Assembly (NCBI GenBank): GCA_963836075.1
Contig: CAWIIB010000001.1
Location: forward strand, 288,001 to 352,000
Direction of reading: 5' to 3'
Length of the DNA stretch: 64,000 nucleotides
Source: an uncultured Acidobacteriota bacterium
Lineage (GTDB): Bacteria > Acidobacteriota > JAQAZP01
Under the pieces are notes generated by a model, which saw nothing but the letters and a program-made list of their open reading frames with translations, was not told the DNA's origin and did no database searches. Of this stretch, positions 1 to 64,000 are shown piece by piece. Both the position numbers and the translations under genes were made by a program. How positions within the stretch are numbered: the first letter of the stretch is position 1; every line of letters begins with the position of its first letter.

Positions 1-998
1 CCGCCCACCATCACCACCTCGTCAACCGACTGCATCCCCGCGTCCTTCATCGCCATGCGGCAGGGACCCATGGTCCGCTGGAGCAGGTCCTCCACCAAAG
101 ATTCGAACTTGGCCCGGCTGAGCTTGAGCACCAGGTGTTTGGGGCCCGAAGCATCGGCGGTGATGAACGGCAGGTTGATCTCCGTCTCCATGGCCGAAGA
201 GAGCTCGATCTTCGCCTTCTCCGCGGCTTCCTTCAGCCGCTGCAGGGCCATCTTGTCCTTGCTCAGGTCGATGCCCTGGTCCTTGACAAAGGAATCGACG
301 ATCCAGTCAATGACCCGCTGGTCGATGTCATCGCCGCCCAGGTGGGTGTCGCCGTTGGTGGATTTCACCTCCACCACTCCATCGCCAACCTCGAGGATCG
401 AAATGTCGAAGGTGCCACCGCCAAAGTCGTAGACGGCGATGGTCTCGTCTTTCTTCTTGTCCAGGCCGTAGGCCAGCGCCGCCGCGGTGGGCTCATTGAC
501 GATCCGCTCCACGGTGAGGCCGGCGATCTGGCCGGCATCCTTGGTGGCCTGGCGCTGCGAATCGTTGAAGTAGGCCGGGACGGTGATCACCGCCCGTTCC
601 ACCTTCTCACCGAGGTAGGCCTCGGCTGCAGACCGCATTTTCTGCAGGATCATCGCCGAAATCTCGGGCGGGGAATAGAGTTTGTCGTCAATCCGCACCC
701 TGGCGTCACCGCTCTCCGATTTTTCCACCTTGTAGGGCACCAGCTTGATTTCCTCGCTCACCTCATTGTAGCGGCGGCCCATGAACCGTTTGATTGAAGA
801 GACCGTGTTCTCCGGGTTGGTGATCGCCTGCCGTTTGGCGGCCATGCCCACCAGTCGCTCGTCGTTCTTGGTGAACGCCACCACCGACGGCGTTGTCCGC
901 CCACCCTCGGGGTTGACGATGACCGTTGGCGCGCTGCCTTCCATTACTGAAACCACGGAGTTGGTGGTTCCGAGGTCGATTCCAATGATTTTGCTCAT
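1..998 (-). CDS. dnaK: Chaperone DnaK (Hsp70); 3' part lies outside the window
   Basis: Manual translation from ATG 998 gives [14 protein letters not shown]...TTPSVVAF...[20 protein letters not shown]...[22 protein letters not shown] upstream. Absent from the ORF track because it is open at the window edge. Confidence 0.98.
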
Positions 999-1103
999 TA
1001 CTCAATAGCCTCCACTGTTATTCAATTAATCGGGACCCGCCGGGATAGGTTCAACGACCATCCGTTCAGCAGTCCCGTGTTCCATCTGATTCAGTGCCTG
1101 CTT

Positions 1104-1132
1104 TTTATAGGATATGAGTCTCTTCTTGTCAA
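1104..1132 (-). promoter_or_regulatory. Sigma70-type promoter of dnaK with overlapping HAIR-like inverted repeat
   Basis: Minus strand reads TTGACA (1132-1127), 17 nt, TATAAA (1109-1104). The overlapping TTGAca-N7-ACTCAta resembles the HspR operator CTTGAGT-N7-ACTCAAG. Confidence 0.75.
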
Positions 1133-1230
1133 CTAAATCTGTGAAAGAAATTGAAGAAATGCTATAGGATGCGGAAAGAGAGGATAAAAAGCATGATACT
1201 GACTGGAAATCTAGTTATTTCAACGGTTGA

Positions 1231-1644
1231 CTACGAACCAAGAATTGACATGGTGATCCGGCGATCTCGCTGGCCGTTGTCGAAATCGATGAGCACGATC
1301 TGCTGCCAGGTGCCGAGGAGGAGACGGTTTTCCCTGATCGGAATGGTCAGGGAGGGTCCCAATAGTGCTGCCCTGACATGGGAAAAGCCGTTTCCATCCC
1401 CCCACCGGGCATCGTGGGCATACCCCATATCCTGGGGAGCCAGCCGCTGGATGGCCTGCCTGAGGTCGTCAACGGCACCGGATTCGAATTCAAGGGTGGT
1501 CAAAGCGGCAGTGGAGCCGGGTATGAACAGGTTGAGCAGCCCCTGGCCCGGTTGGGCCTGCCGGACAAACCCGGCTGCCTGTTCGGTGATGTCGATGATG
1601 TGGCAAAAACCTTCTGTGGCAATGGTGATGTCGCGGCACTGCAT
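1231..1644 (-). CDS. yjbQ: YjbQ/UPF0047 family protein (secondary thiamine-phosphate synthase)
   Basis: Motifs GSTAALTTLE, HD...GNGFSHVRAALLGPS, LLLGTWQQIVLIDFD. The start overlaps the upstream stop (TGATG). Confidence 0.92.
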   Translation of the reverse strand: MQCRDITIATEGFCHIIDITEQAAGFVRQAQPGQGLLNLFIPGSTAALTTLEFESGAVDDLRQAIQRLAPQDMGYAHDARWGDGNGFSHVRAALLGPSLTIPIRENRLLLGTWQQIVLIDFDNGQRDRRITMSILGS

Positions 1645-2846
1645 CACTGCGCCTCATCAGTGGCCGTGACCGGATCCTCCACCTTAGCTGCCGGGGGCCT
1701 GGAGTGGGGGGCGAGGCTGAAGCCGTTGCCCTTTTGCAGATAGGCATACCGCTCTCCGGAGTTACTGTCGATATCTTCCTCGTTCACGAAGCCGTCTTCC
1801 ACCAGCAGCGACAGCCCTTCGGGGTAAGCGCCTTTCTCCAGGCGGTAGGCTTCCAGCTGCTCCACCACCAGGTGGGTCCTGTTGGTTTCGCGGAGCATGT
1901 CCAGCCGCGCAGCACGGTCATTGTCGGTGAGTCCCCTGATGAGAATATTCAGTGGATTCAGCTGCAGCCGGGGAACGGTCACCGCCAGGACAACCGCCAT
2001 GGCCGCCCCGAGCACGGCGGAGACGGCAAACCGCCCGCCCCTTCCCCGCGCGGCGACTGTTCCGCTCTGCGGACGTTCGGCACTGCTTCGTCCGTCACCC
2101 GACTGGGTGATCAGTCCCAGACCCAGCAGGTTGCACAGAACAGAGGCGGTATTGAAGTCGTGTGTTGGTGACAGCTCCTGAATCTCGGATACCGTGCGGA
2201 CCCCATCCACAAGGTCGTACACCTCGTATTCCTCTCCAGAGATCCTGATCTGGCCCGAATCAACACCCGCTCCCCCGTCATCGTCGTTCACCACCACCTG
2301 GCCGGCCACCGACGTCCTGCTGAACACCAGATCGGCGGTGCGCAGCTTGCGCTCCAGCAGCGGCCACTCGTCCATCATCCGCACGCCTTCCATCAGCACG
2401 GATTCGGAATGGATGGGCGTGAAGTGCTCACCGTCGTAATCGATGTTCGCTTCCTGGATGAAACTGTACTCCCCGTCAGTCCAGCGGAATACCGGGTAGA
2501 TGATCTTTTCCACCTGCAACTGAAGGGCCTTGCGTACCTGGTCACCGGATACCGCTTGCTGACCCAGCAGTACGGTCCACAGCCGTTCCAGTGTCTGCTG
2601 TTGCGCGTGCCGCGCCTCCTGCAGCTGGTCCGCAGTGCAGTGGCCCCACCGGAGCAGGGCGGTGGCCACCCGTTCTTCCAGGCGCTGCTCTACCGACTCC
2701 GCGGAGACAATGGACCCCTGGGCAAAACTGATGCTGATGCGGTCATCGCTGCCGTGCAGGTTGAGCACGCCTGTTTTTCGCTGAATGCCGATAAGCTGAA
2801 GGATGTCGGCGAGGGAGAAATCCTTCAATGTTCCCTTGAGTGCCAT
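1644..2846 (-). CDS. DUF4388-domain membrane protein with C-terminal GspG/pseudopilin-like segment
   Basis: N-terminus MALKGTLKDFSLADILQLIGIQRKTGVLNL is DUF4388-like. It is followed by LMEGVRMMDEW, a TM helix, then LEAYRLEKGAYPEGLSLLVEDG, which resembles the GspG C-terminal domain. Confidence 0.8.
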   Translation of the reverse strand: MALKGTLKDFSLADILQLIGIQRKTGVLNLHGSDDRISISFAQGSIVSAESVEQRLEERVATALLRWGHCTADQLQEARHAQQQTLERLWTVLLGQQAVSGDQVRKALQLQVEKIIYPVFRWTDGEYSFIQEANIDYDGEHFTPIHSESVLMEGVRMMDEWPLLERKLRTADLVFSRTSVAGQVVVNDDDGGAGVDSGQIRISGEEYEVYDLVDGVRTVSEIQELSPTHDFNTASVLCNLLGLGLITQSGDGRSSAERPQSGTVAARGRGGRFAVSAVLGAAMAVVLAVTVPRLQLNPLNILIRGLTDNDRAARLDMLRETNRTHLVVEQLEAYRLEKGAYPEGLSLLVEDGFVNEEDIDSNSGERYAYLQKGNGFSLAPHSRPPAAKVEDPVTATDEAQ

Positions 2847-4972
2847 CAGTCACCTCCCTCGTCGCCGCCGTCTCTCGGCTGGCCGGGAGCAAGACGCAGG
2901 GTGCCCATGAAGCGCCAGCTGCCGCTGCGCAGAACCTGTACGACCCAGCTGACCAGAGAGGCCCCCCAGAGCAAGGCGGCGAGGATACCGGCCACCAGGA
3001 CCAGCGGGTCGAGGCTCCACGACGGTGAGCGCAGGCCGATATGGGGCAGGTAGCGAGGCAGCGCCAGGATCACGGTGATGAGGAAAATCCAACTGCCGGC
3101 CACCAGGCCGCCCGTCAGGGTCCTGCCCCCGCGCATGCTCTCCAGGCCCGGAATGGAGAGGGTCAGCAGGGCCTCGCGCAGAATCCTCCACAGCCGGTGA
3201 CGCCGAATCTGGTCCAGTTTCCGTTTCTTGATTCCGGGTGATATGCCGCTCCTTCTGGAATCGAGCTGGGCGCACTGCTGGCAGTGCGGTTGTTTGACCG
3301 GGTCGGGACCGCAGTGGCGGCAGTATGCCCGGCCGCAGGAACTGCAGCGGCCGATCCTCTCGTGGCGGCAGATCCATCCCAGCAGCAGACCGAGCAGTGC
3401 TGACAGCAGGGCCGCCACGGGGAGGATGAGAATCCCCCCTCCCCTGCTGGAACTCCGGACCCCTGGAATGACCCGCCCCAGACCGGCAAAGTGTCGTCGG
3501 GCATTGACGCGCAGCGCATCCCAGGCCAGCTCCCAGAGAAAGGACGGCGGGATTTGATGGTCCAGGGTCCTCAGCCCGCGGGCCTCCTCGCTGATCAGCT
3601 TGCCGATGGCCAGCGGGGCGAGCCGCTGGGCCCTGCTCAACGACTGGTCGGAGTGGTCGAAGTCGTAGACCTGGAACTGGGCGTTGCTGAGATTGAAGTG
3701 GCACTCAGCGTATTGAGGCCGGATGTCGATGGCCGCGCGGTAGTGCTGGGTTGCCAGGTCGAACTGGTGCATGGAGAAATAGATATTGCCGATATTGTTC
3801 TGGGCCATGGGATAGAGGTAGTGGTAGACCGGGATCGACGCATAGCTCTGGAACGCCTCGTCGTCACGGCCCATCCTGCGGTGAATTCCGGCAACAAGAA
3901 AGGTCTGTTCCTGCCGGTACCCCAGGCGATTCTCCTGTTCCGGTTCACTGGCGCCTTCGCGGAGCAGCGCCTCCCCGCGGGGAGAAAGCAGCTTGTTCTG
4001 CAATGCCTCGCTGAACAACCGCAGGTCGTCTGTGCTCAGGTCCCGGTAGGTTCCCACCACCGTGTCCACGGCGGGAACCAGAAAGGCCAGAAAAAGCAGG
4101 GAGGCCAGAGCCAGCAGACGCTCCACCCGGGTGGCAAAGCGCCAGAACATCGCGGTCCAGCAACAGAACAGCCAGAAGGGACCGAAACAGAGCAACAGCG
4201 GTGCCAGCAGCAGGAACCAGCCGAACATGGGGAGCAGGCTGCCGGGTATCCGCTCGCGCCAGGCCTCGCTGACCGAGTGACGGAGAAGTTTCTGATAGCG
4301 GGCGGCGATCACCAGCTGCAACAGACAGGTCATCACCGCCAGGGTGAGGGCCAGGACCAGAGACAGGTTGACCAGTGAGGTCAGCGCAGGCCAGAAGGTG
4401 CGGTTCAGCGCCGAGAGCGAGGCGGCGATATACCCCGGCGCCGAGAACGGCGTCCGGCCGAGGCTGATTTCGGCCTTGGCCGAGAGGGACGGGAGGTGGA
4501 CGGGGTTCAGCGTCAGAGCGGCATCAAGGCTGCGCCTGGCCTGCTCCAGGTGTTTGCGTTCCGTCAGCAGGTGTGCCTCATGGACCAGATTGGCCTCCAA
4601 CCCGCTCACCGAGCTGTACCCCTGCTGCTGCAGGATATCCAGCAGCGTGTCCAGGCTCGCCGGTCCCGTGTCGTAGTCCCCGGTCTCCTGCACCGCGGTT
4701 TTGCGGTTGTCCCACACTTTTGCGACCCGTTTGCGGATATCCGACCTGTTTTCCTCCGCCATTTTCTGACGGGCCGGCGGCAGGACGTATATTTCCCCGG
4801 GCCGTGACACCGGCTCCACGTCGTATGTCCTGCCGTTGGCCGGCGGCGCGCTTTCCTGGGCCTGGACCAGCGGCAGCGCACAGCAGCACCAGCAGATCAG
4901 AACCAGCAGCGCCGGGCCCAACAGGGGAGCATTCCGGCAGCGGATTTCTTTCAATCTTGCGCGTGCGTTCAA
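2846..4972 (-). CDS. Polytopic membrane protein with TPR repeats and a Cys-rich Zn-finger-like segment
   Basis: Signal-like N-terminus, TM block, TPRs (AQNNIGNIYF...AECHFNLSNA), CSSCGRAYCRHC...CQQC, C-terminal TMs. Stop is coupled to the DUF4388 start. Start codon uncertain. Confidence 0.8.
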   Translation of the reverse strand: MNARARLKEIRCRNAPLLGPALLVLICWCCCALPLVQAQESAPPANGRTYDVEPVSRPGEIYVLPPARQKMAEENRSDIRKRVAKVWDNRKTAVQETGDYDTGPASLDTLLDILQQQGYSSVSGLEANLVHEAHLLTERKHLEQARRSLDAALTLNPVHLPSLSAKAEISLGRTPFSAPGYIAASLSALNRTFWPALTSLVNLSLVLALTLAVMTCLLQLVIAARYQKLLRHSVSEAWRERIPGSLLPMFGWFLLLAPLLLCFGPFWLFCCWTAMFWRFATRVERLLALASLLFLAFLVPAVDTVVGTYRDLSTDDLRLFSEALQNKLLSPRGEALLREGASEPEQENRLGYRQEQTFLVAGIHRRMGRDDEAFQSYASIPVYHYLYPMAQNNIGNIYFSMHQFDLATQHYRAAIDIRPQYAECHFNLSNAQFQVYDFDHSDQSLSRAQRLAPLAIGKLISEEARGLRTLDHQIPPSFLWELAWDALRVNARRHFAGLGRVIPGVRSSSRGGGILILPVAALLSALLGLLLGWICRHERIGRCSSCGRAYCRHCGPDPVKQPHCQQCAQLDSRRSGISPGIKKRKLDQIRRHRLWRILREALLTLSIPGLESMRGGRTLTGGLVAGSWIFLITVILALPRYLPHIGLRSPSWSLDPLVLVAGILAALLWGASLVSWVVQVLRSGSWRFMGTLRLAPGQPRDGGDEGGD

Positions 4973-5079
4973 ATCGTTCTAAACTCCTTGCCCCGAAGCA
5001 GAGCGGTCCTGCATGAGCATCCAGAGCATTGTTTATCTGGCTTCTCTTTTCTTTATCGGCCCTTCGAATGAGGAAATTG

Positions 5080-5952
5080 ATGAGTTTCAATAATACCGAT
5101 CAGCAGCACGATCCATTGCTGCAGCGCTTCCGCTCACTGGTTTCCCTGGTGGAGCGACTCCGCGGCCCTGGTGGGTGCCCCTGGGACCGTGTCCAGACCG
5201 CCCAGGACCTGCGGACCTATATCCTGGAGGAGGTTTACGAGGTGATCGACGCCATCGACCGTCGTGACGCGCCGGCGCTGCAGGAGGAACTGGGCGACCT
5301 GCTCTTCCAGGTGCTGTTCATGGCCAGTGTGGGCACGGAGGCCGGCGCCTTTGATCTCGGCGCCGTGATTGATGCGGTGGAACGCAAGATGGTCCGCCGC
5401 CACCCCCACGTGTTCGGCGATGCCGACGCCGAGACCCCGGAAGATGTGGTTGACCGCTGGACAAGGATCAAGGCCCGGGAGAAGCAATCGGGTTGCCGAG
5501 GTGCCCATGGCGGCGGTGACGGGTATCTGGACGGGCTGCCCGCGGTCCTGCCCGCGCTCTATCGGACGCACAAGCTGTCCACCCGCACGGCCCGGGTGGG
5601 GTTTGACTGGCCCGACGCGGCAGGGGTGTTGGAAAAGATCGACGAGGAGTTGGGTGAGTTCCGCCAGGCGCTGGCCGCCGGTGATGTGCCGGGGCAGCGG
5701 CACGAGATCGGCGACCTGCTGTTCACCGTGGCCAACCTCTCCCGACACTGCGGGATCGACCCCGAACAGGCACTGATGGAATGCAACAGCCGGTTCCACC
5801 GCCGCTTCCACCGCATGGAGCAGTTGCTCCACCGGGACGACACAACGTTGGAGGACGCGTCCCAGGAACTGCTGGAACGGATGTGGGAGCAGGCGAAGAG
5901 CGAAGAGCAGGACCCCGACGGGTTTACCTTTCTGGGTCCAGCGGCGGAATGA
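5080..5952 (+). CDS. mazG: Nucleoside triphosphate pyrophosphohydrolase MazG
   Basis: LRGPGGCPWDRVQT, EELGDLLFQ, RRHPHVF, GFDWP, EIGDLLF. GAGGA RBS before ATG 5080. Confidence 0.96.
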   Translation: MSFNNTDQQHDPLLQRFRSLVSLVERLRGPGGCPWDRVQTAQDLRTYILEEVYEVIDAIDRRDAPALQEELGDLLFQVLFMASVGTEAGAFDLGAVIDAVERKMVRRHPHVFGDADAETPEDVVDRWTRIKAREKQSGCRGAHGGGDGYLDGLPAVLPALYRTHKLSTRTARVGFDWPDAAGVLEKIDEELGEFRQALAAGDVPGQRHEIGDLLFTVANLSRHCGIDPEQALMECNSRFHRRFHRMEQLLHRDDTTLEDASQELLERMWEQAKSEEQDPDGFTFLGPAAE

Positions 5953-5956
5953 CCGC

Positions 5957-8452
5957 TCAAAACGGCCCGCTGCGCTGGTAGAGACGCCGGCCGTCCGAAA
6001 CCACCACCAGCGCGCCGTCCTGTCCGGTGATATGGATCCGCCGGCAGCCGGCCGCCAGCAGGCGCTGCCGCAAAAAAGGGTCGGGATGGCCGAACCGGTT
6101 GAACCGGCCGGCGGTGACCACCGCGATGCGCGGGGAGACCTGGTTCAGCCAACGAATGGAACCGGCACCCGGAGCCCCGTGGTGACCAACCTTGATCAGC
6201 TGGCAACCGCCGATCAACCGGGAAAGCGGTGAGCCCAGCACCTGCTCTTCCCCCCCGTTCATCAGGTCGCCGGTGAACAGCATGCGCACGGCGCGGTGAC
6301 GCAGCAGCAAGACCAGTGAGTTGTTGTTGGGGTTTCCGGCCTGTTCGTCCACCGTGTCCGATACGGCCAGGGGGGGCGGCGGGTGGAGCACCACCAGTTC
6401 CACCTCACCCTTGCGCAGCACCATGCCCCGGTGGAGCGGCACCAGCCGCGCACCGCACTGCTCACCGGTTTTCAGCAGGGTCTGTACCGCTCCCAGGTCG
6501 CGGGAGAGCCTGCAGCCGGCAAGAATACGACGGGGCCGGAAATTTCGTACCACGGCGGCCAGCCCACCGGCGTGGTCCTGGTGCCCGTGGCTCAAGACCA
6601 CGTCCTCCAGCGAATGCAGGCCCCGGTCCCACAAAGCCGGCGAAACCGCCAGCTCCCCGAAATCGAACCCGCCTCCGGGCAGTGCCCCGCCACCGTCGAT
6701 GACCAGGGTGCGACGGTCCGGACATTCCACAATAATCGAGTCTCCCTGCCCCACGTCGAGGACGGTGACCCTCAAGGTGCCTGGCGGCAGCCGGTTCCCT
6801 CCGGCGGCGGCATGGACCAGCAGCAGGCACGGGGCGGCGCAGAGCAGCAGGAACACCCATTGTCCCCGGCCCACCGTCCGGTTGCCGCGGAGTCCCGCGG
6901 CCGATGCCAGGCAGAGATAGTAGGCACAGGCCAGCGCCGGGGACGGCGCGGGCAGACGAAAGGAGATGGGGGCGCTCAGTCGCGCCAGCCGCACGATCCC
7001 GCTGAAACCGAAATCCACCAGCCGGGCCGCCAGCAAGGCAACGGCGCGGGGCAGCAGGGAGCAGCACGGCGGGAGCAGATCGCTGAGGCCCTGGGACGTC
7101 AGCAGGACCAGCCCGGCGGTGAGGGAGAGCCCCAGCAGCGGGCCGGCGGCCGGGTTGGTGAGCAGTGCCGTCGGGGTTGCGCGGTGGAACAGGGAGGCCT
7201 GAAGCGGGGCGATGCCCAGCAGCACGGCAGCTGAGACGCCGAATAGAGTCGATGCCAGCCGCGCGGGATTCCAAAGCGATTGCTCCTCCCGGCGCTGGCG
7301 GACCACAACCGGGCCGAGAAGCAGGATGCTGTAGGTCGCGCCGAAGGAGAGCTGGAAGCCGGCCTCGTGGAACAGAAGCGGATTGAAAGCAAGAATGGCC
7401 AGGCCCGAAGCGGAGAGGCTGTTCAACGGTCGTGGGTGCAGGCCCAGGGTGGCGCCCCCCAGGTAGAGCAGTGCAGTGACCACGGCCCGGGTGATGGAGG
7501 GTTGGGGCCCGCACAACTGGAGGTAGGCCCCAAAAAAAATCATCAGGAGCAACCGGCGGGCCCGGATGTTCACCCTGGCGCTGGCCAGCAAGCGGTTGAG
7601 AAGCAGTCCCAGCAGGCCGAGGTGCAGGCCTGAAATGGCCAGCAGGTGGCCCAGGCCAGACTGGCGCAGCAGTTCCTCGTCTCGTGGGTCGACCCAGCGC
7701 CGTTCACCCACCAGGCAGGCCACCAGCAGTGCACCGGATGGCTGGAGGCCGGTTTCCCCGGGGCGGCCGAAGACGGTGGCCACTGATCTTTCCACCCAGC
7801 GGCGGACCACGGACGACGGAGCACTCGCTGACGGGGGTGAGCGCTGGATCAGTTGTCCGCTCTTCAGCCGTGCCGTGGAACTCACGCCCCGGGCGGCAAG
7901 ATAGCGAAGGTAGTTGAAACCGCCGGGGTTTCCGAAAGCGGCCGGCTGGCGCAGTCTGGCGAAAAATCGGATCCGCTGCCCCGTTTCCGGGGGACCGGGG
8001 AATGAACCTGGAGCGGAGCTCTCCGTGGGGTAGCTGAGACGGATGCGGAGCGCTGGGGCGCTGGCCGGGGTATCGAGGTCAACCAGCAACACCGTGTCCC
8101 GGTGGCCCGCTTCTGCACGGCCGCTGACCCGGCCGCTGTGCCAGGCCGGGTCCTCTTCCGTGTTGCCGCAGCCCTGAGGGGAGGAGGGCGATTGAACGCT
8201 CACCCGGGACTCGCTTCCCAGGAGCCAACCAGACGCTGCGCAGAGGATCAGGAACAGCAGGGCCAGAACACGTCCTGAACGGCCCTGGAGACGAACGGCA
8301 GCCGCGGCCGCGGCCAAACCCAGTGGCAGCAGGGCGCAGGCCGGGGCGTGGGTAAGCAGAACAGGAATCCGCTCCGCCAGGGCGGAGTCAGCACAGAGGA
8401 TACCGCCGCAGAAGGCCAGCAGACCGAAGATGAGGGGGCAGCGGAAAAACAT
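5957..8452 (-). CDS. comEC: DNA internalization competence protein ComEC/Rec2
   Basis: NPGGFNY, GLGHLLAISGLH (Competence domain), and a metallo-beta-lactamase domain (DVGQGD, SHGHQDHAGG, KVGHHG, NRFGHP). Confidence 0.95.
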   Translation of the reverse strand: MFFRCPLIFGLLAFCGGILCADSALAERIPVLLTHAPACALLPLGLAAAAAAVRLQGRSGRVLALLFLILCAASGWLLGSESRVSVQSPSSPQGCGNTEEDPAWHSGRVSGRAEAGHRDTVLLVDLDTPASAPALRIRLSYPTESSAPGSFPGPPETGQRIRFFARLRQPAAFGNPGGFNYLRYLAARGVSSTARLKSGQLIQRSPPSASAPSSVVRRWVERSVATVFGRPGETGLQPSGALLVACLVGERRWVDPRDEELLRQSGLGHLLAISGLHLGLLGLLLNRLLASARVNIRARRLLLMIFFGAYLQLCGPQPSITRAVVTALLYLGGATLGLHPRPLNSLSASGLAILAFNPLLFHEAGFQLSFGATYSILLLGPVVVRQRREEQSLWNPARLASTLFGVSAAVLLGIAPLQASLFHRATPTALLTNPAAGPLLGLSLTAGLVLLTSQGLSDLLPPCCSLLPRAVALLAARLVDFGFSGIVRLARLSAPISFRLPAPSPALACAYYLCLASAAGLRGNRTVGRGQWVFLLLCAAPCLLLVHAAAGGNRLPPGTLRVTVLDVGQGDSIIVECPDRRTLVIDGGGALPGGGFDFGELAVSPALWDRGLHSLEDVVLSHGHQDHAGGLAAVVRNFRPRRILAGCRLSRDLGAVQTLLKTGEQCGARLVPLHRGMVLRKGEVELVVLHPPPPLAVSDTVDEQAGNPNNNSLVLLLRHRAVRMLFTGDLMNGGEEQVLGSPLSRLIGGCQLIKVGHHGAPGAGSIRWLNQVSPRIAVVTAGRFNRFGHPDPFLRQRLLAAGCRRIHITGQDGALVVVSDGRRLYQRSGPF

Positions 8453-8468
8453 GGTTCATCCACTGCAC

Positions 8469-8485
8469 AGCAAATTTCGTACCCG
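8469..8485 (-). promoter_or_regulatory. Candidate sigma54 (-24/-12) promoter upstream of comEC
   Basis: Minus strand reads CGGGTACGAAATTTGCT, i.e. GG-N10-GC, similar to the consensus YTGGCACGRNNNTTGCW. Confidence 0.5.
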
Positions 8486-8569
8486 CCAGGGCCGGTCTGT
8501 TTTCCTGGTGAACTGTGAACTCCGGATGGTACGTTGTACACCAGGGTTGTCACTATCCCGGGGGCCGGT

Positions 8570-9304
8570 TCAGAGGGCAAAGAGGCTGATTTCAGGAATG
8601 CGGGAGGCGTTGCGAAGCCGACGGATGGTCATCCGCTGCAGGGTGGACTGGTAGAGCGCGGGATCCATGGTCCCGGCCAGCTCTTTCATTTCGGCATCAC
8701 AGGCCTCCCGGACCTGCCGGAGAAGTACCGGGCTGGTGCTGCCGAGCAATTCGTCCGTGACCTGATGGTCCAGCGGTTCCAGCTCCGCTTCCGCATCCTG
8801 GACCGATAGGTTCTGGCGGCCCAGCAGCCGGGTCACCGTGTTCACCGAGCGCTCCAGGGTCTGCAGCAGAGCGGTGTGGCCGGACTCTTCCTGCGCGGCC
8901 CGGGCCTGCTGGAGCCGCTGGAGCAGGCGCTGCAGGCCCTGCTCCACTTCTCCGCCCCCCTGGACGGCGGCGGCGGATGTCGCATCTCCACCCACGGCCA
9001 GTTGCCTGCTCTCTTCGTGGGCCCGGCGGACGAACTCCTCGCAATACTCCAGGGAGACGGCACGCTGCCGTGCCTCGGGCCGTTTGAAGCGTTTGGCAAA
9101 ATAGTCGTCGATGCCCCGGCAGACCACGCGGAGCGGTATTCCTTCCCGGTGCCATCCCGCCGCCCGTTCCAGCTCACGGGGCGAGAGAATCAACGGTCGT
9201 CCGCGCAGGCGGATGAAATGGGCTTCCACCGCCTCGAAATAGGCCCGCTCCTCAGGGGTGAGCCGCAGGTGAGGCTGCTGCTCAGGGGGAGGCGTTCTTT
9301 TCAT
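8570..9304 (-). CDS. Hypothetical protein; N-terminus DnaD/DnaB_2-like
   Basis: 244 aa ORF overlapping the coaX end. Contains YF..VE..F...RG..LILSPRE...W...GIPL.VV.RGI...SLEYC. Confidence 0.75.
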   Translation of the reverse strand: MKRTPPPEQQPHLRLTPEERAYFEAVEAHFIRLRGRPLILSPRELERAAGWHREGIPLRVVCRGIDDYFAKRFKRPEARQRAVSLEYCEEFVRRAHEESRQLAVGGDATSAAAVQGGGEVEQGLQRLLQRLQQARAAQEESGHTALLQTLERSVNTVTRLLGRQNLSVQDAEAELEPLDHQVTDELLGSTSPVLLRQVREACDAEMKELAGTMDPALYQSTLQRMTIRRLRNASRIPEISLFAL

Positions 9305-10076
9305 CGAGAACCTTCAGACCGTAAAGCGTCAGGTGAGCGTCCTCCACCTGGATCAGTCTGGAGTGGGGTACGATTTCACCGGCCAGCCCGCCGGTGGCCA
9401 CCACGTGAACGGAAGGCTGCCCTTTCTCGTCGGCCGGGAGGTCGAGCTCCCCCAGCAGCCGTTGGAGAATGCCGTCCACCAGGCCGAGATAGCCGTAGAA
9501 GATGCCCGACCGCATACTGTCGATGGTGTTGCGGCCCACCAGGGTTTCCGGCCGGGTGAGTTCGATGCGCGGCAGCCTCGCGGCGCGGGCAAAAAGGGCG
9601 TCGGCGGAGATGCGCAACCCCGGCGCGATCAGACCACCGGAATATTCCCCGCGTACGGTAATCACATCGAAGGTTGTGGCGGTACCGAAGTCGACCACGA
9701 TGGCCGGCGAGCCATAGCGGTGGCAGACCCCGACACTGTTGGCTATCCGGTCAGCGCCGATCTCCTGCGGCTGTTCAACCAGCAGTGGCAGGCCGGTGCG
9801 GATGCCGGGCCGCACCACCAGCGGCCGGGATCCCAGCAGTTCGCTGCAGGCCTCTTCCAGCGGGCTGAGGAGCGACGGCACAACGCAGGCGATGCAGGCC
9901 CTGCCGACCTTCGTGCGGTCAATCCGGCCCTTGTCCAGCAGGCTTTGCAACAGGATCCCCAGCTCGTCCGCGGTCCGGTCGGAGATCGTGGACAGACGCC
10001 AGTGCGCGATGAGGTCCTGGCCGTCAAAGATCCCCAGAACCGTGTTGGTGTTTCCCACATCGATGGCCAGCAACAT
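9282..10076 (-). CDS. coaX: Type III pantothenate kinase
   Basis: MLLAIDVGNTN, IGADRIAN, VVDFGTATTFD, VATGG. Confidence 0.96.
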   Translation of the reverse strand: MLLAIDVGNTNTVLGIFDGQDLIAHWRLSTISDRTADELGILLQSLLDKGRIDRTKVGRACIACVVPSLLSPLEEACSELLGSRPLVVRPGIRTGLPLLVEQPQEIGADRIANSVGVCHRYGSPAIVVDFGTATTFDVITVRGEYSGGLIAPGLRISADALFARAARLPRIELTRPETLVGRNTIDSMRSGIFYGYLGLVDGILQRLLGELDLPADEKGQPSVHVVATGGLAGEIVPHSRLIQVEDAHLTLYGLKVLDEKNASP

Positions 10077-10119
10077 GAATCGGTCCCCGGTGATGGTGCG
10101 CGGTTGTATCAGGCAGGGC

Positions 10120-10992
10120 TCACCCGCCGGTGCTGTCTCCACTGCCGCGAAAGAGCAGACTGATGTCGGAGGCCGGCGCGGAATGGGTCAGGCGGCCGAT
10201 GGAGATGAAATCGGGTCCGGCATCGGCGTACTCCCGGATGTTATCAAGCTGAATTCCACCTGAGACCTCCAGGGGAATCCTCGACCCCGCAAGTTGAACG
10301 GCGTTGACCACGTCGGCCGGCCTGAAATTGTCCAGCAGCAGCATCTCCGCCCCGGCGGCCAGAGCTTCCTCCACCTCAAGAATGTCGGTCACTTCCACTT
10401 CGATTTTCAGCAGGTGTCCCGACCTGCGCTTCAGGGCGGCGGACACGGCCTGCCGGATACCACCGGCAGCGGCGATATGGTTCTCCTTGATCAGGATGCC
10501 GTCGGAGAGCGAGAAGCGGTGGTTGTGGCCGCCCCCGGCGGCCACGGCGTATTTCTCCAGCGACCGCAGTCCAGGCGTGGTCTTGCGGGTGTCGAGAATC
10601 TTCACCCCGGTGCCCTGCACCGCATCGACAAAGGAACGGGTCTCGGTGGCGATACCGCAGGTTCGCTGCAGCAGGTTGAGAGCAACCCGCTCACCGGCCA
10701 GCAGACTTCGGGCCGCCCCGCGGACTTCGAAAAGCAGGTCTCCGGGGTGGGCCAGGCGGCCATCGGAGACCAGCGGAGTGAATTCAACCGTGCGGTCCAC
10801 CTGGGCGAACACCATGCGGGCCACATCCACGCCGGCCGCCACCAGCGGCCTCTGGCCCTTGACCACCGCGACAGCGGAGTTCCACCGCAGGCTGTCACCG
10901 AGCAGGAGTTCGGAGGTCACATCACCAAAAGGCAGGTCTTCGTGCAGGGCTTGCCGGATCAGTTCCCTGAGATCGTCATGCCGCAGGTTCAT
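10120..10992 (-). CDS. nadC: Nicotinate-nucleotide diphosphorylase (carboxylating)
   Basis: ERVALNLLQ, DTRKTTPGLR, HRFSLSDGILIKENH, EVEV, LLDNF, EVSGGI. Confidence 0.97.
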   Translation of the reverse strand: MNLRHDDLRELIRQALHEDLPFGDVTSELLLGDSLRWNSAVAVVKGQRPLVAAGVDVARMVFAQVDRTVEFTPLVSDGRLAHPGDLLFEVRGAARSLLAGERVALNLLQRTCGIATETRSFVDAVQGTGVKILDTRKTTPGLRSLEKYAVAAGGGHNHRFSLSDGILIKENHIAAAGGIRQAVSAALKRRSGHLLKIEVEVTDILEVEEALAAGAEMLLLDNFRPADVVNAVQLAGSRIPLEVSGGIQLDNIREYADAGPDFISIGRLTHSAPASDISLLFRGSGDSTGG

Positions 10993-11017
10993 CGGAGCCC
11001 CCCGGGAGGCAGGTTAC

Positions 11018-12253
11018 TCATTTGGATGACTCGGCTTCTTCCTCGATCTCCCTGATCCGCTCACGGATGAGGCGTTCCGCGATTTCAGGAACAGCCTCCC
11101 AGGCCACGTCCCGGATCACGGACTCCGAGAGCAGTTCCACCACCCGGCGAGCCACCTGTTCCAGCTGCCCGTCGCGCAGTTCCATGGGCGCGGCCGGCAG
11201 GGGCGCCGGAACGGGCTCGGACTCCTCCGGCGGTTCGCTCCCGGTGCCGGCATCGTCGGATGCCTGAACTTCTTCAACAGCGGCGGCGTCCTCTTCCACG
11301 ACCTCCGTTTTTTCAACGGCGGGCAGTTCCACAGCGGGGAGGGAAGTGTCCGTTTCCATGGCCGGCGGGTCGGACTCCACTGGCGGGTTGTCCTCGGCGA
11401 CCTGCATTTTTTCCTCGTATTTCTTCAGGAACCACGAGAGGTCGCTGTCCTCGGAGGCGATTTCCTGCTTCTCGCCGGCATCCTCTTCATCGCCGGGCGC
11501 GCTGTCGGCTGCCGGCACGGCATCCTCCACAACGGTGGTCTCGCCGGCTCCGCCCCAGATACCGAAATCGGGCGAGCGGCGCTCGATACCGTCGTCGGCC
11601 GTTTCAGCGGGGTCGGACTTCCCGGTCTCTTCTTCGCTCTCTGCATCGATGATGGCGAAGATGTCCTCCGCACCGCTATCGGTCACCGCGATGGTGTCGT
11701 CCCCGGCAAAGCTGTCCACGGGTTCATCCTCGGGGAAGATGCGGTCCAGCAAAGCATCCGACCTGGTGATCGTGGCGGGATCCGCGCTGGCGCCGGATAC
11801 CTCGGCTTCCCCGGACGGAGCCTCGGGCAGGGTCTCGGAATCCGGGGCCGGGGCCTCGGCCTCCGCTTCCACCGCAGGGTAGACGGCGTTTTCAATGAGG
11901 CGGTTCACCAGACTGAACAGTTCGGGGCCGTCCACCGGTTTGGTGACGAAACCGTCATATCTCGATTCCTTGGCCCGGTTGATGTCAAAGGGCTCGAATG
12001 TCCCGGTGAGCAGCAGCACGGGGATGTGCGATGTGGCCGGATTTTCCTTGATCTGACGGCAGATCTCATAGCCATCGATCTCGGGGAGCATGGCGTGGGC
12101 CAGCACCAGGTGCGGCTGAGCGGTATTGACCTGTTCTATGGCGACCCGGCCGTCCTCAGCAATACTCAGCTGGTAATCGGCGGTTCCGAGGGCATTTTCA
12201 ACACTTTTTTTTGCTGCGGCGCTGTCATCCGCAAGGAGGATTTGTTTCGGCAT
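11018..12253 (-). CDS. RomR-like response regulator (REC, acidic Pro-rich linker, RomR-type C-terminus)
   Basis: The REC domain is followed by LLLTGTFEPFD, a long acidic linker, and a C-terminal VIRDVAWEAVPEIAERLIRERI helix motif. Confidence 0.85.
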   Translation of the reverse strand: MPKQILLADDSAAAKKSVENALGTADYQLSIAEDGRVAIEQVNTAQPHLVLAHAMLPEIDGYEICRQIKENPATSHIPVLLLTGTFEPFDINRAKESRYDGFVTKPVDGPELFSLVNRLIENAVYPAVEAEAEAPAPDSETLPEAPSGEAEVSGASADPATITRSDALLDRIFPEDEPVDSFAGDDTIAVTDSGAEDIFAIIDAESEEETGKSDPAETADDGIERRSPDFGIWGGAGETTVVEDAVPAADSAPGDEEDAGEKQEIASEDSDLSWFLKKYEEKMQVAEDNPPVESDPPAMETDTSLPAVELPAVEKTEVVEEDAAAVEEVQASDDAGTGSEPPEESEPVPAPLPAAPMELRDGQLEQVARRVVELLSESVIRDVAWEAVPEIAERLIRERIREIEEEAESSK

Positions 12254-12422
12254 GTGGGTCTCCAGGTGTATCAGCGGCGCCCCGCAATGGGGCGCCCGAA
12301 TAATTCCACGGGTTTATCGTTCTCCTGCCTTGGCTCTCTTAGCACCTTCCCCACGGAAAGTCAAGAAGCCGGCAGCTCCATCTGATCGCTTAAGCACTGC
12401 AATGTAAACAACATAAGGCTCG

Positions 12423-12962
12423 CTACTCGTCTTCCTCCTCAACAGTGAGACGAATCAGCGGATCCCCCATGGCGGCAGCGTCCCCCACCGCCAGTGGAAG
12501 GCTGTGCACCGAGCCGTTCACCGGACTGAGCACCGGATTCTCCATCTTCATCGACTCCAGGATGACCAGCAGGTCTCCGGCGGTCACCCTGTCCCCCACC
12601 GCCACCGGCAGTCCGACCACCTTGCCGGGCATGGGAGAGAGGATGTCCCCCTGTTCATTGATATCGCCGCCGGTGTCTGCGTTCCCCGGCCCTGATGACC
12701 CCTGATCGTCGTCAGCCGGATCGGCCAGGCGGTAGATCCGGCCCCGGTACTGCAGATGAACCTGCCCCGATTCATCCCGGGCCAGGTGGACCAGGTGCGC
12801 GGTTCCGTCGTCGGCCAGCAGGGAAATGGTGTTCGGACCGGCGCGCAGCCAGTCCCCGGCGAGCTGCTCACCCTCCACGGTCAGCGAAAAAACCTGCCCC
12901 GGGCCGGAGTCCAGCCTGAAGTTGTGCATCGTCCCGTCCTGGTCTCGATATTCAAGATCCAT
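12423..12962 (-). CDS. Biotin carboxyl carrier subunit (BT-like plus biotinyl domain) of an acyl-CoA carboxylase
   Basis: SPMPGKVV and the biotinylation motif ESMKMEN. GGAGG before ATG 12962; overlaps the end of the biotin carboxylase gene. Confidence 0.92.
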   Translation of the reverse strand: MDLEYRDQDGTMHNFRLDSGPGQVFSLTVEGEQLAGDWLRAGPNTISLLADDGTAHLVHLARDESGQVHLQYRGRIYRLADPADDDQGSSGPGNADTGGDINEQGDILSPMPGKVVGLPVAVGDRVTAGDLLVILESMKMENPVLSPVNGSVHSLPLAVGDAAAMGDPLIRLTVEEEDE

Positions 12963-14502
12963 CTGGTCCTCCGTCTGCCCCGTCCGTCTCCACCAGGGGT
13001 ATGGAATCTCCAATTTGCCAGGAACCGCAGAGCTGCCAGGGGGAGGCCAACACCGCGCCACTGCTTGTTCCGGTTGCCGCGGCGGCCGGACGCATCTGCT
13101 CCAGCCCGGCGGCCGCCAGAACCGCGGCGGGAATGGCGCCGTCCCCGCTGCCGGGGATCCAGTCGCCCATGTGGCGCGGTATGAAGTCGGTGTAGGTGTC
13201 CCCGGAAGCAAAAGCCGGGTGGTCGATCACGTCGGCCAGGTAGCCGCAGGTGGTCTGAATGCCCAGCACCACCATGTCACGCAAGGCCCGGCTCATTTTG
13301 TGCCGGGCCTGCTCACGGTCCTCGCCCCAGACGATCAGCTTGGAGAGAATCGGGTCGTAGTCCATGGTGACTTCGAAACCGCTGAAGATGGCGCTGTCGT
13401 TGCGAATTCCCGGCCCCATGGGCTCAAATGCGTACAGAATCCGGCCCGGGGACGGCATGAAGTTGTTGCCGGGGTCCTCGGCATAGATCCGGCACTCGAT
13501 GGCGTGGCCCTTCTGCTGCACATCCTTCTGGGAGATGGTCAGCGGCTCGCCGGCTGCGATGCGGATCTGCCACTGGACCAGGTCCACGCCGGTGACCAGT
13601 TCGGTAATCGGGTGCTCCACCTGGATGCGGGTGTTCATTTCCAGGAAGTAGAAACTGCCGTCGGTGTCCAGCAGGAATTCAACCGTCCCGGCGTTGGTGT
13701 AGCCCACGGCCTCGGCGGCCTGCACCGCTGCATGGCCCATGGCCTGCCGGACCTCGGGGGTCAGCGCCGTGGACGGTGATTCTTCGACGATTTTCTGGTG
13801 CCGCCTCTGGATCGAGCACTCCCGTTCGCAGAGGTGAATGGTGCGTCCGTGGTGATCGGCCAGCAACTGGATCTCAACGTGCCGGGGCAGCTCGATATAC
13901 TTTTCCAGGAACACGGTGCTATCGCCGAAAGCGTTGCCCGCCTCCCGTTGCGCCGATTCCAGGGACAGGCGCAGGTCGTCCTCGGATGCGGCCACCCGCA
14001 TGCCCTTGCCGCCGCCACCGGCGGCGGCCTTGACCAGCACCGGGTAGCCGATCTTCCTCGCTTCCCGGATGAACTGCTCCTGATCACCGGCCGGCGGCGA
14101 GGCCCCGGGGATCACCGGCACGCCGGAACTGGTCATCAGCTGCCGGGATTCCACCTTGTTGCCCATCAGCCGCATCGCTTCGGCGGGAGGGCCGATAAAG
14201 GTCAGGCCCGCCTCGGTCACCTGCCGGGCGAACTGATGGTTTTCGGCCAGAAATCCGTATCCCGGGTGGATGGCGTCGGCCCCGCACTGCCGGGCCGCGT
14301 CGATAATCGAGTCGATCCTCAGATACGATTCCAGCGGCGAAGCCGGGCCGATACAGAACGCCTCGTCGGCCAACTGCACCGGCAGGCCCAGACGGTCCAC
14401 CTCGGAAAAAACCGCCACTGACGGTACGGAAAGTTCGCGGCAGGCCCGGATGATGCGAACGGCGATCTCTCCACGATTGGCAACCAGTATTTTTTTGAAC
14501 AT
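12952..14502 (-). CDS. Biotin carboxylase subunit (methylcrotonyl-CoA carboxylase alpha-like)
   Basis: MFKKILVANRGEIA, HPGYGFLAEN, GGGGKGMR, RECSIQRRHQK, EMNTRIQVEHP. Confidence 0.95.
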   Translation of the reverse strand: MFKKILVANRGEIAVRIIRACRELSVPSVAVFSEVDRLGLPVQLADEAFCIGPASPLESYLRIDSIIDAARQCGADAIHPGYGFLAENHQFARQVTEAGLTFIGPPAEAMRLMGNKVESRQLMTSSGVPVIPGASPPAGDQEQFIREARKIGYPVLVKAAAGGGGKGMRVAASEDDLRLSLESAQREAGNAFGDSTVFLEKYIELPRHVEIQLLADHHGRTIHLCERECSIQRRHQKIVEESPSTALTPEVRQAMGHAAVQAAEAVGYTNAGTVEFLLDTDGSFYFLEMNTRIQVEHPITELVTGVDLVQWQIRIAAGEPLTISQKDVQQKGHAIECRIYAEDPGNNFMPSPGRILYAFEPMGPGIRNDSAIFSGFEVTMDYDPILSKLIVWGEDREQARHKMSRALRDMVVLGIQTTCGYLADVIDHPAFASGDTYTDFIPRHMGDWIPGSGDGAIPAAVLAAAGLEQMRPAAAATGTSSGAVLASPWQLCGSWQIGDSIPLVETDGADGGPDGS

Positions 14503-14507
14503 CCAGA

Positions 14508-15320
14508 TCAGTCTCCGTTATCGTCGGAAATGGACCACGACGGTATTCGACGTTCGAGAAAAGAACTCACGCCCTCCCGGCCCTCGTCGCCGGCGCGCAA
14601 GCCGGCGATAACCCCTGCGGTGTAAGGCCCGGCTTCGTCCAGCGACATCCCGGGCACCTTGTGCAGCAGTTCCTTGCAGGAGGCCATTGCGCGTTTGCCG
14701 TTGGCCAGCAACCGGCGAACCAGGGCGTCCACTGCCTGGTCCAGTTCCAGCGGTGCGGCCACGCGGTGAACCAGCCCCAGCCGCTGGGCCGTGGCCGCGT
14801 CAAAACGGTCGCCGGTGAGGAACAGCTCTCGGCAGGCACTGTCCCCCAAACGCCTGATCACGTATGGTGCGATGCAGGCCGGAGACAGCCCCAGCCGCAC
14901 CTCGCTGAAACCGAACAGGGCGTCGGGGACGGCGATGACGATATCGCACACTGCCACCAGGCCCATCCCTCCGCCGATCACCGGGCCGTGAACCCTGCCC
15001 ACCAGCGGCTGGGGCAGCTGGTACAGCGCCCGCAGACAGCGGGCCAGGCCCATAGCATCCTCGAGGTTCTGCTCTTTGGTGAACCCGGCCATCCTCCGCA
15101 TCCAGTCCAGGTCGGCGCCGGCGCAAAAAGATTTTCCGGCACCGGCCAGCAGCACAACTTTCACCGTCTGGTCTGACGCCAGGCGCTCGGCGGCTTCGGC
15201 GAGTTCGGCCAGCAACCGCTCGTCAAAGGCGTTGTGGATTGCGGGCCGGGACAGGGTCAGCGTGGCCACCGGGCCATCGGTCACCAGAGTGATCCTCGGC
15301 ATTTCTGCAGAACGGGGCAT
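14508..15320 (-). CDS. liuC: Enoyl-CoA hydratase family, methylglutaconyl-CoA hydratase (LiuC-like)
   Basis: HNAFD, FCAGADLDWM, GGGMGLVAVCDI, FSEVRLGL, EGREGVSSFLERR. Lies between the carboxylase subunits. Alternative start at 15302. Confidence 0.85.
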   Translation of the reverse strand: MPRSAEMPRITLVTDGPVATLTLSRPAIHNAFDERLLAELAEAAERLASDQTVKVVLLAGAGKSFCAGADLDWMRRMAGFTKEQNLEDAMGLARCLRALYQLPQPLVGRVHGPVIGGGMGLVAVCDIVIAVPDALFGFSEVRLGLSPACIAPYVIRRLGDSACRELFLTGDRFDAATAQRLGLVHRVAAPLELDQAVDALVRRLLANGKRAMASCKELLHKVPGMSLDEAGPYTAGVIAGLRAGDEGREGVSSFLERRIPSWSISDDNGD

Positions 15321-15347
15321 GATTCCTCGCGGTGTCTGGTTCCGGCC

Positions 15348-16958
15348 CTACATCCGGAAGACGCCGAAATTATGGTCCGGGATCGGCGCGTTGAGCGACA
15401 TGGAGATGGCCAGGGCAAAAGCGGTCCTGGTGTCCAGCGGATCGATGATCCCGTCATCCCACAACCTGGCGCTGGCGTAGTACGCGCTGCCCTCGCGGGC
15501 GTAGCGCTCGAGGATCGGCGCCTTGAACTCCTTCTCCGTCTTCTCGTCCATCAGCGCCTCGCCGGCAGCACGCAACTGATCCTGCTTGATGGTGAACAGC
15601 ACGTCGGCCGCCTGTTCGCCGCCCATCACGGAGATCTTTGCCGTGGGCCACATCCAGAGCAGCCTCGGGAAATATCCGCGGCCGCACATGGCGTAGTTGC
15701 CGGCCCCGTGGGATCCCCCGACGATCAGGGTGAACCGGGGAACCTGGGCGGTGGCCACGGCGTGGACCATCTTGGCCCCGTCCTTGGCGATGCCGCCGTG
15801 CTCGTAGTCCTTGCCGACGATGAAACCGGTGATGTTCTGGAGAAAGATCAGCGGGATCTTGCGCACCGAGCAGAGGCTGACGAAGTGGGCGCCCTTTTGC
15901 GCGCTCTCCGAAAAGAGCACGCCGTTGTTGGCCAGGATGCCCACCGGGTAGCCCATGATGTGGGCGAAGCCGGTGACCAGGGTGGTGCCGTAATTTTCCT
16001 TGAATTCGTGGAAACGGCTGCCGTCCACCAGGCGGGCGATCACTTCGCGCATGTCGAACGGTTTGCGCAGGTCGCGGGGAATGACGCCCAGCAGTTCTTC
16101 GGCGTCGTAATACGGCTCTTCCGGTTCGACGATGTCCTGGAAAGTCTTGGGCTTCCGCGGTATGTTCTGGAAAATGTTTCGTGCCAGCTGCAGCGCGTGC
16201 TCGTCGTCCCGGGCGTAATGGTCGGACACGCCGGAGATGCGGGTGTGCACATCCGCCCCGCCCAGTTCCTCGGGCGTCACATCCATCCCGGTGGCCGCCT
16301 TGACCAGCGGTGGGCCGCCGATGAAAATCGTGCCCTGTTTCCTGACGATGATCGTCTCGTCGCTCATCGCCGGGACGTAGGCGCCGCCGGCGGTGCAGGA
16401 ACCCATGACGATGGAGATCTGCGGGATGGCCAGCGCGGACATCTGGGCCTGGTTGTAGAAGATCCGGCCGAAGTGGTCCTTGTCCGGAAAGACCTCCTCC
16501 TGCAGGGGCAGGAATACCCCACCGGAGTCAACGAGGTAGACGCAGGGCAGGTGGTTGTTCAGGGCAATTTCCTGGGCCCTGGCGTGTTTCTTGATCGAGA
16601 TGGGATAGTAGGAGCCGCCCTTCACCGTCGGATCGTTGGCCACCACCAGAACTTCCTGGCCGTGAACCGTGCCCACGCCAGTGATCACGCCTGCGGCGGA
16701 GGCCTCCTTGTCGTAGAGGTCATAGGCGGCGAACTGGCTGAACTCGAGAAAGGGGCTGTTGCGATCGAGAAGCTTCTCGATACGCTCACGTGCGGAGAGC
16801 TTGCCCCGGGCCTTCTGCCGCTCCCGCGCTTTCGGCGGACCTCCCGCCTTGATCACCGCCTGCCGCTGCTTGAACTCGGCGAGCTGCTTTTGGTAATGGG
16901 CCTTGTTATCCTTGAACTCGCTGGAACTGGTGTCGATCTTTGATTCGATTCGATACAT
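15348..16958 (-). CDS. liuB: 3-methylcrotonyl-CoA carboxylase carboxyltransferase (beta) subunit
   Basis: [53 protein letters not shown] are MCC-beta signatures. Confidence 0.93.
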
Positions 16959-17035
16959 GGCTCGCTTTCAGGCGTCCGGAGTTGTATGGCCGTTCACCCG
17001 CGGCCACCAGGGAGCGGCCGCGGGCTGCGCGGGGA

Positions 17036-17428
17036 TCAGACCGGCACCCCCTTGTGTCCGTAGCAGATAATGCCCGCCTCGCCGTCGGCGGAGATCTTGC
17101 GGAACTCCAGCTTCACCCGCTGGCCGATGGCCAGGCCATCCGGGTCGCAGTCCACGATCTGGGCCATCATCCGTCCGCCGCCCTCGGTTTCCACCAGGCC
17201 GACGGCATAGGGCGCCTGGTCCACAAAGCGGCTGGGGGCCACGCGGATCACGGTGAAGGTGAGCAGTTTTCCTTCCAGGGGCAGGTTGACCTTCTCGAAG
17301 GTACGGCACTGGCATGCCGGGCAGATCAACCGCGGGGGATAGCAGATCTTGCCGCAGGCGGTACACTTGCCAGCTTCGAGACGGTAGAACTGCGGTCGCT
17401 CTCTCCAGTAGGCCGGCTGACTCTTCAT
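17036..17428 (-). CDS. DUF35 Zn-ribbon/OB-fold protein
   Basis: CTACG...PPRLICPAC, GKLLTFTVI, PYAVGLVE, GIICYGHK. Its ATG directly follows the thiolase TAG. Confidence 0.93.
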   Translation of the reverse strand: MKSQPAYWRERPQFYRLEAGKCTACGKICYPPRLICPACQCRTFEKVNLPLEGKLLTFTVIRVAPSRFVDQAPYAVGLVETEGGGRMMAQIVDCDPDGLAIGQRVKLEFRKISADGEAGIICYGHKGVPV

Positions 17429-18592
17429 CTATACACCCTCCAGAATGTGAACCACCGTGCTGCCGCCGCTGCCGCCCATGTTCTGGGCCAGGGCCAGGCG
17501 GGCTCCGGTGATCTGGCGTTCGTCGCATTCGCCGCGCAGTTGCTTGACCAGCTCGACGATCTGGGCCACGCCGGTGGCGCCCACCGGGTGTCCTTTCGAC
17601 TTCAGTCCGCCGCTGGGATTCACCGGAACGGGTCCGCCGATGGCGGTCTGGCCGGAGGCCACGGCCTCGGCACCCTTGCCCCGCTCGAAGTAGCCCAGGG
17701 CCTCGGTAACGCAGATCTCGGCGATGGTGAAGCAGTCATGGACCTCGGTGACCTGAATGTCGGATGGGGTACGACCGGCCATTTTAAAGGCGGCCGCCGC
17801 TGCCCGTTCGGTGGCGCCCAGCCAGGTCAGGTCGTCCCGGGAGTGCAGGGCGATGGTGTCGGTGGAGTGCCCGCTGCCGGTGACCTTCACCGCCGGGGAC
17901 TTCTTCTTCGACAGGTCGCCAACCATGGACATGGGGCAGAGAATGACCGCGGCCGCACCATCGGTGATCGGCGAGCAGTCGAGGATGTGCAGCGGGTCGG
18001 CCACCATCACCGAGTTGATCACCTGCTCCACCGTGACCTTGTGCGGGTACTGGGCGTAGGGGTTGTTCGACCCGTTGAGATGGTTCTTCACCGCCACCGC
18101 GGCCAGCTGCTCGCTGGTGGCGCCGTACTGGTCCATGTACGCCCGGGCGATCATGGCGTAGAGACCGGGGAAGGTGATTCCGTGGTAGCCCTCGTACGTC
18201 TGGTCGGCGGCGGTGGAGAGCGCGTAGGTCGCCTCGTCACCACCGATGTCGGTCATCTTTTCCACACCGCCAACCAGCACCACGTCGCTGATCCCGGAAG
18301 CCACCTCCATCCAGCCCTGCCGAAAAGCGAGCCCGCCGGAAGCGCAGGCCGATTCCACCCGCACCGCGGGCACCGGCCCGAGGCCCAGGTAGTCGGCCAT
18401 CAGCGAGCCCAGGTGCTCCTGGCCGTTGAACAGGCCGCCGGACATGCAGCCGATATACAGGGAGTCAATGCGGTCCACGCCGGCATCGTCGATGGCATTC
18501 AAGGCCGCCTCGACATAGATGTCGCGCAGGGATTTTTCCCAGAGCTCCCCCCATTTCATCATTCCAACACCGATGACGGCAACATCCCTCAT
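17429..18592 (-). CDS. Archaeal/SCP2-type thiolase (acetyl-CoA acetyltransferase)
   Basis: VESACASG (catalytic Cys), [21 protein letters not shown], and AQNMGG in place of the CxG of classical thiolases. Confidence 0.93.
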
Positions 18593-18611
18593 CGTTTGGT
18601 TCCCTCCTTGG

Positions 18612-19664
18612 TTATTCGGCCATCCGGATCTTGCCCCGGCACTTGGCGTAGGCCCCGTATTCCAGGTAGCGTTTGTCGTTGTCCAGCATCACCCGGGTTT
18701 TGCCGGTCAGGTCGCGGACCTCGTCGATGCGGTCGGTCACCGTCCAGACAAAGGCATCGCTGCCGGAGCCGGATCCGTAGGAGACCATCAGGATCTTGTC
18801 CCCGGGCTTGGCCACGTCCAGGGTGGCGGTGAGGCCGATGGGGGAGGCGCCGGAATAGGTGTTGCCCAGCCACGGCGAGAGCCAGCCCGGCTCCATCTGC
18901 TCGTCGGTGAAGCCGAGCATCCGGCCCGCCCGCTGGGGAAATTTGCCGTTGGGCTGGTGAAACACCGCGTAGGTGAAATCTTCGGGTTTCATCCCCGACT
19001 TCTCGAGGATGGCATTGGCCGCGCCCAGGGTGTGGCTGAAGTAGGCCGGCTCACCGGTGAACCGCCCGGCATGGCGCGGGTAGTGCATGTACTCGCGGCG
19101 CCAGAAATCGGGGGTATCGGTCATGAACGAGTCGGTGAAGTTGCAGACGGCAACCAGGTCGGTGTTGCCCATGATGAAGGCGGCGGCTCCGGCAGCCGCC
19201 GAGTACTCCAGGGCGTCGCCGGGGGCTCCCTGGGACGTGTCGGCACCGATGCCCAAAGCGTACTTCACCTCGCCGGCCTTGACCAGGCTCATGGCAACGA
19301 ACATCCCTTCCGACCCGGCCTTGCAGGCGAATTCCATGTCGGCGCAGTGGATGCCCGGTGTGGCGCCGAGGGCTTCGGCCACTACGGTGCCGCTGGGCTT
19401 GACCGCGTAGGGGTGTGATTCAGATCCGATGTAGATCGCGCCGATGTCCTGTGGGTCAACGCCGCCCGAGCGTTTGAGCGCTCTCCGGCCGGCCTCCACC
19501 GACATGGAAATCACGTCCTGGTCAGGGGCCGGAACCGATTTCTCGTAGAGCATCAGTCCTTTCTTGTAGCTCGGAGCGTCGGCCCCCCAGACCTTGGCAA
19601 TCTCCTCGACCTTGATACGTTGCCGGGGGATTGATGACCCGTATCCCACAATTCCAACTTCCAT
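18612..19664 (-). CDS. Archaeal-type hydroxymethylglutaryl-CoA synthase
   Basis: [11 protein letters not shown] (Glu), EFACKAG (Cys), FHQPNGKFP (His), [40 protein letters not shown]. Confidence 0.95.
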
Positions 19665-19735
19665 CGGATCTCCTCCTTGGGCCGCCGTGGCGGCCGGGCT
19701 CAAACCGGCGGTCTTTGCCCGCCGGCGGATTTCGA

Positions 19736-20878
19736 TCAGTCACTCATCAGGGCGCGTGAAATGACGATGCGCTGGATCTCCGAGGTGCCCTCGTAAATCG
19801 TGGTCACCCGTGCATCGCGGAAAAATCTCTCCACCGGGTATTCGCGGGAATAGCCGTAGGCCCCGAAAATCTGCAGGGCGTTGGAGGTGACGCGGTTTGC
19901 CATTTCAGAACAGAAGAGCTTGGCCATGGACGCTTCCTTGCCGTGTTTTTCCCCGCGGTCCTTGCGCAGGGCGGCGCGGAGCATCAGCAGGTTGCCGGCT
20001 TCAATTTCGGTGGCGGCATCGGCCAGCATGAACTGCACCGCCTGGTGCTGGGCCAGCTGGCGGCCGAAGGTTTCCCGTTCCCGGGAATAGGCCAGCGCCT
20101 CCTCGAAGGCGCCCCGGGCCATGCCGATGCACTGGGCCGCCACTCCGATCCGGGCGCCGTCGAGGGTGGAGAGCGCGATCTTCAGCCCCATGCCCTCTTC
20201 GCCCAGCAGGTTCTCCTGGGGTACGAAGCAGTCCTCGAGGATGATCTCCGTGGTCATGGAGCTCTTCAGTCCCATCTTCTCTTCGGCCTTGCCGAAACGG
20301 AACCCCTTCATCGACGGGTCGAGGATGAACGCCGACAGCCGTTTGGAGCCGGATTCGGGCGCGGTGACCAGCAGCACCACGAAGGCCTGGCCCACCAGCC
20401 CATTGGTCACCCAGGATTTGACCCCGTTACAGGTATAGCCGCCGTCGGTTTTTTCAGCCTTGGCCTGCAGCGCCGAAGCGTCGGAACCGGTGCCCGGCTC
20501 GGTGAGCGCGAACCCGCCGATATAGTTTCCGGCGGCCGACGGTTCAAGATATTTGCGCTTCTGCTCTTCGCTGCCGAAGTTGATCAGCGGCCCGCAAAAG
20601 ACCGAGTTGGTCACGCTGACCGTGATGGCGGTCGAGGGGCAGACCGCGGCCAGTTCCCGGATGGCCAGACACGAACTGACCATGTCCAGCCCTGCGCCGC
20701 TGAAGGTATCCGGGACCATCATGCCCAGCAACCCCAGCTCCCCGAGCTTGTTGATGATCTGGTGCGGGAACTCTCCCTGCGGCTCGTAGTCCTTCACCGC
20801 CGGCGCGATTTCGCTCTGGCCGAAATCACGGACCATCTCCATCACCATTTGCTGTTCTTCGGTCATCTGAAATTCCAC
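19736..20878 (-). CDS. Acyl-CoA dehydrogenase (short/branched-chain family)
   Basis: FALTEPGTGSDA, QIFGAYGYSREYPVERFFRDARVTTIYEGTSEIQR. GTG start with AAGGAGG RBS. Confidence 0.94.
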   Translation of the reverse strand: MEFQMTEEQQMVMEMVRDFGQSEIAPAVKDYEPQGEFPHQIINKLGELGLLGMMVPDTFSGAGLDMVSSCLAIRELAAVCPSTAITVSVTNSVFCGPLINFGSEEQKRKYLEPSAAGNYIGGFALTEPGTGSDASALQAKAEKTDGGYTCNGVKSWVTNGLVGQAFVVLLVTAPESGSKRLSAFILDPSMKGFRFGKAEEKMGLKSSMTTEIILEDCFVPQENLLGEEGMGLKIALSTLDGARIGVAAQCIGMARGAFEEALAYSRERETFGRQLAQHQAVQFMLADAATEIEAGNLLMLRAALRKDRGEKHGKEASMAKLFCSEMANRVTSNALQIFGAYGYSREYPVERFFRDARVTTIYEGTSEIQRIVISRALMSD

Positions 20879-21083
20879 AACCAGTTCCTCCTTCGCCCGG
20901 CGGTGGCAGCGTCGACACCATGAGCGTGATCGTGGGCTGATGTCTCCGGGACCCGGAATCGATCCGGTGCACCGACTACTAAAAGACCGCGGAGGGGGCG
21001 CGGGCCGGTAAAGCACACCGGCTGCACCGCGCCGTCTTTCCGAAGGGTCTCGGCAGGCCGCTGGGCCGCGGGTGATGCGGCGC

Positions 21084-21359
21084 TCAGTTGTTGATCAGTT
21101 CCTTGAGCTCCTTGCCCGGCTTGAAATACGGAATCTTCTTCGCCGGCACATCAACCTGCTCACCGGTCTTCGGGTTGCGGCCCTTGCGCGATCCGCGCTG
21201 GCGGATGCGGAAGCTGCCGAATCCCCGGAGTTCGATTTTTTCGCCCTGTTTCAGAGCGTCGATGATGCTGTGGAAGACAGTGTTGACGATGACTTCCGAA
21301 TGCTTCTTCGTCAGTTCCGACGCCTTTGACACTTCTTCCACGAGTTCGGCCTTGGTCAT
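21084..21359 (-). CDS. ihfB: Integration host factor beta / HU family protein
   Basis: MTKAELVEEV...IELRGFGSF...GRNPKTGE...YFKPGKELKE. Follows rpsA-sppA. Confidence 0.92.
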   Translation of the reverse strand: MTKAELVEEVSKASELTKKHSEVIVNTVFHSIIDALKQGEKIELRGFGSFRIRQRGSRKGRNPKTGEQVDVPAKKIPYFKPGKELKELINN

Positions 21360-21468
21360 GAGTCTTCTCCTTCCCTTTCGGAGGCAATGACCATTTAGTA
21401 GAACAGGAAAAATACCAGATAACGGAAACTCTGATCCCCGGCAACCCCCGGGACCGGCCAGGGCGGCG

Positions 21469-22434
21469 TTACGGAGCCGCCAGCCGCCGTGGCGCTTGCC
21501 AGATATAGTGATATCCATCGCCGGCCCCGGCGATCCCCCGGTTATCCGAGAGGCCCTGGGCCAGGCGTTCGAGCACATACCCTTCCAACAGGTCGAAAAT
21601 GTTGAGCGGCCGGTCGCGTCGTTTTCTCAGTAACTGGTGATCCTCGTCCAGACCAGCCAGCTGGGCCGCCCGTTCCACGGCGTCGGACAGGTTGCCGATC
21701 TCGTCGATCAGCTCCAGCTCCAGGGCCCGGTGGCCGGTGACCACGCTCCCGTCGCCCAGCTGCAGGACGTCGTCCACCGCCAGGCCGCGGGACTGGGCCA
21801 CCGCGTCGACGAACTGACCGTGAAGCTCGTCCACCAGGGCCTGGTGATACGCCAGCTCCCCGGCGGTCATCTCGCGGGCCGGGTTCCCGGCGTCTTTCAG
21901 TTCACCGCTCTTGACCACCACGTTCTTCAGCATGGCCCAGCGCAGCAGTTCGTCGTACTGGGTCCAGGAGGCGATGACGCCGATGCTGCCGGTGATCGTC
22001 CCGGGGCTGGCCACGATCAGGTCCGACCCGCAGGCGATATAGTAAGCCCCCGAAGCGGCCACGTTTCCCATCGAGGTGAGGATCACCAGGCCGTCCCGCT
22101 CCCTGATCTTCTGCAGTTCGCGATAGACCTCCTGGGCCGCCACCACCGATCCACCGGGGCTGTCGATACGCAGCACCAGCGCGTGAACGTCTGAACGGCC
22201 CACCAGGTCATCCAGCTGCTGGATGATCGGGGCCGAGGAGTAAATGGGTCCGGTGATCTCCACCAGGCCGATCTTCTCCCGGCCAGGAAAACTGAAGCCG
22301 TCGGCCCTGAAACTGCCGCTCACTGCAAACCAGACCAGGAAGACGCAGAAAGCGAAAAAGGACGTAAAGATCCCCGCGGCCATGAGCCAGAGAATCCAGG
22401 CGCCCTTTTTCCGTTCCTTCTTATCCTCAGGCAT
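21469..22434 (-). CDS. sppA: Signal peptide peptidase SppA (36K type)
   Basis: N-terminal TM, RIDSPGG, AASGAYY, TGSIGV, KSGELKD. Confidence 0.94.
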   Translation of the reverse strand: MPEDKKERKKGAWILWLMAAGIFTSFFAFCVFLVWFAVSGSFRADGFSFPGREKIGLVEITGPIYSSAPIIQQLDDLVGRSDVHALVLRIDSPGGSVVAAQEVYRELQKIRERDGLVILTSMGNVAASGAYYIACGSDLIVASPGTITGSIGVIASWTQYDELLRWAMLKNVVVKSGELKDAGNPAREMTAGELAYHQALVDELHGQFVDAVAQSRGLAVDDVLQLGDGSVVTGHRALELELIDEIGNLSDAVERAAQLAGLDEDHQLLRKRRDRPLNIFDLLEGYVLERLAQGLSDNRGIAGAGDGYHYIWQAPRRLAAP

Positions 22435-22488
22435 ACCGTCCCTGGTCGGCCGCCGCCCCACGCCGGCGCGGAGCGGCGGTCAGCGACA

Positions 22489-24490
22489 TCAGTCGTCTTT
22501 TTCTTCGGCCTCCTCCGCCTCTTCCACGGGTTCTTCGGCAGCGGCTTCCGGCTCCACGGCGTCCACAACCTGCTCCACGGCGTGCCTCAGTTTCTTCCGC
22601 GGCCGCCTCGGCTTCCGCCTTGGACTCTGAGATGTGCGAACGGAGCTTGGACAGTTCCTTGCCCACCACGTCGCCGAGGGCGATGGCGCCCTCGCTGGAG
22701 TCGTGCATGTAGCTGCTGACCACGTCCTCCTCGGACTCCATCTGGACCGCCTTGACACTGAGCCCGATCTTCTTTTCCGCCGGCTCCATCTTGACGATTT
22801 TCATGTCCAGCGAGTCGCCCACGGAGAACTTGTCCTCGGGCCGCTCCACGCGGTCCTTGTCCAGCTCGGAGACGTGCACCAGGCCCTCGACGCCTTCCCG
22901 CAGTTCGACGAATACGCCAAAGTCGGTGATGCGCACGATGCGGCCCTGGATCCGGTCGCCCACCTGGAACTCGTTGAAGAAACCGTCCCAGGCATTGGGC
23001 TGCAGCTGCTTGATGCCCAGGCTAAGCCGCTGGTTATCGGTGTCGATGTTGAGAATCACGGCATCGGCCATGTCGCCCTTCTTGAGAATTTCGGAGGGGT
23101 GTTTGATCCGGCGGGTCCAGGACATATCGGAAATATGCACCAGGCCGTCGATCCCTTCCTCCACCTCGATAAAGGCCCCGAAATCGGTGAGGTTGCGCAC
23201 CCGGCCGGTGATAATCGACCCGATGGCGTATTTGTCCTGAATCAGCTCCCAGGGGTTGGGTTCGGTCTGCTTGAGGCCGAGGGAGATCCGGCGCGCCCGG
23301 GGGTCGATGTCCAATACCATGGTCTCGACGATGTCACCGATGGCCACCACCTTGGAGGGGTGCTTGACCCGCTTGGTCCACGACATTTCGGAAACGTGGA
23401 TCAGGCCTTCGATGCCGACTTCCAGCTCGACGAAAGCGCCGTAATCGGTGAGGCTGACCACCTTGCCGCGCACCCTGGATCCCACCGGGTATTTCTCTTC
23501 GGCACTCTCCCAGGGGTCGGGGGTTTTCTGCTTGTAGCCCAGGGACACCCGCTCGCGTTCGCGGTCGAACTTGAGCACCACCACCTCCACCTCGTCGCCG
23601 ACAATGAACAGCTCCGAGGGGTGGCTGACGCGGCCCCAGGACATGTCGGTGATGTGCAGCAGGCCGTCCAGGCCGCCGAGGTCGATGAAGGCGCCGTACT
23701 CGGTGATGTTCTTCACCATCCCCTTGATCATCTTGCCTTCCTCGAGGGAGGCCAGGGTGTCGGTCTTCTTGATCGCGTTCTCCTCCTCGAGCACGATCTT
23801 GCGCGAAAGGACGATGTTGCCGCGGCGTTTGTTGAGCTTGATGATCTTCATCCGGAATTCCTGGCCGCGGAGGCTCTCCAGGTTGCGCACGGGACGCACG
23901 TCCACCTGGGAACCGGGGAGGAAGGCCCGGATGCCGATATCCACGGCCAGACCACCCTTGATCCTCTCGATCACCCGGCCGGTGATCACCTCGTCCTGCT
24001 TGTAGGCCACTTCGATGGTCTTCCAGACCTTCATCCGCTCGGCCTTCTCCTTGGAGAGGACCACGTATCCGTCCTGGTTCTCGGTGCGCTCGAGGAGCAC
24101 TTCCACGTCGTCTCCGACCTCGATCATCACCTTGCCGGATTCGTTGACAAACTCAAAAATGTCAATGACGCCTTCGGACTTGTAGCCGATGTCGACCATC
24201 ACTTCCTGGTCGGTGATTTTCAACACCTTGCCGGGAACCACCTCGCCCTCGGCGAGATTCTTGAAACTCTGGTCGTAGAAGGCCAGCAGCTTCTCGTAGT
24301 CCTCGGTGGTCTCCAGATCGGTGTCTCCGATCTGATCATTGATGAAGTCCTCGAGCTTCTCCTTGGTTTCTTTTTTAGGTTTTTCGGGGGTGGAGCTATC
24401 CACCGCCGCAGTGTCCTCGCCGTTGGTGTCCGGCGTGGGCAGGTTTTCGGCATCCTGTGCCTGGTTTGGTTGATGGTTAAGAGTTTCCAT
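22489..24490 (-). CDS. rpsA: 30S ribosomal protein S1; apparent +1 frameshift near 22583 in the acidic tail
   Basis: Six S1 repeats (YGAFIDLGGLDGLLHITDMSW and others). The acidic tail continues in another frame as AVEQVVDAVEPEAAAEE...EKDD to TGA at 22489. Confidence 0.95.
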
Positions 24491-24585
24491 TTGCGGGCAT
24501 GCGCCTCCTTCACTCAGTTGATTTTTGCGAAAACAGCCACTGCGGCTGTTCTCATGACGGAACCGGGGGAAAATCCACCCGTCCG

Positions 24586-25203
24586 TCACCTCAGGTCGTA
24601 TATCTGCTGCAGCACCTGGTTGGTGAACTGCAGGTAGACCTCTTTTCTTCCGTGTCCCGCCGGCTCCGGTCCGCCAAAGTCCGGAGGGGCCAGCGGTTGG
24701 CCAAAGATCACCTTGACCCGGCCCGGCCGGGGAAAGGTCTTTCCCGGCGGCAGAACCAGGTCACTGCCGATGATTCTGGAGGGAATCACCGGCGACCCGG
24801 CCCTGGACGCCACCATCGCCATCCCCGGCTTGGCCTTCCCCTTCCGGTCAGGACCGTGAGATCTCGACCCCTCGGGAAAAAAGACCAATCCCAGACCGAT
24901 CTTCAGGAAGTGAAGAGCGTGCTGGATGGCGTCGCGGTCGTTGGCTCCCCGCCGAACGGGAAAGGCGTTCACCTTTCTCAGCAGAAAAGCCCCGAACCGG
25001 TTGCGGAACAGTTCGGCCTTGGCAAAAAAGGCCAGATCTCTCCTGGTGGCCACACCCAGGAGAAATGGATCGAGGTTGCTCTGGTGGTTGGAGGCGAAGA
25101 TAAAAGACCCTTCCGCAGGGACGTTTTCGGCGCCTTTCACCTCAAGCCTGACAAAGAGCTTGAACACAAGAACGGCGAGCAATTTGCCGATGCTGTAAAA
25201 CAA
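24586..25203 (-). CDS. plsC: 1-acyl-sn-glycerol-3-phosphate acyltransferase
   Basis: NHQSNLD, FFAKAELF, FFPEGSRS. Start placed at TTG 25203 because the ORF-track start (25260) lies inside the promoter. Confidence 0.9.
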   Translation of the reverse strand: MFYSIGKLLAVLVFKLFVRLEVKGAENVPAEGSFIFASNHQSNLDPFLLGVATRRDLAFFAKAELFRNRFGAFLLRKVNAFPVRRGANDRDAIQHALHFLKIGLGLVFFPEGSRSHGPDRKGKAKPGMAMVASRAGSPVIPSRIIGSDLVLPPGKTFPRPGRVKVIFGQPLAPPDFGGPEPAGHGRKEVYLQFTNQVLQQIYDLR

Positions 25204-25242
25204 CCGTCGAACACCCGAACCTTTCCAAGCGAAACGCGGCGA

Positions 25243-25271
25243 ATTATATAGGAGGCCCAAAACCTTGTCAA
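25243..25271 (-). promoter_or_regulatory. Consensus sigma70 promoter for plsC-rpsA-sppA-ihfB
   Basis: TTGACA (25271-25266), 17 nt, TATAAT (25248-25243). Confidence 0.85.
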
Positions 25272-25341
25272 GTCAAACCCATACTATTTCAATAAATTGA
25301 CAGCATCCGGACCGTGCGGCGGGGGACCGGAAAAAAGTCAC

Positions 25342-26076
25342 TCAGCAGAGCAGCCGGTGCATTTTCCATATCATGTAATCCACCACCTGTTCAGGGTCCA
25401 TGTCGCCGGAATCGACCAGGAGGGCGTCCGGGGTGCGGAGCAGCGGGGAGTCGTTACGGCTGCTGTCATCATGATCCCGTTCGGCCAGCTGGGCCCGGAC
25501 CTCGTCCAGCGGCAGGTTTTCCCCCCGTTCGGCCAGTTCCCGCCATCGTCTTTCGGCCCGGATCTTCAGCCCGGTATCGAGGTAGAATTTGACCTGGGCC
25601 CCGGGAAAGACCCTGCTGCCGATGTCCCGTCCGTCCATCACCACCCGGCCCCGGGTTCCGGTCTGCTGCTGAATGGCCACCAGGCGCCGGCGAACCGCCG
25701 GGATGGCCGATACCGCCGAGGCCAGCCGGCCGATATCGGCGGTGCCGATGAGGTTGCTGACATCGGTGCCGTCCACCAGGATTCGGGCTCCGCTCTCCCC
25801 CTCCGGCGGGAGGTAGAGGATTTCCATCCGGTCCACGGCCGCGGCCACCAGGTCCGGCTGCCCCACCGCAATGTCAAGTTCACGGAGCCGCCAGGCGGCG
25901 GCGCGATACATCGCCCCGGAGTTGATGTAGAGATACCCCAGGCGCCGGGCCAGGAGTTGTCCGGCTGTGCTTTTGCCGGAAGCGGAAGGTCCGTCGATGG
26001 CCACCACCAGGTCGAGAGCGCCCAGTGCCGCGGCCATCCGCGCCGTCTCCGCTGCTGTGGGCCGAATGTCGACCAT
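25342..26076 (-). CDS. cmk: Cytidylate kinase
   Basis: AIDGPSASGKST, SGAMYR, VMDGRDIG, RDHDDSSR..SPL. Confidence 0.96.
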   Translation of the reverse strand: MVDIRPTAAETARMAAALGALDLVVAIDGPSASGKSTAGQLLARRLGYLYINSGAMYRAAAWRLRELDIAVGQPDLVAAAVDRMEILYLPPEGESGARILVDGTDVSNLIGTADIGRLASAVSAIPAVRRRLVAIQQQTGTRGRVVMDGRDIGSRVFPGAQVKFYLDTGLKIRAERRWRELAERGENLPLDEVRAQLAERDHDDSSRNDSPLLRTPDALLVDSGDMDPEQVVDYMIWKMHRLLC

Positions 26077-26082
26077 GGCGCT

Positions 26083-27186
26083 CTACCCCTCCCCCGTACC
26101 GGTCACTTTCTCCAGGGCTCTGATAAACCGCTGGTTCTCCTCGGGAAGACCGGTGGAGACGCGGAACGAATTGGGATACCCGTAGCCGGCCATGGGCCTG
26201 ACAATCACCCCCTCCTCGAGAAAGGCCGAAAAGGCGTCCGCGCTGGAAAGGGATGTGGTCACCAGGACGAAGTTTCCGTAGGACGGGGTGTATTCCACGC
26301 CCAGCCGGTCCAGCTGGCCCTGAATATAGGCGATGGACTCCCGGTTGAGGGCCACGCTGGCCTCCAGGTGCGACCGGTCTTCCAGGGCGTGCAGGGCGGC
26401 CAGTTGGCAGAGGGAATTGGTATTGAACGGCGAACGGATCTTGTTCAGTCCGGCCACGATCTCCTCGTTGGCCACCCCGTAGCCCACCCGCAGACCGGCC
26501 AGACCATAGGCCTTGGAAAAGGTCCGCAGGATGATGATGTTCCTCCCCTCCTGCAGGTAGCGAAAGGAATCGGGGTAGTCGGGGTGGTCCATGTATTCGA
26601 AATAGGCCTCGTCCAGCAGTACGATCAGATGGTCGGGCAGGCTGTCCAGGAAGCGGTCCACCGCCTCGCGGCCCACCATGGTGCCGGTGGGATTGTTGGG
26701 GTTGGCAATGTAGACCAGCCTGGTGTTCCCGTCCACCGCCGCGGCCATGCCGTCCAGGTCGTGGGTCACTCCGTCGGCCATGGGGACCATCACCGCGTTA
26801 CCGTTAACCGCCTGGGTGGCGAGGTAGCACATGATAAACGCGCCGGCGGACATCACCGCGTTGTCCCCGGGCCCGAGGAAGGTCCGGCAGGCCATCTCGA
26901 TGACATCCACCGAGCCGTTGCCCAGAACGATCTGGTCTTCACCGACCCCGTGGACCGCAGCCAGCGCCTTCCGCAGATAAAACCCGCTGCCGTCGGGATA
27001 GAGGTTCAAGCTGTCCAGCGCTTCTCCCAGGGCCGCGAGGGCCTTGGGGGAGGGCCCCAGGGGGTTCTCGTTGGACGCCAGTTTGCACACGTTGGTGATC
27101 CCCAGTTCACGCTGCACCTCCTCGATGGGCTTGCCGGGGATATACGGTTTCAGGGCACGGATATTTTCGGGCAACAGATCCTTCAC
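26083..27186 (-). CDS. hisC: Histidinol-phosphate/aromatic aminotransferase
   Basis: YIPGKPIEE, KLASNENPLG, NPNNPTG, DEAY, RTFSKAYGLAGLRVGY. GTG 27186 follows a GGAGG. Confidence 0.93.
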   Translation of the reverse strand: MKDLLPENIRALKPYIPGKPIEEVQRELGITNVCKLASNENPLGPSPKALAALGEALDSLNLYPDGSGFYLRKALAAVHGVGEDQIVLGNGSVDVIEMACRTFLGPGDNAVMSAGAFIMCYLATQAVNGNAVMVPMADGVTHDLDGMAAAVDGNTRLVYIANPNNPTGTMVGREAVDRFLDSLPDHLIVLLDEAYFEYMDHPDYPDSFRYLQEGRNIIILRTFSKAYGLAGLRVGYGVANEEIVAGLNKIRSPFNTNSLCQLAALHALEDRSHLEASVALNRESIAYIQGQLDRLGVEYTPSYGNFVLVTTSLSSADAFSAFLEEGVIVRPMAGYGYPNSFRVSTGLPEENQRFIRALEKVTGTGEG

Positions 27187-27224
27187 GGCGTCCTCCAGTA
27201 GGGAGTTGGTAGTGTCGCGGCGGC

Positions 27225-28158
27225 TCATCCCCGCTTCGGTTTCCTGCGCTCCGCGGGCGGCCGGCGGCGTTCTTTTGCACCGGGCTTCTCCGCCGGGCTG
27301 CCGGATCGGCGAAGCGATTTCTGTTTCGGGTTGTCTGGCCGGCGGCGTTTCTTCGCTCCAGGCCGCTCTTCGGGACCGCCGGGCCTGCGCAGCGCCTTCA
27401 GTTCCGGGCTGGTCAACCGGCGGAACTCGCCCGGGGTGATGCCCCGGGCCTTGACCGTGCCGATGGCCTCCCTGGTCAGCTTGACCACCGGGTGCATGAT
27501 GAGTTCGAACATCCGGCGGATCTGGTTGTTGCGGCCTTCCCCGATTACCACCAGCAACTGGCAGTTGCGCACCTTTCCCGGAAGGATGGTGATCCGCGCC
27601 GGCCGCGTTCGCCGTCCGTCCAGCACCACTCCTGCCCGGAGCCGGTCCAGTTCTCCAGTGCTGGGCATGCCGCGAACCTTTACCCGGTAGGTCTTGAGGC
27701 AGCCGTGCCGGGGGTGGGCGATCTTCTGGGCCAGCTCACCGTCGTCGGTGAGTACCGATCAGCCCGTCGGTGTTGAAATCGAGACGGCCGGCGGGAAAGA
27801 GGCGGTTTCCGGGAAGCCCGGTGATGTCGCCGAGGCAGGGCCGGCCCTCCGGGTCGCTCATGGTGCAGACCATCCCCCGGGGCTTGTTGAAGAGGATATA
27901 GGTGTGCGATACCCGCCGGGAGGCGGTGTAGCGCAACCGGGTCCCGTCAAGGGCCACCCGGTCGGTTTGCGGATCGATCCTTTTTCCCGGGGACGTCTCC
28001 GTCTTCCCGTTGACCGTGACCCGTCCTTCGAGGATCAGTTCGCCGGCCTTGCGGCGCGATACGCCGCCCCCGACCACCACCACCCGCTGGAGACGCTCCT
28101 GTTCAGGGGGTTTCGGGGTCGTCGGGGGCCGTGTTGTTTTCGCTGCTGTCCTGTTCAC
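27225..28158 (-). CDS. rluB: RluB/RsuA-family pseudouridine synthase; +1 frameshift at about 27755
   Basis: S4 domain and GRLDFNTDGL. Removing one G gives LIVLTDDGELAQKIAHP..KTYRVKV, which joins the frame containing EGRNNQIRRM. Confidence 0.9.
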
Positions 28159-28753
28159 TGTCGTTTATCAGTTCTTCCAGTTCCGGCTGATCGTCATCCC
28201 CGGAGAGGGTACCGGCCTCCTCGGTGACGATGAACTGCTCGAACTCGTCCATGTCCGGCAGGTCCTTGAGGTCCCGCAGGCCGAACTGCAGGAGAAATTC
28301 TCTGGTGGTGCCATAGAGCATCGGGCGTCCCACCACATTTTTCCTTCCCTGGATGCGCAGCAGTTTGCGTCCCAGCAGAGTTTTCAGAGGGGCGTCAGAC
28401 TTGATGCCCCGCACGTCGGCGATCTCGGGCTGGGTCACCGGCTGCCGGTAGGCGACAATGGCCAGCACCTCCAGGGCGGCCCGGCTCAGGCGGGTGGCCC
28501 GGCGGTCCTGGTTGATGGTCCGGATCCAGTGTGCGAAATCGGGCTTGGAGATCATCTGGTAGCCTCCGGCCACCTCGCGGATGTAGATTCCCCGCCACTC
28601 GTCGGCGCAGGCCCCGGCCAGTTCATCGAGCAGGGCCACCGCCTCGACCCTGGAGATTTCGTCCACCGCGTCGGAGATCTGCTTGGCCGATACAGGCTCG
28701 GCGGCGGCAAAAACCAGCGCCTCAACCAGTGCTTTCTTCTCTGATTCCTTCAT
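28103..28753 (-). CDS. scpB: Segregation/condensation protein B
   Basis: VEALVFAA, EVAGGYQ, LSRAALEVLAIVAYRQPVT, GRPMLYGTT..FL..FGL. Confidence 0.96.
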   Translation of the reverse strand: MKESEKKALVEALVFAAAEPVSAKQISDAVDEISRVEAVALLDELAGACADEWRGIYIREVAGGYQMISKPDFAHWIRTINQDRRATRLSRAALEVLAIVAYRQPVTQPEIADVRGIKSDAPLKTLLGRKLLRIQGRKNVVGRPMLYGTTREFLLQFGLRDLKDLPDMDEFEQFIVTEEAGTLSGDDDQPELEELINDSEQDSSENNTAPDDPETP

Positions 28754-29537
28754 TGCTGATTCTTTCCAGTTCCTCGTCGGATACGGTCTTGAACACCCGC
28801 AGAGTCTCGAAACGCTTGCGCTGCAGCACCCGGATCACCTGTAACCGCATCAGTTCCAGGATGGCCAGGAAGGTGGCCACCAGCATGGAACGTTCCATCA
28901 TCGTCCCGTCACGGCGCTCGAAGATTTCGTGAAAATCGAGCGATCTGGTACCGCGCAGCCGGGTGGCCAGACGCTGGATCATTTCGCCCACCGAAGTCCG
29001 TTTTCGCTCGATGGTCATGCCCTCGGGCTGGGCGTCCAGACGTTCGCGGATCTCGCGGAAGGCCTCCACCAGGTCGAAGAGGGTCACTTCCAGATACTGC
29101 TCGCCGTCTTCCTCGAGCTCGGCCGGGGGGCCGCCGCGGGGCCAGAGGGAATCCTGGTGCAGCCTCTTTTCGGCCAGGCGCTGGGCCGCTTCCCGGAACC
29201 GCTGGTATTCCTCCAGTTCGCGGTAGAACTGTTCCTCCGGGTCCTCCTCTTCACTTTCCCCGTCCTCAGTGTACTGCAGCAGTTCGCGGGGGATCAGCAC
29301 CCGCGACTTGAGGTAGACCAGGCTGGCCGCCATCAGCAGGAACTCCCCGGCCACGTTGAGGTCCAGTTCCTTGAGCAGGTCGAGATACTTCAGATACTCG
29401 TCGGCAATGGTGGCGATGGGCACATCGCGGATATCCATCTCCTCCTTGCGCACCAGGTGCAGCAGCAGGTCCAGCGGCCCCTCGAATATCTCGAGTTTGA
29501 CCTGCCAGCGATGGTCCTGTGAGGTAGAGGTGTCCAC
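28722..29537 (-). CDS. scpA: Segregation/condensation protein A
   Basis: FEGPLDLLLHL, EFLLMAASLVYLKSR, TFLAILEL. Confidence 0.96.
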   Translation of the reverse strand: MDTSTSQDHRWQVKLEIFEGPLDLLLHLVRKEEMDIRDVPIATIADEYLKYLDLLKELDLNVAGEFLLMAASLVYLKSRVLIPRELLQYTEDGESEEEDPEEQFYRELEEYQRFREAAQRLAEKRLHQDSLWPRGGPPAELEEDGEQYLEVTLFDLVEAFREIRERLDAQPEGMTIERKRTSVGEMIQRLATRLRGTRSLDFHEIFERRDGTMMERSMLVATFLAILELMRLQVIRVLQRKRFETLRVFKTVSDEELERISNEGIREESTG

Positions 29538-29642
29538 GTCCGGTTTCCTGATTAGGTTTGAGTGTGCCGGGCAAAACGCCGGCCCCGGAGTTATACTCCC
29601 TGCAGCACCTTCAGGGCAAGTGTCAGGGGGAAAAAGCGGCGC

Positions 29643-30293
29643 TCAGTTGAGGCCCAGCAGAAAATAGGTCAACTGCTGGACCACCCTGATATAGCCGTCG
29701 ATCAGATTTGACATCAGCAGGGCGATGAGTATCACGAAACCGAAGGGCCTGATGCTGTCGAGCAAAGGCAGCGCCTGGTCGGGAAGAATGCCGGCAAGGA
29801 TTCCGCCGCCGTCCAGCGGTGGAATGGGGATCAGGTTGAAGGCGGCGAGGATCAGGTTGATCATGGCGCAGAAGATCAGGAAAAGATACGCCCCTTCGTT
29901 GAACGCTCCACCGCCGGAGGTCAGCGACAACACCCGGAATATAACGATGGCGATCAGTGCCAGGGCGATATTGCTCAACGGCCCGGCGGCCGAGACAATC
30001 GCGCTGTCCCGCCGCGGCTGCCTGAGGTTCAGCGGGTTCACCGGCACCGGCTTGGCCCAGCCGAAAATCGGCATTCCGGAAACGGCCAGCAGGATGGGAA
30101 AGATCACCGTGCCGAAGATATCGACGTGGGCCAGGGGGTTGAGGCTGATCCGTCCCAGCATGCGCGCCGTGGGATCACCCAGACGGTCGGCCGACCAGGC
30201 GTGGGCCGACTCGTGCACCGTGATGGCCAGGGCGAAGACCACGAATTGCATGATATAGATGCCGATGGTGCCGCCGTCCAAAATGACCTCCAA
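29643..30293 (-). CDS. Site-2 protease family (M50) membrane metalloprotease
   Basis: HESAH, GDPTA, GWAKPVPVN, AGPLSN, FNLIPIPPLDG. Confidence 0.95.
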   Translation of the reverse strand: MEVILDGGTIGIYIMQFVVFALAITVHESAHAWSADRLGDPTARMLGRISLNPLAHVDIFGTVIFPILLAVSGMPIFGWAKPVPVNPLNLRQPRRDSAIVSAAGPLSNIALALIAIVIFRVLSLTSGGGAFNEGAYLFLIFCAMINLILAAFNLIPIPPLDGGGILAGILPDQALPLLDSIRPFGFVILIALLMSNLIDGYIRVVQQLTYFLLGLN

Positions 30294-30316
30294 ATAGTAG
30301 TAATAATTGAATTAAC

Positions 30317-30345
30317 AGGTTACCACAGGGTCTGATTCCTGTCAA
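30317..30345 (-). promoter_or_regulatory. Sigma70-type promoter for the M50-scpAB-rluB cluster
   Basis: TTGACA, 17 nt, TAACCT, with an extended -10 TGn. Confidence 0.65.
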
Positions 30346-30415
30346 CGCCGTTGAAACCATCAGCCGGTTCGGTTCGTAGTGGAATGAGTGAGATCACCCC
30401 TTGGAGGTGTGGACG

Positions 30416-30691
30416 ATGAGATTTCTTCGCCGGAAGGACGGGAATCAACGGGTGGCGCCGCGCCCGGAGCAACGGGTCTGGATACCATCAGCCCTGCTCT
30501 TTCCCCTGACCATCACCGTCGATCTCCTGCTGGTGCTCGACCTGTTGCGGATCGACCCGATCCCCTTTGTGGACGAGTTCGTGCTGATCGCCATCGGTTT
30601 CTTCCTCAACCGCTCGGCGTTGCGCCGTCTGGGATGGTGGCCGTCCCGGGCGGCCTCCGGCGAGGACCAGGGCGGCCAGGCCCAGCAGTGA
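30416..30691 (+). CDS. Small membrane protein (DUF6116/YkvA-like)
   Basis: GGAGG RBS, a hydrophobic hairpin and the motif DLL..DPIPFVDE.VL. Overlaps the convergent YfhO-like ORF. Confidence 0.6.
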   Translation: MRFLRRKDGNQRVAPRPEQRVWIPSALLFPLTITVDLLLVLDLLRIDPIPFVDEFVLIAIGFFLNRSALRRLGWWPSRAASGEDQGGQAQQ

Positions 30692-33052
30692 GATGGTGGA
30701 GATCGCCATTCCAGCCCACAGGCCCGGCGGGCGGTAGAATAACCGGACCTGCTGTTTTCCGGTGCGGTCCAACATCACTCCAGTGAGCATATCGTCCACC
30801 AGGCAGACCGTCAGGGGCTCCCCGCTTCCCAACAGATCCGCCTTCCAGCCCTTTGACCAGGCCTGGGAAACCACCAGCATCCCGGCCCCTGTACAATCGG
30901 CTTCGATCAGCAGGCGGTTCGGCTCCCGGGCAATGACGGTGGCGGCAGTGAACGCAAGGTCCGTACCTCCCGCCGGGTCGGGCGAAACTGGACCCGGCAC
31001 GAACCAGGCTCGGGGGAACGCCCGGTTGTTGCGGTAGAGCCGCACCCCGGGCAGACGCACCTGGCCGTAGTTCTGCAGGGTCACCGGCAGCGGTTCGAAT
31101 GTTTCCACCAGTTGCAGGCCCTTCTGGGTCAGCGGTTCCCGGGATACCAGGTAGCGCACATTGAGCTTGTCCAGCAGTTCCCGCCGGAAGCCGGGCTCCA
31201 CACGAAGCGTCCAGGCCACGCTGGACTGCTCTTCGCGGCGGTTGAGGGCGTCGAAACGGCGCTGGGTCACCTTGAGGTTGATCGGGTCATACCCGCCGGC
31301 CTTGTCGATGCCAAAGACACAGGCCTGGTTGTCGCTGAGCGCGCCGCTGAGATCGGCCACCCGGAACGGCTGCTCCCCGTCCTGCAGATCAACCAGCCGC
31401 TGCACCAGCGGGGTGGACTGCAGAAAGAGCTGTTCACTGTCCGCCGTGGCCAGATAGCCCCGGCCGAAGAAGAGCAGGTCGGCGGCCAGGATCAGCAGGG
31501 CCAGGCCCTGGAGTGAGTCGCTCTTCAGCAGCGGCCCGCGCTTCAGGGCGAAGAAGAGCAGTCCGAAGGAGGCGCAGAAAAAGACCAGGCTGGCCGCCAC
31601 GGTTTTCGGCAACAGCTGTTCCAGCTGTTCGGCATAGGCCGCTGCCCTGCCGGCACCGCCGCCGAAGAAGGCCGCGCTGACCTCGAAGGATTGGGCCACG
31701 ATCTCCGCGGCCCCGTCATGGTAGACGGCGTACCCGGCGGCCAGCAGACTGATCAGCAGCGCGGCCCCGGCCACCAGCCAGAGGGCCTGCCGCCGCTCCC
31801 CCTTTGTCCCGCGGTCCATGACCTGCCGCAGACCGTCCCAGCCCAGCCCGGCCAGCACCGCCATGGCCAGGGGAAAGAAGAAGAGAATCCGCGCCGGCTC
31901 GCGGAACAGGCTGACCCCGGGGATGAAGCGGTGGCAGAAGTCATAGACCGGTCCGTAGGTGCCCATGGCAAAGAGCAGCAGCGCAGGGATCAGTGCCACA
32001 AAAAAGGTGCGCTGTCTGCGGCCGGCCTGTTGGCAGAAGGAAAGAAAGGCCAGCGGCAGCAGAAAGAGCGGGGTGTAGAAGGTGAGGGTCCAGAAATAGG
32101 CGCTGCCGAAATAGCTCCACTGCGGTCCGATGCGGCCGAACAGTTCGGGGTTGACCAGGGTGAAGAAGTGGCGCAGCGGCAGGGAACCCAGCCGGTAGAG
32201 CTCGGGGGCCATTTCCGACGAACGGGAGAGCTCGGGCAGCAGCTGCACCGCCGGCAACAGGTGGGCGGCGGCCAGGCCGCAGGCCAGTGTCACGGCCAGG
32301 GCGAACTGCAGGCCGGAGAGCAGCCACCGCCGGTCCTCCTTCCCCGCATGGACAAGCCAGGCGAAGTAGAGCGGCAGGATGAACATCAGGTAGAGAAAGA
32401 TCTGGGCAAAGGCCGAGAAGAGGATCACTGCCAGCACCAGGGCCAGTGCCGCCACGTGACGCCAGTTCCGCTGAACAGCCAGTCTGGCGGTACAGGCAAA
32501 GGCCAGCGGCAGAAAGGGCAGCGTCTCCAGGTGACCCACAAAGCCGTTGGTCAGGTGCCCCATGTTGCGCACCCCGAATCCGTACGCCAGACCGCCGATG
32601 ATCGCACCCCGGTTGCGCACACCGATCACCCGCAGAAAATACCAGGCGGCCATGGCGGCACAAAAATGGGTCAGCAGGTAGGTCCAGCTGGCCGCCGGAC
32701 CGGTGGGCAGCAGCAGGTAGAGCAGGTGCATGGGGAAGAGCAGAGCGTAGTTCAGATTGCCCAGGATGGGATAGCCGCACATCAGGTGCGGGTTCCAGAG
32801 AGGCAATGCCCCGCTGCCCCAAAGCGTGTCCCTGATCAGCATCTTCCAGCCGAAGGTCTGCCCCACCAGGTCGGAGAGCGGAGAGTAGACCATGCCGCCG
32901 GGGTACAGGAGCACCGACCGGAAATAGACCAGGGTAAACACGCCGATGATGGCCGCGGCGGCCAGGACGCCCTTTCCCTGCTGCTGCTCTTTTCCGGTGC
33001 TCTTCACGGTTTCCCTGTCCGGGTGTGGTTTGACCACGCCGAGTGTAGCCAC
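30488..33052 (-). CDS. YfhO-family (GT-C fold) membrane glycosyltransferase-like protein
   Basis: LPLWNPHLMCGYP, many TMs, FREPAR, GGYDP, LDKLNVRYLV, LYRNNRAFPRAW, W.KGWKA, YRPPGL. Start may be GTG 33007. Confidence 0.85.
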   Translation of the reverse strand: MATLGVVKPHPDRETVKSTGKEQQQGKGVLAAAAIIGVFTLVYFRSVLLYPGGMVYSPLSDLVGQTFGWKMLIRDTLWGSGALPLWNPHLMCGYPILGNLNYALLFPMHLLYLLLPTGPAASWTYLLTHFCAAMAAWYFLRVIGVRNRGAIIGGLAYGFGVRNMGHLTNGFVGHLETLPFLPLAFACTARLAVQRNWRHVAALALVLAVILFSAFAQIFLYLMFILPLYFAWLVHAGKEDRRWLLSGLQFALAVTLACGLAAAHLLPAVQLLPELSRSSEMAPELYRLGSLPLRHFFTLVNPELFGRIGPQWSYFGSAYFWTLTFYTPLFLLPLAFLSFCQQAGRRQRTFFVALIPALLLFAMGTYGPVYDFCHRFIPGVSLFREPARILFFFPLAMAVLAGLGWDGLRQVMDRGTKGERRQALWLVAGAALLISLLAAGYAVYHDGAAEIVAQSFEVSAAFFGGGAGRAAAYAEQLEQLLPKTVAASLVFFCASFGLLFFALKRGPLLKSDSLQGLALLILAADLLFFGRGYLATADSEQLFLQSTPLVQRLVDLQDGEQPFRVADLSGALSDNQACVFGIDKAGGYDPINLKVTQRRFDALNRREEQSSVAWTLRVEPGFRRELLDKLNVRYLVSREPLTQKGLQLVETFEPLPVTLQNYGQVRLPGVRLYRNNRAFPRAWFVPGPVSPDPAGGTDLAFTAATVIAREPNRLLIEADCTGAGMLVVSQAWSKGWKADLLGSGEPLTVCLVDDMLTGVMLDRTGKQQVRLFYRPPGLWAGMAISTISLLGLAALVLAGGRPGRPPSQTAQRRAVEEETDGDQHELVHKGDRVDPQQVEHQQEIDGDGQGKEQG

Positions 33053-33103
33053 GGCGGCCGCACCCTGTCAACGAAGGTCAGCCTGGTCTATAATCCGGCC
33101 GTG

Positions 33104-34682
33104 ATGAGGTACAGCGCCGGACCAGCCAGGAGACCTGATCACCCGGAACCGCTTTTTCGTTGCGGCCGCCCTGCTGCTGGCCCTCCATGCCCTGCTGCTG
33201 GTCGGCAGTTCCTGGAACAAAAGCCCCACCTACGACGAACCGGAACACCTGAAATTCGGCCTGGTCTACCTGGAGGAGGGGCGGCTCCCCGAGGCCGACG
33301 CCCAGCGCATGCCGGTGACCATGCTCAATGCCCTGGCACTGAAGATGTGCGGCGGCACCGTGAAACAGTTCGAAACCGAACGGCGCTACCTGCTCTGTGC
33401 CCGTCTGCCCACCATGCTCGCCTCGCTGCTGCTGGGCCTGGGCCTGCTCTGCTGGTCCAGCGGCCGTTTCGGCCGTGCCGGCGGCCTGCTCACCCTGGCC
33501 CTCTACAGCCTCTCACCCACCGTCATCGCCCACGGCCGGCTGGTGACCAACGATCTCTACACCGCCCTGGCCGTGGCCGCCGCGGTATACAGTTTCCGGC
33601 GTCTGTGCAGCGAACCTTCGGTCCGCTGGTTCCTGCTGGGGGGAGCGTGTCTGGGGCTGGCCCAGGCCTGCAAGTTCTCTTCGGTGGTGCTGATCCCGGC
33701 CTTTGCCGTAATTCTTCTCTACTCCCCGGCCCGGGCGCCGCTGGCTGCTTACCTTCGTCAACGTCCGGCACGCTGGGGCCTGGTGCCGCTCTACCCGCTG
33801 GGCGCCTTCTTCATGCTCGCTGCCGTGTACGGCTTCGACGGCCTTTTCCTGCCGGCGTCCAGTTTCGAGCATCACAGTTACACCTTCGCCTGGATCAAGG
33901 CGCGGATGCCCTGGCTCCGCCTGCCCCTGCCCCGGGTCTACCTCGAGGGCCTGGACCTCAGCCGCTACATCTCCACCCACCCCCAGGTGATCCGGGGTCA
34001 CAACTATCTCCTGGGCCGGATCAGCGATGACGGTTGGTGGTACTACTTCCTGGTGGTGGGTCTGCTGAAGACGCCGCTGGGCACTCTCGGCATCCTGACC
34101 CTGCGTGCCTGCCGGAGGATCCGGGACGGCCTTTCCCCGTATCTCCTGGTCCCGGCAACGGCTTTTTTCCTCTTCTTCAGCTTCTTCTCCTCGGTGCAGA
34201 TCGGCATCCGCTACCTGTTGCCGGCCTTGCCCCTGGCCTTTCTCTGGGCTGGCGGCCTGCTGCCCCGCGACAAACCCGTCGGCCGGCCGCTGAAGGTGGC
34301 GGTGGCCGTCCTGCTGGCCGCCTTGGCCATCTCCTCCCTCGCCGCCTTTCCCGACTACATCTCGTATACCGGTGAACTGGCCGGCCCGAGGATTCACGCC
34401 TGGCGGCTGATGGCCGACTCCAACCTCGAGTGGGGCCAGGACCGCTGGTATCTCCAGCAGTATCTGCAGCAGCACCCCGAAGCGCTGCTCAATCCCAAAG
34501 AACCCGCTGCCGGCCACCTGGTGGTGCGGGTCAACCTGCTCACCGGTGTGTTCCAGCCCAACCGTTACCCCTGGCTGCGGGAGAATTTCAATCCGGCAGA
34601 CACAATACGCGGATCTTACCTCGTCTACAGGATCAGCCACCGTGAATTGGAAGAACTGAGTCTGACGGGGGAAGCGGATTGA
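33104..34682 (+). CDS. ArnT/PMT-like (GT-C) glycosyltransferase; +1 frameshift at about 33108
   Basis: SPTYDEPEH, AHGRLVTND, ACKFS, WWYYF...LKTP, QIGIRYL, DSNLEWGQD. The frame is open upstream of 33309, and deleting one G joins it to ATG 33104 (MSTAPDQPGDLITRNRFF). Confidence 0.85.
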
Positions 34683-34970
34683 GAAGACCGGCCTCCTGCC
34701 GGCCAGGACCGGATCATTCAGGCAGGTCCGGCAGAAGGTTGCTCATGACCACCGCTGAGGGAACAGGAGGGAAGGACATGCTGAACCGGTAGCCCAGGAA
34801 TTCCTCGGGGTTATATCCTTCTTGACTGTATAGTGAGTAGATAGAGCTGGTTGACCAGGAATCGGCTGATCCTGCCTTCTCGACTGATCGACGGCATCAG
34901 CCACCATACTTCGGACGGCGCTCCTTGCACTTTTGCTGCGGAGCACCACCGATTGAAAAAGGAGTTCAAG

Positions 34971-36834
34971 ATGTCTCTACGCTCGGTGTTCAGCATGCTG
35001 GCCCTGATCGCCGTTCTCGTGCCGGCGGAGCTTCCCGCCGCACAACATCTGCCCAATGCAATGGGCAAGGTCAATATTCTCGAGAACGGACGTCAACGCG
35101 TCCTGCCGCTCTCCGGTCACCAGGAGGCGGGCAGCGTTCGGGCCGCCTGGGACGTGCTCCCGGGCTGGCCGGTGACCGTTCCCGCCTCAGGAGAGGAAGG
35201 CGGGATTCTCGTCGAATTGGATGGCGACAGCGACCTGGAGCTGGTCTCCACCGCGGGGACCACAATCAGCGCCCACAACCCCGACGGGACCACAGTTACC
35301 GGATGGCCCCGGACCACGGTAAACACCATCGGAGGTGCAGCTGCTGCAGGAGACATAGACGGTGACGGCGATCTGGAAATCGTGGTCAACACCTGGTCCT
35401 ATTCGAGCGCCGGCCAGATCGTGGCCTGGGAGCTGGACGGCACCCTGGTGGCCGGATTCCCGGTGGACAACGGCTATGCCATGCGTTCGGTGACCCTGGC
35501 CGACCTCGACGGCAACGGCACCATGGAAATCATCAGCAACACCAGGCTCTACCCGGTGGGCGAAGTGACGGTCTACCGCGGCGACGGTTCAATCTATCCC
35601 GGATGGCCGCAGCCGATCACCCACGTCCCGGCGGGCAGCGCCGCGGCGGGTGATATCGACGGCGATGGTGACCCGGAAGTGATCGGCATGTCCTACGACG
35701 CACTCTTCGCCTGGCACCATGACGGCACCGCGGTGAGCGGGTTCCCCTTCACCCTCCCGGTCAGCATCACCGTCTCCTACTCCTCGCCGGTACTCGCCGA
35801 TATCGACGGTGACGGCTTGCGGGAAATCGTTTTCGGCGCCTGTCACGAGAGTGGCGGCACCAGCCCGGTCTACGTGCTCAACGGCGACGGCACCGTTCTC
35901 CCCGGCTGGCCGCAGGTACACGCTGTACTGGAACTTTGCCCCGCCGGCGGTCTGCGACCTGGATGGAGACGGCGGCCTCGACGTGGTGTTCGGGGACCAG
36001 GTGCTCAGCGGCAGCGGGCCGGTGGACCGGCTCTATGCCTGGGACGCCTCGGGCACACCGCTGGCCGGATTCCCGGTGACCAACATTGATGCGGTCTTCG
36101 CCCACCCGCTGGCCGCCGATCTGGACGGCGATGCCGACCTGGAGATCCTGCTCACCGACAACGTCACCTATTCGTTTCCAATGGGCAGCGGCCGGCTCCA
36201 CGCCTGGCATCACGACGGCACGGCATCGGCCGATTTTCCGCTGGTGGTGATGGGCGGCACGACGTTTCTCAATGCCCCCTGTCTCGGTGACATGAATGAC
36301 GACGGTCTGCTCGACCTCGCTGCCCGGGCCAGCGATTTCAATAATAACCTGTCAAACATCTCCGTCTTCGGGTCCGACGTGGCCTGGGATCCGGCGAACG
36401 TCATCATCCCCTGCTTCCAGTACAACGTCCGGCACGACGGCCTCTATCCCGCAGCCGAATCGGTCGGGACAGTGGCGGCCACCTTCACCTGCGACCCGCC
36501 AAGCGGGACTCTGCCCTTCAGTTCGACCTTTTCGGTCAGCCTGGAGAACCTTTACGGTGGGGCCACGCGGCGCATTGCCGCCCGAGTCAATGTGACCACG
36601 GGCAGTGGTGGCTTCTACGGCAACTGGCGCAGCGGCTACACCAACGTGGCGGCCGGCAGCGCGTACACCAAAGCCTGGAACCAGGTGATTCCGGCTCTAG
36701 GTTCGCTGGTCGGCGACAATATCTTCACCCTGGCCGCCGAGGACGTGACCCCGGCACCCTACAACCAGCCGCCTTATCCAGCAGCCGGCGACACGGCAAC
36801 CGCGGGATGCACGGTGACCGGGTTGTCCCCGTGA
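34971..36834 (+). CDS. Secreted FG-GAP/VCBS beta-propeller protein with a distinct C-terminal domain; +1 frameshift at about 35915
   Basis: Signal peptide after an AAGGAG RBS. About seven xDxDGDGxxEI...G(W/F)P repeats are spread over two frames and are joined by removing one G (GWPQ-YTLYW). Confidence 0.85.
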
Positions 36835-36846
36835 CTTGCGGTAAAT

Positions 36847-36879
36847 AAAAAACGGGCAGGTCCGACCGGGCCTGCCCGT
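36847..36879 (-). terminator. Rho-independent terminator of ppdK
   Basis: ACGGGCAGG...CCTGCCCGT stem followed by a U-tract on the minus strand, between convergent genes. Confidence 0.8.
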
Positions 36880-36908
36880 GAGATTGCTTCGCTGCGCTCG
36901 CAATGACA
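36880..36908. repeat. REP-like palindromic unit (TGTCATTGCGAGCGCAGCGAAGCAATCTC on minus strand)
   Basis: Imperfect palindrome matching the GTCATTGCGAG...GAAGCAATC class of extragenic repeats. Only one copy seen in the window. Confidence 0.6.
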
Positions 36909-36912
36909 GCGA

Positions 36913-39642
36913 TCAGTCGTTGAGCGTGGCGATGGCCGCGGCCAGCCGGGCCACCGGGACACGGTAGGGCGAGCAGCTGACGTAGTCCAGGCCGGTCTTG
37001 TGGCAGAAGTCGACCGAACGGGGGTCGCCGCCGTGCTCGCCGCAGATGCCCACCTTGAGGTCCGGGCGGGTGGCGCGGCCCTTCTTCACCCCCATCTCCA
37101 CCAGCTGGCCCACGCCGCTCGATGTCGAGGGTCTGGAACGGATCGTCGGGCAGCACCTTCTTCTCCACGTATTCGGGCAGGAAGACCCCGGCGTCGTCAC
37201 GGCTGTAGCCGAAGGTCATCTGGGTCAGGTCGTTGGTGCCGAAGCTGAAGAACTCGGCGTTCTCCGCCACCTGGTCGGCGGTGAGGCAGGCCCGGGGGAT
37301 CTCGATCATCGTGCCGACGAGATACGGCGTCTCCACGCCGGCCTCCTTGAACACCTGCTGCACCACCTCTTCGGCCTGGTCCCGCAGGATGTCGAACTCG
37401 GCGGCGGCGCCGGTCAGCGGGATCATGATCTCGGGGAAGACGTCGACCTTCTCCTCCTTGACCAGGTAGCAGGCCGCTTCGATGATCGCCCGCACCTGCA
37501 TCTGGTAGATCTCGGGGTAGGTGATGCCCAGGCGGCAGCCGCGGTGGCCCAGCATGGGGTTCGACTCGCTGAGCTGGCTGACCCGGGCGGCGATCTTCTC
37601 CGGGGTCACACCCATCTCGGCGGCGATCTCCTCCTGGGCCTTCTTCTCGTGGGGCAGGAACTCGTGCAGCGGCGGATCGAGCAGCCGGATGGTCACCGGC
37701 AGGTCGTCCATCGCCCGGAGGATGCCGACGAAGTCCTCGCGCTGGATCGGCAGCAGCTTGTCCAGGGCCCGCTGGCGGTCGTCCAGGGTGTCGGCCAGGA
37801 TCATCTCGCGCATCTCCCGGATGCGGTCCTCGCCGAAGAACATGTGCTCGGTGCGGGTCAGGCCGATGCCCTGGGCGCCGAAGGCCCGGGCCACTTCGGA
37901 GTCGTGGGGCGTGTCGGCGTTGGTCCGCACCTTCATCCGCCGCACGTCGTCGGCCCATGACATCAGCTTGGCGAAGCGCTGGAACACCGGGGAATCGGCG
38001 GCGTCGAGGCTCTTCTCGGCCAGCACCTGGATCACCTCGGAAGGCCTGGTGGGCAGCTCGCCCAGCAGCACCTCGCCGGTGGTGCCGTCGATGGAGATGA
38101 AGTCGCCCTCCTTGACCACGGAGTCACCGACACTGAAGGAGTTCGACTTGTAGTCCACGTTGAGCGCCCCGCAGCCGGCCACGCAGCGCTTGCCCATGCC
38201 CCGGGCCACCACGGCGGCGTGGGAGGTCATCCCGCCCTTGGCGGTGAGGATGCCCTCGGCGGCGCTCATCCCGGCGATGTCCTCCGGCGACGTCTCCAGG
38301 CGGACCAGGATCACTTTTTTACCTTCCTTCTCCACCATTTCCACGGCGCGCTCGGCGGTGAAGGCCACCTGGCCGCAGGCCGCGCCGGGGCCGGCTTGAG
38401 GCCCCGGGCCAGTTTCCGGCCCTGATCCACCGCCTCCTGTTTGGCCACCGCCTCGAACACCGGGGCGAGGAACTGAACCAGCTGTTCGGGGTCCATGCGC
38501 AGCAGCGCTTCCCGCTGGTCGATCAGCCCTTCCTCAACCATGTCCACCGCGATGCGCACGGCGGCGAAGCCGGTGCGTTTTCCGGTGCGGGTCTGCAGCA
38601 GGAAGAGCTTCCTGTTCTGGATGGTGAACTCCAGGTCCTGCATCTCCTTGTAGTGGTTCTCCAACTGCAGGTAGGTCTGCTCCAGCTCCTTGTAGACCTC
38701 GGGCATCTCCTCTTCCAGGGAGGGCAGCGAGTCGTCACGTTTCTGGCTGATGTTGATCGGCTGGGGGGTGCGGATGCCGGCCACCACGTCCTCGCCCTGG
38801 GCGTTGACCAGGAACTCGCCGAAGAAGACCTTCTCGCCGGTGGCCGGGTCGCGGGTGAAGGCCACGCCGGTGGCGCAGTCGTCACCCATGTTGCCGAAGA
38901 CCATGGTCTGCACGTTCACCGCGGTGCCCCAGTCGTCGGGCAGGCGGTTCAGTTTCCTGTAGGTCACCGCCCGGGGCACGTTCCAGGAGGAGAACACCGC
39001 GCGGATCGCACCCCAGAGCTGCTCTTTCGGGTCGTCGGGGAACGGCTGGTTGGCATGCTTGTTGATACAGGCCTTGTAGCGGGAGATCAGCTCGATGAGG
39101 TGCTCCTCGTTCAGCTCGTTGTCCACTTCCACGCCGACCCGTTCCTTCAGCTTGGTCAGGATCTCCTCGAAGTGTTCGCCGTCCACGCCCATCACCACGT
39201 TGCCGTACATGTGGATCAGCCGGCGGTAGCAGTCGAGCACGAAGCGCTCGTTGCCGGTCTTCTCGGCCATGCCCACCAGGGTACGCTCGGTGAGGCCGAT
39301 GTTGAGCACCGTGTCCATCATTCCCGGCATGGAGGCGCGGGCACCGGAGCGGCAGGAGACCAGCAGCGGATCGTTCTCGTCGCCAAAAGTCTTGCCCATG
39401 GAGCGTTCCACCCGGGCCAGGTTGTCCATCACCTGCTGTTCAACGCCCTCGGGGAAATCCTCGTTGTTGGCCAGGAAGTGGATGCAGGTCTCGGTGGTGA
39501 TGGTGAACCCCGGGGGCACCGGGATGCCGAGGTTGGTCATCTCGGCCAGATTGGCGCCCTTGCCGCCCAGAAGGTTCTTCATCTCGGCCTTGCCTTCGGC
39601 CTGGCCGTCACCAAAGTAATAGACATATTTTGAACTGGTCAT
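36913..39642 (-). CDS. ppdK: Pyruvate, phosphate dikinase; frameshifts at about 38395 (1 nt missing) and 37117 (1 nt extra)
   Basis: [55 protein letters not shown], distributed over three frames. Confidence 0.95.
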
Positions 39643-39744
39643 GATTTGCGGGCTCCTCGAATCTCTCCTGATGGACACATGGTTCCGTGTTCAGCCGGCT
39701 AACCGGCAAGTTTCCGTTCGCTAACTTGAATCAAGCGAACCGTG

Positions 39745-39773
39745 ATTCTAACGAGACTCGGCACATTGTGCAA
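39745..39773 (-). promoter_or_regulatory. Sigma70-type promoter of ppdK
   Basis: TTGCAC, 17 nt, TAGAAT. Confidence 0.6.
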
Positions 39774-39781
39774 TGCCTTAT

Positions 39782-40573
39782 TCAGGATTGGGGGGTCGTG
39801 GAGGCCCGCAGGGCGGAAATGGCGGACAGCGAGCGGATCTCCCGGCCCAGGTGGTGCCGCAGGCAACTGACCAGGGGCTTTTCAAGGCGCGCATCAAGCT
39901 TCAGCCCGGCGGCGGTGGTCCCGCCGAGCAGTTTGAGCAGCCCGAGACTGGAAAAGAGGCGCAGACGGCCCACCATGTCGCCGTCCAGCCGGTGGCCACC
40001 GGACGCCGTGGACTGGCAGGCCGCGCAGCGGAAGCCCTCTTCGGGATGGAGCCAGACGGTCGTGCCGGGCGGCAGCCGAAGACCGCAGCCGGCACAGCTG
40101 TCGTCCCCGGGGAAGAGACCGGAGAGCCGCAGCAGCCAGAACTCGAAGTAGCGCCGGACGGTGCCCAGCTGGGGCCCGGCGGAACAGGCCTGCTCCAGAC
40201 AGAGCCGCAGCAGGCGGTAGAGACCGTCGTGGGGATCCTGGGATTCGGTGAAACCGTCGGTCAGCTCGAGGAAGTAGGAGTGGAGAAACGAGAGGTCGAT
40301 ACTGGCCGAAACATCGCTGAAATAGGAGCGGACGATGGTGCACTCGTCGATGCGCACCAGCTCTCCCCGGCGGTTGTCGAACCAGTCCAGGGCCACCACG
40401 GTGGCCGGGAGGAAAACCCCGCCGAATCGCCGCACCCGCCCGCCACGGGCGCCGCGGGCCACGGCGCGCAGCTTGCCAGCCGTGCGGGTGAAGAAGACCA
40501 CGATCAGGTCCCGCTCGCGCAATTCATAGGTCCGAAGGACAAGGGCCTCGCTTTTTCCGCTTATCGGAGCCAT
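39782..40573 (-). CDS. recO: DNA repair protein RecO
   Basis: EALVLR...E.D.IVVFFT...GKLRAVARGAR, YFEFWLLRLSG, Zn site CAGC...CAAC. Confidence 0.93.
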   Translation of the reverse strand: MAPISGKSEALVLRTYELRERDLIVVFFTRTAGKLRAVARGARGGRVRRFGGVFLPATVVALDWFDNRRGELVRIDECTIVRSYFSDVSASIDLSFLHSYFLELTDGFTESQDPHDGLYRLLRLCLEQACSAGPQLGTVRRYFEFWLLRLSGLFPGDDSCAGCGLRLPPGTTVWLHPEEGFRCAACQSTASGGHRLDGDMVGRLRLFSSLGLLKLLGGTTAAGLKLDARLEKPLVSCLRHHLGREIRSLSAISALRASTTPQS

Positions 40574-40589
40574 TTTAAGGAACCATTGA

Positions 40590-42000
40590 CTAGCCGGCGA
40601 GGGGCACCACCAGGGGGACAAGGTAGTAGGCCATACCCAGGTAACAGAGCACGCCGAGGATGTCCACCGCGGTGGCCACGAACGGGGTGGCGGCCACGGC
40701 CGGATCGATCCCCGCTTTTTGCAAAGTCATGGGGACGATCGAACCGATGGTGCCGGCGATGATCATCGACGCCGAGAGGGCGATGCCAACCATGAGGCCG
40801 AAGAGCAGCGGACTGCTCAGGGACGGCTCCTGCAGCAGGCCGAGAGAGTAGGCGATGACGCCCAGCAGCAGGCCGTAGGACAGGCCCAGAACCACCGCGA
40901 TCCGGATCTCCTTCACCGCCACCCGGCCCAGCATGGAGAGCTCGATGCGGCCGGTGGCCAGGCCGCGGACGATGATGGTGGACGACTGGTTGCCGATGTT
41001 GCCGCCCATGCCCATGATGATCGGCAGGAAGTAGGTCAGCATGACAAAACTGGAAAGGGTGCCCTCGAACCGGGAGAGGATCGCCGTGGCCACGATGCCG
41101 CCGAAGAAGCTGGCCAGCAGCCAGGGCAGCCGGATCCGTGCACTCTTGAACACCGACTTGGTCAGGATCTCCTCGTCGCTGGTCCCGGCCATCTTGTAGA
41201 AGTCCTCGGTGGCTTCCTCCTTGATCACGTCCACCACGTCGTCGATGGTCACCACGCCCACCAGGCGGTTGTTCTCGTCGGTCACCGGGATGGCCAGCAG
41301 GTTGTACCGCGAGACGATGCGGGCCACCTCCTCCTGGTCGGTGTCGGTGGTGGCGCTGATCAGGTCGGTCTGCATGAACTGCTTCAGCGGCAGCTCGGGG
41401 TTGGAGAGCAGCAGCTGGCGCAGGGAGCAGACGCCGATCAGGTGGTTGCGGTCATCTACCACGTAGAGGTAGAAGATCATCTCCGTTTCCGCCGCGTCGC
41501 GCAGCGAGGAGATGGCGTCCTTGACCAGGGTGTCTTCGTCCAGGGCGAAGAACTCGGTGGTCATGATCCGGCCGGCGGTCTCCTCGTCGGTACTGCAGCA
41601 GGTCCTGGACGTCCTGGGCATCCTCGTCCCGCATCAGTTCCAGGATGCGGGCCGCGGTCTCTTCCTCCATGGCCGCGATATACTCGGTGGCATCGTCCGG
41701 TTCCAGTTCCTGGAGCAGACCGGCCGTATGTTGGTCATTGAAGCTGGACAGCAGTTCGACGCCGATGGTCGGGGGCATCTCGCTGAGCACCTCGGCGGCC
41801 AGTTCCTTATCCCGCTCCACCAGGAGGGTGAAGACGAAATTCTTCTCCGAGGTGTTGAGGTGGTTGAAGAGGTCGAAGATGTCCACCGCGCGCATCTGTC
41901 CCTTGACCAGCATGTTGTGGATGTGGCCGCGGGCCTGACGGCGGATCAGCCGCCGAAGCGAATCGATCATCACTTCGAGTTTGCGTCCCTGCATCGCCAT
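40590..42000 (-). CDS. mgtE: Magnesium transporter MgtE; +1 frameshift at about 41590
   Basis: MgtE_N (LEPDDA), Y.EETAGRIMT, CBS pair, RLPWL, MGGNIGNQS, DPAVA..PFV.T.VD. Confidence 0.94.
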
Positions 42001-42092
42001 ACCTTGCGTGATGGTGCGTTGAATCTGATCCCGGATGCAAATAGTAGCAAAAACAGGAGAGACAAAGCAAAATCGGCGCCCGCGGACCCTGG

Positions 42093-43007
42093 TCAGTCGC
42101 GGTCGATGCCCAGCTCGTTGAGCAGGCGGCCGTCTTCACGCCAACCGGGGCGGACCTTGACAAGCAGCTGCAGGTAGATCCGGACGCCCAGCAGCTGTTC
42201 CATGTCGCGGCGGGCAGCGGTCCCGATCTGTTTCAGCTGTTGTCCGCCCTTGCCGATGACGATGCCCTTCTGGGATTTCCGCTCCACCAGGATCACCGCG
42301 CCGATATGCAGCGTGCCGCCCTCGTTCTCCGGCTCCGCGAAAGTCTCCACCAGCACCGCGGTGACGTAGGGCAGTTCCTCCCGGGTCATGGTGATCACCT
42401 TTTCCCGGATGATTTCGGAGACCAGGCGCCGTTCGGGCTGGTCGGTGTAGATCTCTTCGTCGGGATAGAGTGCTGGGCCCGGCGGCAGGGCCGCCACCGC
42501 GGTCTCCAGCAGCAGCTCTTCGTTTTCGCCGGTGAGCGCGGAGAGCGGGATCACGGCACTGAAGGGGTAGAGCCCGCGGTAGGTGTCGATGAGCGGCAGC
42601 AGGCGCTGTTTCTCCAGCAGGTCGATCTTGTTCAGCACCAGCACCACCGGCGCCTTGCAGCGCTGCTCCAGGGTCTCGATGACGAACTGGTCACCCTTGC
42701 CGTAGGTCGTGGAGGCATCCACCAGCAACAGCACCAGGTCCACGTGTTCCAGGGCGTCCAGGGCCAGGGCCATCATCTGCCGGTTCATGCGGTAGAGCGG
42801 CTTGTGCACCCCGGGGGTGTCGAGGAAGATGATCTGGTGCGGACCGATGTTGCGGATGCCGCGGATCCGGTTGCGGGTGGTCTGCGGTACCGGGGTGACG
42901 ATGGCCACCTTCTCCCCCACCAGCCGGTTGATCAAGGTGGACTTGCCGGAATTGGGCCGTCCCACCAGGCTCACCACACCGCAGCGCGGTTCCTCGCCCC
43001 CGGTCAT
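42093..43007 (-). CDS. era: GTPase Era
   Basis: GRPNSGKST, PQTTR, DTPG, NKID, and the KH motif SQKGIVIGKGG. Confidence 0.97.
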   Translation of the reverse strand: MTGGEEPRCGVVSLVGRPNSGKSTLINRLVGEKVAIVTPVPQTTRNRIRGIRNIGPHQIIFLDTPGVHKPLYRMNRQMMALALDALEHVDLVLLLVDASTTYGKGDQFVIETLEQRCKAPVVLVLNKIDLLEKQRLLPLIDTYRGLYPFSAVIPLSALTGENEELLLETAVAALPPGPALYPDEEIYTDQPERRLVSEIIREKVITMTREELPYVTAVLVETFAEPENEGGTLHIGAVILVERKSQKGIVIGKGGQQLKQIGTAARRDMEQLLGVRIYLQLLVKVRPGWREDGRLLNELGIDRD

Positions 43008-44278
43008 CGGCTCTCCTCCGCCAGCGGCCCGTTGAGCCTCAGCCGGTGGATCCTCCGCTCGTCAGCCTCGACGATTTCGATGGTCACGCCGTGGAAATCA
43101 AAGGTTTCGCCGGCTTCGGGGAAGTGGCCCAGCTGGGCGATGGCCAGGCCGCCCAGCGTATCGTAGTCGCCTTCGGTGTCGGGGAGACCGAACAGGTCGG
43201 TGAACTCGTCCACGTCGAGCATGGCGCCGGCGAGGAAGGAATCGTCGTCCTGACGCACCAGCAGCGGGTCCTCCTCGTCGTACTCGTCCTGGATCTCCCC
43301 CACGATCTCCTCCAGCAGGTCCTCCAGGGTCACCAGGCCGGCGGTGCCGCCATACTCGTCCACCACCACGGCCAGTTGCACCCGGTTCTCCTGAAACTCC
43401 TTGAGCAGCTCGTCGATCTTCTTTGTCTCGGGGACGAAGAGGGGCGGACGCAGCAGGTCGCCCACCGGCTCGTTATCCCGTCCCTCGCGCCAGGCCTCCA
43501 GCAGATCGCGGGCGTAGGCCACGCCGATGATACGGTCCATGGTGTCCTGGTAGACCGGGACCCGCGAGTGTTTCTCTTCACTCACCAGGTCGCGCAGGTC
43601 GGCAATGGTGGTCTCGCTGGAGGTGCAGATCATGTCGGTGCGCGGGGTCATCACCTCGCTGACCTGGGTCTCGCCGAAATCGACGATGCTGCGCAGCAGC
43701 TGGCTATCGTCCTCCTCCAGGATGCCCTCCTCTTCGCCCACGTCGATGAAGGCCTCCACTTCAGCCTCGCTGGGCTGGTCGTCCTCCCCGCCCTCGGCCG
43801 AGAAGTACGCCTGCAGTTTAAGCGGGACCAGGGTCAGGGGCATCAGGGCGAGGTAGAACGGCCGGACAAGGAACAGCGAACCGCGGAAAATCTGGTCGGC
43901 CCGGGCCGAGGCCACGGCCCGGGCCAGCAGGAACTCCACCACGAAGACCATGGCTGCCGAGCCGGCCAGCAGGCCGGCCACCCGGCCGGGGGTGATCTGA
44001 CCACCGGGGCAACCCACAAAGACCAGGGCCAGCAGCAGCAGGAAGAGCAGCTGCCGGGTCAGCCGGAGGGAGAGCTGCACTCGGTAGCCGTCGGCCACCA
44101 TGGCGGCCAGTCGGGGCTGAGCAGCGGCCAGATTTTCCTGCAGCTGTCGCTGCCGGATCCGCCAGCCGGCCCCGGTCCAGGCGGCGCAGATGGTGCTGAA
44201 TACAAGATAGGCCAGCAGGAGCAGCGACAGTCCGATCCACTGCAGCGGGGTGAATTGAATGAACACGCTGTTCACCAT
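43004..44278 (-). CDS. HlyC/CorC (CNNM-CBS) family protein
   Basis: TM region, VMTPRTDM, HSRVPVY, VVDEYGGTAGLVTLEDLLEEIVGEI, CorC C-domain. Confidence 0.94.
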   Translation of the reverse strand: MVNSVFIQFTPLQWIGLSLLLLAYLVFSTICAAWTGAGWRIRQRQLQENLAAAQPRLAAMVADGYRVQLSLRLTRQLLFLLLLALVFVGCPGGQITPGRVAGLLAGSAAMVFVVEFLLARAVASARADQIFRGSLFLVRPFYLALMPLTLVPLKLQAYFSAEGGEDDQPSEAEVEAFIDVGEEEGILEEDDSQLLRSIVDFGETQVSEVMTPRTDMICTSSETTIADLRDLVSEEKHSRVPVYQDTMDRIIGVAYARDLLEAWREGRDNEPVGDLLRPPLFVPETKKIDELLKEFQENRVQLAVVVDEYGGTAGLVTLEDLLEEIVGEIQDEYDEEDPLLVRQDDDSFLAGAMLDVDEFTDLFGLPDTEGDYDTLGGLAIAQLGHFPEAGETFDFHGVTIEIVEADERRIHRLRLNGPLAEESR

Positions 44279-44730
44279 TACGGCTGGCCCTCTACGAGAA
44301 TCTTCCGCAGGCGCGCTTCCTCACGTTCCATCTCCGATTCCTCTCCCCCGCCGTCGTGCTCCGGGTGATCCCGCCCCAGCAGGTGCAGAAACCCGTGGAG
44401 CAGCAGTATCCGCAGCTCGGTCCAGAGCGTGTGTCCTGCCTCTTCCGCCTGCTCCGCGGCCCGGGCGGGGCAAAGCACCAGGTCGCCGAGGTTCTGGATG
44501 CCGTCCGCTCCTGGCTCGCCGCCGAGGCCGAAGGAGAGCACGTCGGTCACCCGGTCGATATCCCGGTAGGTCCGGTTGTATTCCCGGATTCGGGCCTGAT
44601 CCACGAAAGCCACGCTCACCTCGTCGGCCGCGCAGTCCAGCTCCCGGGCCACCCGGCCGACATAATCGGCCGTGGCGTCACAATCCACCGGGTGATCGGA
44701 CTGCAGGTCGGTAACCGTCACCTCGATCAT
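44278..44730 (-). CDS. ybeY: rRNA maturation RNase YbeY
   Basis: TDVLSF, LGDLV, HGFLHLLGRDH. Confidence 0.95.
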   Translation of the reverse strand: MIEVTVTDLQSDHPVDCDATADYVGRVARELDCAADEVSVAFVDQARIREYNRTYRDIDRVTDVLSFGLGGEPGADGIQNLGDLVLCPARAAEQAEEAGHTLWTELRILLLHGFLHLLGRDHPEHDGGGEESEMEREEARLRKILVEGQP

Positions 44731-47192
44731 GGCAGGTGCTTCCCTCCGGCGGTGCGCTGTTCGGCACCCGCCGCCGCTTCGCCGTTCCTGTTGCTCATCG
44801 GTTGAAAATTGAACCCCGGATAGTCGAGGCGCTGGTGGAAGATCCCGCCCAGGATGCGGAGGAACTGTCCGGAGATGGTCTCCAGATCCTTGAGCGTGAG
44901 GTTGCAGCTGTCCAGCTGGCCGTCCAGGGCGATGGTGCTGACGATTTTCTGCACCAGCCCCTTCAGACGGCTGGGGGACGGGTCGGTGAGCGTCCGGGAA
45001 GAGGCTTCCACCGCGTCGGCCAGCATGATCACGGCGGCTTCGTTGGACAGCGGCTTGGGACCGGGATAGCGGAAGTTCATCTCGTTGACCGCCTGGTCCT
45101 CTTCGCCGGCCTGTTCCTTGGCCTTGTTGAAAAAGAAGGTCATCAGCCGCGTCCCATGGTGCTGGGGGATGATGTCGATGATCGCCGGGACGATATTGTG
45201 CCGCGCCGCGATCTCCATGCCCTCCTTGACGTGGGCCACCAGGATCAGGGCGCTCATCCGCGGCGCCAGCCGGTCGTGTTTGTTCTCGGCGCTGCCGATG
45301 TTCTCGATGTAGTACTCCGGCTTGAGCATCTTGCCCACGTCGTGGTAGTAGGAGGCCACCCTGACAAAGAGGGCGTTGGCTCCGATGGCTTTGGCCGCCG
45401 CTTCGGCCAGGTGCCCGACGATCACGCTGTGGTGGTAGGTGCCAGGGGCGCGCAGGGCCAGCTCGCGCAGCAGCGGCGAGTCGAGGTTGGAGAGCTCCAG
45501 CAGCCGGAAGTCGGTCACCAGGTGGAACAGCGTCTCGAACAGCGGCAGGAAGACAAAAACCAGCAGGATGGCCAGGGCCCCGCCGGCAAAGGCACAGGCC
45601 ATCTCGAAAGGCAGCTGGAGGGAGAAGGTGAAATCGGGCTGCAGCATGGACAGCGTGCCCACCAGCAGCGCGTTGACCAGGCCCAGCACCAGCCCCGAGC
45701 GTATCAGCGCCGTGCGGCTGGTGTAGGCGATAGGCCCGTAGATGGCCATGAAATTACCGGCCAGCGAGAAAGCGGCCAGCGGAAAACTGCCGTCCAGCAG
45801 CAGCGCGGCCAGCAGGCTGTAGGCCACGGCAAACATCAGCGCCAGATTGCGGTTGGTGATCAGGCTGAGCAGCAGACCACCGAAGCTGAAGGGAATCATG
45901 TAGTAGTAGGATGAGAGGTTGTTGTATGGAAAACGGCTCAGACTCCCCCCCACGGCGTCGAAGATGAACAGGCTGAGTCCGGTGAGGGCCAGGGAGAGGG
46001 TGAGGACCATGAAGAGCAGGGAGTCGAGGTTGCGGAACTGGCTGAAGGCCTGGCGGTGGCTCTCCATGAAACGGAGCAGCGCGGCGAGGATCATCACCAG
46101 GATGAACGAGATCCCCAGCAGGTTCAGACCGCCCCACTGGAACTTCTGGACCTGGCGCATGGCCTCCAGCTGTTCCAGGACCCGCTCGGTGATCAGGTCG
46201 CCCTCGCGGACGATAATCTTGTTCCGCGGGATGTTGTAGGTCACTTCCGGTATGGCCGCCGCGGCCATTTCCTGCCGTGCCCGGGTTTCATTGCGGTTGT
46301 AGGTCAGCGGCGCCGGCAGTGTCTCGGCCAGAAAGTGCAGCAGGGTGTCCAGGTCCGAGGCCTGGAAACCGTCCAGCCGCTGCCCCACCGACACCAGCCG
46401 GCTGCGCAGGTTGGCCCGGTCGCCGATGGCGTTGATGTCCCCATAGAGCACTTCCCCCCCGGTGAACACATCGATGGCGGTGAGCCCCCGCTCCCCTCCA
46501 CGGCGGCGCAGTGTTTCCCGGTCCTCCACAAAGGGGACGGCCAGCCCGAACGCCCCGGCCTGCTGCGCGGCATCCAGCAGACGCTGGTCGAAATCGTACT
46601 GGTAGAAGAGGGTCAGCGTGGTGTCGCCCAGGGAGAACGGCGACATCTCGTCGAGAATGTTGAGCAGTTCGGCAGTCAGCGGGATTTTTCCGCTGGCTGC
46701 GGAGTCCGGGTCGCCGAGGTCAGCGAGCGGCTCAGCCGGGGTGCCGGGAACGGTGATGGTCAACGGGTCGGAGGTGACCCCGCGGGCCGACTGCAGGAAG
46801 TCATCCAGCCGGGCCAGGTAGCCGTCCAGGGCCCGGCTGTCCAGGTCGTAGACCGGCTGCACTTCACGACGCGCTTCGTCACGGCGCTCGTCGGTGATGC
46901 CGGGGTCGGGAACGGCGAAGGCCACCGGCGCCCGCACGTCCTCCCGGGCCACCTGCCCCACCTGGTATTCCGGGTAGTTGGGCCGGTAATGCAGGTAGAA
47001 CAGCCCCAGGCTGCCGATGAGAAAAACCATCATCCAGATGGGGCCCAGGGCCACGCCCCGCTGGACCAGCCGCTGCACGGAATTCCGCAGGCGTCCGGCC
47101 AGAGTCCGGGGTTTGAGGGTCCGGGAGCGTTCCGCCGGCCGCGTCTTCTTCTCCGACCCGCCGCCCTGGTTTTTTCGTTTCTTTTCGGCCAT
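44727..47192 (-). CDS. 7TM-HD phosphohydrolase (PgpH-like)
   Basis: Large extracytoplasmic domain, TM block, APGTYHHS, YHDVGK, HVKEG, HHGT, FRYPGPKP, MLADAVEA. Confidence 0.92.
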   Translation of the reverse strand: MAEKKRKNQGGGSEKKTRPAERSRTLKPRTLAGRLRNSVQRLVQRGVALGPIWMMVFLIGSLGLFYLHYRPNYPEYQVGQVAREDVRAPVAFAVPDPGITDERRDEARREVQPVYDLDSRALDGYLARLDDFLQSARGVTSDPLTITVPGTPAEPLADLGDPDSAASGKIPLTAELLNILDEMSPFSLGDTTLTLFYQYDFDQRLLDAAQQAGAFGLAVPFVEDRETLRRRGGERGLTAIDVFTGGEVLYGDINAIGDRANLRSRLVSVGQRLDGFQASDLDTLLHFLAETLPAPLTYNRNETRARQEMAAAAIPEVTYNIPRNKIIVREGDLITERVLEQLEAMRQVQKFQWGGLNLLGISFILVMILAALLRFMESHRQAFSQFRNLDSLLFMVLTLSLALTGLSLFIFDAVGGSLSRFPYNNLSSYYYMIPFSFGGLLLSLITNRNLALMFAVAYSLLAALLLDGSFPLAAFSLAGNFMAIYGPIAYTSRTALIRSGLVLGLVNALLVGTLSMLQPDFTFSLQLPFEMACAFAGGALAILLVFVFLPLFETLFHLVTDFRLLELSNLDSPLLRELALRAPGTYHHSVIVGHLAEAAAKAIGANALFVRVASYYHDVGKMLKPEYYIENIGSAENKHDRLAPRMSALILVAHVKEGMEIAARHNIVPAIIDIIPQHHGTRLMTFFFNKAKEQAGEEDQAVNEMNFRYPGPKPLSNEAAVIMLADAVEASSRTLTDPSPSRLKGLVQKIVSTIALDGQLDSCNLTLKDLETISGQFLRILGGIFHQRLDYPGFNFQPMSNRNGEAAAGAEQRTAGGKHLP

Positions 47193-47200
47193 GGTTCAGA

Positions 47201-48256
47201 TCACCCGTCATCTCCGGAATGTTCCTCCCGGGGCGGCCTGTTGTGGGCCGGTCGGGCGCGTCGACGCCGGTCATGGAGGCTCGAACGGGGTTTGCGTCCT
47301 GCCGGGGGCGAGGCTTGATTGATCCCCGCTTCGTAGGCCAGAATAATCTTTTGCACCAGCGTGTGACGCACCACGTCCGATTCATCGAAATGGACGAAAC
47401 CGATACCCTCGATCCCCCCCATCAGGTCCCGGGCCTCCACCAGACCGGACCGCTTGCCCCGGGGCAGGTCAACCTGGGTGATGTCGCCGGTGATCACCGC
47501 CTTGGAACTGAAACCCAGGCGGGTGAGAAACATCTTCATCTGTTCGCTGGTGGTGTTCTGCGCCTCGTCGAGGATCAGGAAACTGTCATTGAGCGTCCGG
47601 CCGCGCATGTAGGCCAGCGGCGCAATCTCGATCACCCCGCGGTCCAGCAGCCGGTGGGCCCGTTCGTTCTCCATCAGGTCGTTCAGCGCATCGTACAGCG
47701 GACGGAGGTAGGGATCGATCTTTTCCGAGAGCGTACCCGGCAGATAGCCCAGCCGCTCCCCGGCTTCCACCGCCGGGCGGGTGAGCACGATGCGCGACAC
47801 CTCGTTGCCGTTGAGATGGGCCACGGCCATGGCCATGGCCAGGTATGTCTTGCCGGTGCCGGCGGGGCCGATGCCAAAGACCATGTCGTTGGAGCGGATC
47901 GACTCCAGGTAGCGTTTCTGATTGGGACTCTTGGGGTGAACGATTTTTTTCATTGAAGGCTGGAGCGGGGACTCCACCAGCATCTGGCGCAGGGAGGCAT
48001 CAGGGTCCCGCTGCAGCAGTTGGACGCTGGTCTCGAAATCCGCCCGCTTCAGCGGGTAGCCTTCCTGTACCAGGGCGGACAGCTGCCGCAGCAAGCTCTC
48101 CACCCGGGCCACCTGTCCGGCCTCTCCCTCAAGGAAGATATTGGGACCCCTGGCGGAGATGGACACCCGAAAGGCCTCTTCGATCTGCTTGAGGTTGCGA
48201 TCGAAGCTGCCGAACAGGGTGGCGATACCTTCTTCGGAAACCAGTAATTTTTCCAT
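47201..48256 (-). CDS. phoH: PhoH-family ATPase
   Basis: [42 protein letters not shown]. Confidence 0.96.
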
Positions 48257-48305
48257 GCGCGCTTCTGTTGGCGGCGCCGTTGCGAACCGCTACGTCCCGA
48301 AAAGT

Positions 48306-48334
48306 ACAGTAACAGGCACTGTCGACCGAGTCAA
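48306..48334 (-). promoter_or_regulatory. Sigma70-type promoter of the phoH cluster
   Basis: TTGACT, 17 nt, TACTGT, with an extended -10 TGn. Confidence 0.55.
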
Positions 48335-48347
48335 CGGAGCGCTCCGC

Positions 48348-50192
48348 TCACCCTTTCGTGCTGCCTCCCCCCCCGTCCAGGCCAAGCTCGGCCAGTTGCC
48401 CGCGGTTGGCCCCCGCCGGAGCCCCGGTGAGCGGGCAGATCCCGCTGGTGGTTTTGGGGAACGGGATCACCTCACGGATGGACGATTCTCCGGCCAGCAC
48501 CATCACCAGGCGGTCCAGGCCCAGGGCGATACCCCCGTGGGGCGGGGCCCCGTATTTGAGAGCGTCGAGCAGGAAGCCGAATTTTTCCTGTGCTTCAGCT
48601 TCGCCGATGCCCAGCAGGTTGAATACCCGCTGCTGGACGTCGGGGCGGTGGATCCTTATCGAACCGCCGCCGATCTCCAGACCGTTGACCACAATATCGT
48701 AGGCCATGGAACGCACGGCAAGCGGGTCTGACTCGAGCAGGGACATGTCTTCAGGCATGGGTGCGGTAAAGGGATGGTGCACCGCCACGCAGCGCTGTTC
48801 CTCATCGTCGTAGTCGAAGAGCGGGAACTCGGTGACCCAGAGAAAGGCGAAGCTGTCCGTATCGATCAACCCGCGCTCCTCGGCCACGGTCAGGCGCAGT
48901 TCGCCCAGCACCCGCTGGGCCACGGGCCGGCGGTCGGCCACCAGCAGCAGCAGGTCGCCTTCAGCGGAGCCGCAGGCCCGGGCCAGGGCCCCGGCGCCCT
49001 CCTCGCCGATGAACTTGAGCACCGGCGAGGCATACTGCCCACCCTCGGCGATTTTGAGCCAGATCAGTCCACCGGCACCCGATTTCTTCGCCTGGTCGGT
49101 GAGACGGTCCAGTTTGCTCCGGGAGAGGTCGGCGCCGCCGGGGACCGGCAGGGCAACCACGGCCCCACCGCCGGAAACGGTGTCGCGGAACAGACGGAAG
49201 TCAGAACCGCAAACCGTGTCGGAGACGTCCACCAGCTGCAGCGGGTTGCGCAGGTCGGGCCGATCGGTGCCGTAACGTTCCATGGCCTCGCGGTAGGTCA
49301 GCCGCAGCAACGGGGCGTGCGGATCGACATCCACCAGCCGGAACAGCACGTCGAGCAACTCCTCCACCGTGGTGATCACCTCATCGGGGGTCACGAATGA
49401 CATCTCCATATCCAGCTGGGTGAACTCCGGCTGCCGGTCCGCACGGAAATCCTCGTCCCGGAAACACTTGACCACCTGGTAGTAGCGGTCGAGGCCGGCC
49501 ACCATCAGCAGCTGCTTGAACAGCTGTGGAGACTGCGGCAGGGCATAGAACCGCCCGTCGTGCAGTCGCGAGGGAACGAGGAAGTCCCGCGCCCCCTCGG
49601 GGGTGGCCTTGGTCAGGGTGGGGGTCTCCACCTCCACAAAGCCCTTTTCCCGCAGGCGCTGCCGGATGGTGTGGGAGACCTCGTCCCGCAGCAGCAGGTT
49701 GCCCAGCATCCGCTTGCGCCGGAGGTCGATGTAGCGGTAGCGCATGCGCAGTTCGTCAGACTCGTCCTCCTCCTTGGTCACCAGAATGGGCGGCGGCAGG
49801 GAGACGTTGAGCACAGCCAGCTGGTGCACCTGAACCTCCACTTTGCCGGTGGCCATGTCGGGGTTGGCCATGCCCTCGGCCCGGGCGGCCACCACGCCGC
49901 CCACCGCCACCACGAATTCCGGCCGCAGCTGCCGGGCCCGGGCGTAGAGGTCAGGGTCGCCTTCGCGGTCGAAGACCACCTGAACGATGCCGCTGCGATC
50001 ACGGAGGTCGATAAAAATCAGCGAACCGAGGTCCCGGCGGCGGGCCACCCAGCCCATCAGCTGAACCGCCGCTCCCATGGTCTTCTCGCCCAGCTCACCG
50101 CAGTGGTGGGAGCGCCGCAGATCGCCCAGGTCCTGGATGGCGATATCCTCGTGCACCTTGTCCTTGGCCGCGTCTTCACCCATGTTCCTCAT
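48348..50192 (-). CDS. aspS: Aspartate--tRNA ligase
   Basis: FIDLRDRSG, TPEGARDFLVPSR, ALPQSPQ, FRDEDFRADRQPEFTQ, GAPPHGGIALGLDR. Confidence 0.98.
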   Translation of the reverse strand: MRNMGEDAAKDKVHEDIAIQDLGDLRRSHHCGELGEKTMGAAVQLMGWVARRRDLGSLIFIDLRDRSGIVQVVFDREGDPDLYARARQLRPEFVVAVGGVVAARAEGMANPDMATGKVEVQVHQLAVLNVSLPPPILVTKEEDESDELRMRYRYIDLRRKRMLGNLLLRDEVSHTIRQRLREKGFVEVETPTLTKATPEGARDFLVPSRLHDGRFYALPQSPQLFKQLLMVAGLDRYYQVVKCFRDEDFRADRQPEFTQLDMEMSFVTPDEVITTVEELLDVLFRLVDVDPHAPLLRLTYREAMERYGTDRPDLRNPLQLVDVSDTVCGSDFRLFRDTVSGGGAVVALPVPGGADLSRSKLDRLTDQAKKSGAGGLIWLKIAEGGQYASPVLKFIGEEGAGALARACGSAEGDLLLLVADRRPVAQRVLGELRLTVAEERGLIDTDSFAFLWVTEFPLFDYDDEEQRCVAVHHPFTAPMPEDMSLLESDPLAVRSMAYDIVVNGLEIGGGSIRIHRPDVQQRVFNLLGIGEAEAQEKFGFLLDALKYGAPPHGGIALGLDRLVMVLAGESSIREVIPFPKTTSGICPLTGAPAGANRGQLAELGLDGGGGSTKG

Positions 50193-50212
50193 TCCTTACA
50201 CGGGGGCGGATC

Positions 50213-50740
50213 TCAGATCTCGCCCCGCAGAGCTTTTTTCGTGTGTTCCAGATACCTGTCCGTGATCCGGGAGACCAGCTCCCGCTGCTTGCGGTCCAGC
50301 GGCCCCTTGATCCGCCCCGGCAGACCGGCCACCAGGGAACCGGGGGGCACGATCATTCCCTCGGTCACGACGCAGCCGGCAGCAACCAGCGACCCCCGTC
50401 CCACGGTTGCGCCGTCCAGCACCATGGCGCCGATGCCGATCAGGCAGCCGTCCTCGATGACGCAACCATGAACCATGGCGCCGTGGGCCAGGCTCACCCG
50501 GTCACCGATGCGCACCGGGTGGACCCCGCCGGTGACGTGGATCACGGCTCCGTCCTGGACGTTGCTGTCCCGGCCGATGCGGATGTAGTCGATATCGCCG
50601 CGGACCACCGCGTTGTGCCAGACGCTGGCCCCGTCACCCAGCACCACGTCACCGGTGACCACGGCGCTGGGCGCCACATAGACGCCGCTGCCCAACCGGG
50701 GGCGGGCCGCCGGGTCAAAGACCGGAGTCCGCCCGCTCAC
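50213..50740 (-). CDS. Gamma carbonic anhydrase family protein
   Basis: Hexapeptide repeats, RGD, NVQDG.VIH, H...VHGC. GTG start overlaps the upstream TGA. Confidence 0.93.
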   Translation of the reverse strand: MSGRTPVFDPAARPRLGSGVYVAPSAVVTGDVVLGDGASVWHNAVVRGDIDYIRIGRDSNVQDGAVIHVTGGVHPVRIGDRVSLAHGAMVHGCVIEDGCLIGIGAMVLDGATVGRGSLVAAGCVVTEGMIVPPGSLVAGLPGRIKGPLDRKQRELVSRITDRYLEHTKKALRGEI

Positions 50741-51294
50741 AGGCCGATCTCGCCGCTGACGCCCTTCATCGCCTCGAGGCTCAGTTCGATGAACTCGTCC
50801 AGCGGCACGCCGGCCTTCTCGCATTCCCTGATCTGGTCCCTGCTGACGTTGCGGGCGAACGCCTTTTCCTTTATCCGCTTGCGGATCGACTTCGGTTTGA
50901 CCCCCTCCAGCTTTTTGTCAGGCCTGACCAGGGCCGCGGCCACGATCAGCCCGGTGATGCTCTCACTGCAGCTGAGGGCGAAATCCAGCTCGCTCTCCCG
51001 CTGCAGCCCCAGCGATTCAGCGTTGTGCGCCCGGATGGCCTGCAGCGCCTCGGCGGGCAGCCCGCTCTGCTCCAGCCACTGGGTGGTCCGCAACCCGTGA
51101 ATTTCAGGGGTTTCCTTGGTCTGGTCAAAATCGAGGTCGTGGAGCAGCCCCACCAGGCCCCACAGCTCCTCGTCCCGTCCCAGTCGCCGGGCCATGGCGC
51201 GGATCACCGCTTCGGCGGCCAGGCAGTGCTTGACCAGCCAGTCGGTATCGGTTTTCGAGGTCAGCAGTTCGAGGGCCCCGGCTCTGTCGATCAT
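50737..51294 (-). CDS. HDIG-domain metal-dependent hydrolase
   Basis: HCLAAE, GLLHDLD, HG, AIRAH, GLIVAAALVRP, FARNVSR. Confidence 0.92.
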   Translation of the reverse strand: MIDRAGALELLTSKTDTDWLVKHCLAAEAVIRAMARRLGRDEELWGLVGLLHDLDFDQTKETPEIHGLRTTQWLEQSGLPAEALQAIRAHNAESLGLQRESELDFALSCSESITGLIVAAALVRPDKKLEGVKPKSIRKRIKEKAFARNVSRDQIRECEKAGVPLDEFIELSLEAMKGVSGEIGL

Positions 51295-51315
51295 CGATGG
51301 TCTCCCAGGTTCGGT

Positions 51316-51654
51316 TCAGCTGGACCGGAGGAACTCGGCGAAATCGATTCCGCTGCGGTCGTGGAAGCGCTGCCCGCAGGAGGGCAGCGTTCCGGCCGGT
51401 TCGTCGAGGAGGATCCGTTCGATGCGCATGGCCGGGATGAACATGGTGGAGAGCACCGGCCCGAAACCCTCGTCAGCACTGCCCGCCGCTGCCTGGCTGA
51501 CCAGGTCGTCGAAGGAATTGATGTCGATTCCCCGCAGCTGCGCCCCCAGGCTGTCCAGTTTGAGGAGCAGGCCGAGAAACTTTTCCCGCGGCTGCTGCAG
51601 ATTGACAATCACCACCGAACCGGCGGAGATGGTGTGGTCCTGTGGATCGGTCAT
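51316..51654 (-). CDS. Hypothetical protein, possible Sm-like fold
   Basis: GGAGG RBS and ATGA overlap with mce. Pattern VIVNL..PREKF.G.L..LD...RGID..SFDD...MFIP..RIERI.LD. Confidence 0.8.
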   Translation of the reverse strand: MTDPQDHTISAGSVVIVNLQQPREKFLGLLLKLDSLGAQLRGIDINSFDDLVSQAAAGSADEGFGPVLSTMFIPAMRIERILLDEPAGTLPSCGQRFHDRSGIDFAEFLRSS

Positions 51655-52067
51655 TCCGCCTCCCCCTCCGCAGCGGGCTGGCTCAGTTCCACCAGCACGC
51701 CGGAGGCCGATGCCGGATGGACAAAAGCCACCCGGCAGCCGCCGGCACCCGCCACCGGCTCACTGTTGATAAGACGAATGCCGGCCTTTTTCAGTTCGGC
51801 CAGGCGGCCTTCGAGGTCCTCGACCTGCAGGCAGACGTGGTGGACGCCCTGGCCCCGTTTGATGAGAAACCGGGCGATGGGCGACTGGGGGCCGGTGGGC
51901 TGCAGCAGCTCGATGCGGCTCGGCCCCACGTCGATGAAGGCCACCTCCACCTGCTGGCTGGCCACGGTCTCCCGTCCGGTGCAGACGAGGCCCAGTGCCT
52001 CGTAGAACCCCAGCCCCTCCTCCAGCGAAGGCACGGCGATGCCGATGTGATCGATCTTGCGAACCAT
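51651..52067 (-). CDS. mce: Methylmalonyl-CoA epimerase (VOC family)
   Basis: IDHIGIAV, IELLQP, SPIARFL..RG.GVHHVC, FVHP....GVLVEL. Confidence 0.93.
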   Translation of the reverse strand: MVRKIDHIGIAVPSLEEGLGFYEALGLVCTGRETVASQQVEVAFIDVGPSRIELLQPTGPQSPIARFLIKRGQGVHHVCLQVEDLEGRLAELKKAGIRLINSEPVAGAGGCRVAFVHPASASGVLVELSQPAAEGEAE

Positions 52068-52075
52068 GGCCGTCC

Positions 52076-53215
52076 TCAGGAAAAGAGCTTGCGGGCGATG
52101 ACCAGCTTCTGGATTTCGGAGGTGCCCTCGCCGATGGTGCAGAGTTTGCAGTCGCGGTAGATCTTCTCCACCGGATAGTCCTTGGACATGCCGTAGCCGC
52201 CGAAGATCTGCACCGCCTTGTTGGAGTTGCGCACGCTGCACTCGCCGGCGTAGTACTTGGCCATGGCCGATTCCTTGTTCACTTCCTTGCCCTGGTCCTT
52301 GAGCTGGGCCGCCTTGAGGGTCAGCAGGCGTGCGGCGTCGGCCTCGGTGGCCATGTCGGCCAGCATCCACTGGATGGCCTGGAAGGAGCCGATGGGCTTG
52401 CCGAACTGCTCCCGTTCCTTGGCGTACTTGATCGAGTGGGCCACCGCCCCCTGGGCCAGACCCACGCCCAGCGCGGCGATGCTGATCCGGCCGCCGTCGA
52501 GGATGCGCAGGGCGTCGATGAAACCCCTGCCCCGCTGGCCCAGCAGGTTCTCCTTCGGTATGCGGCAGTCCTCCATCACCAGCTGGGCCGTGTCGCTGGA
52601 ACGCATGCCCAGCTTGTTCTCCTTGCCGGCATAGCTGAACCCCGGAGTGCCGGACTCGATGATGAAGGCCGAGGCCATCTTGCTGCCGGCGTCGGGGTCG
52701 GTCACCGCCAGCACCACCGAGATCTTGCCCACGGTGGCGTGGGTGATAAAGGTCTTGTTGCCGTTGAGCACCCAACTGTCTCCGTCCTCCACGGCGGTGG
52801 TGCGCATGCCGCCGGCATCGCTGCCCGAACCGGGTTCGGTGAGGGCCCAGGCGCCGATGCTCTCCCCGCTGCAGAGCCGGGGCAGGTACTTCATTTTCTG
52901 ATCTTCGGTTCCGCAGAGATTGATGTGATTGGTGCAGAGCGAATTGTGGGCGGCAATGGTGAGCCCCACCGACCCGTCCACCCGGGCCAGCTCCTCGAGG
53001 ATCAGGACGTAGTGGATGTAACTCATTCCCGCCCCGCCATATTTCTCATCGAAGATGATGCCGAACATGCCCAGCTCGGCCAGCTTTTTGGCGATGGGCC
53101 AGTGGAACTCCTGGGACTCGTCATACTCCATGATCACCGGGGCGATCTCTTTCTCCGCGAACTCGCGGACCATGTCCCGGATCATCAGGTGGTCTTCGGT
53201 GAGGTTAAAATCCAC
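52076..53215 (-). CDS. Acyl-CoA dehydrogenase
   Basis: AAHNSLC, WALTEPGSGSDA, LDGGRISIA, YRDCKLCTIGEGTSEIQK. GTG start after GGAGG. Confidence 0.95.
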   Translation of the reverse strand: MDFNLTEDHLMIRDMVREFAEKEIAPVIMEYDESQEFHWPIAKKLAELGMFGIIFDEKYGGAGMSYIHYVLILEELARVDGSVGLTIAAHNSLCTNHINLCGTEDQKMKYLPRLCSGESIGAWALTEPGSGSDAGGMRTTAVEDGDSWVLNGNKTFITHATVGKISVVLAVTDPDAGSKMASAFIIESGTPGFSYAGKENKLGMRSSDTAQLVMEDCRIPKENLLGQRGRGFIDALRILDGGRISIAALGVGLAQGAVAHSIKYAKEREQFGKPIGSFQAIQWMLADMATEADAARLLTLKAAQLKDQGKEVNKESAMAKYYAGECSVRNSNKAVQIFGGYGMSKDYPVEKIYRDCKLCTIGEGTSEIQKLVIARKLFS

Positions 53216-53271
53216 GACGTCCTCCGTAAACGTATGATAAATAAACACCTCTATTCAATTGCAATGGCAGG

Positions 53272-53301
53272 ATTATAGAGGATTTCCGGCCGCCCCGTCA
53301 A
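53272..53301 (-). promoter_or_regulatory. Sigma70-type promoter for the acyl-CoA dehydrogenase-mce-aspS cluster
   Basis: TTGACG, 18 nt, TATAAT. Confidence 0.6.
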
Positions 53302-53309
53302 CGAGGGGG

Positions 53310-54563
53310 TCAGCCGGCCCGGCGATCGAGGTACGAGCCCTGTTTCATCTCGATGGCCTTGAGCCAGATGGCGAAGAGCAGGCCCACCACGGCGCAACCG
53401 CTGAACATCAGCATGGTGGAATAGTAGTTTCCCGAGCTGTCGCGCAGAATGCCGGCCAGCAGCGGGAAGGCAAAGAGCCCGATGTTCTGTACCATGGCGA
53501 TCACGCCGTAGGCCGTGCCGATGTTCTCGTCTTTCACCATCAGCGGCAGTGCCGGCCAGAGGGCGGCGGGCACCAGCGAGAACGAGATACCGAGGATCAC
53601 CATGGGGATCCAGGGCGAAATGTCGGTGAGTACCAGCGAGGCGTGGCAGGGGACCATCATCACCGAGCCGATGATCATCAGCGTGGCCCGTTTCCCGAAC
53701 TTGTCCACCACCAGGCCGAAAATCCAGGTGGTGAACATGGAGAGCAGGATAATCACACCGGTGACCTTTCCGGCCTCCACGTCTCCCATCCCGTAGTGTT
53801 CGATAAAGAAGCGGGGGGCGATGGCGATAAAGGGGAAGATGGCCGAGTAGTAGATCATGCAGAGGCCGCTGATGACCCAGAAGGCCAGCGGCAGACGGAG
53901 GGCTTCGCGAAGGTTGAACTCGACCTCCTCTTCCTCGACGATGGCGGTGATGGCATTCCGTTCGCCAAAGCGGTCGAGAAAGACGTAGAGCACCATGGCC
54001 GCCACCGAAAAACAGCACACGGCAGCGGCGACCCAGAGGGTCAGCGTCCAGGAGCCGAGCACGTCCATCAGCCAGGCGCCAAAGGCCAGGGCAAGAAAGG
54101 AACCGGCGCGGCAAAGAAAGAGGTTGATACCGAAGGCGGTGGCCAGGATCTTGTCCTTGAACCATTTGGCCAGCACTTTGTTCATCACCACATAGAAGCA
54201 CTCGGCACCGATGCCCAGCAGCACCCGGCCGGCCAGCATCACGTAGTAGTCGTTCACCGCGGTGAGTACCGCACCCACGGAAAAAACCACGGCAAACAGG
54301 ATACCCGAACGGCGCACACCGATCTTGTCGGCCAGCAGTCCGCCGAAGACAACGAAGATGATCACCGGGATGCTGTACACGCTGTAGAGGAAGTTGACCC
54401 GGGTGGAACTGAGCCCCATCCCACCTTGCTCCACGGACATCTCCAGCTTGTCGGCGATGGGGGCGATGATGTCGTAGGCCAGGTATGAGGTGGCCGCGCT
54501 GAAACTGACCAGCAGCAGCGCCGCAAAGGCAAACATGTAGGCCTGTTTCCGGGTTATGGCCAT
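53310..54563 (-). CDS. MFS transporter, MFSD1-like
   Basis: About 12 TMs; LYSVYS.P...FGG.L.D, GR.L.GIG.E, WFK.K.L..AFG, ALWP, GTAYG...QN.GL. Confidence 0.92.
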   Translation of the reverse strand: MAITRKQAYMFAFAALLLVSFSAATSYLAYDIIAPIADKLEMSVEQGGMGLSSTRVNFLYSVYSIPVIIFVVFGGLLADKIGVRRSGILFAVVFSVGAVLTAVNDYYVMLAGRVLLGIGAECFYVVMNKVLAKWFKDKILATAFGINLFLCRAGSFLALAFGAWLMDVLGSWTLTLWVAAAVCCFSVAAMVLYVFLDRFGERNAITAIVEEEEVEFNLREALRLPLAFWVISGLCMIYYSAIFPFIAIAPRFFIEHYGMGDVEAGKVTGVIILLSMFTTWIFGLVVDKFGKRATLMIIGSVMMVPCHASLVLTDISPWIPMVILGISFSLVPAALWPALPLMVKDENIGTAYGVIAMVQNIGLFAFPLLAGILRDSSGNYYSTMLMFSGCAVVGLLFAIWLKAIEMKQGSYLDRRAG

Positions 54564-54651
54564 GTTTATTCCGCTCCTTGCAGCACCTGAGAACCATTGA
54601 TTACTTGTGGATTGGATTTACGTATGTGCCGCGAGATTAGCACGTTCACCC

Positions 54652-57600
54652 TCATTTCTCAATACGCTGAACGGCTTCCCCGAAGCGGCCCACCGCCAGG
54701 ACCACACCGCCGCCGTTCTGCTGGTAGGCATGGAAACCGACGCCGTCAACACGGACCAGGGACGACCCGGCAAGCCGCCAGGCCCGCACCAGTGAGCTGG
54801 CGTCACTATCGGGCCCCGCTGAGGCCACCAGCTCGTCCCGGCCGTCGCCATCCAGGTCGCCGCAGGCGATCCGGGCGCCGCGTCCCCCCGGCAGATCGGC
54901 CAGCAGTTCGGCAACCAGTTCCACCCCGGATTCCGTGCCGCTGAGTTTCCAGACCCTGATCTTCGGACCGTACCCCTCACCGGGGCCCGGGGCGGTGACC
55001 AGCTCGTCCCGGCCGTCGCCGTCCAGGTCGCCGCAGGCCAGCTGGGCGCCATAGCCGTGGTTCGGGCCGTAGGCCAGGAAATTAACCTGGGGCAGAGGGA
55101 TCATCCCTCCCTCCCCGGGTCGCCAGCCGCGGATGTGGGCCCCGTTGGCCGCCAGCGCTCCCGGGGCGGTGACCAGTTCGTCCCGGCCGTCGCCGTCCAG
55201 GTCGCCGAAGGCGGGCCGGGCGCCCCCGCTCACCGCTGGACCATAGGCAAAAAAGACCGGAATCCCAGGAAGCCGGGCCCAGCCCGGCCCGCCGCCCTGG
55301 TAGCTGTGGAGGGAGACCACGGCACCGTAGGAAGGCCCGGGGCCGGGACAGGCCGCCAGTTCGTCGGCCCCGTCACCGTCCAGGTCGCCACAGGCAATCA
55401 GTGCACCATACCCCGAGTGGGAGAAGGCGAGCGTACTGCCATCGACCAGGGGCCCGCCCAGCGGGTCAAAGGCCCTGATCTGCGGCGCAAAGGAAGGGGC
55501 AGGACCGGGACCGGCAACGATCTCGTCCACCCCGTCGCCATCGAGATCGCCGCAAGCGGTTTCCAGCCCGAAATTTACCGTGGCAAAGGGGGTGATGCGC
55601 CCGGACGAGACCTCCCGGCCTCCGGGGAGGAAACACCTGATCCGCGCCGGGTTGCCGGGGATCTGCCCGGTTCCGGTGACGATCCAGGTGGGCGGAACCG
55701 ATTCGACTATCCGGGCCACCCGGTTCACCGGCTGGGCGTCCACCGTCTGCAGGGTCCCGCTGGACCAGCCGACCTGGATGCGAACCGTTTCACCGGCATA
55801 CCCGCCGAGCCCCACCAGCAGCCGGCGGTCCCCCTTGCTGCGCGGGCCGCACAGGTCACCGCTGTGCCGCACCATGGTCCGCTCCCCCGCTTCCACCCGC
55901 ACCACGGCCCCGGCGCCGCTGCGCGGCGCCGCCCGCCCTTCGAGGTCGATGGCGACCCAGGCCGGCCCGTCGCCCTCCGGCGTGCGGGCCAGGTCGTTGC
56001 GCAGCAGGCGCAACAGGCCGGAACCTTCGGCCAGGGCCAGGTCGGGGTCTCCGTCCAGGTCGTGGTCGGCCCAGGCATAGGCGGTCCACTGACCTTCTTC
56101 CTCCAGCCCGGCTTCGATGGAAATGTTGTGGAATGTGAAATCACCTCCGCCCAGCAGCAGGCGGTTGCCGGCAGCCCCGGGACGGAGGATGAAGAGGTCC
56201 AGCAGACCGTCCAGGTCGGCGTCGATCCAGCAAACGCCCCGGGCAGTGTCGTCCGACCTGAGGCCGCTGCCCGCGGTGACGTCGGTGAAACGGCCGCCGC
56301 CGTCGTTGCGCAGCAGCGTGTCGTAATCCACGCCGCCGATGAAAAGGTCGGGGTCGCCGTCGTTGTCCGCGTCACCCCAGGCGGCGCAGAGCGATCTGTT
56401 CAACGACTGCAGCCCGGCTGTGGCGGCCAGGTCCTCGAATCTGCCGCTACCCAGGTTGCGGTAGAGGTGGTTCTTCCTCGGGCTGCCCGGGAATTCGTCC
56501 ACCACCACCAGCAGGTCCACCAGCCCGTCGCCGTCCATGTCACAGGGGACGGCGGCGGCCGCGGCCTCGTCGACATCGCCGGTGACACCGGCCTCTGCCG
56601 CAGCTTCATGGAAACGGCCGTCACCACTGTTGAGGAACAGGGCGTCCGGCTGAAAGAGGTTGACCACAAAAAGGTCAACAAAACCGTTGTTGTCGAAATC
56701 GGCCCAGCAGCTGTCGATGCCCTCCGGCGGGTTGACCAGACCCAGTTGCACGGCGGCATCGCGGAAGATCCCGCCGCTGCCGTCGCTCTTCAACAGGGCG
56801 TCGGGAAAGGTGCTGCCAAAGGGGCCGTAGCGCGGCAGGTGAAGTTCCGACGCGCCGTCGTTGTTCAGGTCGGCGGCTGAGACCGCGGTTTTCAGACCAC
56901 CGGCGGCCGCCCCGCGCTCCAATGTGACATCGACGAACAGTCCGTCCTCCGTGTCGTTGCGCAGCAGCCGGCAGCGGCCGTTGGCCGGCGCCGCGAAGAG
57001 GTCAGGGTCGCCGTCAGCGTCGAGGTCGCGCCAGCACAGGCCGTAGACCGGCGACCCCAGCGGCCGGGCCAGATCGGGTGATGCGGCGCTGAGGTCGGCA
57101 AAGGTGGTGGGCCGCAGGGAGAAATCCACCGGGGACAGCTGCTGATCACCGGTGAGTTCGAGCCACTGGGCGTCCAGCGGGCTCTCCCCGCCGGGATAGG
57201 TACTGGCGGCGGTGTCCCACGGCACTGGCCGCCGACACGCGGTAGGCTCCCGAGGGCAGATCGCCCAGCAGGTAGCCACCGTCAACGCCGCTCACCGCCT
57301 GGCGCTGGAAGCCGGACTCCCGGCCCAGGGCCTGCACTTCGATGCCCGACAGCGCGGTCCCGTCGGTCTGGCGGACCATGCCGCTGATGGCCCCGCCGTG
57401 CCTCTTCAGGGACACGTCCACCCCCCCGGTGTCGTTATCGTTGTAAACCTGCACGGCGGTGGCCGTGTCGATGGAGCCGGCCTCGTCGTAAAACCGCGGG
57501 ACAAAGCGCCGTTCGGAGTGCCGGGCGCCGATGAAGTAGTGCTGCTCGATGAGGTTGGTAAAGCGGTAGCCGCCGTCCGAGCCGCTGATGCTTTCGCGCA

Positions 57601-59752
57601 TCAGTGTCCCGGCGGGATAGTAGATGGACACCGTGGCCCCGGACACCGGCGCACCCGTTTCCCGGCTGGTGATCACACCGCTGATCGAGCCCCGGCGAGA
57701 GAGGGAGAAATCGATGCCGCCGGTTTCCTCCGCGGCACGGACCTCCACCGCCTCGGCGCCGGCCAGGCTGGTCGACCCGTCGAAATACTGGGGAATGACA
57801 TCGGTGAACCCGCTGCCCGCGCGCACATAGTAGAAGCCGGCGGGCAGCCCCTGCCCGAAGAGGTAGCTGCCGTCGGAGGCGCTGCGCACCACGCCGGCCG
57901 GGACCAGCGTCTGAGCGTCCAGAGCGGTGACTTCAACCGCCGTCAGCGGGCCGCCGGCAGCGGCGGAAAGAATGGTTCCCCCCAGCAGGCCCCGGCTGTT
58001 ATCGATCACCAGGCTCACCCTTTCCTCGTATGACGGGAGCAGGGACGGCCGCCAGGCCTGCAGACGGACGGTGTAGATGCCGGGGTCCAGGCCGGAGGTG
58101 GGCATGGACGCGGAGACCAGCGTCTGGCCGTGGACCACTGTGTCCGACCGGGCCAGGGTCTGGAAACGATCCGGGAACTGGCCCGCACCCCAGTCGAGAC
58201 GCCAGTGGAACGGCTCCTTGGAGGAGGCTCGGCCGGCCACCTGCAGCGGAGCGTTGCCAAAGATCACCTGGCCGCGCCCCGGACTGGTCAACCGCAACCC
58301 CACCGTCTGCTCCAGCCCCAGCAGCGCGCCGGCGTCCAGCAGGCCGTACCCGGCGTCGGCGGTGAACCGCGCTCCGCCGGCCAGCGGGGCCGCCGTGGCC
58401 CGCAGGGCGGTGCGCACCGCATCGGCGGAAAGGGTCCGCCGGGCCAGCAGCAGACCGGCCGCCGCAGCCACGTGGGGTGCGGCGCTGCTGGTTCCGCCGG
58501 AGCGGAAGAAGCTGTCGCCCACAAAACGGCTGCCGTTGCCGGCGGGGTCGCTGTAGGCAGCGCGGGTGGTGAGGATGTCTATGCCGGGGGCCACCATATC
58601 CAGCGCCGGGCCATGGTTGGAGAACTGGTAGACCGCACCTCCCGGCTCCACCGCCCCCACGGCGATTGTTTCGGCATAGCCGGCAGGGATCACGGTAGCC
58701 ACCGGCAGGCCGCTGTTGCCGGCGGCGCAGACGATCACCACTCCGGCCGAATCGGCGGCCTCGATGGTCTGCCGCAGCAGGTCCGACGAACCCGAGGCGC
58801 CCCAGCCGAGACAGATCACCCGGGCCCCGTTGTCCACGGCGTACTGGATGCCCCGGCTGAGGTCGAAGAGGGTGCCGGTGCCGTCATCCCCCAGACCTTT
58901 GACCGGAATGGTGCGGCAGTTGAAGGCCAGGCCGGGGATTCCGTAGCCGTTGTCCCAGGTGGCGGAGATGATGCCGAAACTGTTGGTCCCGTGTCCGGAG
59001 ACGTCCAGCGGCCGCCCGCTGCCCGGAGAACCGTCGGGGATGGTGAAATCGTAGCCCTGCACATCGTCCACAAATCCGTTGCCGTCGTCGTCGATGCCGT
59101 TGTCCGCGATCTCTCCCGGATTTCTCCAGACCCCCGCCCCCACATCCGGATGGCCGAAGTCGAGGCCACTGTCCACCAGGCCGATCAACAGTTCGGAACC
59201 CGGTTCGGAGAGCGACCAGGCCTCGGAGGCCCCGATGGCGTATAGCCCCCAAAGATCCCGGTAGGGCTGCTTCCAGCTGCCGCTGGATGAATAGAAAGGA
59301 TCGCCGGGTGGCGAGGCAAAACCGCTGAACAGCAGGTTCGGTTCCGCGGAAGCCACCAGGCCGCAGCCCAGATAGGCCCGCTGCATGTCCCTGACATCGG
59401 CTCCGCTCGCCTCAAAACCGAGCAGGAAAACCCGGCCATTGCCGTCCCGTCCCAGGGGGGTCCCCTTCACGGCACGGATGAGGCCATACCGGTCAGCGAG
59501 ATCGTCCAGGGCCGGTTCGCCGGCCAGTTCGATGGTGCGCCGCAGCAGAAAGTGCTCGACCTCCAGTTCCAGCCCGGGAACCAGCCGGAGCACCAGTTGA
59601 TTCGCCACGTGGGTTTCCGGTTGGGGAGGGGCCGAAACGGTTTCCGCCCCGCCGGGGAGGCCGGTAGGAGAGAGCGCCAGCCAGGCCAGGGGCAGGAGGA
59701 GCAGAAGGGCCGGAAGCCGTGCCCCGGGAGCATGCTGGCGGACTGTTTTCAT
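54652..59752 (-). CDS. Large (about 1700 aa) secreted S8 subtilase with carboxypeptidase-regulatory-like repeats, CRTAC1/ASPIC-UnbV-like and FG-GAP domains; +1 frameshift at about 57200
   Basis: Signal peptide and catalytic triad motifs VDSG, HGT, GTSSAAP. Three beta-sandwich repeats. Deleting one C gives RRQY-YPGG and joins the 877 aa FG-GAP ORF. Confidence 0.87.
54828..55557 (-). repeat. Five intragenic FG-GAP-type repeats, period about 170-175 bp
   Basis: Near-identical DNA TCGTCCCGGCCGTCGCC(A/G)TCCAGGTCGCCG at about 54833, 55004 and 55178, with degenerate copies at about 55360 and 55525. They encode (AC)GDLDGDG(R)DELV..PG. Confidence 0.85.
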
Positions 59753-59810
59753 GGTTCTCCTCCGGTGATCTGACACCGATTATAGTATCATGACCCCATT
59801 GGGAGACGTG

Positions 59811-61175
59811 ATGACAAGGGCACACCCGGAACCGTATCAACGATTGCGGCAGGCAGCCCGCCGGATATTCGACGCCGCCCTGGGTGCGGCTGAACCGGGG
59901 CGGCTGACCCGGAAACTGCTGGCCGTCAAGGACCGCACCCTGATCATCGACAATGTGCCGTTTCCCCTGGAGGAGACGGCCCGGGTGATCGTGCTGGCCG
60001 CCGGCAAGGCGGCTGCCCCAATGTCTCGCGCGGCATTGGAGATCCTGGGGCCGCTGGCCGCGGATGGACTCACCGTTGTGCGGGACCTGCAGGAGGAGCC
60101 CCCCGGCGGTCTGCCGCTGCTGGTGGCCGGGCACCCGGTCCCCGATACACGGAGCAGCACCGCCGCGCAGCGGATGCTCTCACTGGCCCGCAGCGCCGGC
60201 CCCGGCGACCTGGTGCTCGCCCTCTTCTCCGGCGGCGCTTCAGCCCTGCTCAGTGCCCCTGCCCCGCCGCTGGACCTGGAGCAGTTGCGGGGCACCACCG
60301 CCCTGCTGATCAACAGCGGAGCCGGCATCCACCAGATCAACTGCGTGCGCAAGCACCTCTCGGCGATCAAGGGCGGGTTGCTGGCCCGGGCGGTACAACC
60401 TGCCGGCCTGGCCACCCTGCTGCTCTCCGACGTGGTTGGCGACCGCCCCGAGGTCATCGCCTCCGGGCCCACAGTCCCCGACCCCACGACCTATGGCCAG
60501 GCGCTGCGGGTGCTGGAGACCCGCGGTCTTGACCGAACGGTGCCTGCTGCGGTGATGCTCCGGCTCCGCCGCGGCGCCGCGGGGGAGCTGGACGAGACTC
60601 CGGGGCCCGACGATCCCTGTTTTGCAGACTCCATCGTCCGCCTGGTGGGCTCGAACAGGGATGCGCTGGACGGGGCAGCGGCCGAGGCACGAAATCTTGG
60701 TTTTACCGTGGAGGTCCGGGAGCGGCCGGTCACCGGGGAGGCCCGGGAGGCCGCCACCATATTCGGTAACCTGGCCGGCTCTGTGACCGCCCGGGACAGG
60801 AACGGGTTGCCTGTCTGCTTCCTCTCCGGAGGTGAAACCACCGTGACACTGCCGCCCGATCATGGCCGCGGCGGCCGGAACATGGAGCTGGCCCTGGCCG
60901 CCGCCCCGCTGCTTGCGAAAATCCCCGGCACCCTGCTGCTCAGCGCCGGCACCGACGGCAGTGACGGCCCCACCCCAGCCGCCGGAGCACTGGCGGACAG
61001 CCGGACCATGGACCGGGCCCGGCAGGCGGGGCTGGATCCGGAATCCGCCCTGCTGGAGCACGATTCATTTCACTTTTTCCAGGCACTGGGCGGCCTGGTG
61101 GTCACCGGTCCCACGGGAACCAATGTGATGGACCTCCAGATCCTCCTCTCCGACCCGGCTTCAGCAGAAAAATAA
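59811..61175 (+). CDS. Glycerate kinase type 2 (DUF4147/MOFRL)
   Basis: GKAA..M, GHPVPD, SGGASAL, RKHLSAIKGG, SDVVGD, GGETTV, GGRN.E, GTDGSDG, TGTNVMD. Start lies between 59790 and 59811. Confidence 0.95.
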   Translation: MTRAHPEPYQRLRQAARRIFDAALGAAEPGRLTRKLLAVKDRTLIIDNVPFPLEETARVIVLAAGKAAAPMSRAALEILGPLAADGLTVVRDLQEEPPGGLPLLVAGHPVPDTRSSTAAQRMLSLARSAGPGDLVLALFSGGASALLSAPAPPLDLEQLRGTTALLINSGAGIHQINCVRKHLSAIKGGLLARAVQPAGLATLLLSDVVGDRPEVIASGPTVPDPTTYGQALRVLETRGLDRTVPAAVMLRLRRGAAGELDETPGPDDPCFADSIVRLVGSNRDALDGAAAEARNLGFTVEVRERPVTGEAREAATIFGNLAGSVTARDRNGLPVCFLSGGETTVTLPPDHGRGGRNMELALAAAPLLAKIPGTLLLSAGTDGSDGPTPAAGALADSRTMDRARQAGLDPESALLEHDSFHFFQALGGLVVTGPTGTNVMDLQILLSDPASAEK

Positions 61176-61360
61176 ACAGATACTTGACCTATATCATCAT
61201 AATTCTGTAGTATTAAACACACATAACGATCGGAAGTCACTTTTCGCCAACCTGACTTTCCGGGATTCATTTTCCAATACAGTGCCATCTCCGTTGCGTG
61301 CTGGTGGAATCTCTGGCAGCAACGGAAACCGTTCCACTCTCACAGGAGGCTCAGTCCACG

Positions 61361-64000
61361 ATGAAACGAAGCATTTCCCTGATCGCCGTCGTTCTTTTTA
61401 CGGTGGCGGCCCTCTCCGGCTTCACCAGCGACCTTTCCGCGTTCACCAACCATGGTCACCAACCTGGCGTTTTCGCCAGCCAGCCGCTGGTGGACTCTGT
61501 TCACGCCAAGGGCATCCAGCGCTACGTGCCCGACCCGCTGGTGCAGGCGGCCCTCTCCGAGAGGCCGCTGTGGCAGGACTTTCTCGCCCGCCACGGTGAG
61601 AACTGGCAGGTCCGCTGGTATCCCGGCACCGGCACCCCGCACATCGTCTGGGGTGAAGGGCTTCCCCTGCTGCCCGACGGCGAGCCGACCTTGGCCCAGG
61701 TGGAAAAGATCAGCCGTGATTTCATCCGCGAGAACAGCGAACTGTTCATGGTGGACGAAGCCGAACTGGTGCTCAAGGACAAGTCGGTCAACCTCGGCAA
61801 CGACAACGAACTCTGGTTTGTCCACTTCCAGCGGGTGGTGGACGGTATCCCGGTCTATGCCAGCGACGTTTACCTGCGCTACAAGTTCGGCCGCCTGGTG
61901 CAGTTCGGCTCCGACTGCTTCCCCGATCTCGCCGCCACCCCGCGGCCGGAGATCGACGGCCTGGAAGCCCTGGAAATCGCCCAGGCCGACTGCGGCTTCA
62001 AGCATGGTGTGGACTCCCTGGAATCGGCCGGCGACCTGCTCTACTTCCCGGTGCAGCACACGGTGGGCGGCGCCTTCGAGTACCGCCTGGTGCAGCGGGT
62101 GAACATCCGCCGTATCGACGGCCCGATGAACCTGCACTACTTCATCGACGCCCACGACGGTTCCATCGTCGCCCGCTGGGACTATGTCTTCCGCACCATC
62201 TCCGGCACCGTCACCGCTGAAGTCTATGAACGGCACGTGGCCAACCCGGTGACCGAACGTCCCATGCCCTACCTCACCGTGGACTTCAGCGGCTCGGCCA
62301 GCGTCGAGACCGACATCGACGGCTTCTACACCTCGCCGGCCACCGGCGACCAGACCATCTCCGCCGAGCTCTATGGCCCGTACTGGAACCTGAACAACCA
62401 GGCCGGGGCCGATGGCTCCGTCTCCTTCAGCGGTTCCGGCGCCGGCCAGGACATCATGTGGGAGGACACCAACTCCACCATGGCCGAGCGCACCTCCTAC
62501 CACGCTCTGGACCGCATCCGCACCCTGGCCCTGAACTATATTCACCCCTCGTGGTTCGACCAGCGCCTGCCGGTGAACGTCAACATCAACGACACCTGCA
62601 ACGCTTACTACGACTACAGCTCGGTGAACTTCTTCCTCGCCGGCGGCGGCTGCAACAACACCGGTGAGCTGTTCGACGTGGTGGCCCACGAGTGGGGGCA
62701 CGGGCTGGACGACAATATCAGCGGCATCTATGACGGCGCGTCCTCCGAAGGCTGGAGCGACATCACCGCCATGATGCAGACCGAGGACTGCCTGGTGGGA
62801 CCCTACTTCCACACCGACGGTTCGCCGGTGCGCAACATCTGCGACGACTACACCTACCCCGAGGACACCGGTGAGGTGCACTACGAGGGGCAGATCATCG
62901 GCTCCACCAACTACGACCTGCTGGTCTACCTCCGGGCCTCCCTGGGCGACAAGCCGGCGATCAGCAAGCTCCAGGAGCTCTTCTTCCTGCACATGTACAC
63001 TTCGGACCACTACCTCGACGACTACATGGCCTACCTGGTGATCGATGACGATGACGGCAACCTGGCCAACTACACTCCCAATTTCGTCGACATCAACACC
63101 GCCTTCTCCGAGCACGGGCTCACCGAATACGTGGTCCCCACCGGTGTGCTCTTCACCCACACTCCGCTGCCCGACACCCCGGACACGGTCAGCCCCTACG
63201 AAGTGATCTCGCTGGTCACCTCGATCACCGACACCCTGGACACCGGATCGCTGGAAATCCGCTACCAGGTGGACGGCGGTTCGTTCAACAGCGTGGCCAT
63301 GACCACCACCGGCCAGCCGGACGAGTACCATGGCTTCATACCCGCCCAGGGCGTGGGCGCCGAGGTGAGCTACTATCTCTACGGCGAGGACGACGAGGGC
63401 CCGGGCACCCTGCCCCAGACGGCCCCCGGTTCCACCTTCAGCTTCCTGGTCGGTTTCAGTACCATCTTCTTCGACGACATGGAGAGCGGTGAGGGCGGCT
63501 GGACGCACTACGAAGTGGCGGCCCAGGACGACTGGATGCTCGGCTCGCCGGGCCCCAACGCCTACGACCCCTCCAGCGCCTACTCCGGTTCCAACATCTG
63601 GGGCAACGACCTTGCTCCCGACGGCTGGAACGGCAACTACTACGCCAACGTCCACAACTACATCCAGTCCCAGGTTATTGACTGCAGCGGCTTCAGCGGC
63701 GTGCGGCTGCGCTACATGCGCTGGCTCACCGTGGAGGATGCCATCTACGACCAGGCCACCATCTACGTCAACGGCACCCAGGTCTGGCAGAACGCCGTGG
63801 GCGCCGACCACATGGATACCGCGTGGACTGTGCACGACATTGACATCTCGGCCCTGGCCGACGACAACGCCTCGGTGGTCATCGAGTACCACATGGAGAG
63901 CGACGGCGGCGTGGAATTTGGCGGCTGGAACTTCGACGACTTCAAGCTGCTGGGCACCACCTCGGTGGTCCCCCAGGACACCATCGAAGTTTCCCTCGCT
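61361..64000 (+). CDS. Secreted thermolysin-clan (M4/M36-like) zinc metalloprotease; runs off the window end
   Basis: AGGAGG RBS, signal peptide MKRSISLIAVVLF, propeptide ending YFIDAHDG, then NAYY, HEWGH (62687-62701), SEGWSD, EVH. Beta-rich C-terminal domains follow. Confidence 0.9.
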   Translation, partial: MKRSISLIAVVLFTVAALSGFTSDLSAFTNHGHQPGVFASQPLVDSVHAKGIQRYVPDPLVQAALSERPLWQDFLARHGENWQVRWYPGTGTPHIVWGEGLPLLPDGEPTLAQVEKISRDFIRENSELFMVDEAELVLKDKSVNLGNDNELWFVHFQRVVDGIPVYASDVYLRYKFGRLVQFGSDCFPDLAATPRPEIDGLEALEIAQADCGFKHGVDSLESAGDLLYFPVQHTVGGAFEYRLVQRVNIRRIDGPMNLHYFIDAHDGSIVARWDYVFRTISGTVTAEVYERHVANPVTERPMPYLTVDFSGSASVETDIDGFYTSPATGDQTISAELYGPYWNLNNQAGADGSVSFSGSGAGQDIMWEDTNSTMAERTSYHALDRIRTLALNYIHPSWFDQRLPVNVNINDTCNAYYDYSSVNFFLAGGGCNNTGELFDVVAHEWGHGLDDNISGIYDGASSEGWSDITAMMQTEDCLVGPYFHTDGSPVRNICDDYTYPEDTGEVHYEGQIIGSTNYDLLVYLRASLGDKPAISKLQELFFLHMYTSDHYLDDYMAYLVIDDDDGNLANYTPNFVDINTAFSEHGLTEYVVPTGVLFTHTPLPDTPDTVSPYEVISLVTSITDTLDTGSLEIRYQVDGGSFNSVAMTTTGQPDEYHGFIPAQGVGAEVSYYLYGEDDEGPGTLPQTAPGSTFSFLVGFSTIFFDDMESGEGGWTHYEVAAQDDWMLGSPGPNAYDPSSAYSGSNIWGNDLAPDGWNGNYYANVHNYIQSQVIDCSGFSGVRLRYMRWLTVEDAIYDQATIYVNGTQVWQNAVGADHMDTAWTVHDIDISALADDNASVVIEYHMESDGGVEFGGWNFDDFKLLGTTSVVPQDTIEVSLA

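Follow-up and report, generated by a model that had tools for sequence, protein, structure and literature searches.

An archaeal-type HMG-CoA synthase/thiolase/DUF35 trio joined to a 3-methylcrotonyl-CoA carboxylase operon without HMG-CoA lyase in an uncultured Acidobacteriota bacterium

The window analysed here, a 64,000-nucleotide stretch of DNA from an uncultured Acidobacteriota bacterium, carries eight co-directional genes on its minus strand (12423–20878), all confirmed by open reading frame (ORF) and profile checks. In gene order, these encode a Bcd/SCAD-like acyl-CoA dehydrogenase (ACAD), an archaeal-type HMG-CoA synthase (HMGCS), a thiolase and a DUF35 protein (the last three being the ‘trio’), followed by the carboxyltransferase of 3-methylcrotonyl-CoA carboxylase (MCC-beta), a crotonase, a biotin carboxylase (BC) and a biotin carboxyl carrier protein (BCCP). 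The intervals between them, taken from the coordinates, are 32, 19, 0, 77, 27 and 5 nt and then an 11-nt overlap, in agreement with the close spacing claimed by an earlier, sequence-only reading of this DNA. A consensus search of the region found nothing resembling a terminator in the 77 nt that separate DUF35 from MCC-beta, and no RNA contig spans this interval. Probable operon boundaries, resting on consensus matches only, are a terminator-like hairpin upstream, between an HU gene and the ACAD gene (20987–21003, minus strand), and a weak terminator-like site past the BCCP gene (12365–12379, minus strand); the region holds 11 such sites against 6.2 ± 2.6 in shuffles.

The ACAD (19736–20878, minus strand) shows the Pfam ACAD N, M and C domains and a YEGT motif. 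Its ORF spans 19736–21016, with homology beginning only at residue 48–51, so the start is either GTG 20878 or ATG 20866. The top PDB matches are 4L1F (394 bits), 2DVL and 5OL2_C, with isovaleryl-CoA dehydrogenase (IVD) entries reaching just 229–252 bits, and no IVD-type enzyme was recognised among the seven ACAD paralogs of the genome. The ACAD is therefore Bcd/SCAD-like rather than IVD-like, which corrects the earlier account; it is a candidate for the isovaleryl-CoA/3-methylcrotonyl-CoA step.

The HMGCS (18612–19703, minus strand) is identified both by profiles (NF003274, 525 bits, cut-off 244; TIGR00748, 524 bits, cut-off 353) and by a full-length match to PDB 6ESQ_I (456.6 bits); among 66 related copies, all keep the motifs EFACKAG and FHQPN, and 64 keep the SES-type Glu motif. 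The thiolase (17429–18592, minus strand) is of the archaeal/SCP2-type acetoacetyl-CoA class, matching PRK06064 at 540 bits (cut-off 420), NF053570 at 532 bits (under its cut-off, 600) and PDB 6ESQ_A at 387 bits. The DUF35 scaffold protein (17036–17428, minus strand), with zinc ribbon and OB fold (PF01796, 77.9 bits; PF12172, 25.6 bits), has two CxxC pairs in its translation; a longer overlapping ORF (16968–17528) was rejected as the DUF35 gene, having no Pfam match. Voegeli et al. reportedly characterised the archaeal channelling complex of these three proteins in 2018. All three members of that complex (PDB 6ESQ) are thus present here, in that gene order and with catalytic-site motifs kept, but in a bacterial host and joined to an MCC operon; the complex in archaea is also described in a further article (PMC12960953).

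The second half of the operon begins with MCC-beta (15348–16958, minus strand; PF01039, 514 bits), which scores 733 bits against Pseudomonas aeruginosa MCC-beta (3U9R_B) and 724 bits against the human protein; identity as geranyl-CoA carboxylase (GCC) or PCC was rejected, the corresponding beta subunits scoring 441 and ~260 bits. The crotonase (14508–15320, minus strand; PF00378, 163.5 bits) matches PRK07468 (268.8 bits) and PRK05674 (231 bits), both under cut-off, and its top PDB matches are unnamed crotonases; it is 41–52% identical to the same-position crotonase of three classical MCC-beta/crotonase/BC clusters with a lyase nearby, and is probably a 3-methylglutaconyl-CoA hydratase. The BC (12952–14502, minus strand; 516 aa), a split MCC-alpha, comprises BC N, ATP-grasp and C domains plus a C-terminal extension (TIGR00514, 630.7 bits), and is followed by a stand-alone BCCP of 179 aa (12423–12962, minus strand; PF00364, 58.9 bits). 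A 262-aa ORF (12423–13211) is an over-extension of the BCCP gene, and a frameshift was rejected because a separate BCCP gene of ~171 aa occurs in 27 related loci.

These genes resemble the Pseudomonas liuABCDE cluster and the three classical clusters of the phylum (L093–L095), in which MCC-beta, crotonase, BC and lyase lie within a few kb: the MCC-beta is orthologous, and the phylum clusters share the core order MCC-beta, crotonase, BC, as well as the BC/BCCP split with a BC of 500 aa. Unlike classical liu clusters, however, the present operon is preceded at its core by the archaeal-type trio, carries an ACAD that is not IVD-like, and lacks a lyase, as does the whole genome.

To place this arrangement in context, the 80 best HMGCS loci were surveyed, of which 56 were informative (at least 4.5 kb of downstream sequence). 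An MCC-beta ortholog is colinear and starts within 3.5 kb of the trio in 28/56, the trio being directly followed by MCC-beta, hydratase, BC and BCCP; in a further 9/56 MCC-beta lies elsewhere in the locus, within 10 kb. The juxtaposition is therefore not unique to this genome; uniqueness is what would have told against the sequence-only reading. Trio-MCC loci span at least eight phylum-level labels, and since the same order recurs across phyla, the arrangement is far beyond chance. Crude ORF clustering of the related loci gave counts of 33 for BC (~500 aa, a separate gene), 35 for crotonase and 27 for BCCP, and, together with inspection of the flanks, showed no further gene family broadly common to them; in only 8 is there an ACAD close to the trio. 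The conserved unit thus comprises seven genes, those of the trio and those for MCC-beta, hydratase, BC and BCCP, whereas the ACAD is not a conserved member; the persistence of this unit across phyla bears out the earlier proposal of a continuous route between acetyl-CoA and isovaleryl- or 3-methylcrotonyl-CoA. The ATP-using BC subunit is kept in all loci with enough sequence, with the single exception of L022. Some clusters are flanked by thiolase II, a 3-hydroxyacyl-CoA dehydrogenase and an ACAD, or by a B12 mutase and an ACAD. These and the following genome counts come from related, non-independent genomes and from incomplete MAGs.

As claimed earlier, the window holds neither HMG-CoA lyase nor mevalonate genes: HMGR and GHMP-kinase matches all fall elsewhere in the genome. 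The NF004283 profile finds no lyase either in the window or anywhere else in the genome, which is 94.7% complete; the top match of this profile (20.9 bits, cut-off 246) is an OadA/5S-transcarboxylase-like gene. One CitE/HpcH-like lyase gene is present, on contig C8. The genome has no family-I CoA-transferase, and therefore neither an AibA/B-type decarboxylase nor SCOT-type acetoacetate activation. An MCC-beta ortholog (at least 62% identity) is present in 44/60 trio genomes; of these 44, 6 carry HMGR, 3 a lyase over cut-off and 35 neither. We also examined 80 of the 98 MCC-beta-positive genomes in a 301-genome sample of the phylum. A lyase was found in 7/25 HMGCS-positive genomes, all weak matches (248–289 bits, cut-off 246), against 45/55 HMGCS-negative ones, mostly at 340–438 bits; in 22/25 of the former, HMGCS and MCC-beta lie 1.56–3.43 kb apart on one contig. 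Where MCC-beta shares at least 68% identity with that of the window, 23/24 of these phylum genomes carry the trio, against 2/56 where identity is 52–65%. Lyase and trio therefore have a complementary distribution among the MCC genomes of the phylum.

Could both halves simply run in their textbook directions, feeding one HMG-CoA pool for a reductase or, in relatives, an unrecognised sink? We consider this unlikely. Every step would keep its usual direction, and, outside the window, this genome encodes a class II HMGR (TIGR00532, 422 bits), mevalonate kinase (209.6 bits), type 2 IDI (351 bits) and an MVD split over two frames, so that, of the lyase and complete mevalonate pathway sought elsewhere in the genome, mevalonate genes were found and a lyase was not; HMGR also occurs in five other MCC-linked genomes (G002, G044–G047). 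However, 38/44 trio and MCC genomes have no HMGR match, and 55/60 trio genomes carry the MEP marker IspG, so isoprenoid synthesis does not depend on the trio; MEP genes (Dxr, IspG and IspE) are likewise present here. Isoprenoid demand is small relative to leucine flux, which would leave HMG-CoA without an overflow, and no further conserved linked gene offers itself as a sink. Unlike the archaeal complex, then, the trio in most bacterial carriers sits without HMGR and with IspG, and its product is therefore not destined for mevalonate; mevalonate supply, as suggested earlier, is possible in this organism but not general.

We regard it as very improbable that the two halves are unrelated neighbours, whether a housekeeping or relic trio beside an MCC with some other role, or a locus served by a non-homologous lyase encoded elsewhere, for which the CitE-like gene might be cited. 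The trio lacks MCC-beta within 10 kb in 19/56 informative loci (in 9 of these genomes it lies elsewhere), and genes for an IS200-like element, ThiE, a cupin and a T9SS-tail protein have been inserted between the halves in relatives; yet the order is constant over those eight or more phylum-level labels, and trio presence tracks MCC-beta identity as described above. In some relatives (L045, L047) an AtuA-family gene, of a kind carried by 11/60 trio genomes, separates the carboxyltransferase gene from that for DUF35, which would suit two independent functions. It recalls the acyclic terpene utilisation cluster (atuA-H), which shares a carboxylase and crotonase core, and whose gamma-carboxygeranoyl-CoA hydratase is a sub-cut-off match of our crotonase (231 bits, cut-off 426). 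Against this, AtuA is absent from this genome and from 49/60 trio genomes, and the carboxyltransferase here is MCC-type rather than GCC-type.

Our best explanation, held tentatively, is a Liu-type (leucine/isovalerate) cluster whose HMG-CoA lyase has given way to the archaeal-type channelling complex. A check for leuABCD found no LeuA-grade match in this organism, and neither it nor its genus has a KARI match or, across the genus, a LeuA-grade one, so leucine must be imported; the oxo-acid oxidising enzymes sought alongside are represented by a BCKDH-like E1 and six POR-family genes. We suggest that imported leucine would be converted to isovaleryl-CoA by BCKDH or 2-oxoacid:ferredoxin oxidoreductases, and then to 3-methylcrotonyl-CoA by the Bcd/SCAD-like ACAD; the split MCC (beta, BC and BCCP) would carboxylate this with ATP, and the crotonase would hydrate the resulting 3-methylglutaconyl-CoA to HMG-CoA. 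The trio, equilibrating with acetyl-CoA, would then run backwards (HMG-CoA + 2 CoA to 3 acetyl-CoA), conserving a thioester and releasing no free acetoacetate, with the class II HMGR as a possible second drain on the pool. Retention of BC argues for the carboxylating direction, and the MCC-beta/crotonase/BC core common to trio and lyase forms, which runs catabolically in lyase-type clusters, supports the Liu-type reading. So do the conserved gene order, the lack of both lyase and HMGR in most carriers, the complementary spread of lyase and trio, the missing family-I CoA-transferase and the degradation-type genes that flank some clusters. A catabolic net flux and in vivo reversibility of the trio are what we infer; sequence alone cannot fix direction. 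HMGCS is textbook-irreversible, which counts against this explanation, and we found no report of its reversal in the literature; by a rough estimate, the thiolase and HMGCS reactions would sum to near 0 kJ/mol. Citrate synthase, whose chemistry likewise combines condensation with hydrolysis, reportedly runs backwards in the reversed oxidative TCA cycle (10.1101/2024.11.06.622199). This is a precedent for reversing, in vivo, a Claisen condensation together with its thioester hydrolysis, as our proposal requires of HMGCS, although enzyme and pathway differ and the likeness is of mechanism, not family. The CitE/HpcH-like gene and the want of a recognised IVD-type ACAD also weigh against the lyase-replacement explanation.

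A somewhat less probable account, the main rival, is an anabolic route from 3 acetyl-CoA through HMG-CoA to isovaleryl-CoA, priming iso-odd fatty acids. The trio would run forwards, the crotonase would dehydrate HMG-CoA, the biotin enzyme would act in reverse as a decarboxylase, possibly making ATP via BC, and the Bcd/Etf-type ACAD would reduce 3-methylcrotonyl-CoA. The whole would be an analogue, with a different decarboxylase, of the Aib route of Myxococcus xanthus (MvaS, LiuC, AibA/B and AibC), which likewise links HMG-CoA and isovaleryl-CoA via 3-methylglutaconyl-CoA without a lyase and is tied to limited leucine supply; it differs in that MvaS is replaced here by an archaeal-type HMGCS accompanied by thiolase and DUF35, and a complete ATP-dependent biotin carboxylase stands in the place of AibA/B. 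Myxobacteria evolved AibA/B instead of reversing MCC, which speaks against such a reversal here. Aib is described as a second source of isovaleryl-CoA (PMC5389471).

Several observations suit this biosynthetic route. The trio would keep its known direction, and the HMGCS of MCC-linked loci (71–79% similarity to the window's) is no more divergent than that of genomes with HMGR and without MCC (75–79%; L036, L037, L040, L066, L069), giving no sign of reverse-reaction specialisation. In L010 and L065, as in the window, the ACAD adjoining the trio is Bcd/SCAD-like; the closest solved relatives of these ACADs include enoyl-CoA-reducing Bcd-Etf enzymes, and the absence of lyase and HMGR in most carriers is as predicted. 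A LeuA-grade match was found in 2/25 trio-type against 32/55 lyase-type phylum genomes (23 of each thus having none); without LeuA, 2-oxoisocaproate cannot be made internally, so trio-type genomes would gain by sparing leucine, which predicts the LeuA pattern more directly than the lyase-replacement explanation does. An anabolic role for the MCC-linked form would predict the anticorrelation of lyase and trio just as well. Against this route, BC is conserved, yet we know of no biotin-dependent decarboxylase that keeps a BC subunit; we estimate that reversal against cellular ATP/ADP needs a large 3-methylglutaconyl-CoA/3-methylcrotonyl-CoA ratio; the homologous core of lyase-type clusters is catabolic; and auxotrophs for branched-chain amino acids import leucine, so that, with the BCKDH-like E1 and POR-family genes, isovaleryl-CoA is directly available. 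Both the biosynthetic and the lyase-free catabolic readings first put forward thus survive, with the latter favoured.

We found no published description of the trio-MCC arrangement. Its recurrence in many bacterial phyla, in genomes without the usual enzymes of HMG-CoA use, suggests a connection, not described before, between carbon from leucine and acetyl-CoA.

The ORF listing and family searches of the window identify eight genes, all on the minus strand and reading in one direction, as the sequence-only reading had described them: an acyl-CoA dehydrogenase (ACAD; 19736-20878), an HMG-CoA synthase (HMGCS; 18612-19703), a thiolase (17429-18592), a DUF35 protein (17036-17428), an MCC-beta (15348-16958), a crotonase (14508-15320), a biotin carboxylase (BC; 12952-14502) and a 179-aa biotin carrier protein (BCCP; 12423-12962). 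Calculated from these coordinates, the spacers are, in gene order, 32, 19, 0, 77, 27 and 5 nt, with the last two genes overlapping by 11 nt; the thiolase starts 19 nt past the HMGCS stop, and the DUF35 gene abuts the thiolase stop. The open frame of the ACAD extends to 21016, with homology beginning only at residue 48-51. In a simple scan, terminator-like hairpins (consensus matches only) flank the putative operon at 21003-20987, just upstream of the ACAD, and at 12379-12365, just past the BCCP gene; a simple consensus scan of the 77-nt gap between DUF35 and MCC-beta gives no such hairpin. This spacer does hold a G+C-rich inverted repeat, GCGGCC ... GGCCGC (16990-17022, minus strand), which does not score as a terminator because it has no T-run, and which might act as a hairpin in processing or stabilisation.

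RNA-library matches come from the metatranscriptome run X1, as a 450-nt contig over 17231-17680, the thiolase/DUF35 junction (448/450 identical, 2 differences), and a 258-nt contig over 17998-18255 (253/258 identical, 5 differences); these matches place a very close relative in the library. Parts of the trio (HMGCS, thiolase and DUF35) are thus covered, though no X1 contig lies over 16665-16975, at the DUF35/MCC-beta gap; as assembled contigs, with DNA carry-over possible, the X1 sequences carry no information on transcription units.

The trio is readily assigned. HMGCS scores 525 bits against NF003274 (cut-off 244) and 524 bits against TIGR00748 (cut-off 353), the thiolase 540 bits against PRK06064 (cut-off 420), and the third gene shows the zinc ribbon and OB fold of DUF35 (PF01796, 77.9 bits; PF12172, 25.6 bits). 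Both HMGCS and thiolase can be aligned over their whole length with the solved Methanothermococcus complex (HMGCS with 6ESQ_I over its full length, 456.6 bits; thiolase with 6ESQ_A, 387 bits, residues 1-385), and from this similarity the trio proteins would be expected to assemble and to channel acetoacetyl-CoA. The HMGCS motifs, whose residues we take to be the catalytic Glu, Cys and His, are kept in the window copy and in 64-66 of 66 relatives.

The carboxyltransferase belongs with the MCC enzymes, matching solved MCC-beta chains at 733 and 724 bits vs 441 for GCC-beta and ~260 for PCC-beta. Its LiuD counterpart is carried by two genes rather than one, recognised by their BC domains and biotinyl domain, with the identical split seen in the lyase-type (classical leucine/isovalerate utilisation, Liu) clusters of the phylum. 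A frameshift in a fused MCC-alpha, as might be read from 516-aa and 262-aa ORFs overlapping by 260 nt, is ruled out, because relatives have a separate BC (~500 aa) and BCCP (~171 aa), and the window BCCP starts at 12962. The crotonase occupies the LiuC position; it falls below the cut-off of every curated model, and the structures closest to it are of unnamed crotonases, but it is 41-52% identical to the crotonase in the same position of the lyase-type clusters, and on position and identity it is probably a methylglutaconyl-CoA hydratase.

The ACAD fits less well with a Liu operon. Compared with solved ACADs it is closest, at 394 bits, to the Bcd/SCAD group of butyryl-CoA and short-chain dehydrogenases, IVD entries reaching 229-252 bits, so that an IVD-type LiuA is not found at this position. 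The operon ACAD keeps the YEGT motif, which IVD is not known to carry. The genome encodes seven ACAD paralogs, one of them within the window (52076-53248, minus strand; 45% identical to the operon ACAD). Two (G000:C1:358719-359774 and C9:425682-426755) lack the YEGT glutamate; both were rejected as IVD, the one being nearest to generic ACADs and the other having no solved relative at E<=1e-80.

The sequence-only reading had allowed that the joining of the trio to Liu genes might be unique to this genome; it is not. A scan of one genome per species returned at least 597 synthase relatives, from which the best 80 (71-79% identical to the window HMGCS) were fetched, a set that is for this reason biased to close relatives of that enzyme. 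Their labels include Zixibacteria, Ignavibacteria, Acidobacteriota/Aminicenantes, Gemmatimonadota, Eisenbacteria, Coatesbacteria, Deltaproteobacteria/Myxococcia and Planctomycetes, among others. Taking the 56 of these best 80 loci that are informative (at least 4.5 kb downstream) and an ortholog threshold of >=55% identity, MCC-beta directly follows DUF35, colinear with it, in 28/56, lies elsewhere in the locus in 9/56, and is missing from 19/56. Crude ORF clustering shows the families widely common to the loci to be synthase, thiolase, DUF35, MCC-beta, crotonase, a BC of ~500 aa and a BCCP of ~171 aa; one further widespread ORF cluster proved to be an artefact of antisense shadow ORFs. Chaperone genes (HSP20, DnaK, DnaJ) and other neighbours occur in at most nine loci each, and an ACAD is nearby in only eight (the two checked are both Bcd/SCAD-like). 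That trio and MCC should merely happen to lie side by side is contradicted by this conservation, and we regard it as very improbable.

Several loci depart from the common arrangement. Where genes are inserted between the trio and the MCC half they are unrelated genes, save for an AtuA-family gene (PF07287 plus a ferredoxin-like domain, ~600 aa) in a few loci, which lies between DUF35 and MCC-beta or directly beside MCC-beta (7791-9596 in locus L045 and 9966-11801 in L047; also in genomes G057, G060, G065, G066 and G070). As a general answer to the missing lyase it was rejected, being present in 11/60 trio genomes and absent from the window genome. At L010:6720-9939, a gene of the methylmalonyl-CoA mutase family stands directly upstream of the synthase together with genes for a B12-binding protein and a Bcd/SCAD-like ACAD; in L025:2-1487 no more than the 3' part of this arrangement is visible. 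Such a grouping hints at a branched acyl-CoA mutase feeding the trio-MCC unit. Four loci (L037, L049, L069 and L083, at ~12.6-15.7 kb within each) have a crotonase directly after the trio, and some also a BC (45-53% identity), with no MCC-beta ortholog; their carboxyltransferase, where present, is only 33-35% identical, and the genomes of L037 and L069 carry HMGR. The sole exception to the conserved core is L022:2979-11263, where MCC-beta follows the trio but the next 6.6 kb give a match to neither crotonase nor BC.

Within the phylum, the trio and the lyase have a largely complementary distribution. MCC-beta occurs in 98 of 301 evenly drawn Acidobacteriota genomes, 80 of which were examined; the remainder are 17 genomes of a 52-65% identity group (G281 to G348) and the unpublished genome G025, which is counted only in the tallies 98/301 and 11/41. 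Among the 25 with the synthase, seven have a lyase over the cut-off, all at 248-289 bits, and two a LeuA-grade PF00682 match (LeuA, isopropylmalate synthase); among the 55 without it, the figures are 45 (mostly 340-438 bits) and 32. Of the 25 synthase carriers, 23 belong to the 24 genomes whose MCC-beta is >=68% identical to that of the window, and in 22/25 the synthase and MCC-beta lie 1.56-3.43 kb apart on the same contig. As relatives are not independent, these counts describe a pattern rather than a probability. A large share of the genomes compared in this work are MAGs. Three fetched lyase-type clusters (L093-L095) have the order MCC-beta, crotonase, 500-aa BC, identical to the trio-type core, and a lyase no more than a few kb away; lyase-type and trio-type clusters thus have a common core and differ in the attached module, lyase or trio. 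A BCCP-lyase fusion in the lyase-type clusters, as long open frames might suggest, is ruled out, because Pfam gives only HMGL-like there and the coordinates place the BCCP match of L093 in another frame.

The window genome spans 6.23 Mb over 10 contigs, with a completeness of 94.7%. The sequence-only reading had noted no HMG-CoA lyase or mevalonate genes in the window, and would have counted a co-regulated lyase plus a complete mevalonate pathway elsewhere against its inference. At 94.7% completeness no lyase is found in the whole genome, the best NF004283 match reaching 20.9 bits vs a cut-off of 246; mevalonate genes, all far from the window, do exist, comprising a class II HMGR (422 bits), a mevalonate kinase (209.6 bits) adjoining a type 2 IDI (351 bits), and a diphosphomevalonate decarboxylase (MVD) in two frames (L008:967-1948; G000:C9, ~107.5-108.5 kb). 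The first MVD ORF covers profile positions 2-64 (56.7 bits) and the second 76-300 (167.4 bits, just below the cut-off of 171.35), the split being due to a frameshifted gene or to misassembly. The sole PF00682 match in the genome (34.9 bits) is on a 607-aa gene at G000:C1:1072011-1073834 (L001:532-2355, minus strand) that resembles, at a sub-cut-off 228 bits, oxaloacetate decarboxylase alpha (OadA), the 5S transcarboxylase, or pyruvate carboxylase subunit B. Its NCBIfam matches reach the C-terminal end, as in the biotin-carrying OadA/PycB, making it one more biotin enzyme. One CitE/HpcH-like gene is also present.

Of the MEP genes, Dxr and IspG are present as neighbours, and IspE is present too, which rules out a ‘mevalonate-only’ organism; IspH (PF02401) was not found in the genome. 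Since these three genes stand, without IspH, beside HMGR, mevalonate kinase and type 2 IDI, the genome may hold two partial or parallel isoprenoid routes.

Such a genome would suit a convergent supply, in which two inputs meet in one HMG-CoA pool, but the wider sample speaks against it. We searched 60 trio genomes: 50 via their loci (of the 56 informative loci, the six left out being the Zixibacteria-labelled colinear L016, L026, L029, L046, L051 and L067), nine relatives and the window's own. An MCC-beta ortholog (>=62% identity) is found in 44/60, HMGR in 12/60, IspG in 55/60 and a lyase over the cut-off in 5/60, with one more genome holding two sub-cut-off fragments. The 44 genomes with both trio and MCC comprise six with HMGR, three with a lyase and 35 with neither, so that in most carriers the synthase and the crotonase are the only recognisable enzymes touching HMG-CoA. 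HMGR is present in 6/16 trio genomes without an MCC-beta ortholog; taken together, the trio pairs with the reductase, or with MCC, or with both, as in the window genome. Convergent supply fits the window genome and fails for the 38/44 carriers that have no HMGR, and we consider it unlikely.

The branched-chain genes bear on the direction of flux. Ketol-acid reductoisomerase (KARI) and a LeuA-grade HMGL-like gene are absent from all three species of the genus (the window's and two others), which suggests, from gene content, that the organism is auxotrophic for branched-chain amino acids, as it looks to be. The genome has only one locus of the isocitrate/isopropylmalate dehydrogenase family (G000:C9:1627379-1628528), where two matches, of 202.1 and 21.8 bits, cover ranges that overlap and a frameshift may have occurred. 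A BCKDH/PDH-type E1 and six POR-family genes, also looked for at the prompting of the sequence-only reading, are present.

The absence of a LeuA-grade gene in carriers is directly explained if the unit runs anabolically, with the trio in its textbook direction making an iso-primer from acetyl-CoA and sparing imported leucine. Myxococcus makes its iso-primer from acetyl-CoA in this general way, by the Aib route. A Myxococcus-type decarboxylase (AibA/B) is rejected for the window genome, where the family-I CoA-transferase search (PF01144) gave no match, the control search being positive in 6/14 reference genomes. For the anabolic direction, an ATP-dependent carboxylase would have to work in vivo as a decarboxylase, for which we know of no example, and we hold this direction to be a real if lesser possibility. 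An extended form of this idea, which we consider rather improbable, would have the unit make isovaleryl-CoA de novo from three acetyl-CoA with the complete biotin carboxylase reversed and the energy of decarboxylation kept as ATP; in many KARI-positive carriers without an isopropylmalate-synthase-like gene, the leucine skeleton would come from this unit (by reductive carboxylation of isovaleryl-CoA through a 2-oxoacid:ferredoxin oxidoreductase), as would the iso-fatty-acid primer. KARI-positive trio genomes, all from lineages other than the window's genus, number 28; 19/28 have no PF00682 match at E<=1e-30, an MCC-beta ortholog being present in 16/19. The leucine-skeleton part would not apply to the window's genus, because KARI is absent there too.

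Synthesising these findings, we tentatively favour a catabolic locus, in which the trio would run backwards in place of the lyase; the direction of flux, the substrate of the ACAD and the co-transcription of the unit are here read from the genes. The MCC-beta/crotonase/BC core runs catabolically in its lyase-type form, and since that core is catabolic there, and the ATP-using BC is kept in the trio-type form, carboxylation is the likelier direction. In 35/44 carriers, the only candidate for an exit from HMG-CoA would be the trio itself, reversed, while in the window genome the class II reductase could draw on the same HMG-CoA pool too. Thiolase condensation costs ~+26 kJ/mol and the synthase step is estimated at roughly -25 to -30 kJ/mol; on these approximate energies, the interconversion of 3 acetyl-CoA with HMG-CoA + 2 CoA would lie near equilibrium, and a complex holding acetoacetyl-CoA bound would help either direction. 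Set against a lyase plus acetoacetate activation, the trio route would spare the cell one thioester, and for its difficult step the roTCA cycle, in which citrate synthase is reversed, offers a precedent.

HMG-CoA synthase and thiolase genes that lack the remainder of the mevalonate pathway are on record, unexplained, in FCB-group bacteria, for example in Cloacimonetes MAGs whose MEP pathway is complete (PMC7852524). A 2026 survey found 1,001/1,030 bacterial HMGS/ACAT/DUF35 clusters to be without adjacent secondary-metabolism genes (PMC12960953); the words ‘leucine’ and ‘carboxylase’ are absent from its main text; its supplement, where the 1,030 clusters are listed, may be relevant to how new the joined arrangement is. 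Both papers note such orphan genes without explaining them. Our literature search, which covered the articles proper, found no published description of the trio joined to MCC, nor of HMG-CoA synthase reversal.

The conserved joining of trio and MCC gives these orphan HMGCS and thiolase genes a concrete, testable job. Either direction of this widespread, self-contained unit would be enzymology not yet shown in vivo: if catabolic, a reversed HMG-CoA synthase would be a thioester-saving replacement for the lyase, parallel to reversed citrate synthase; if anabolic, the unit would contain an ATP-yielding reversed biotin carboxylase. Automatic annotation would score such genomes as having a ‘partial mevalonate pathway’ and ‘incomplete leucine degradation’, and the unit is relevant to pathway design around the HMG-CoA node. 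It also bears on how leucine and iso-branched lipids are handled in abundant sediment and soil lineages, namely the Zixibacteria, Ignavibacteria, Acidobacteriota and Gemmatimonadota.
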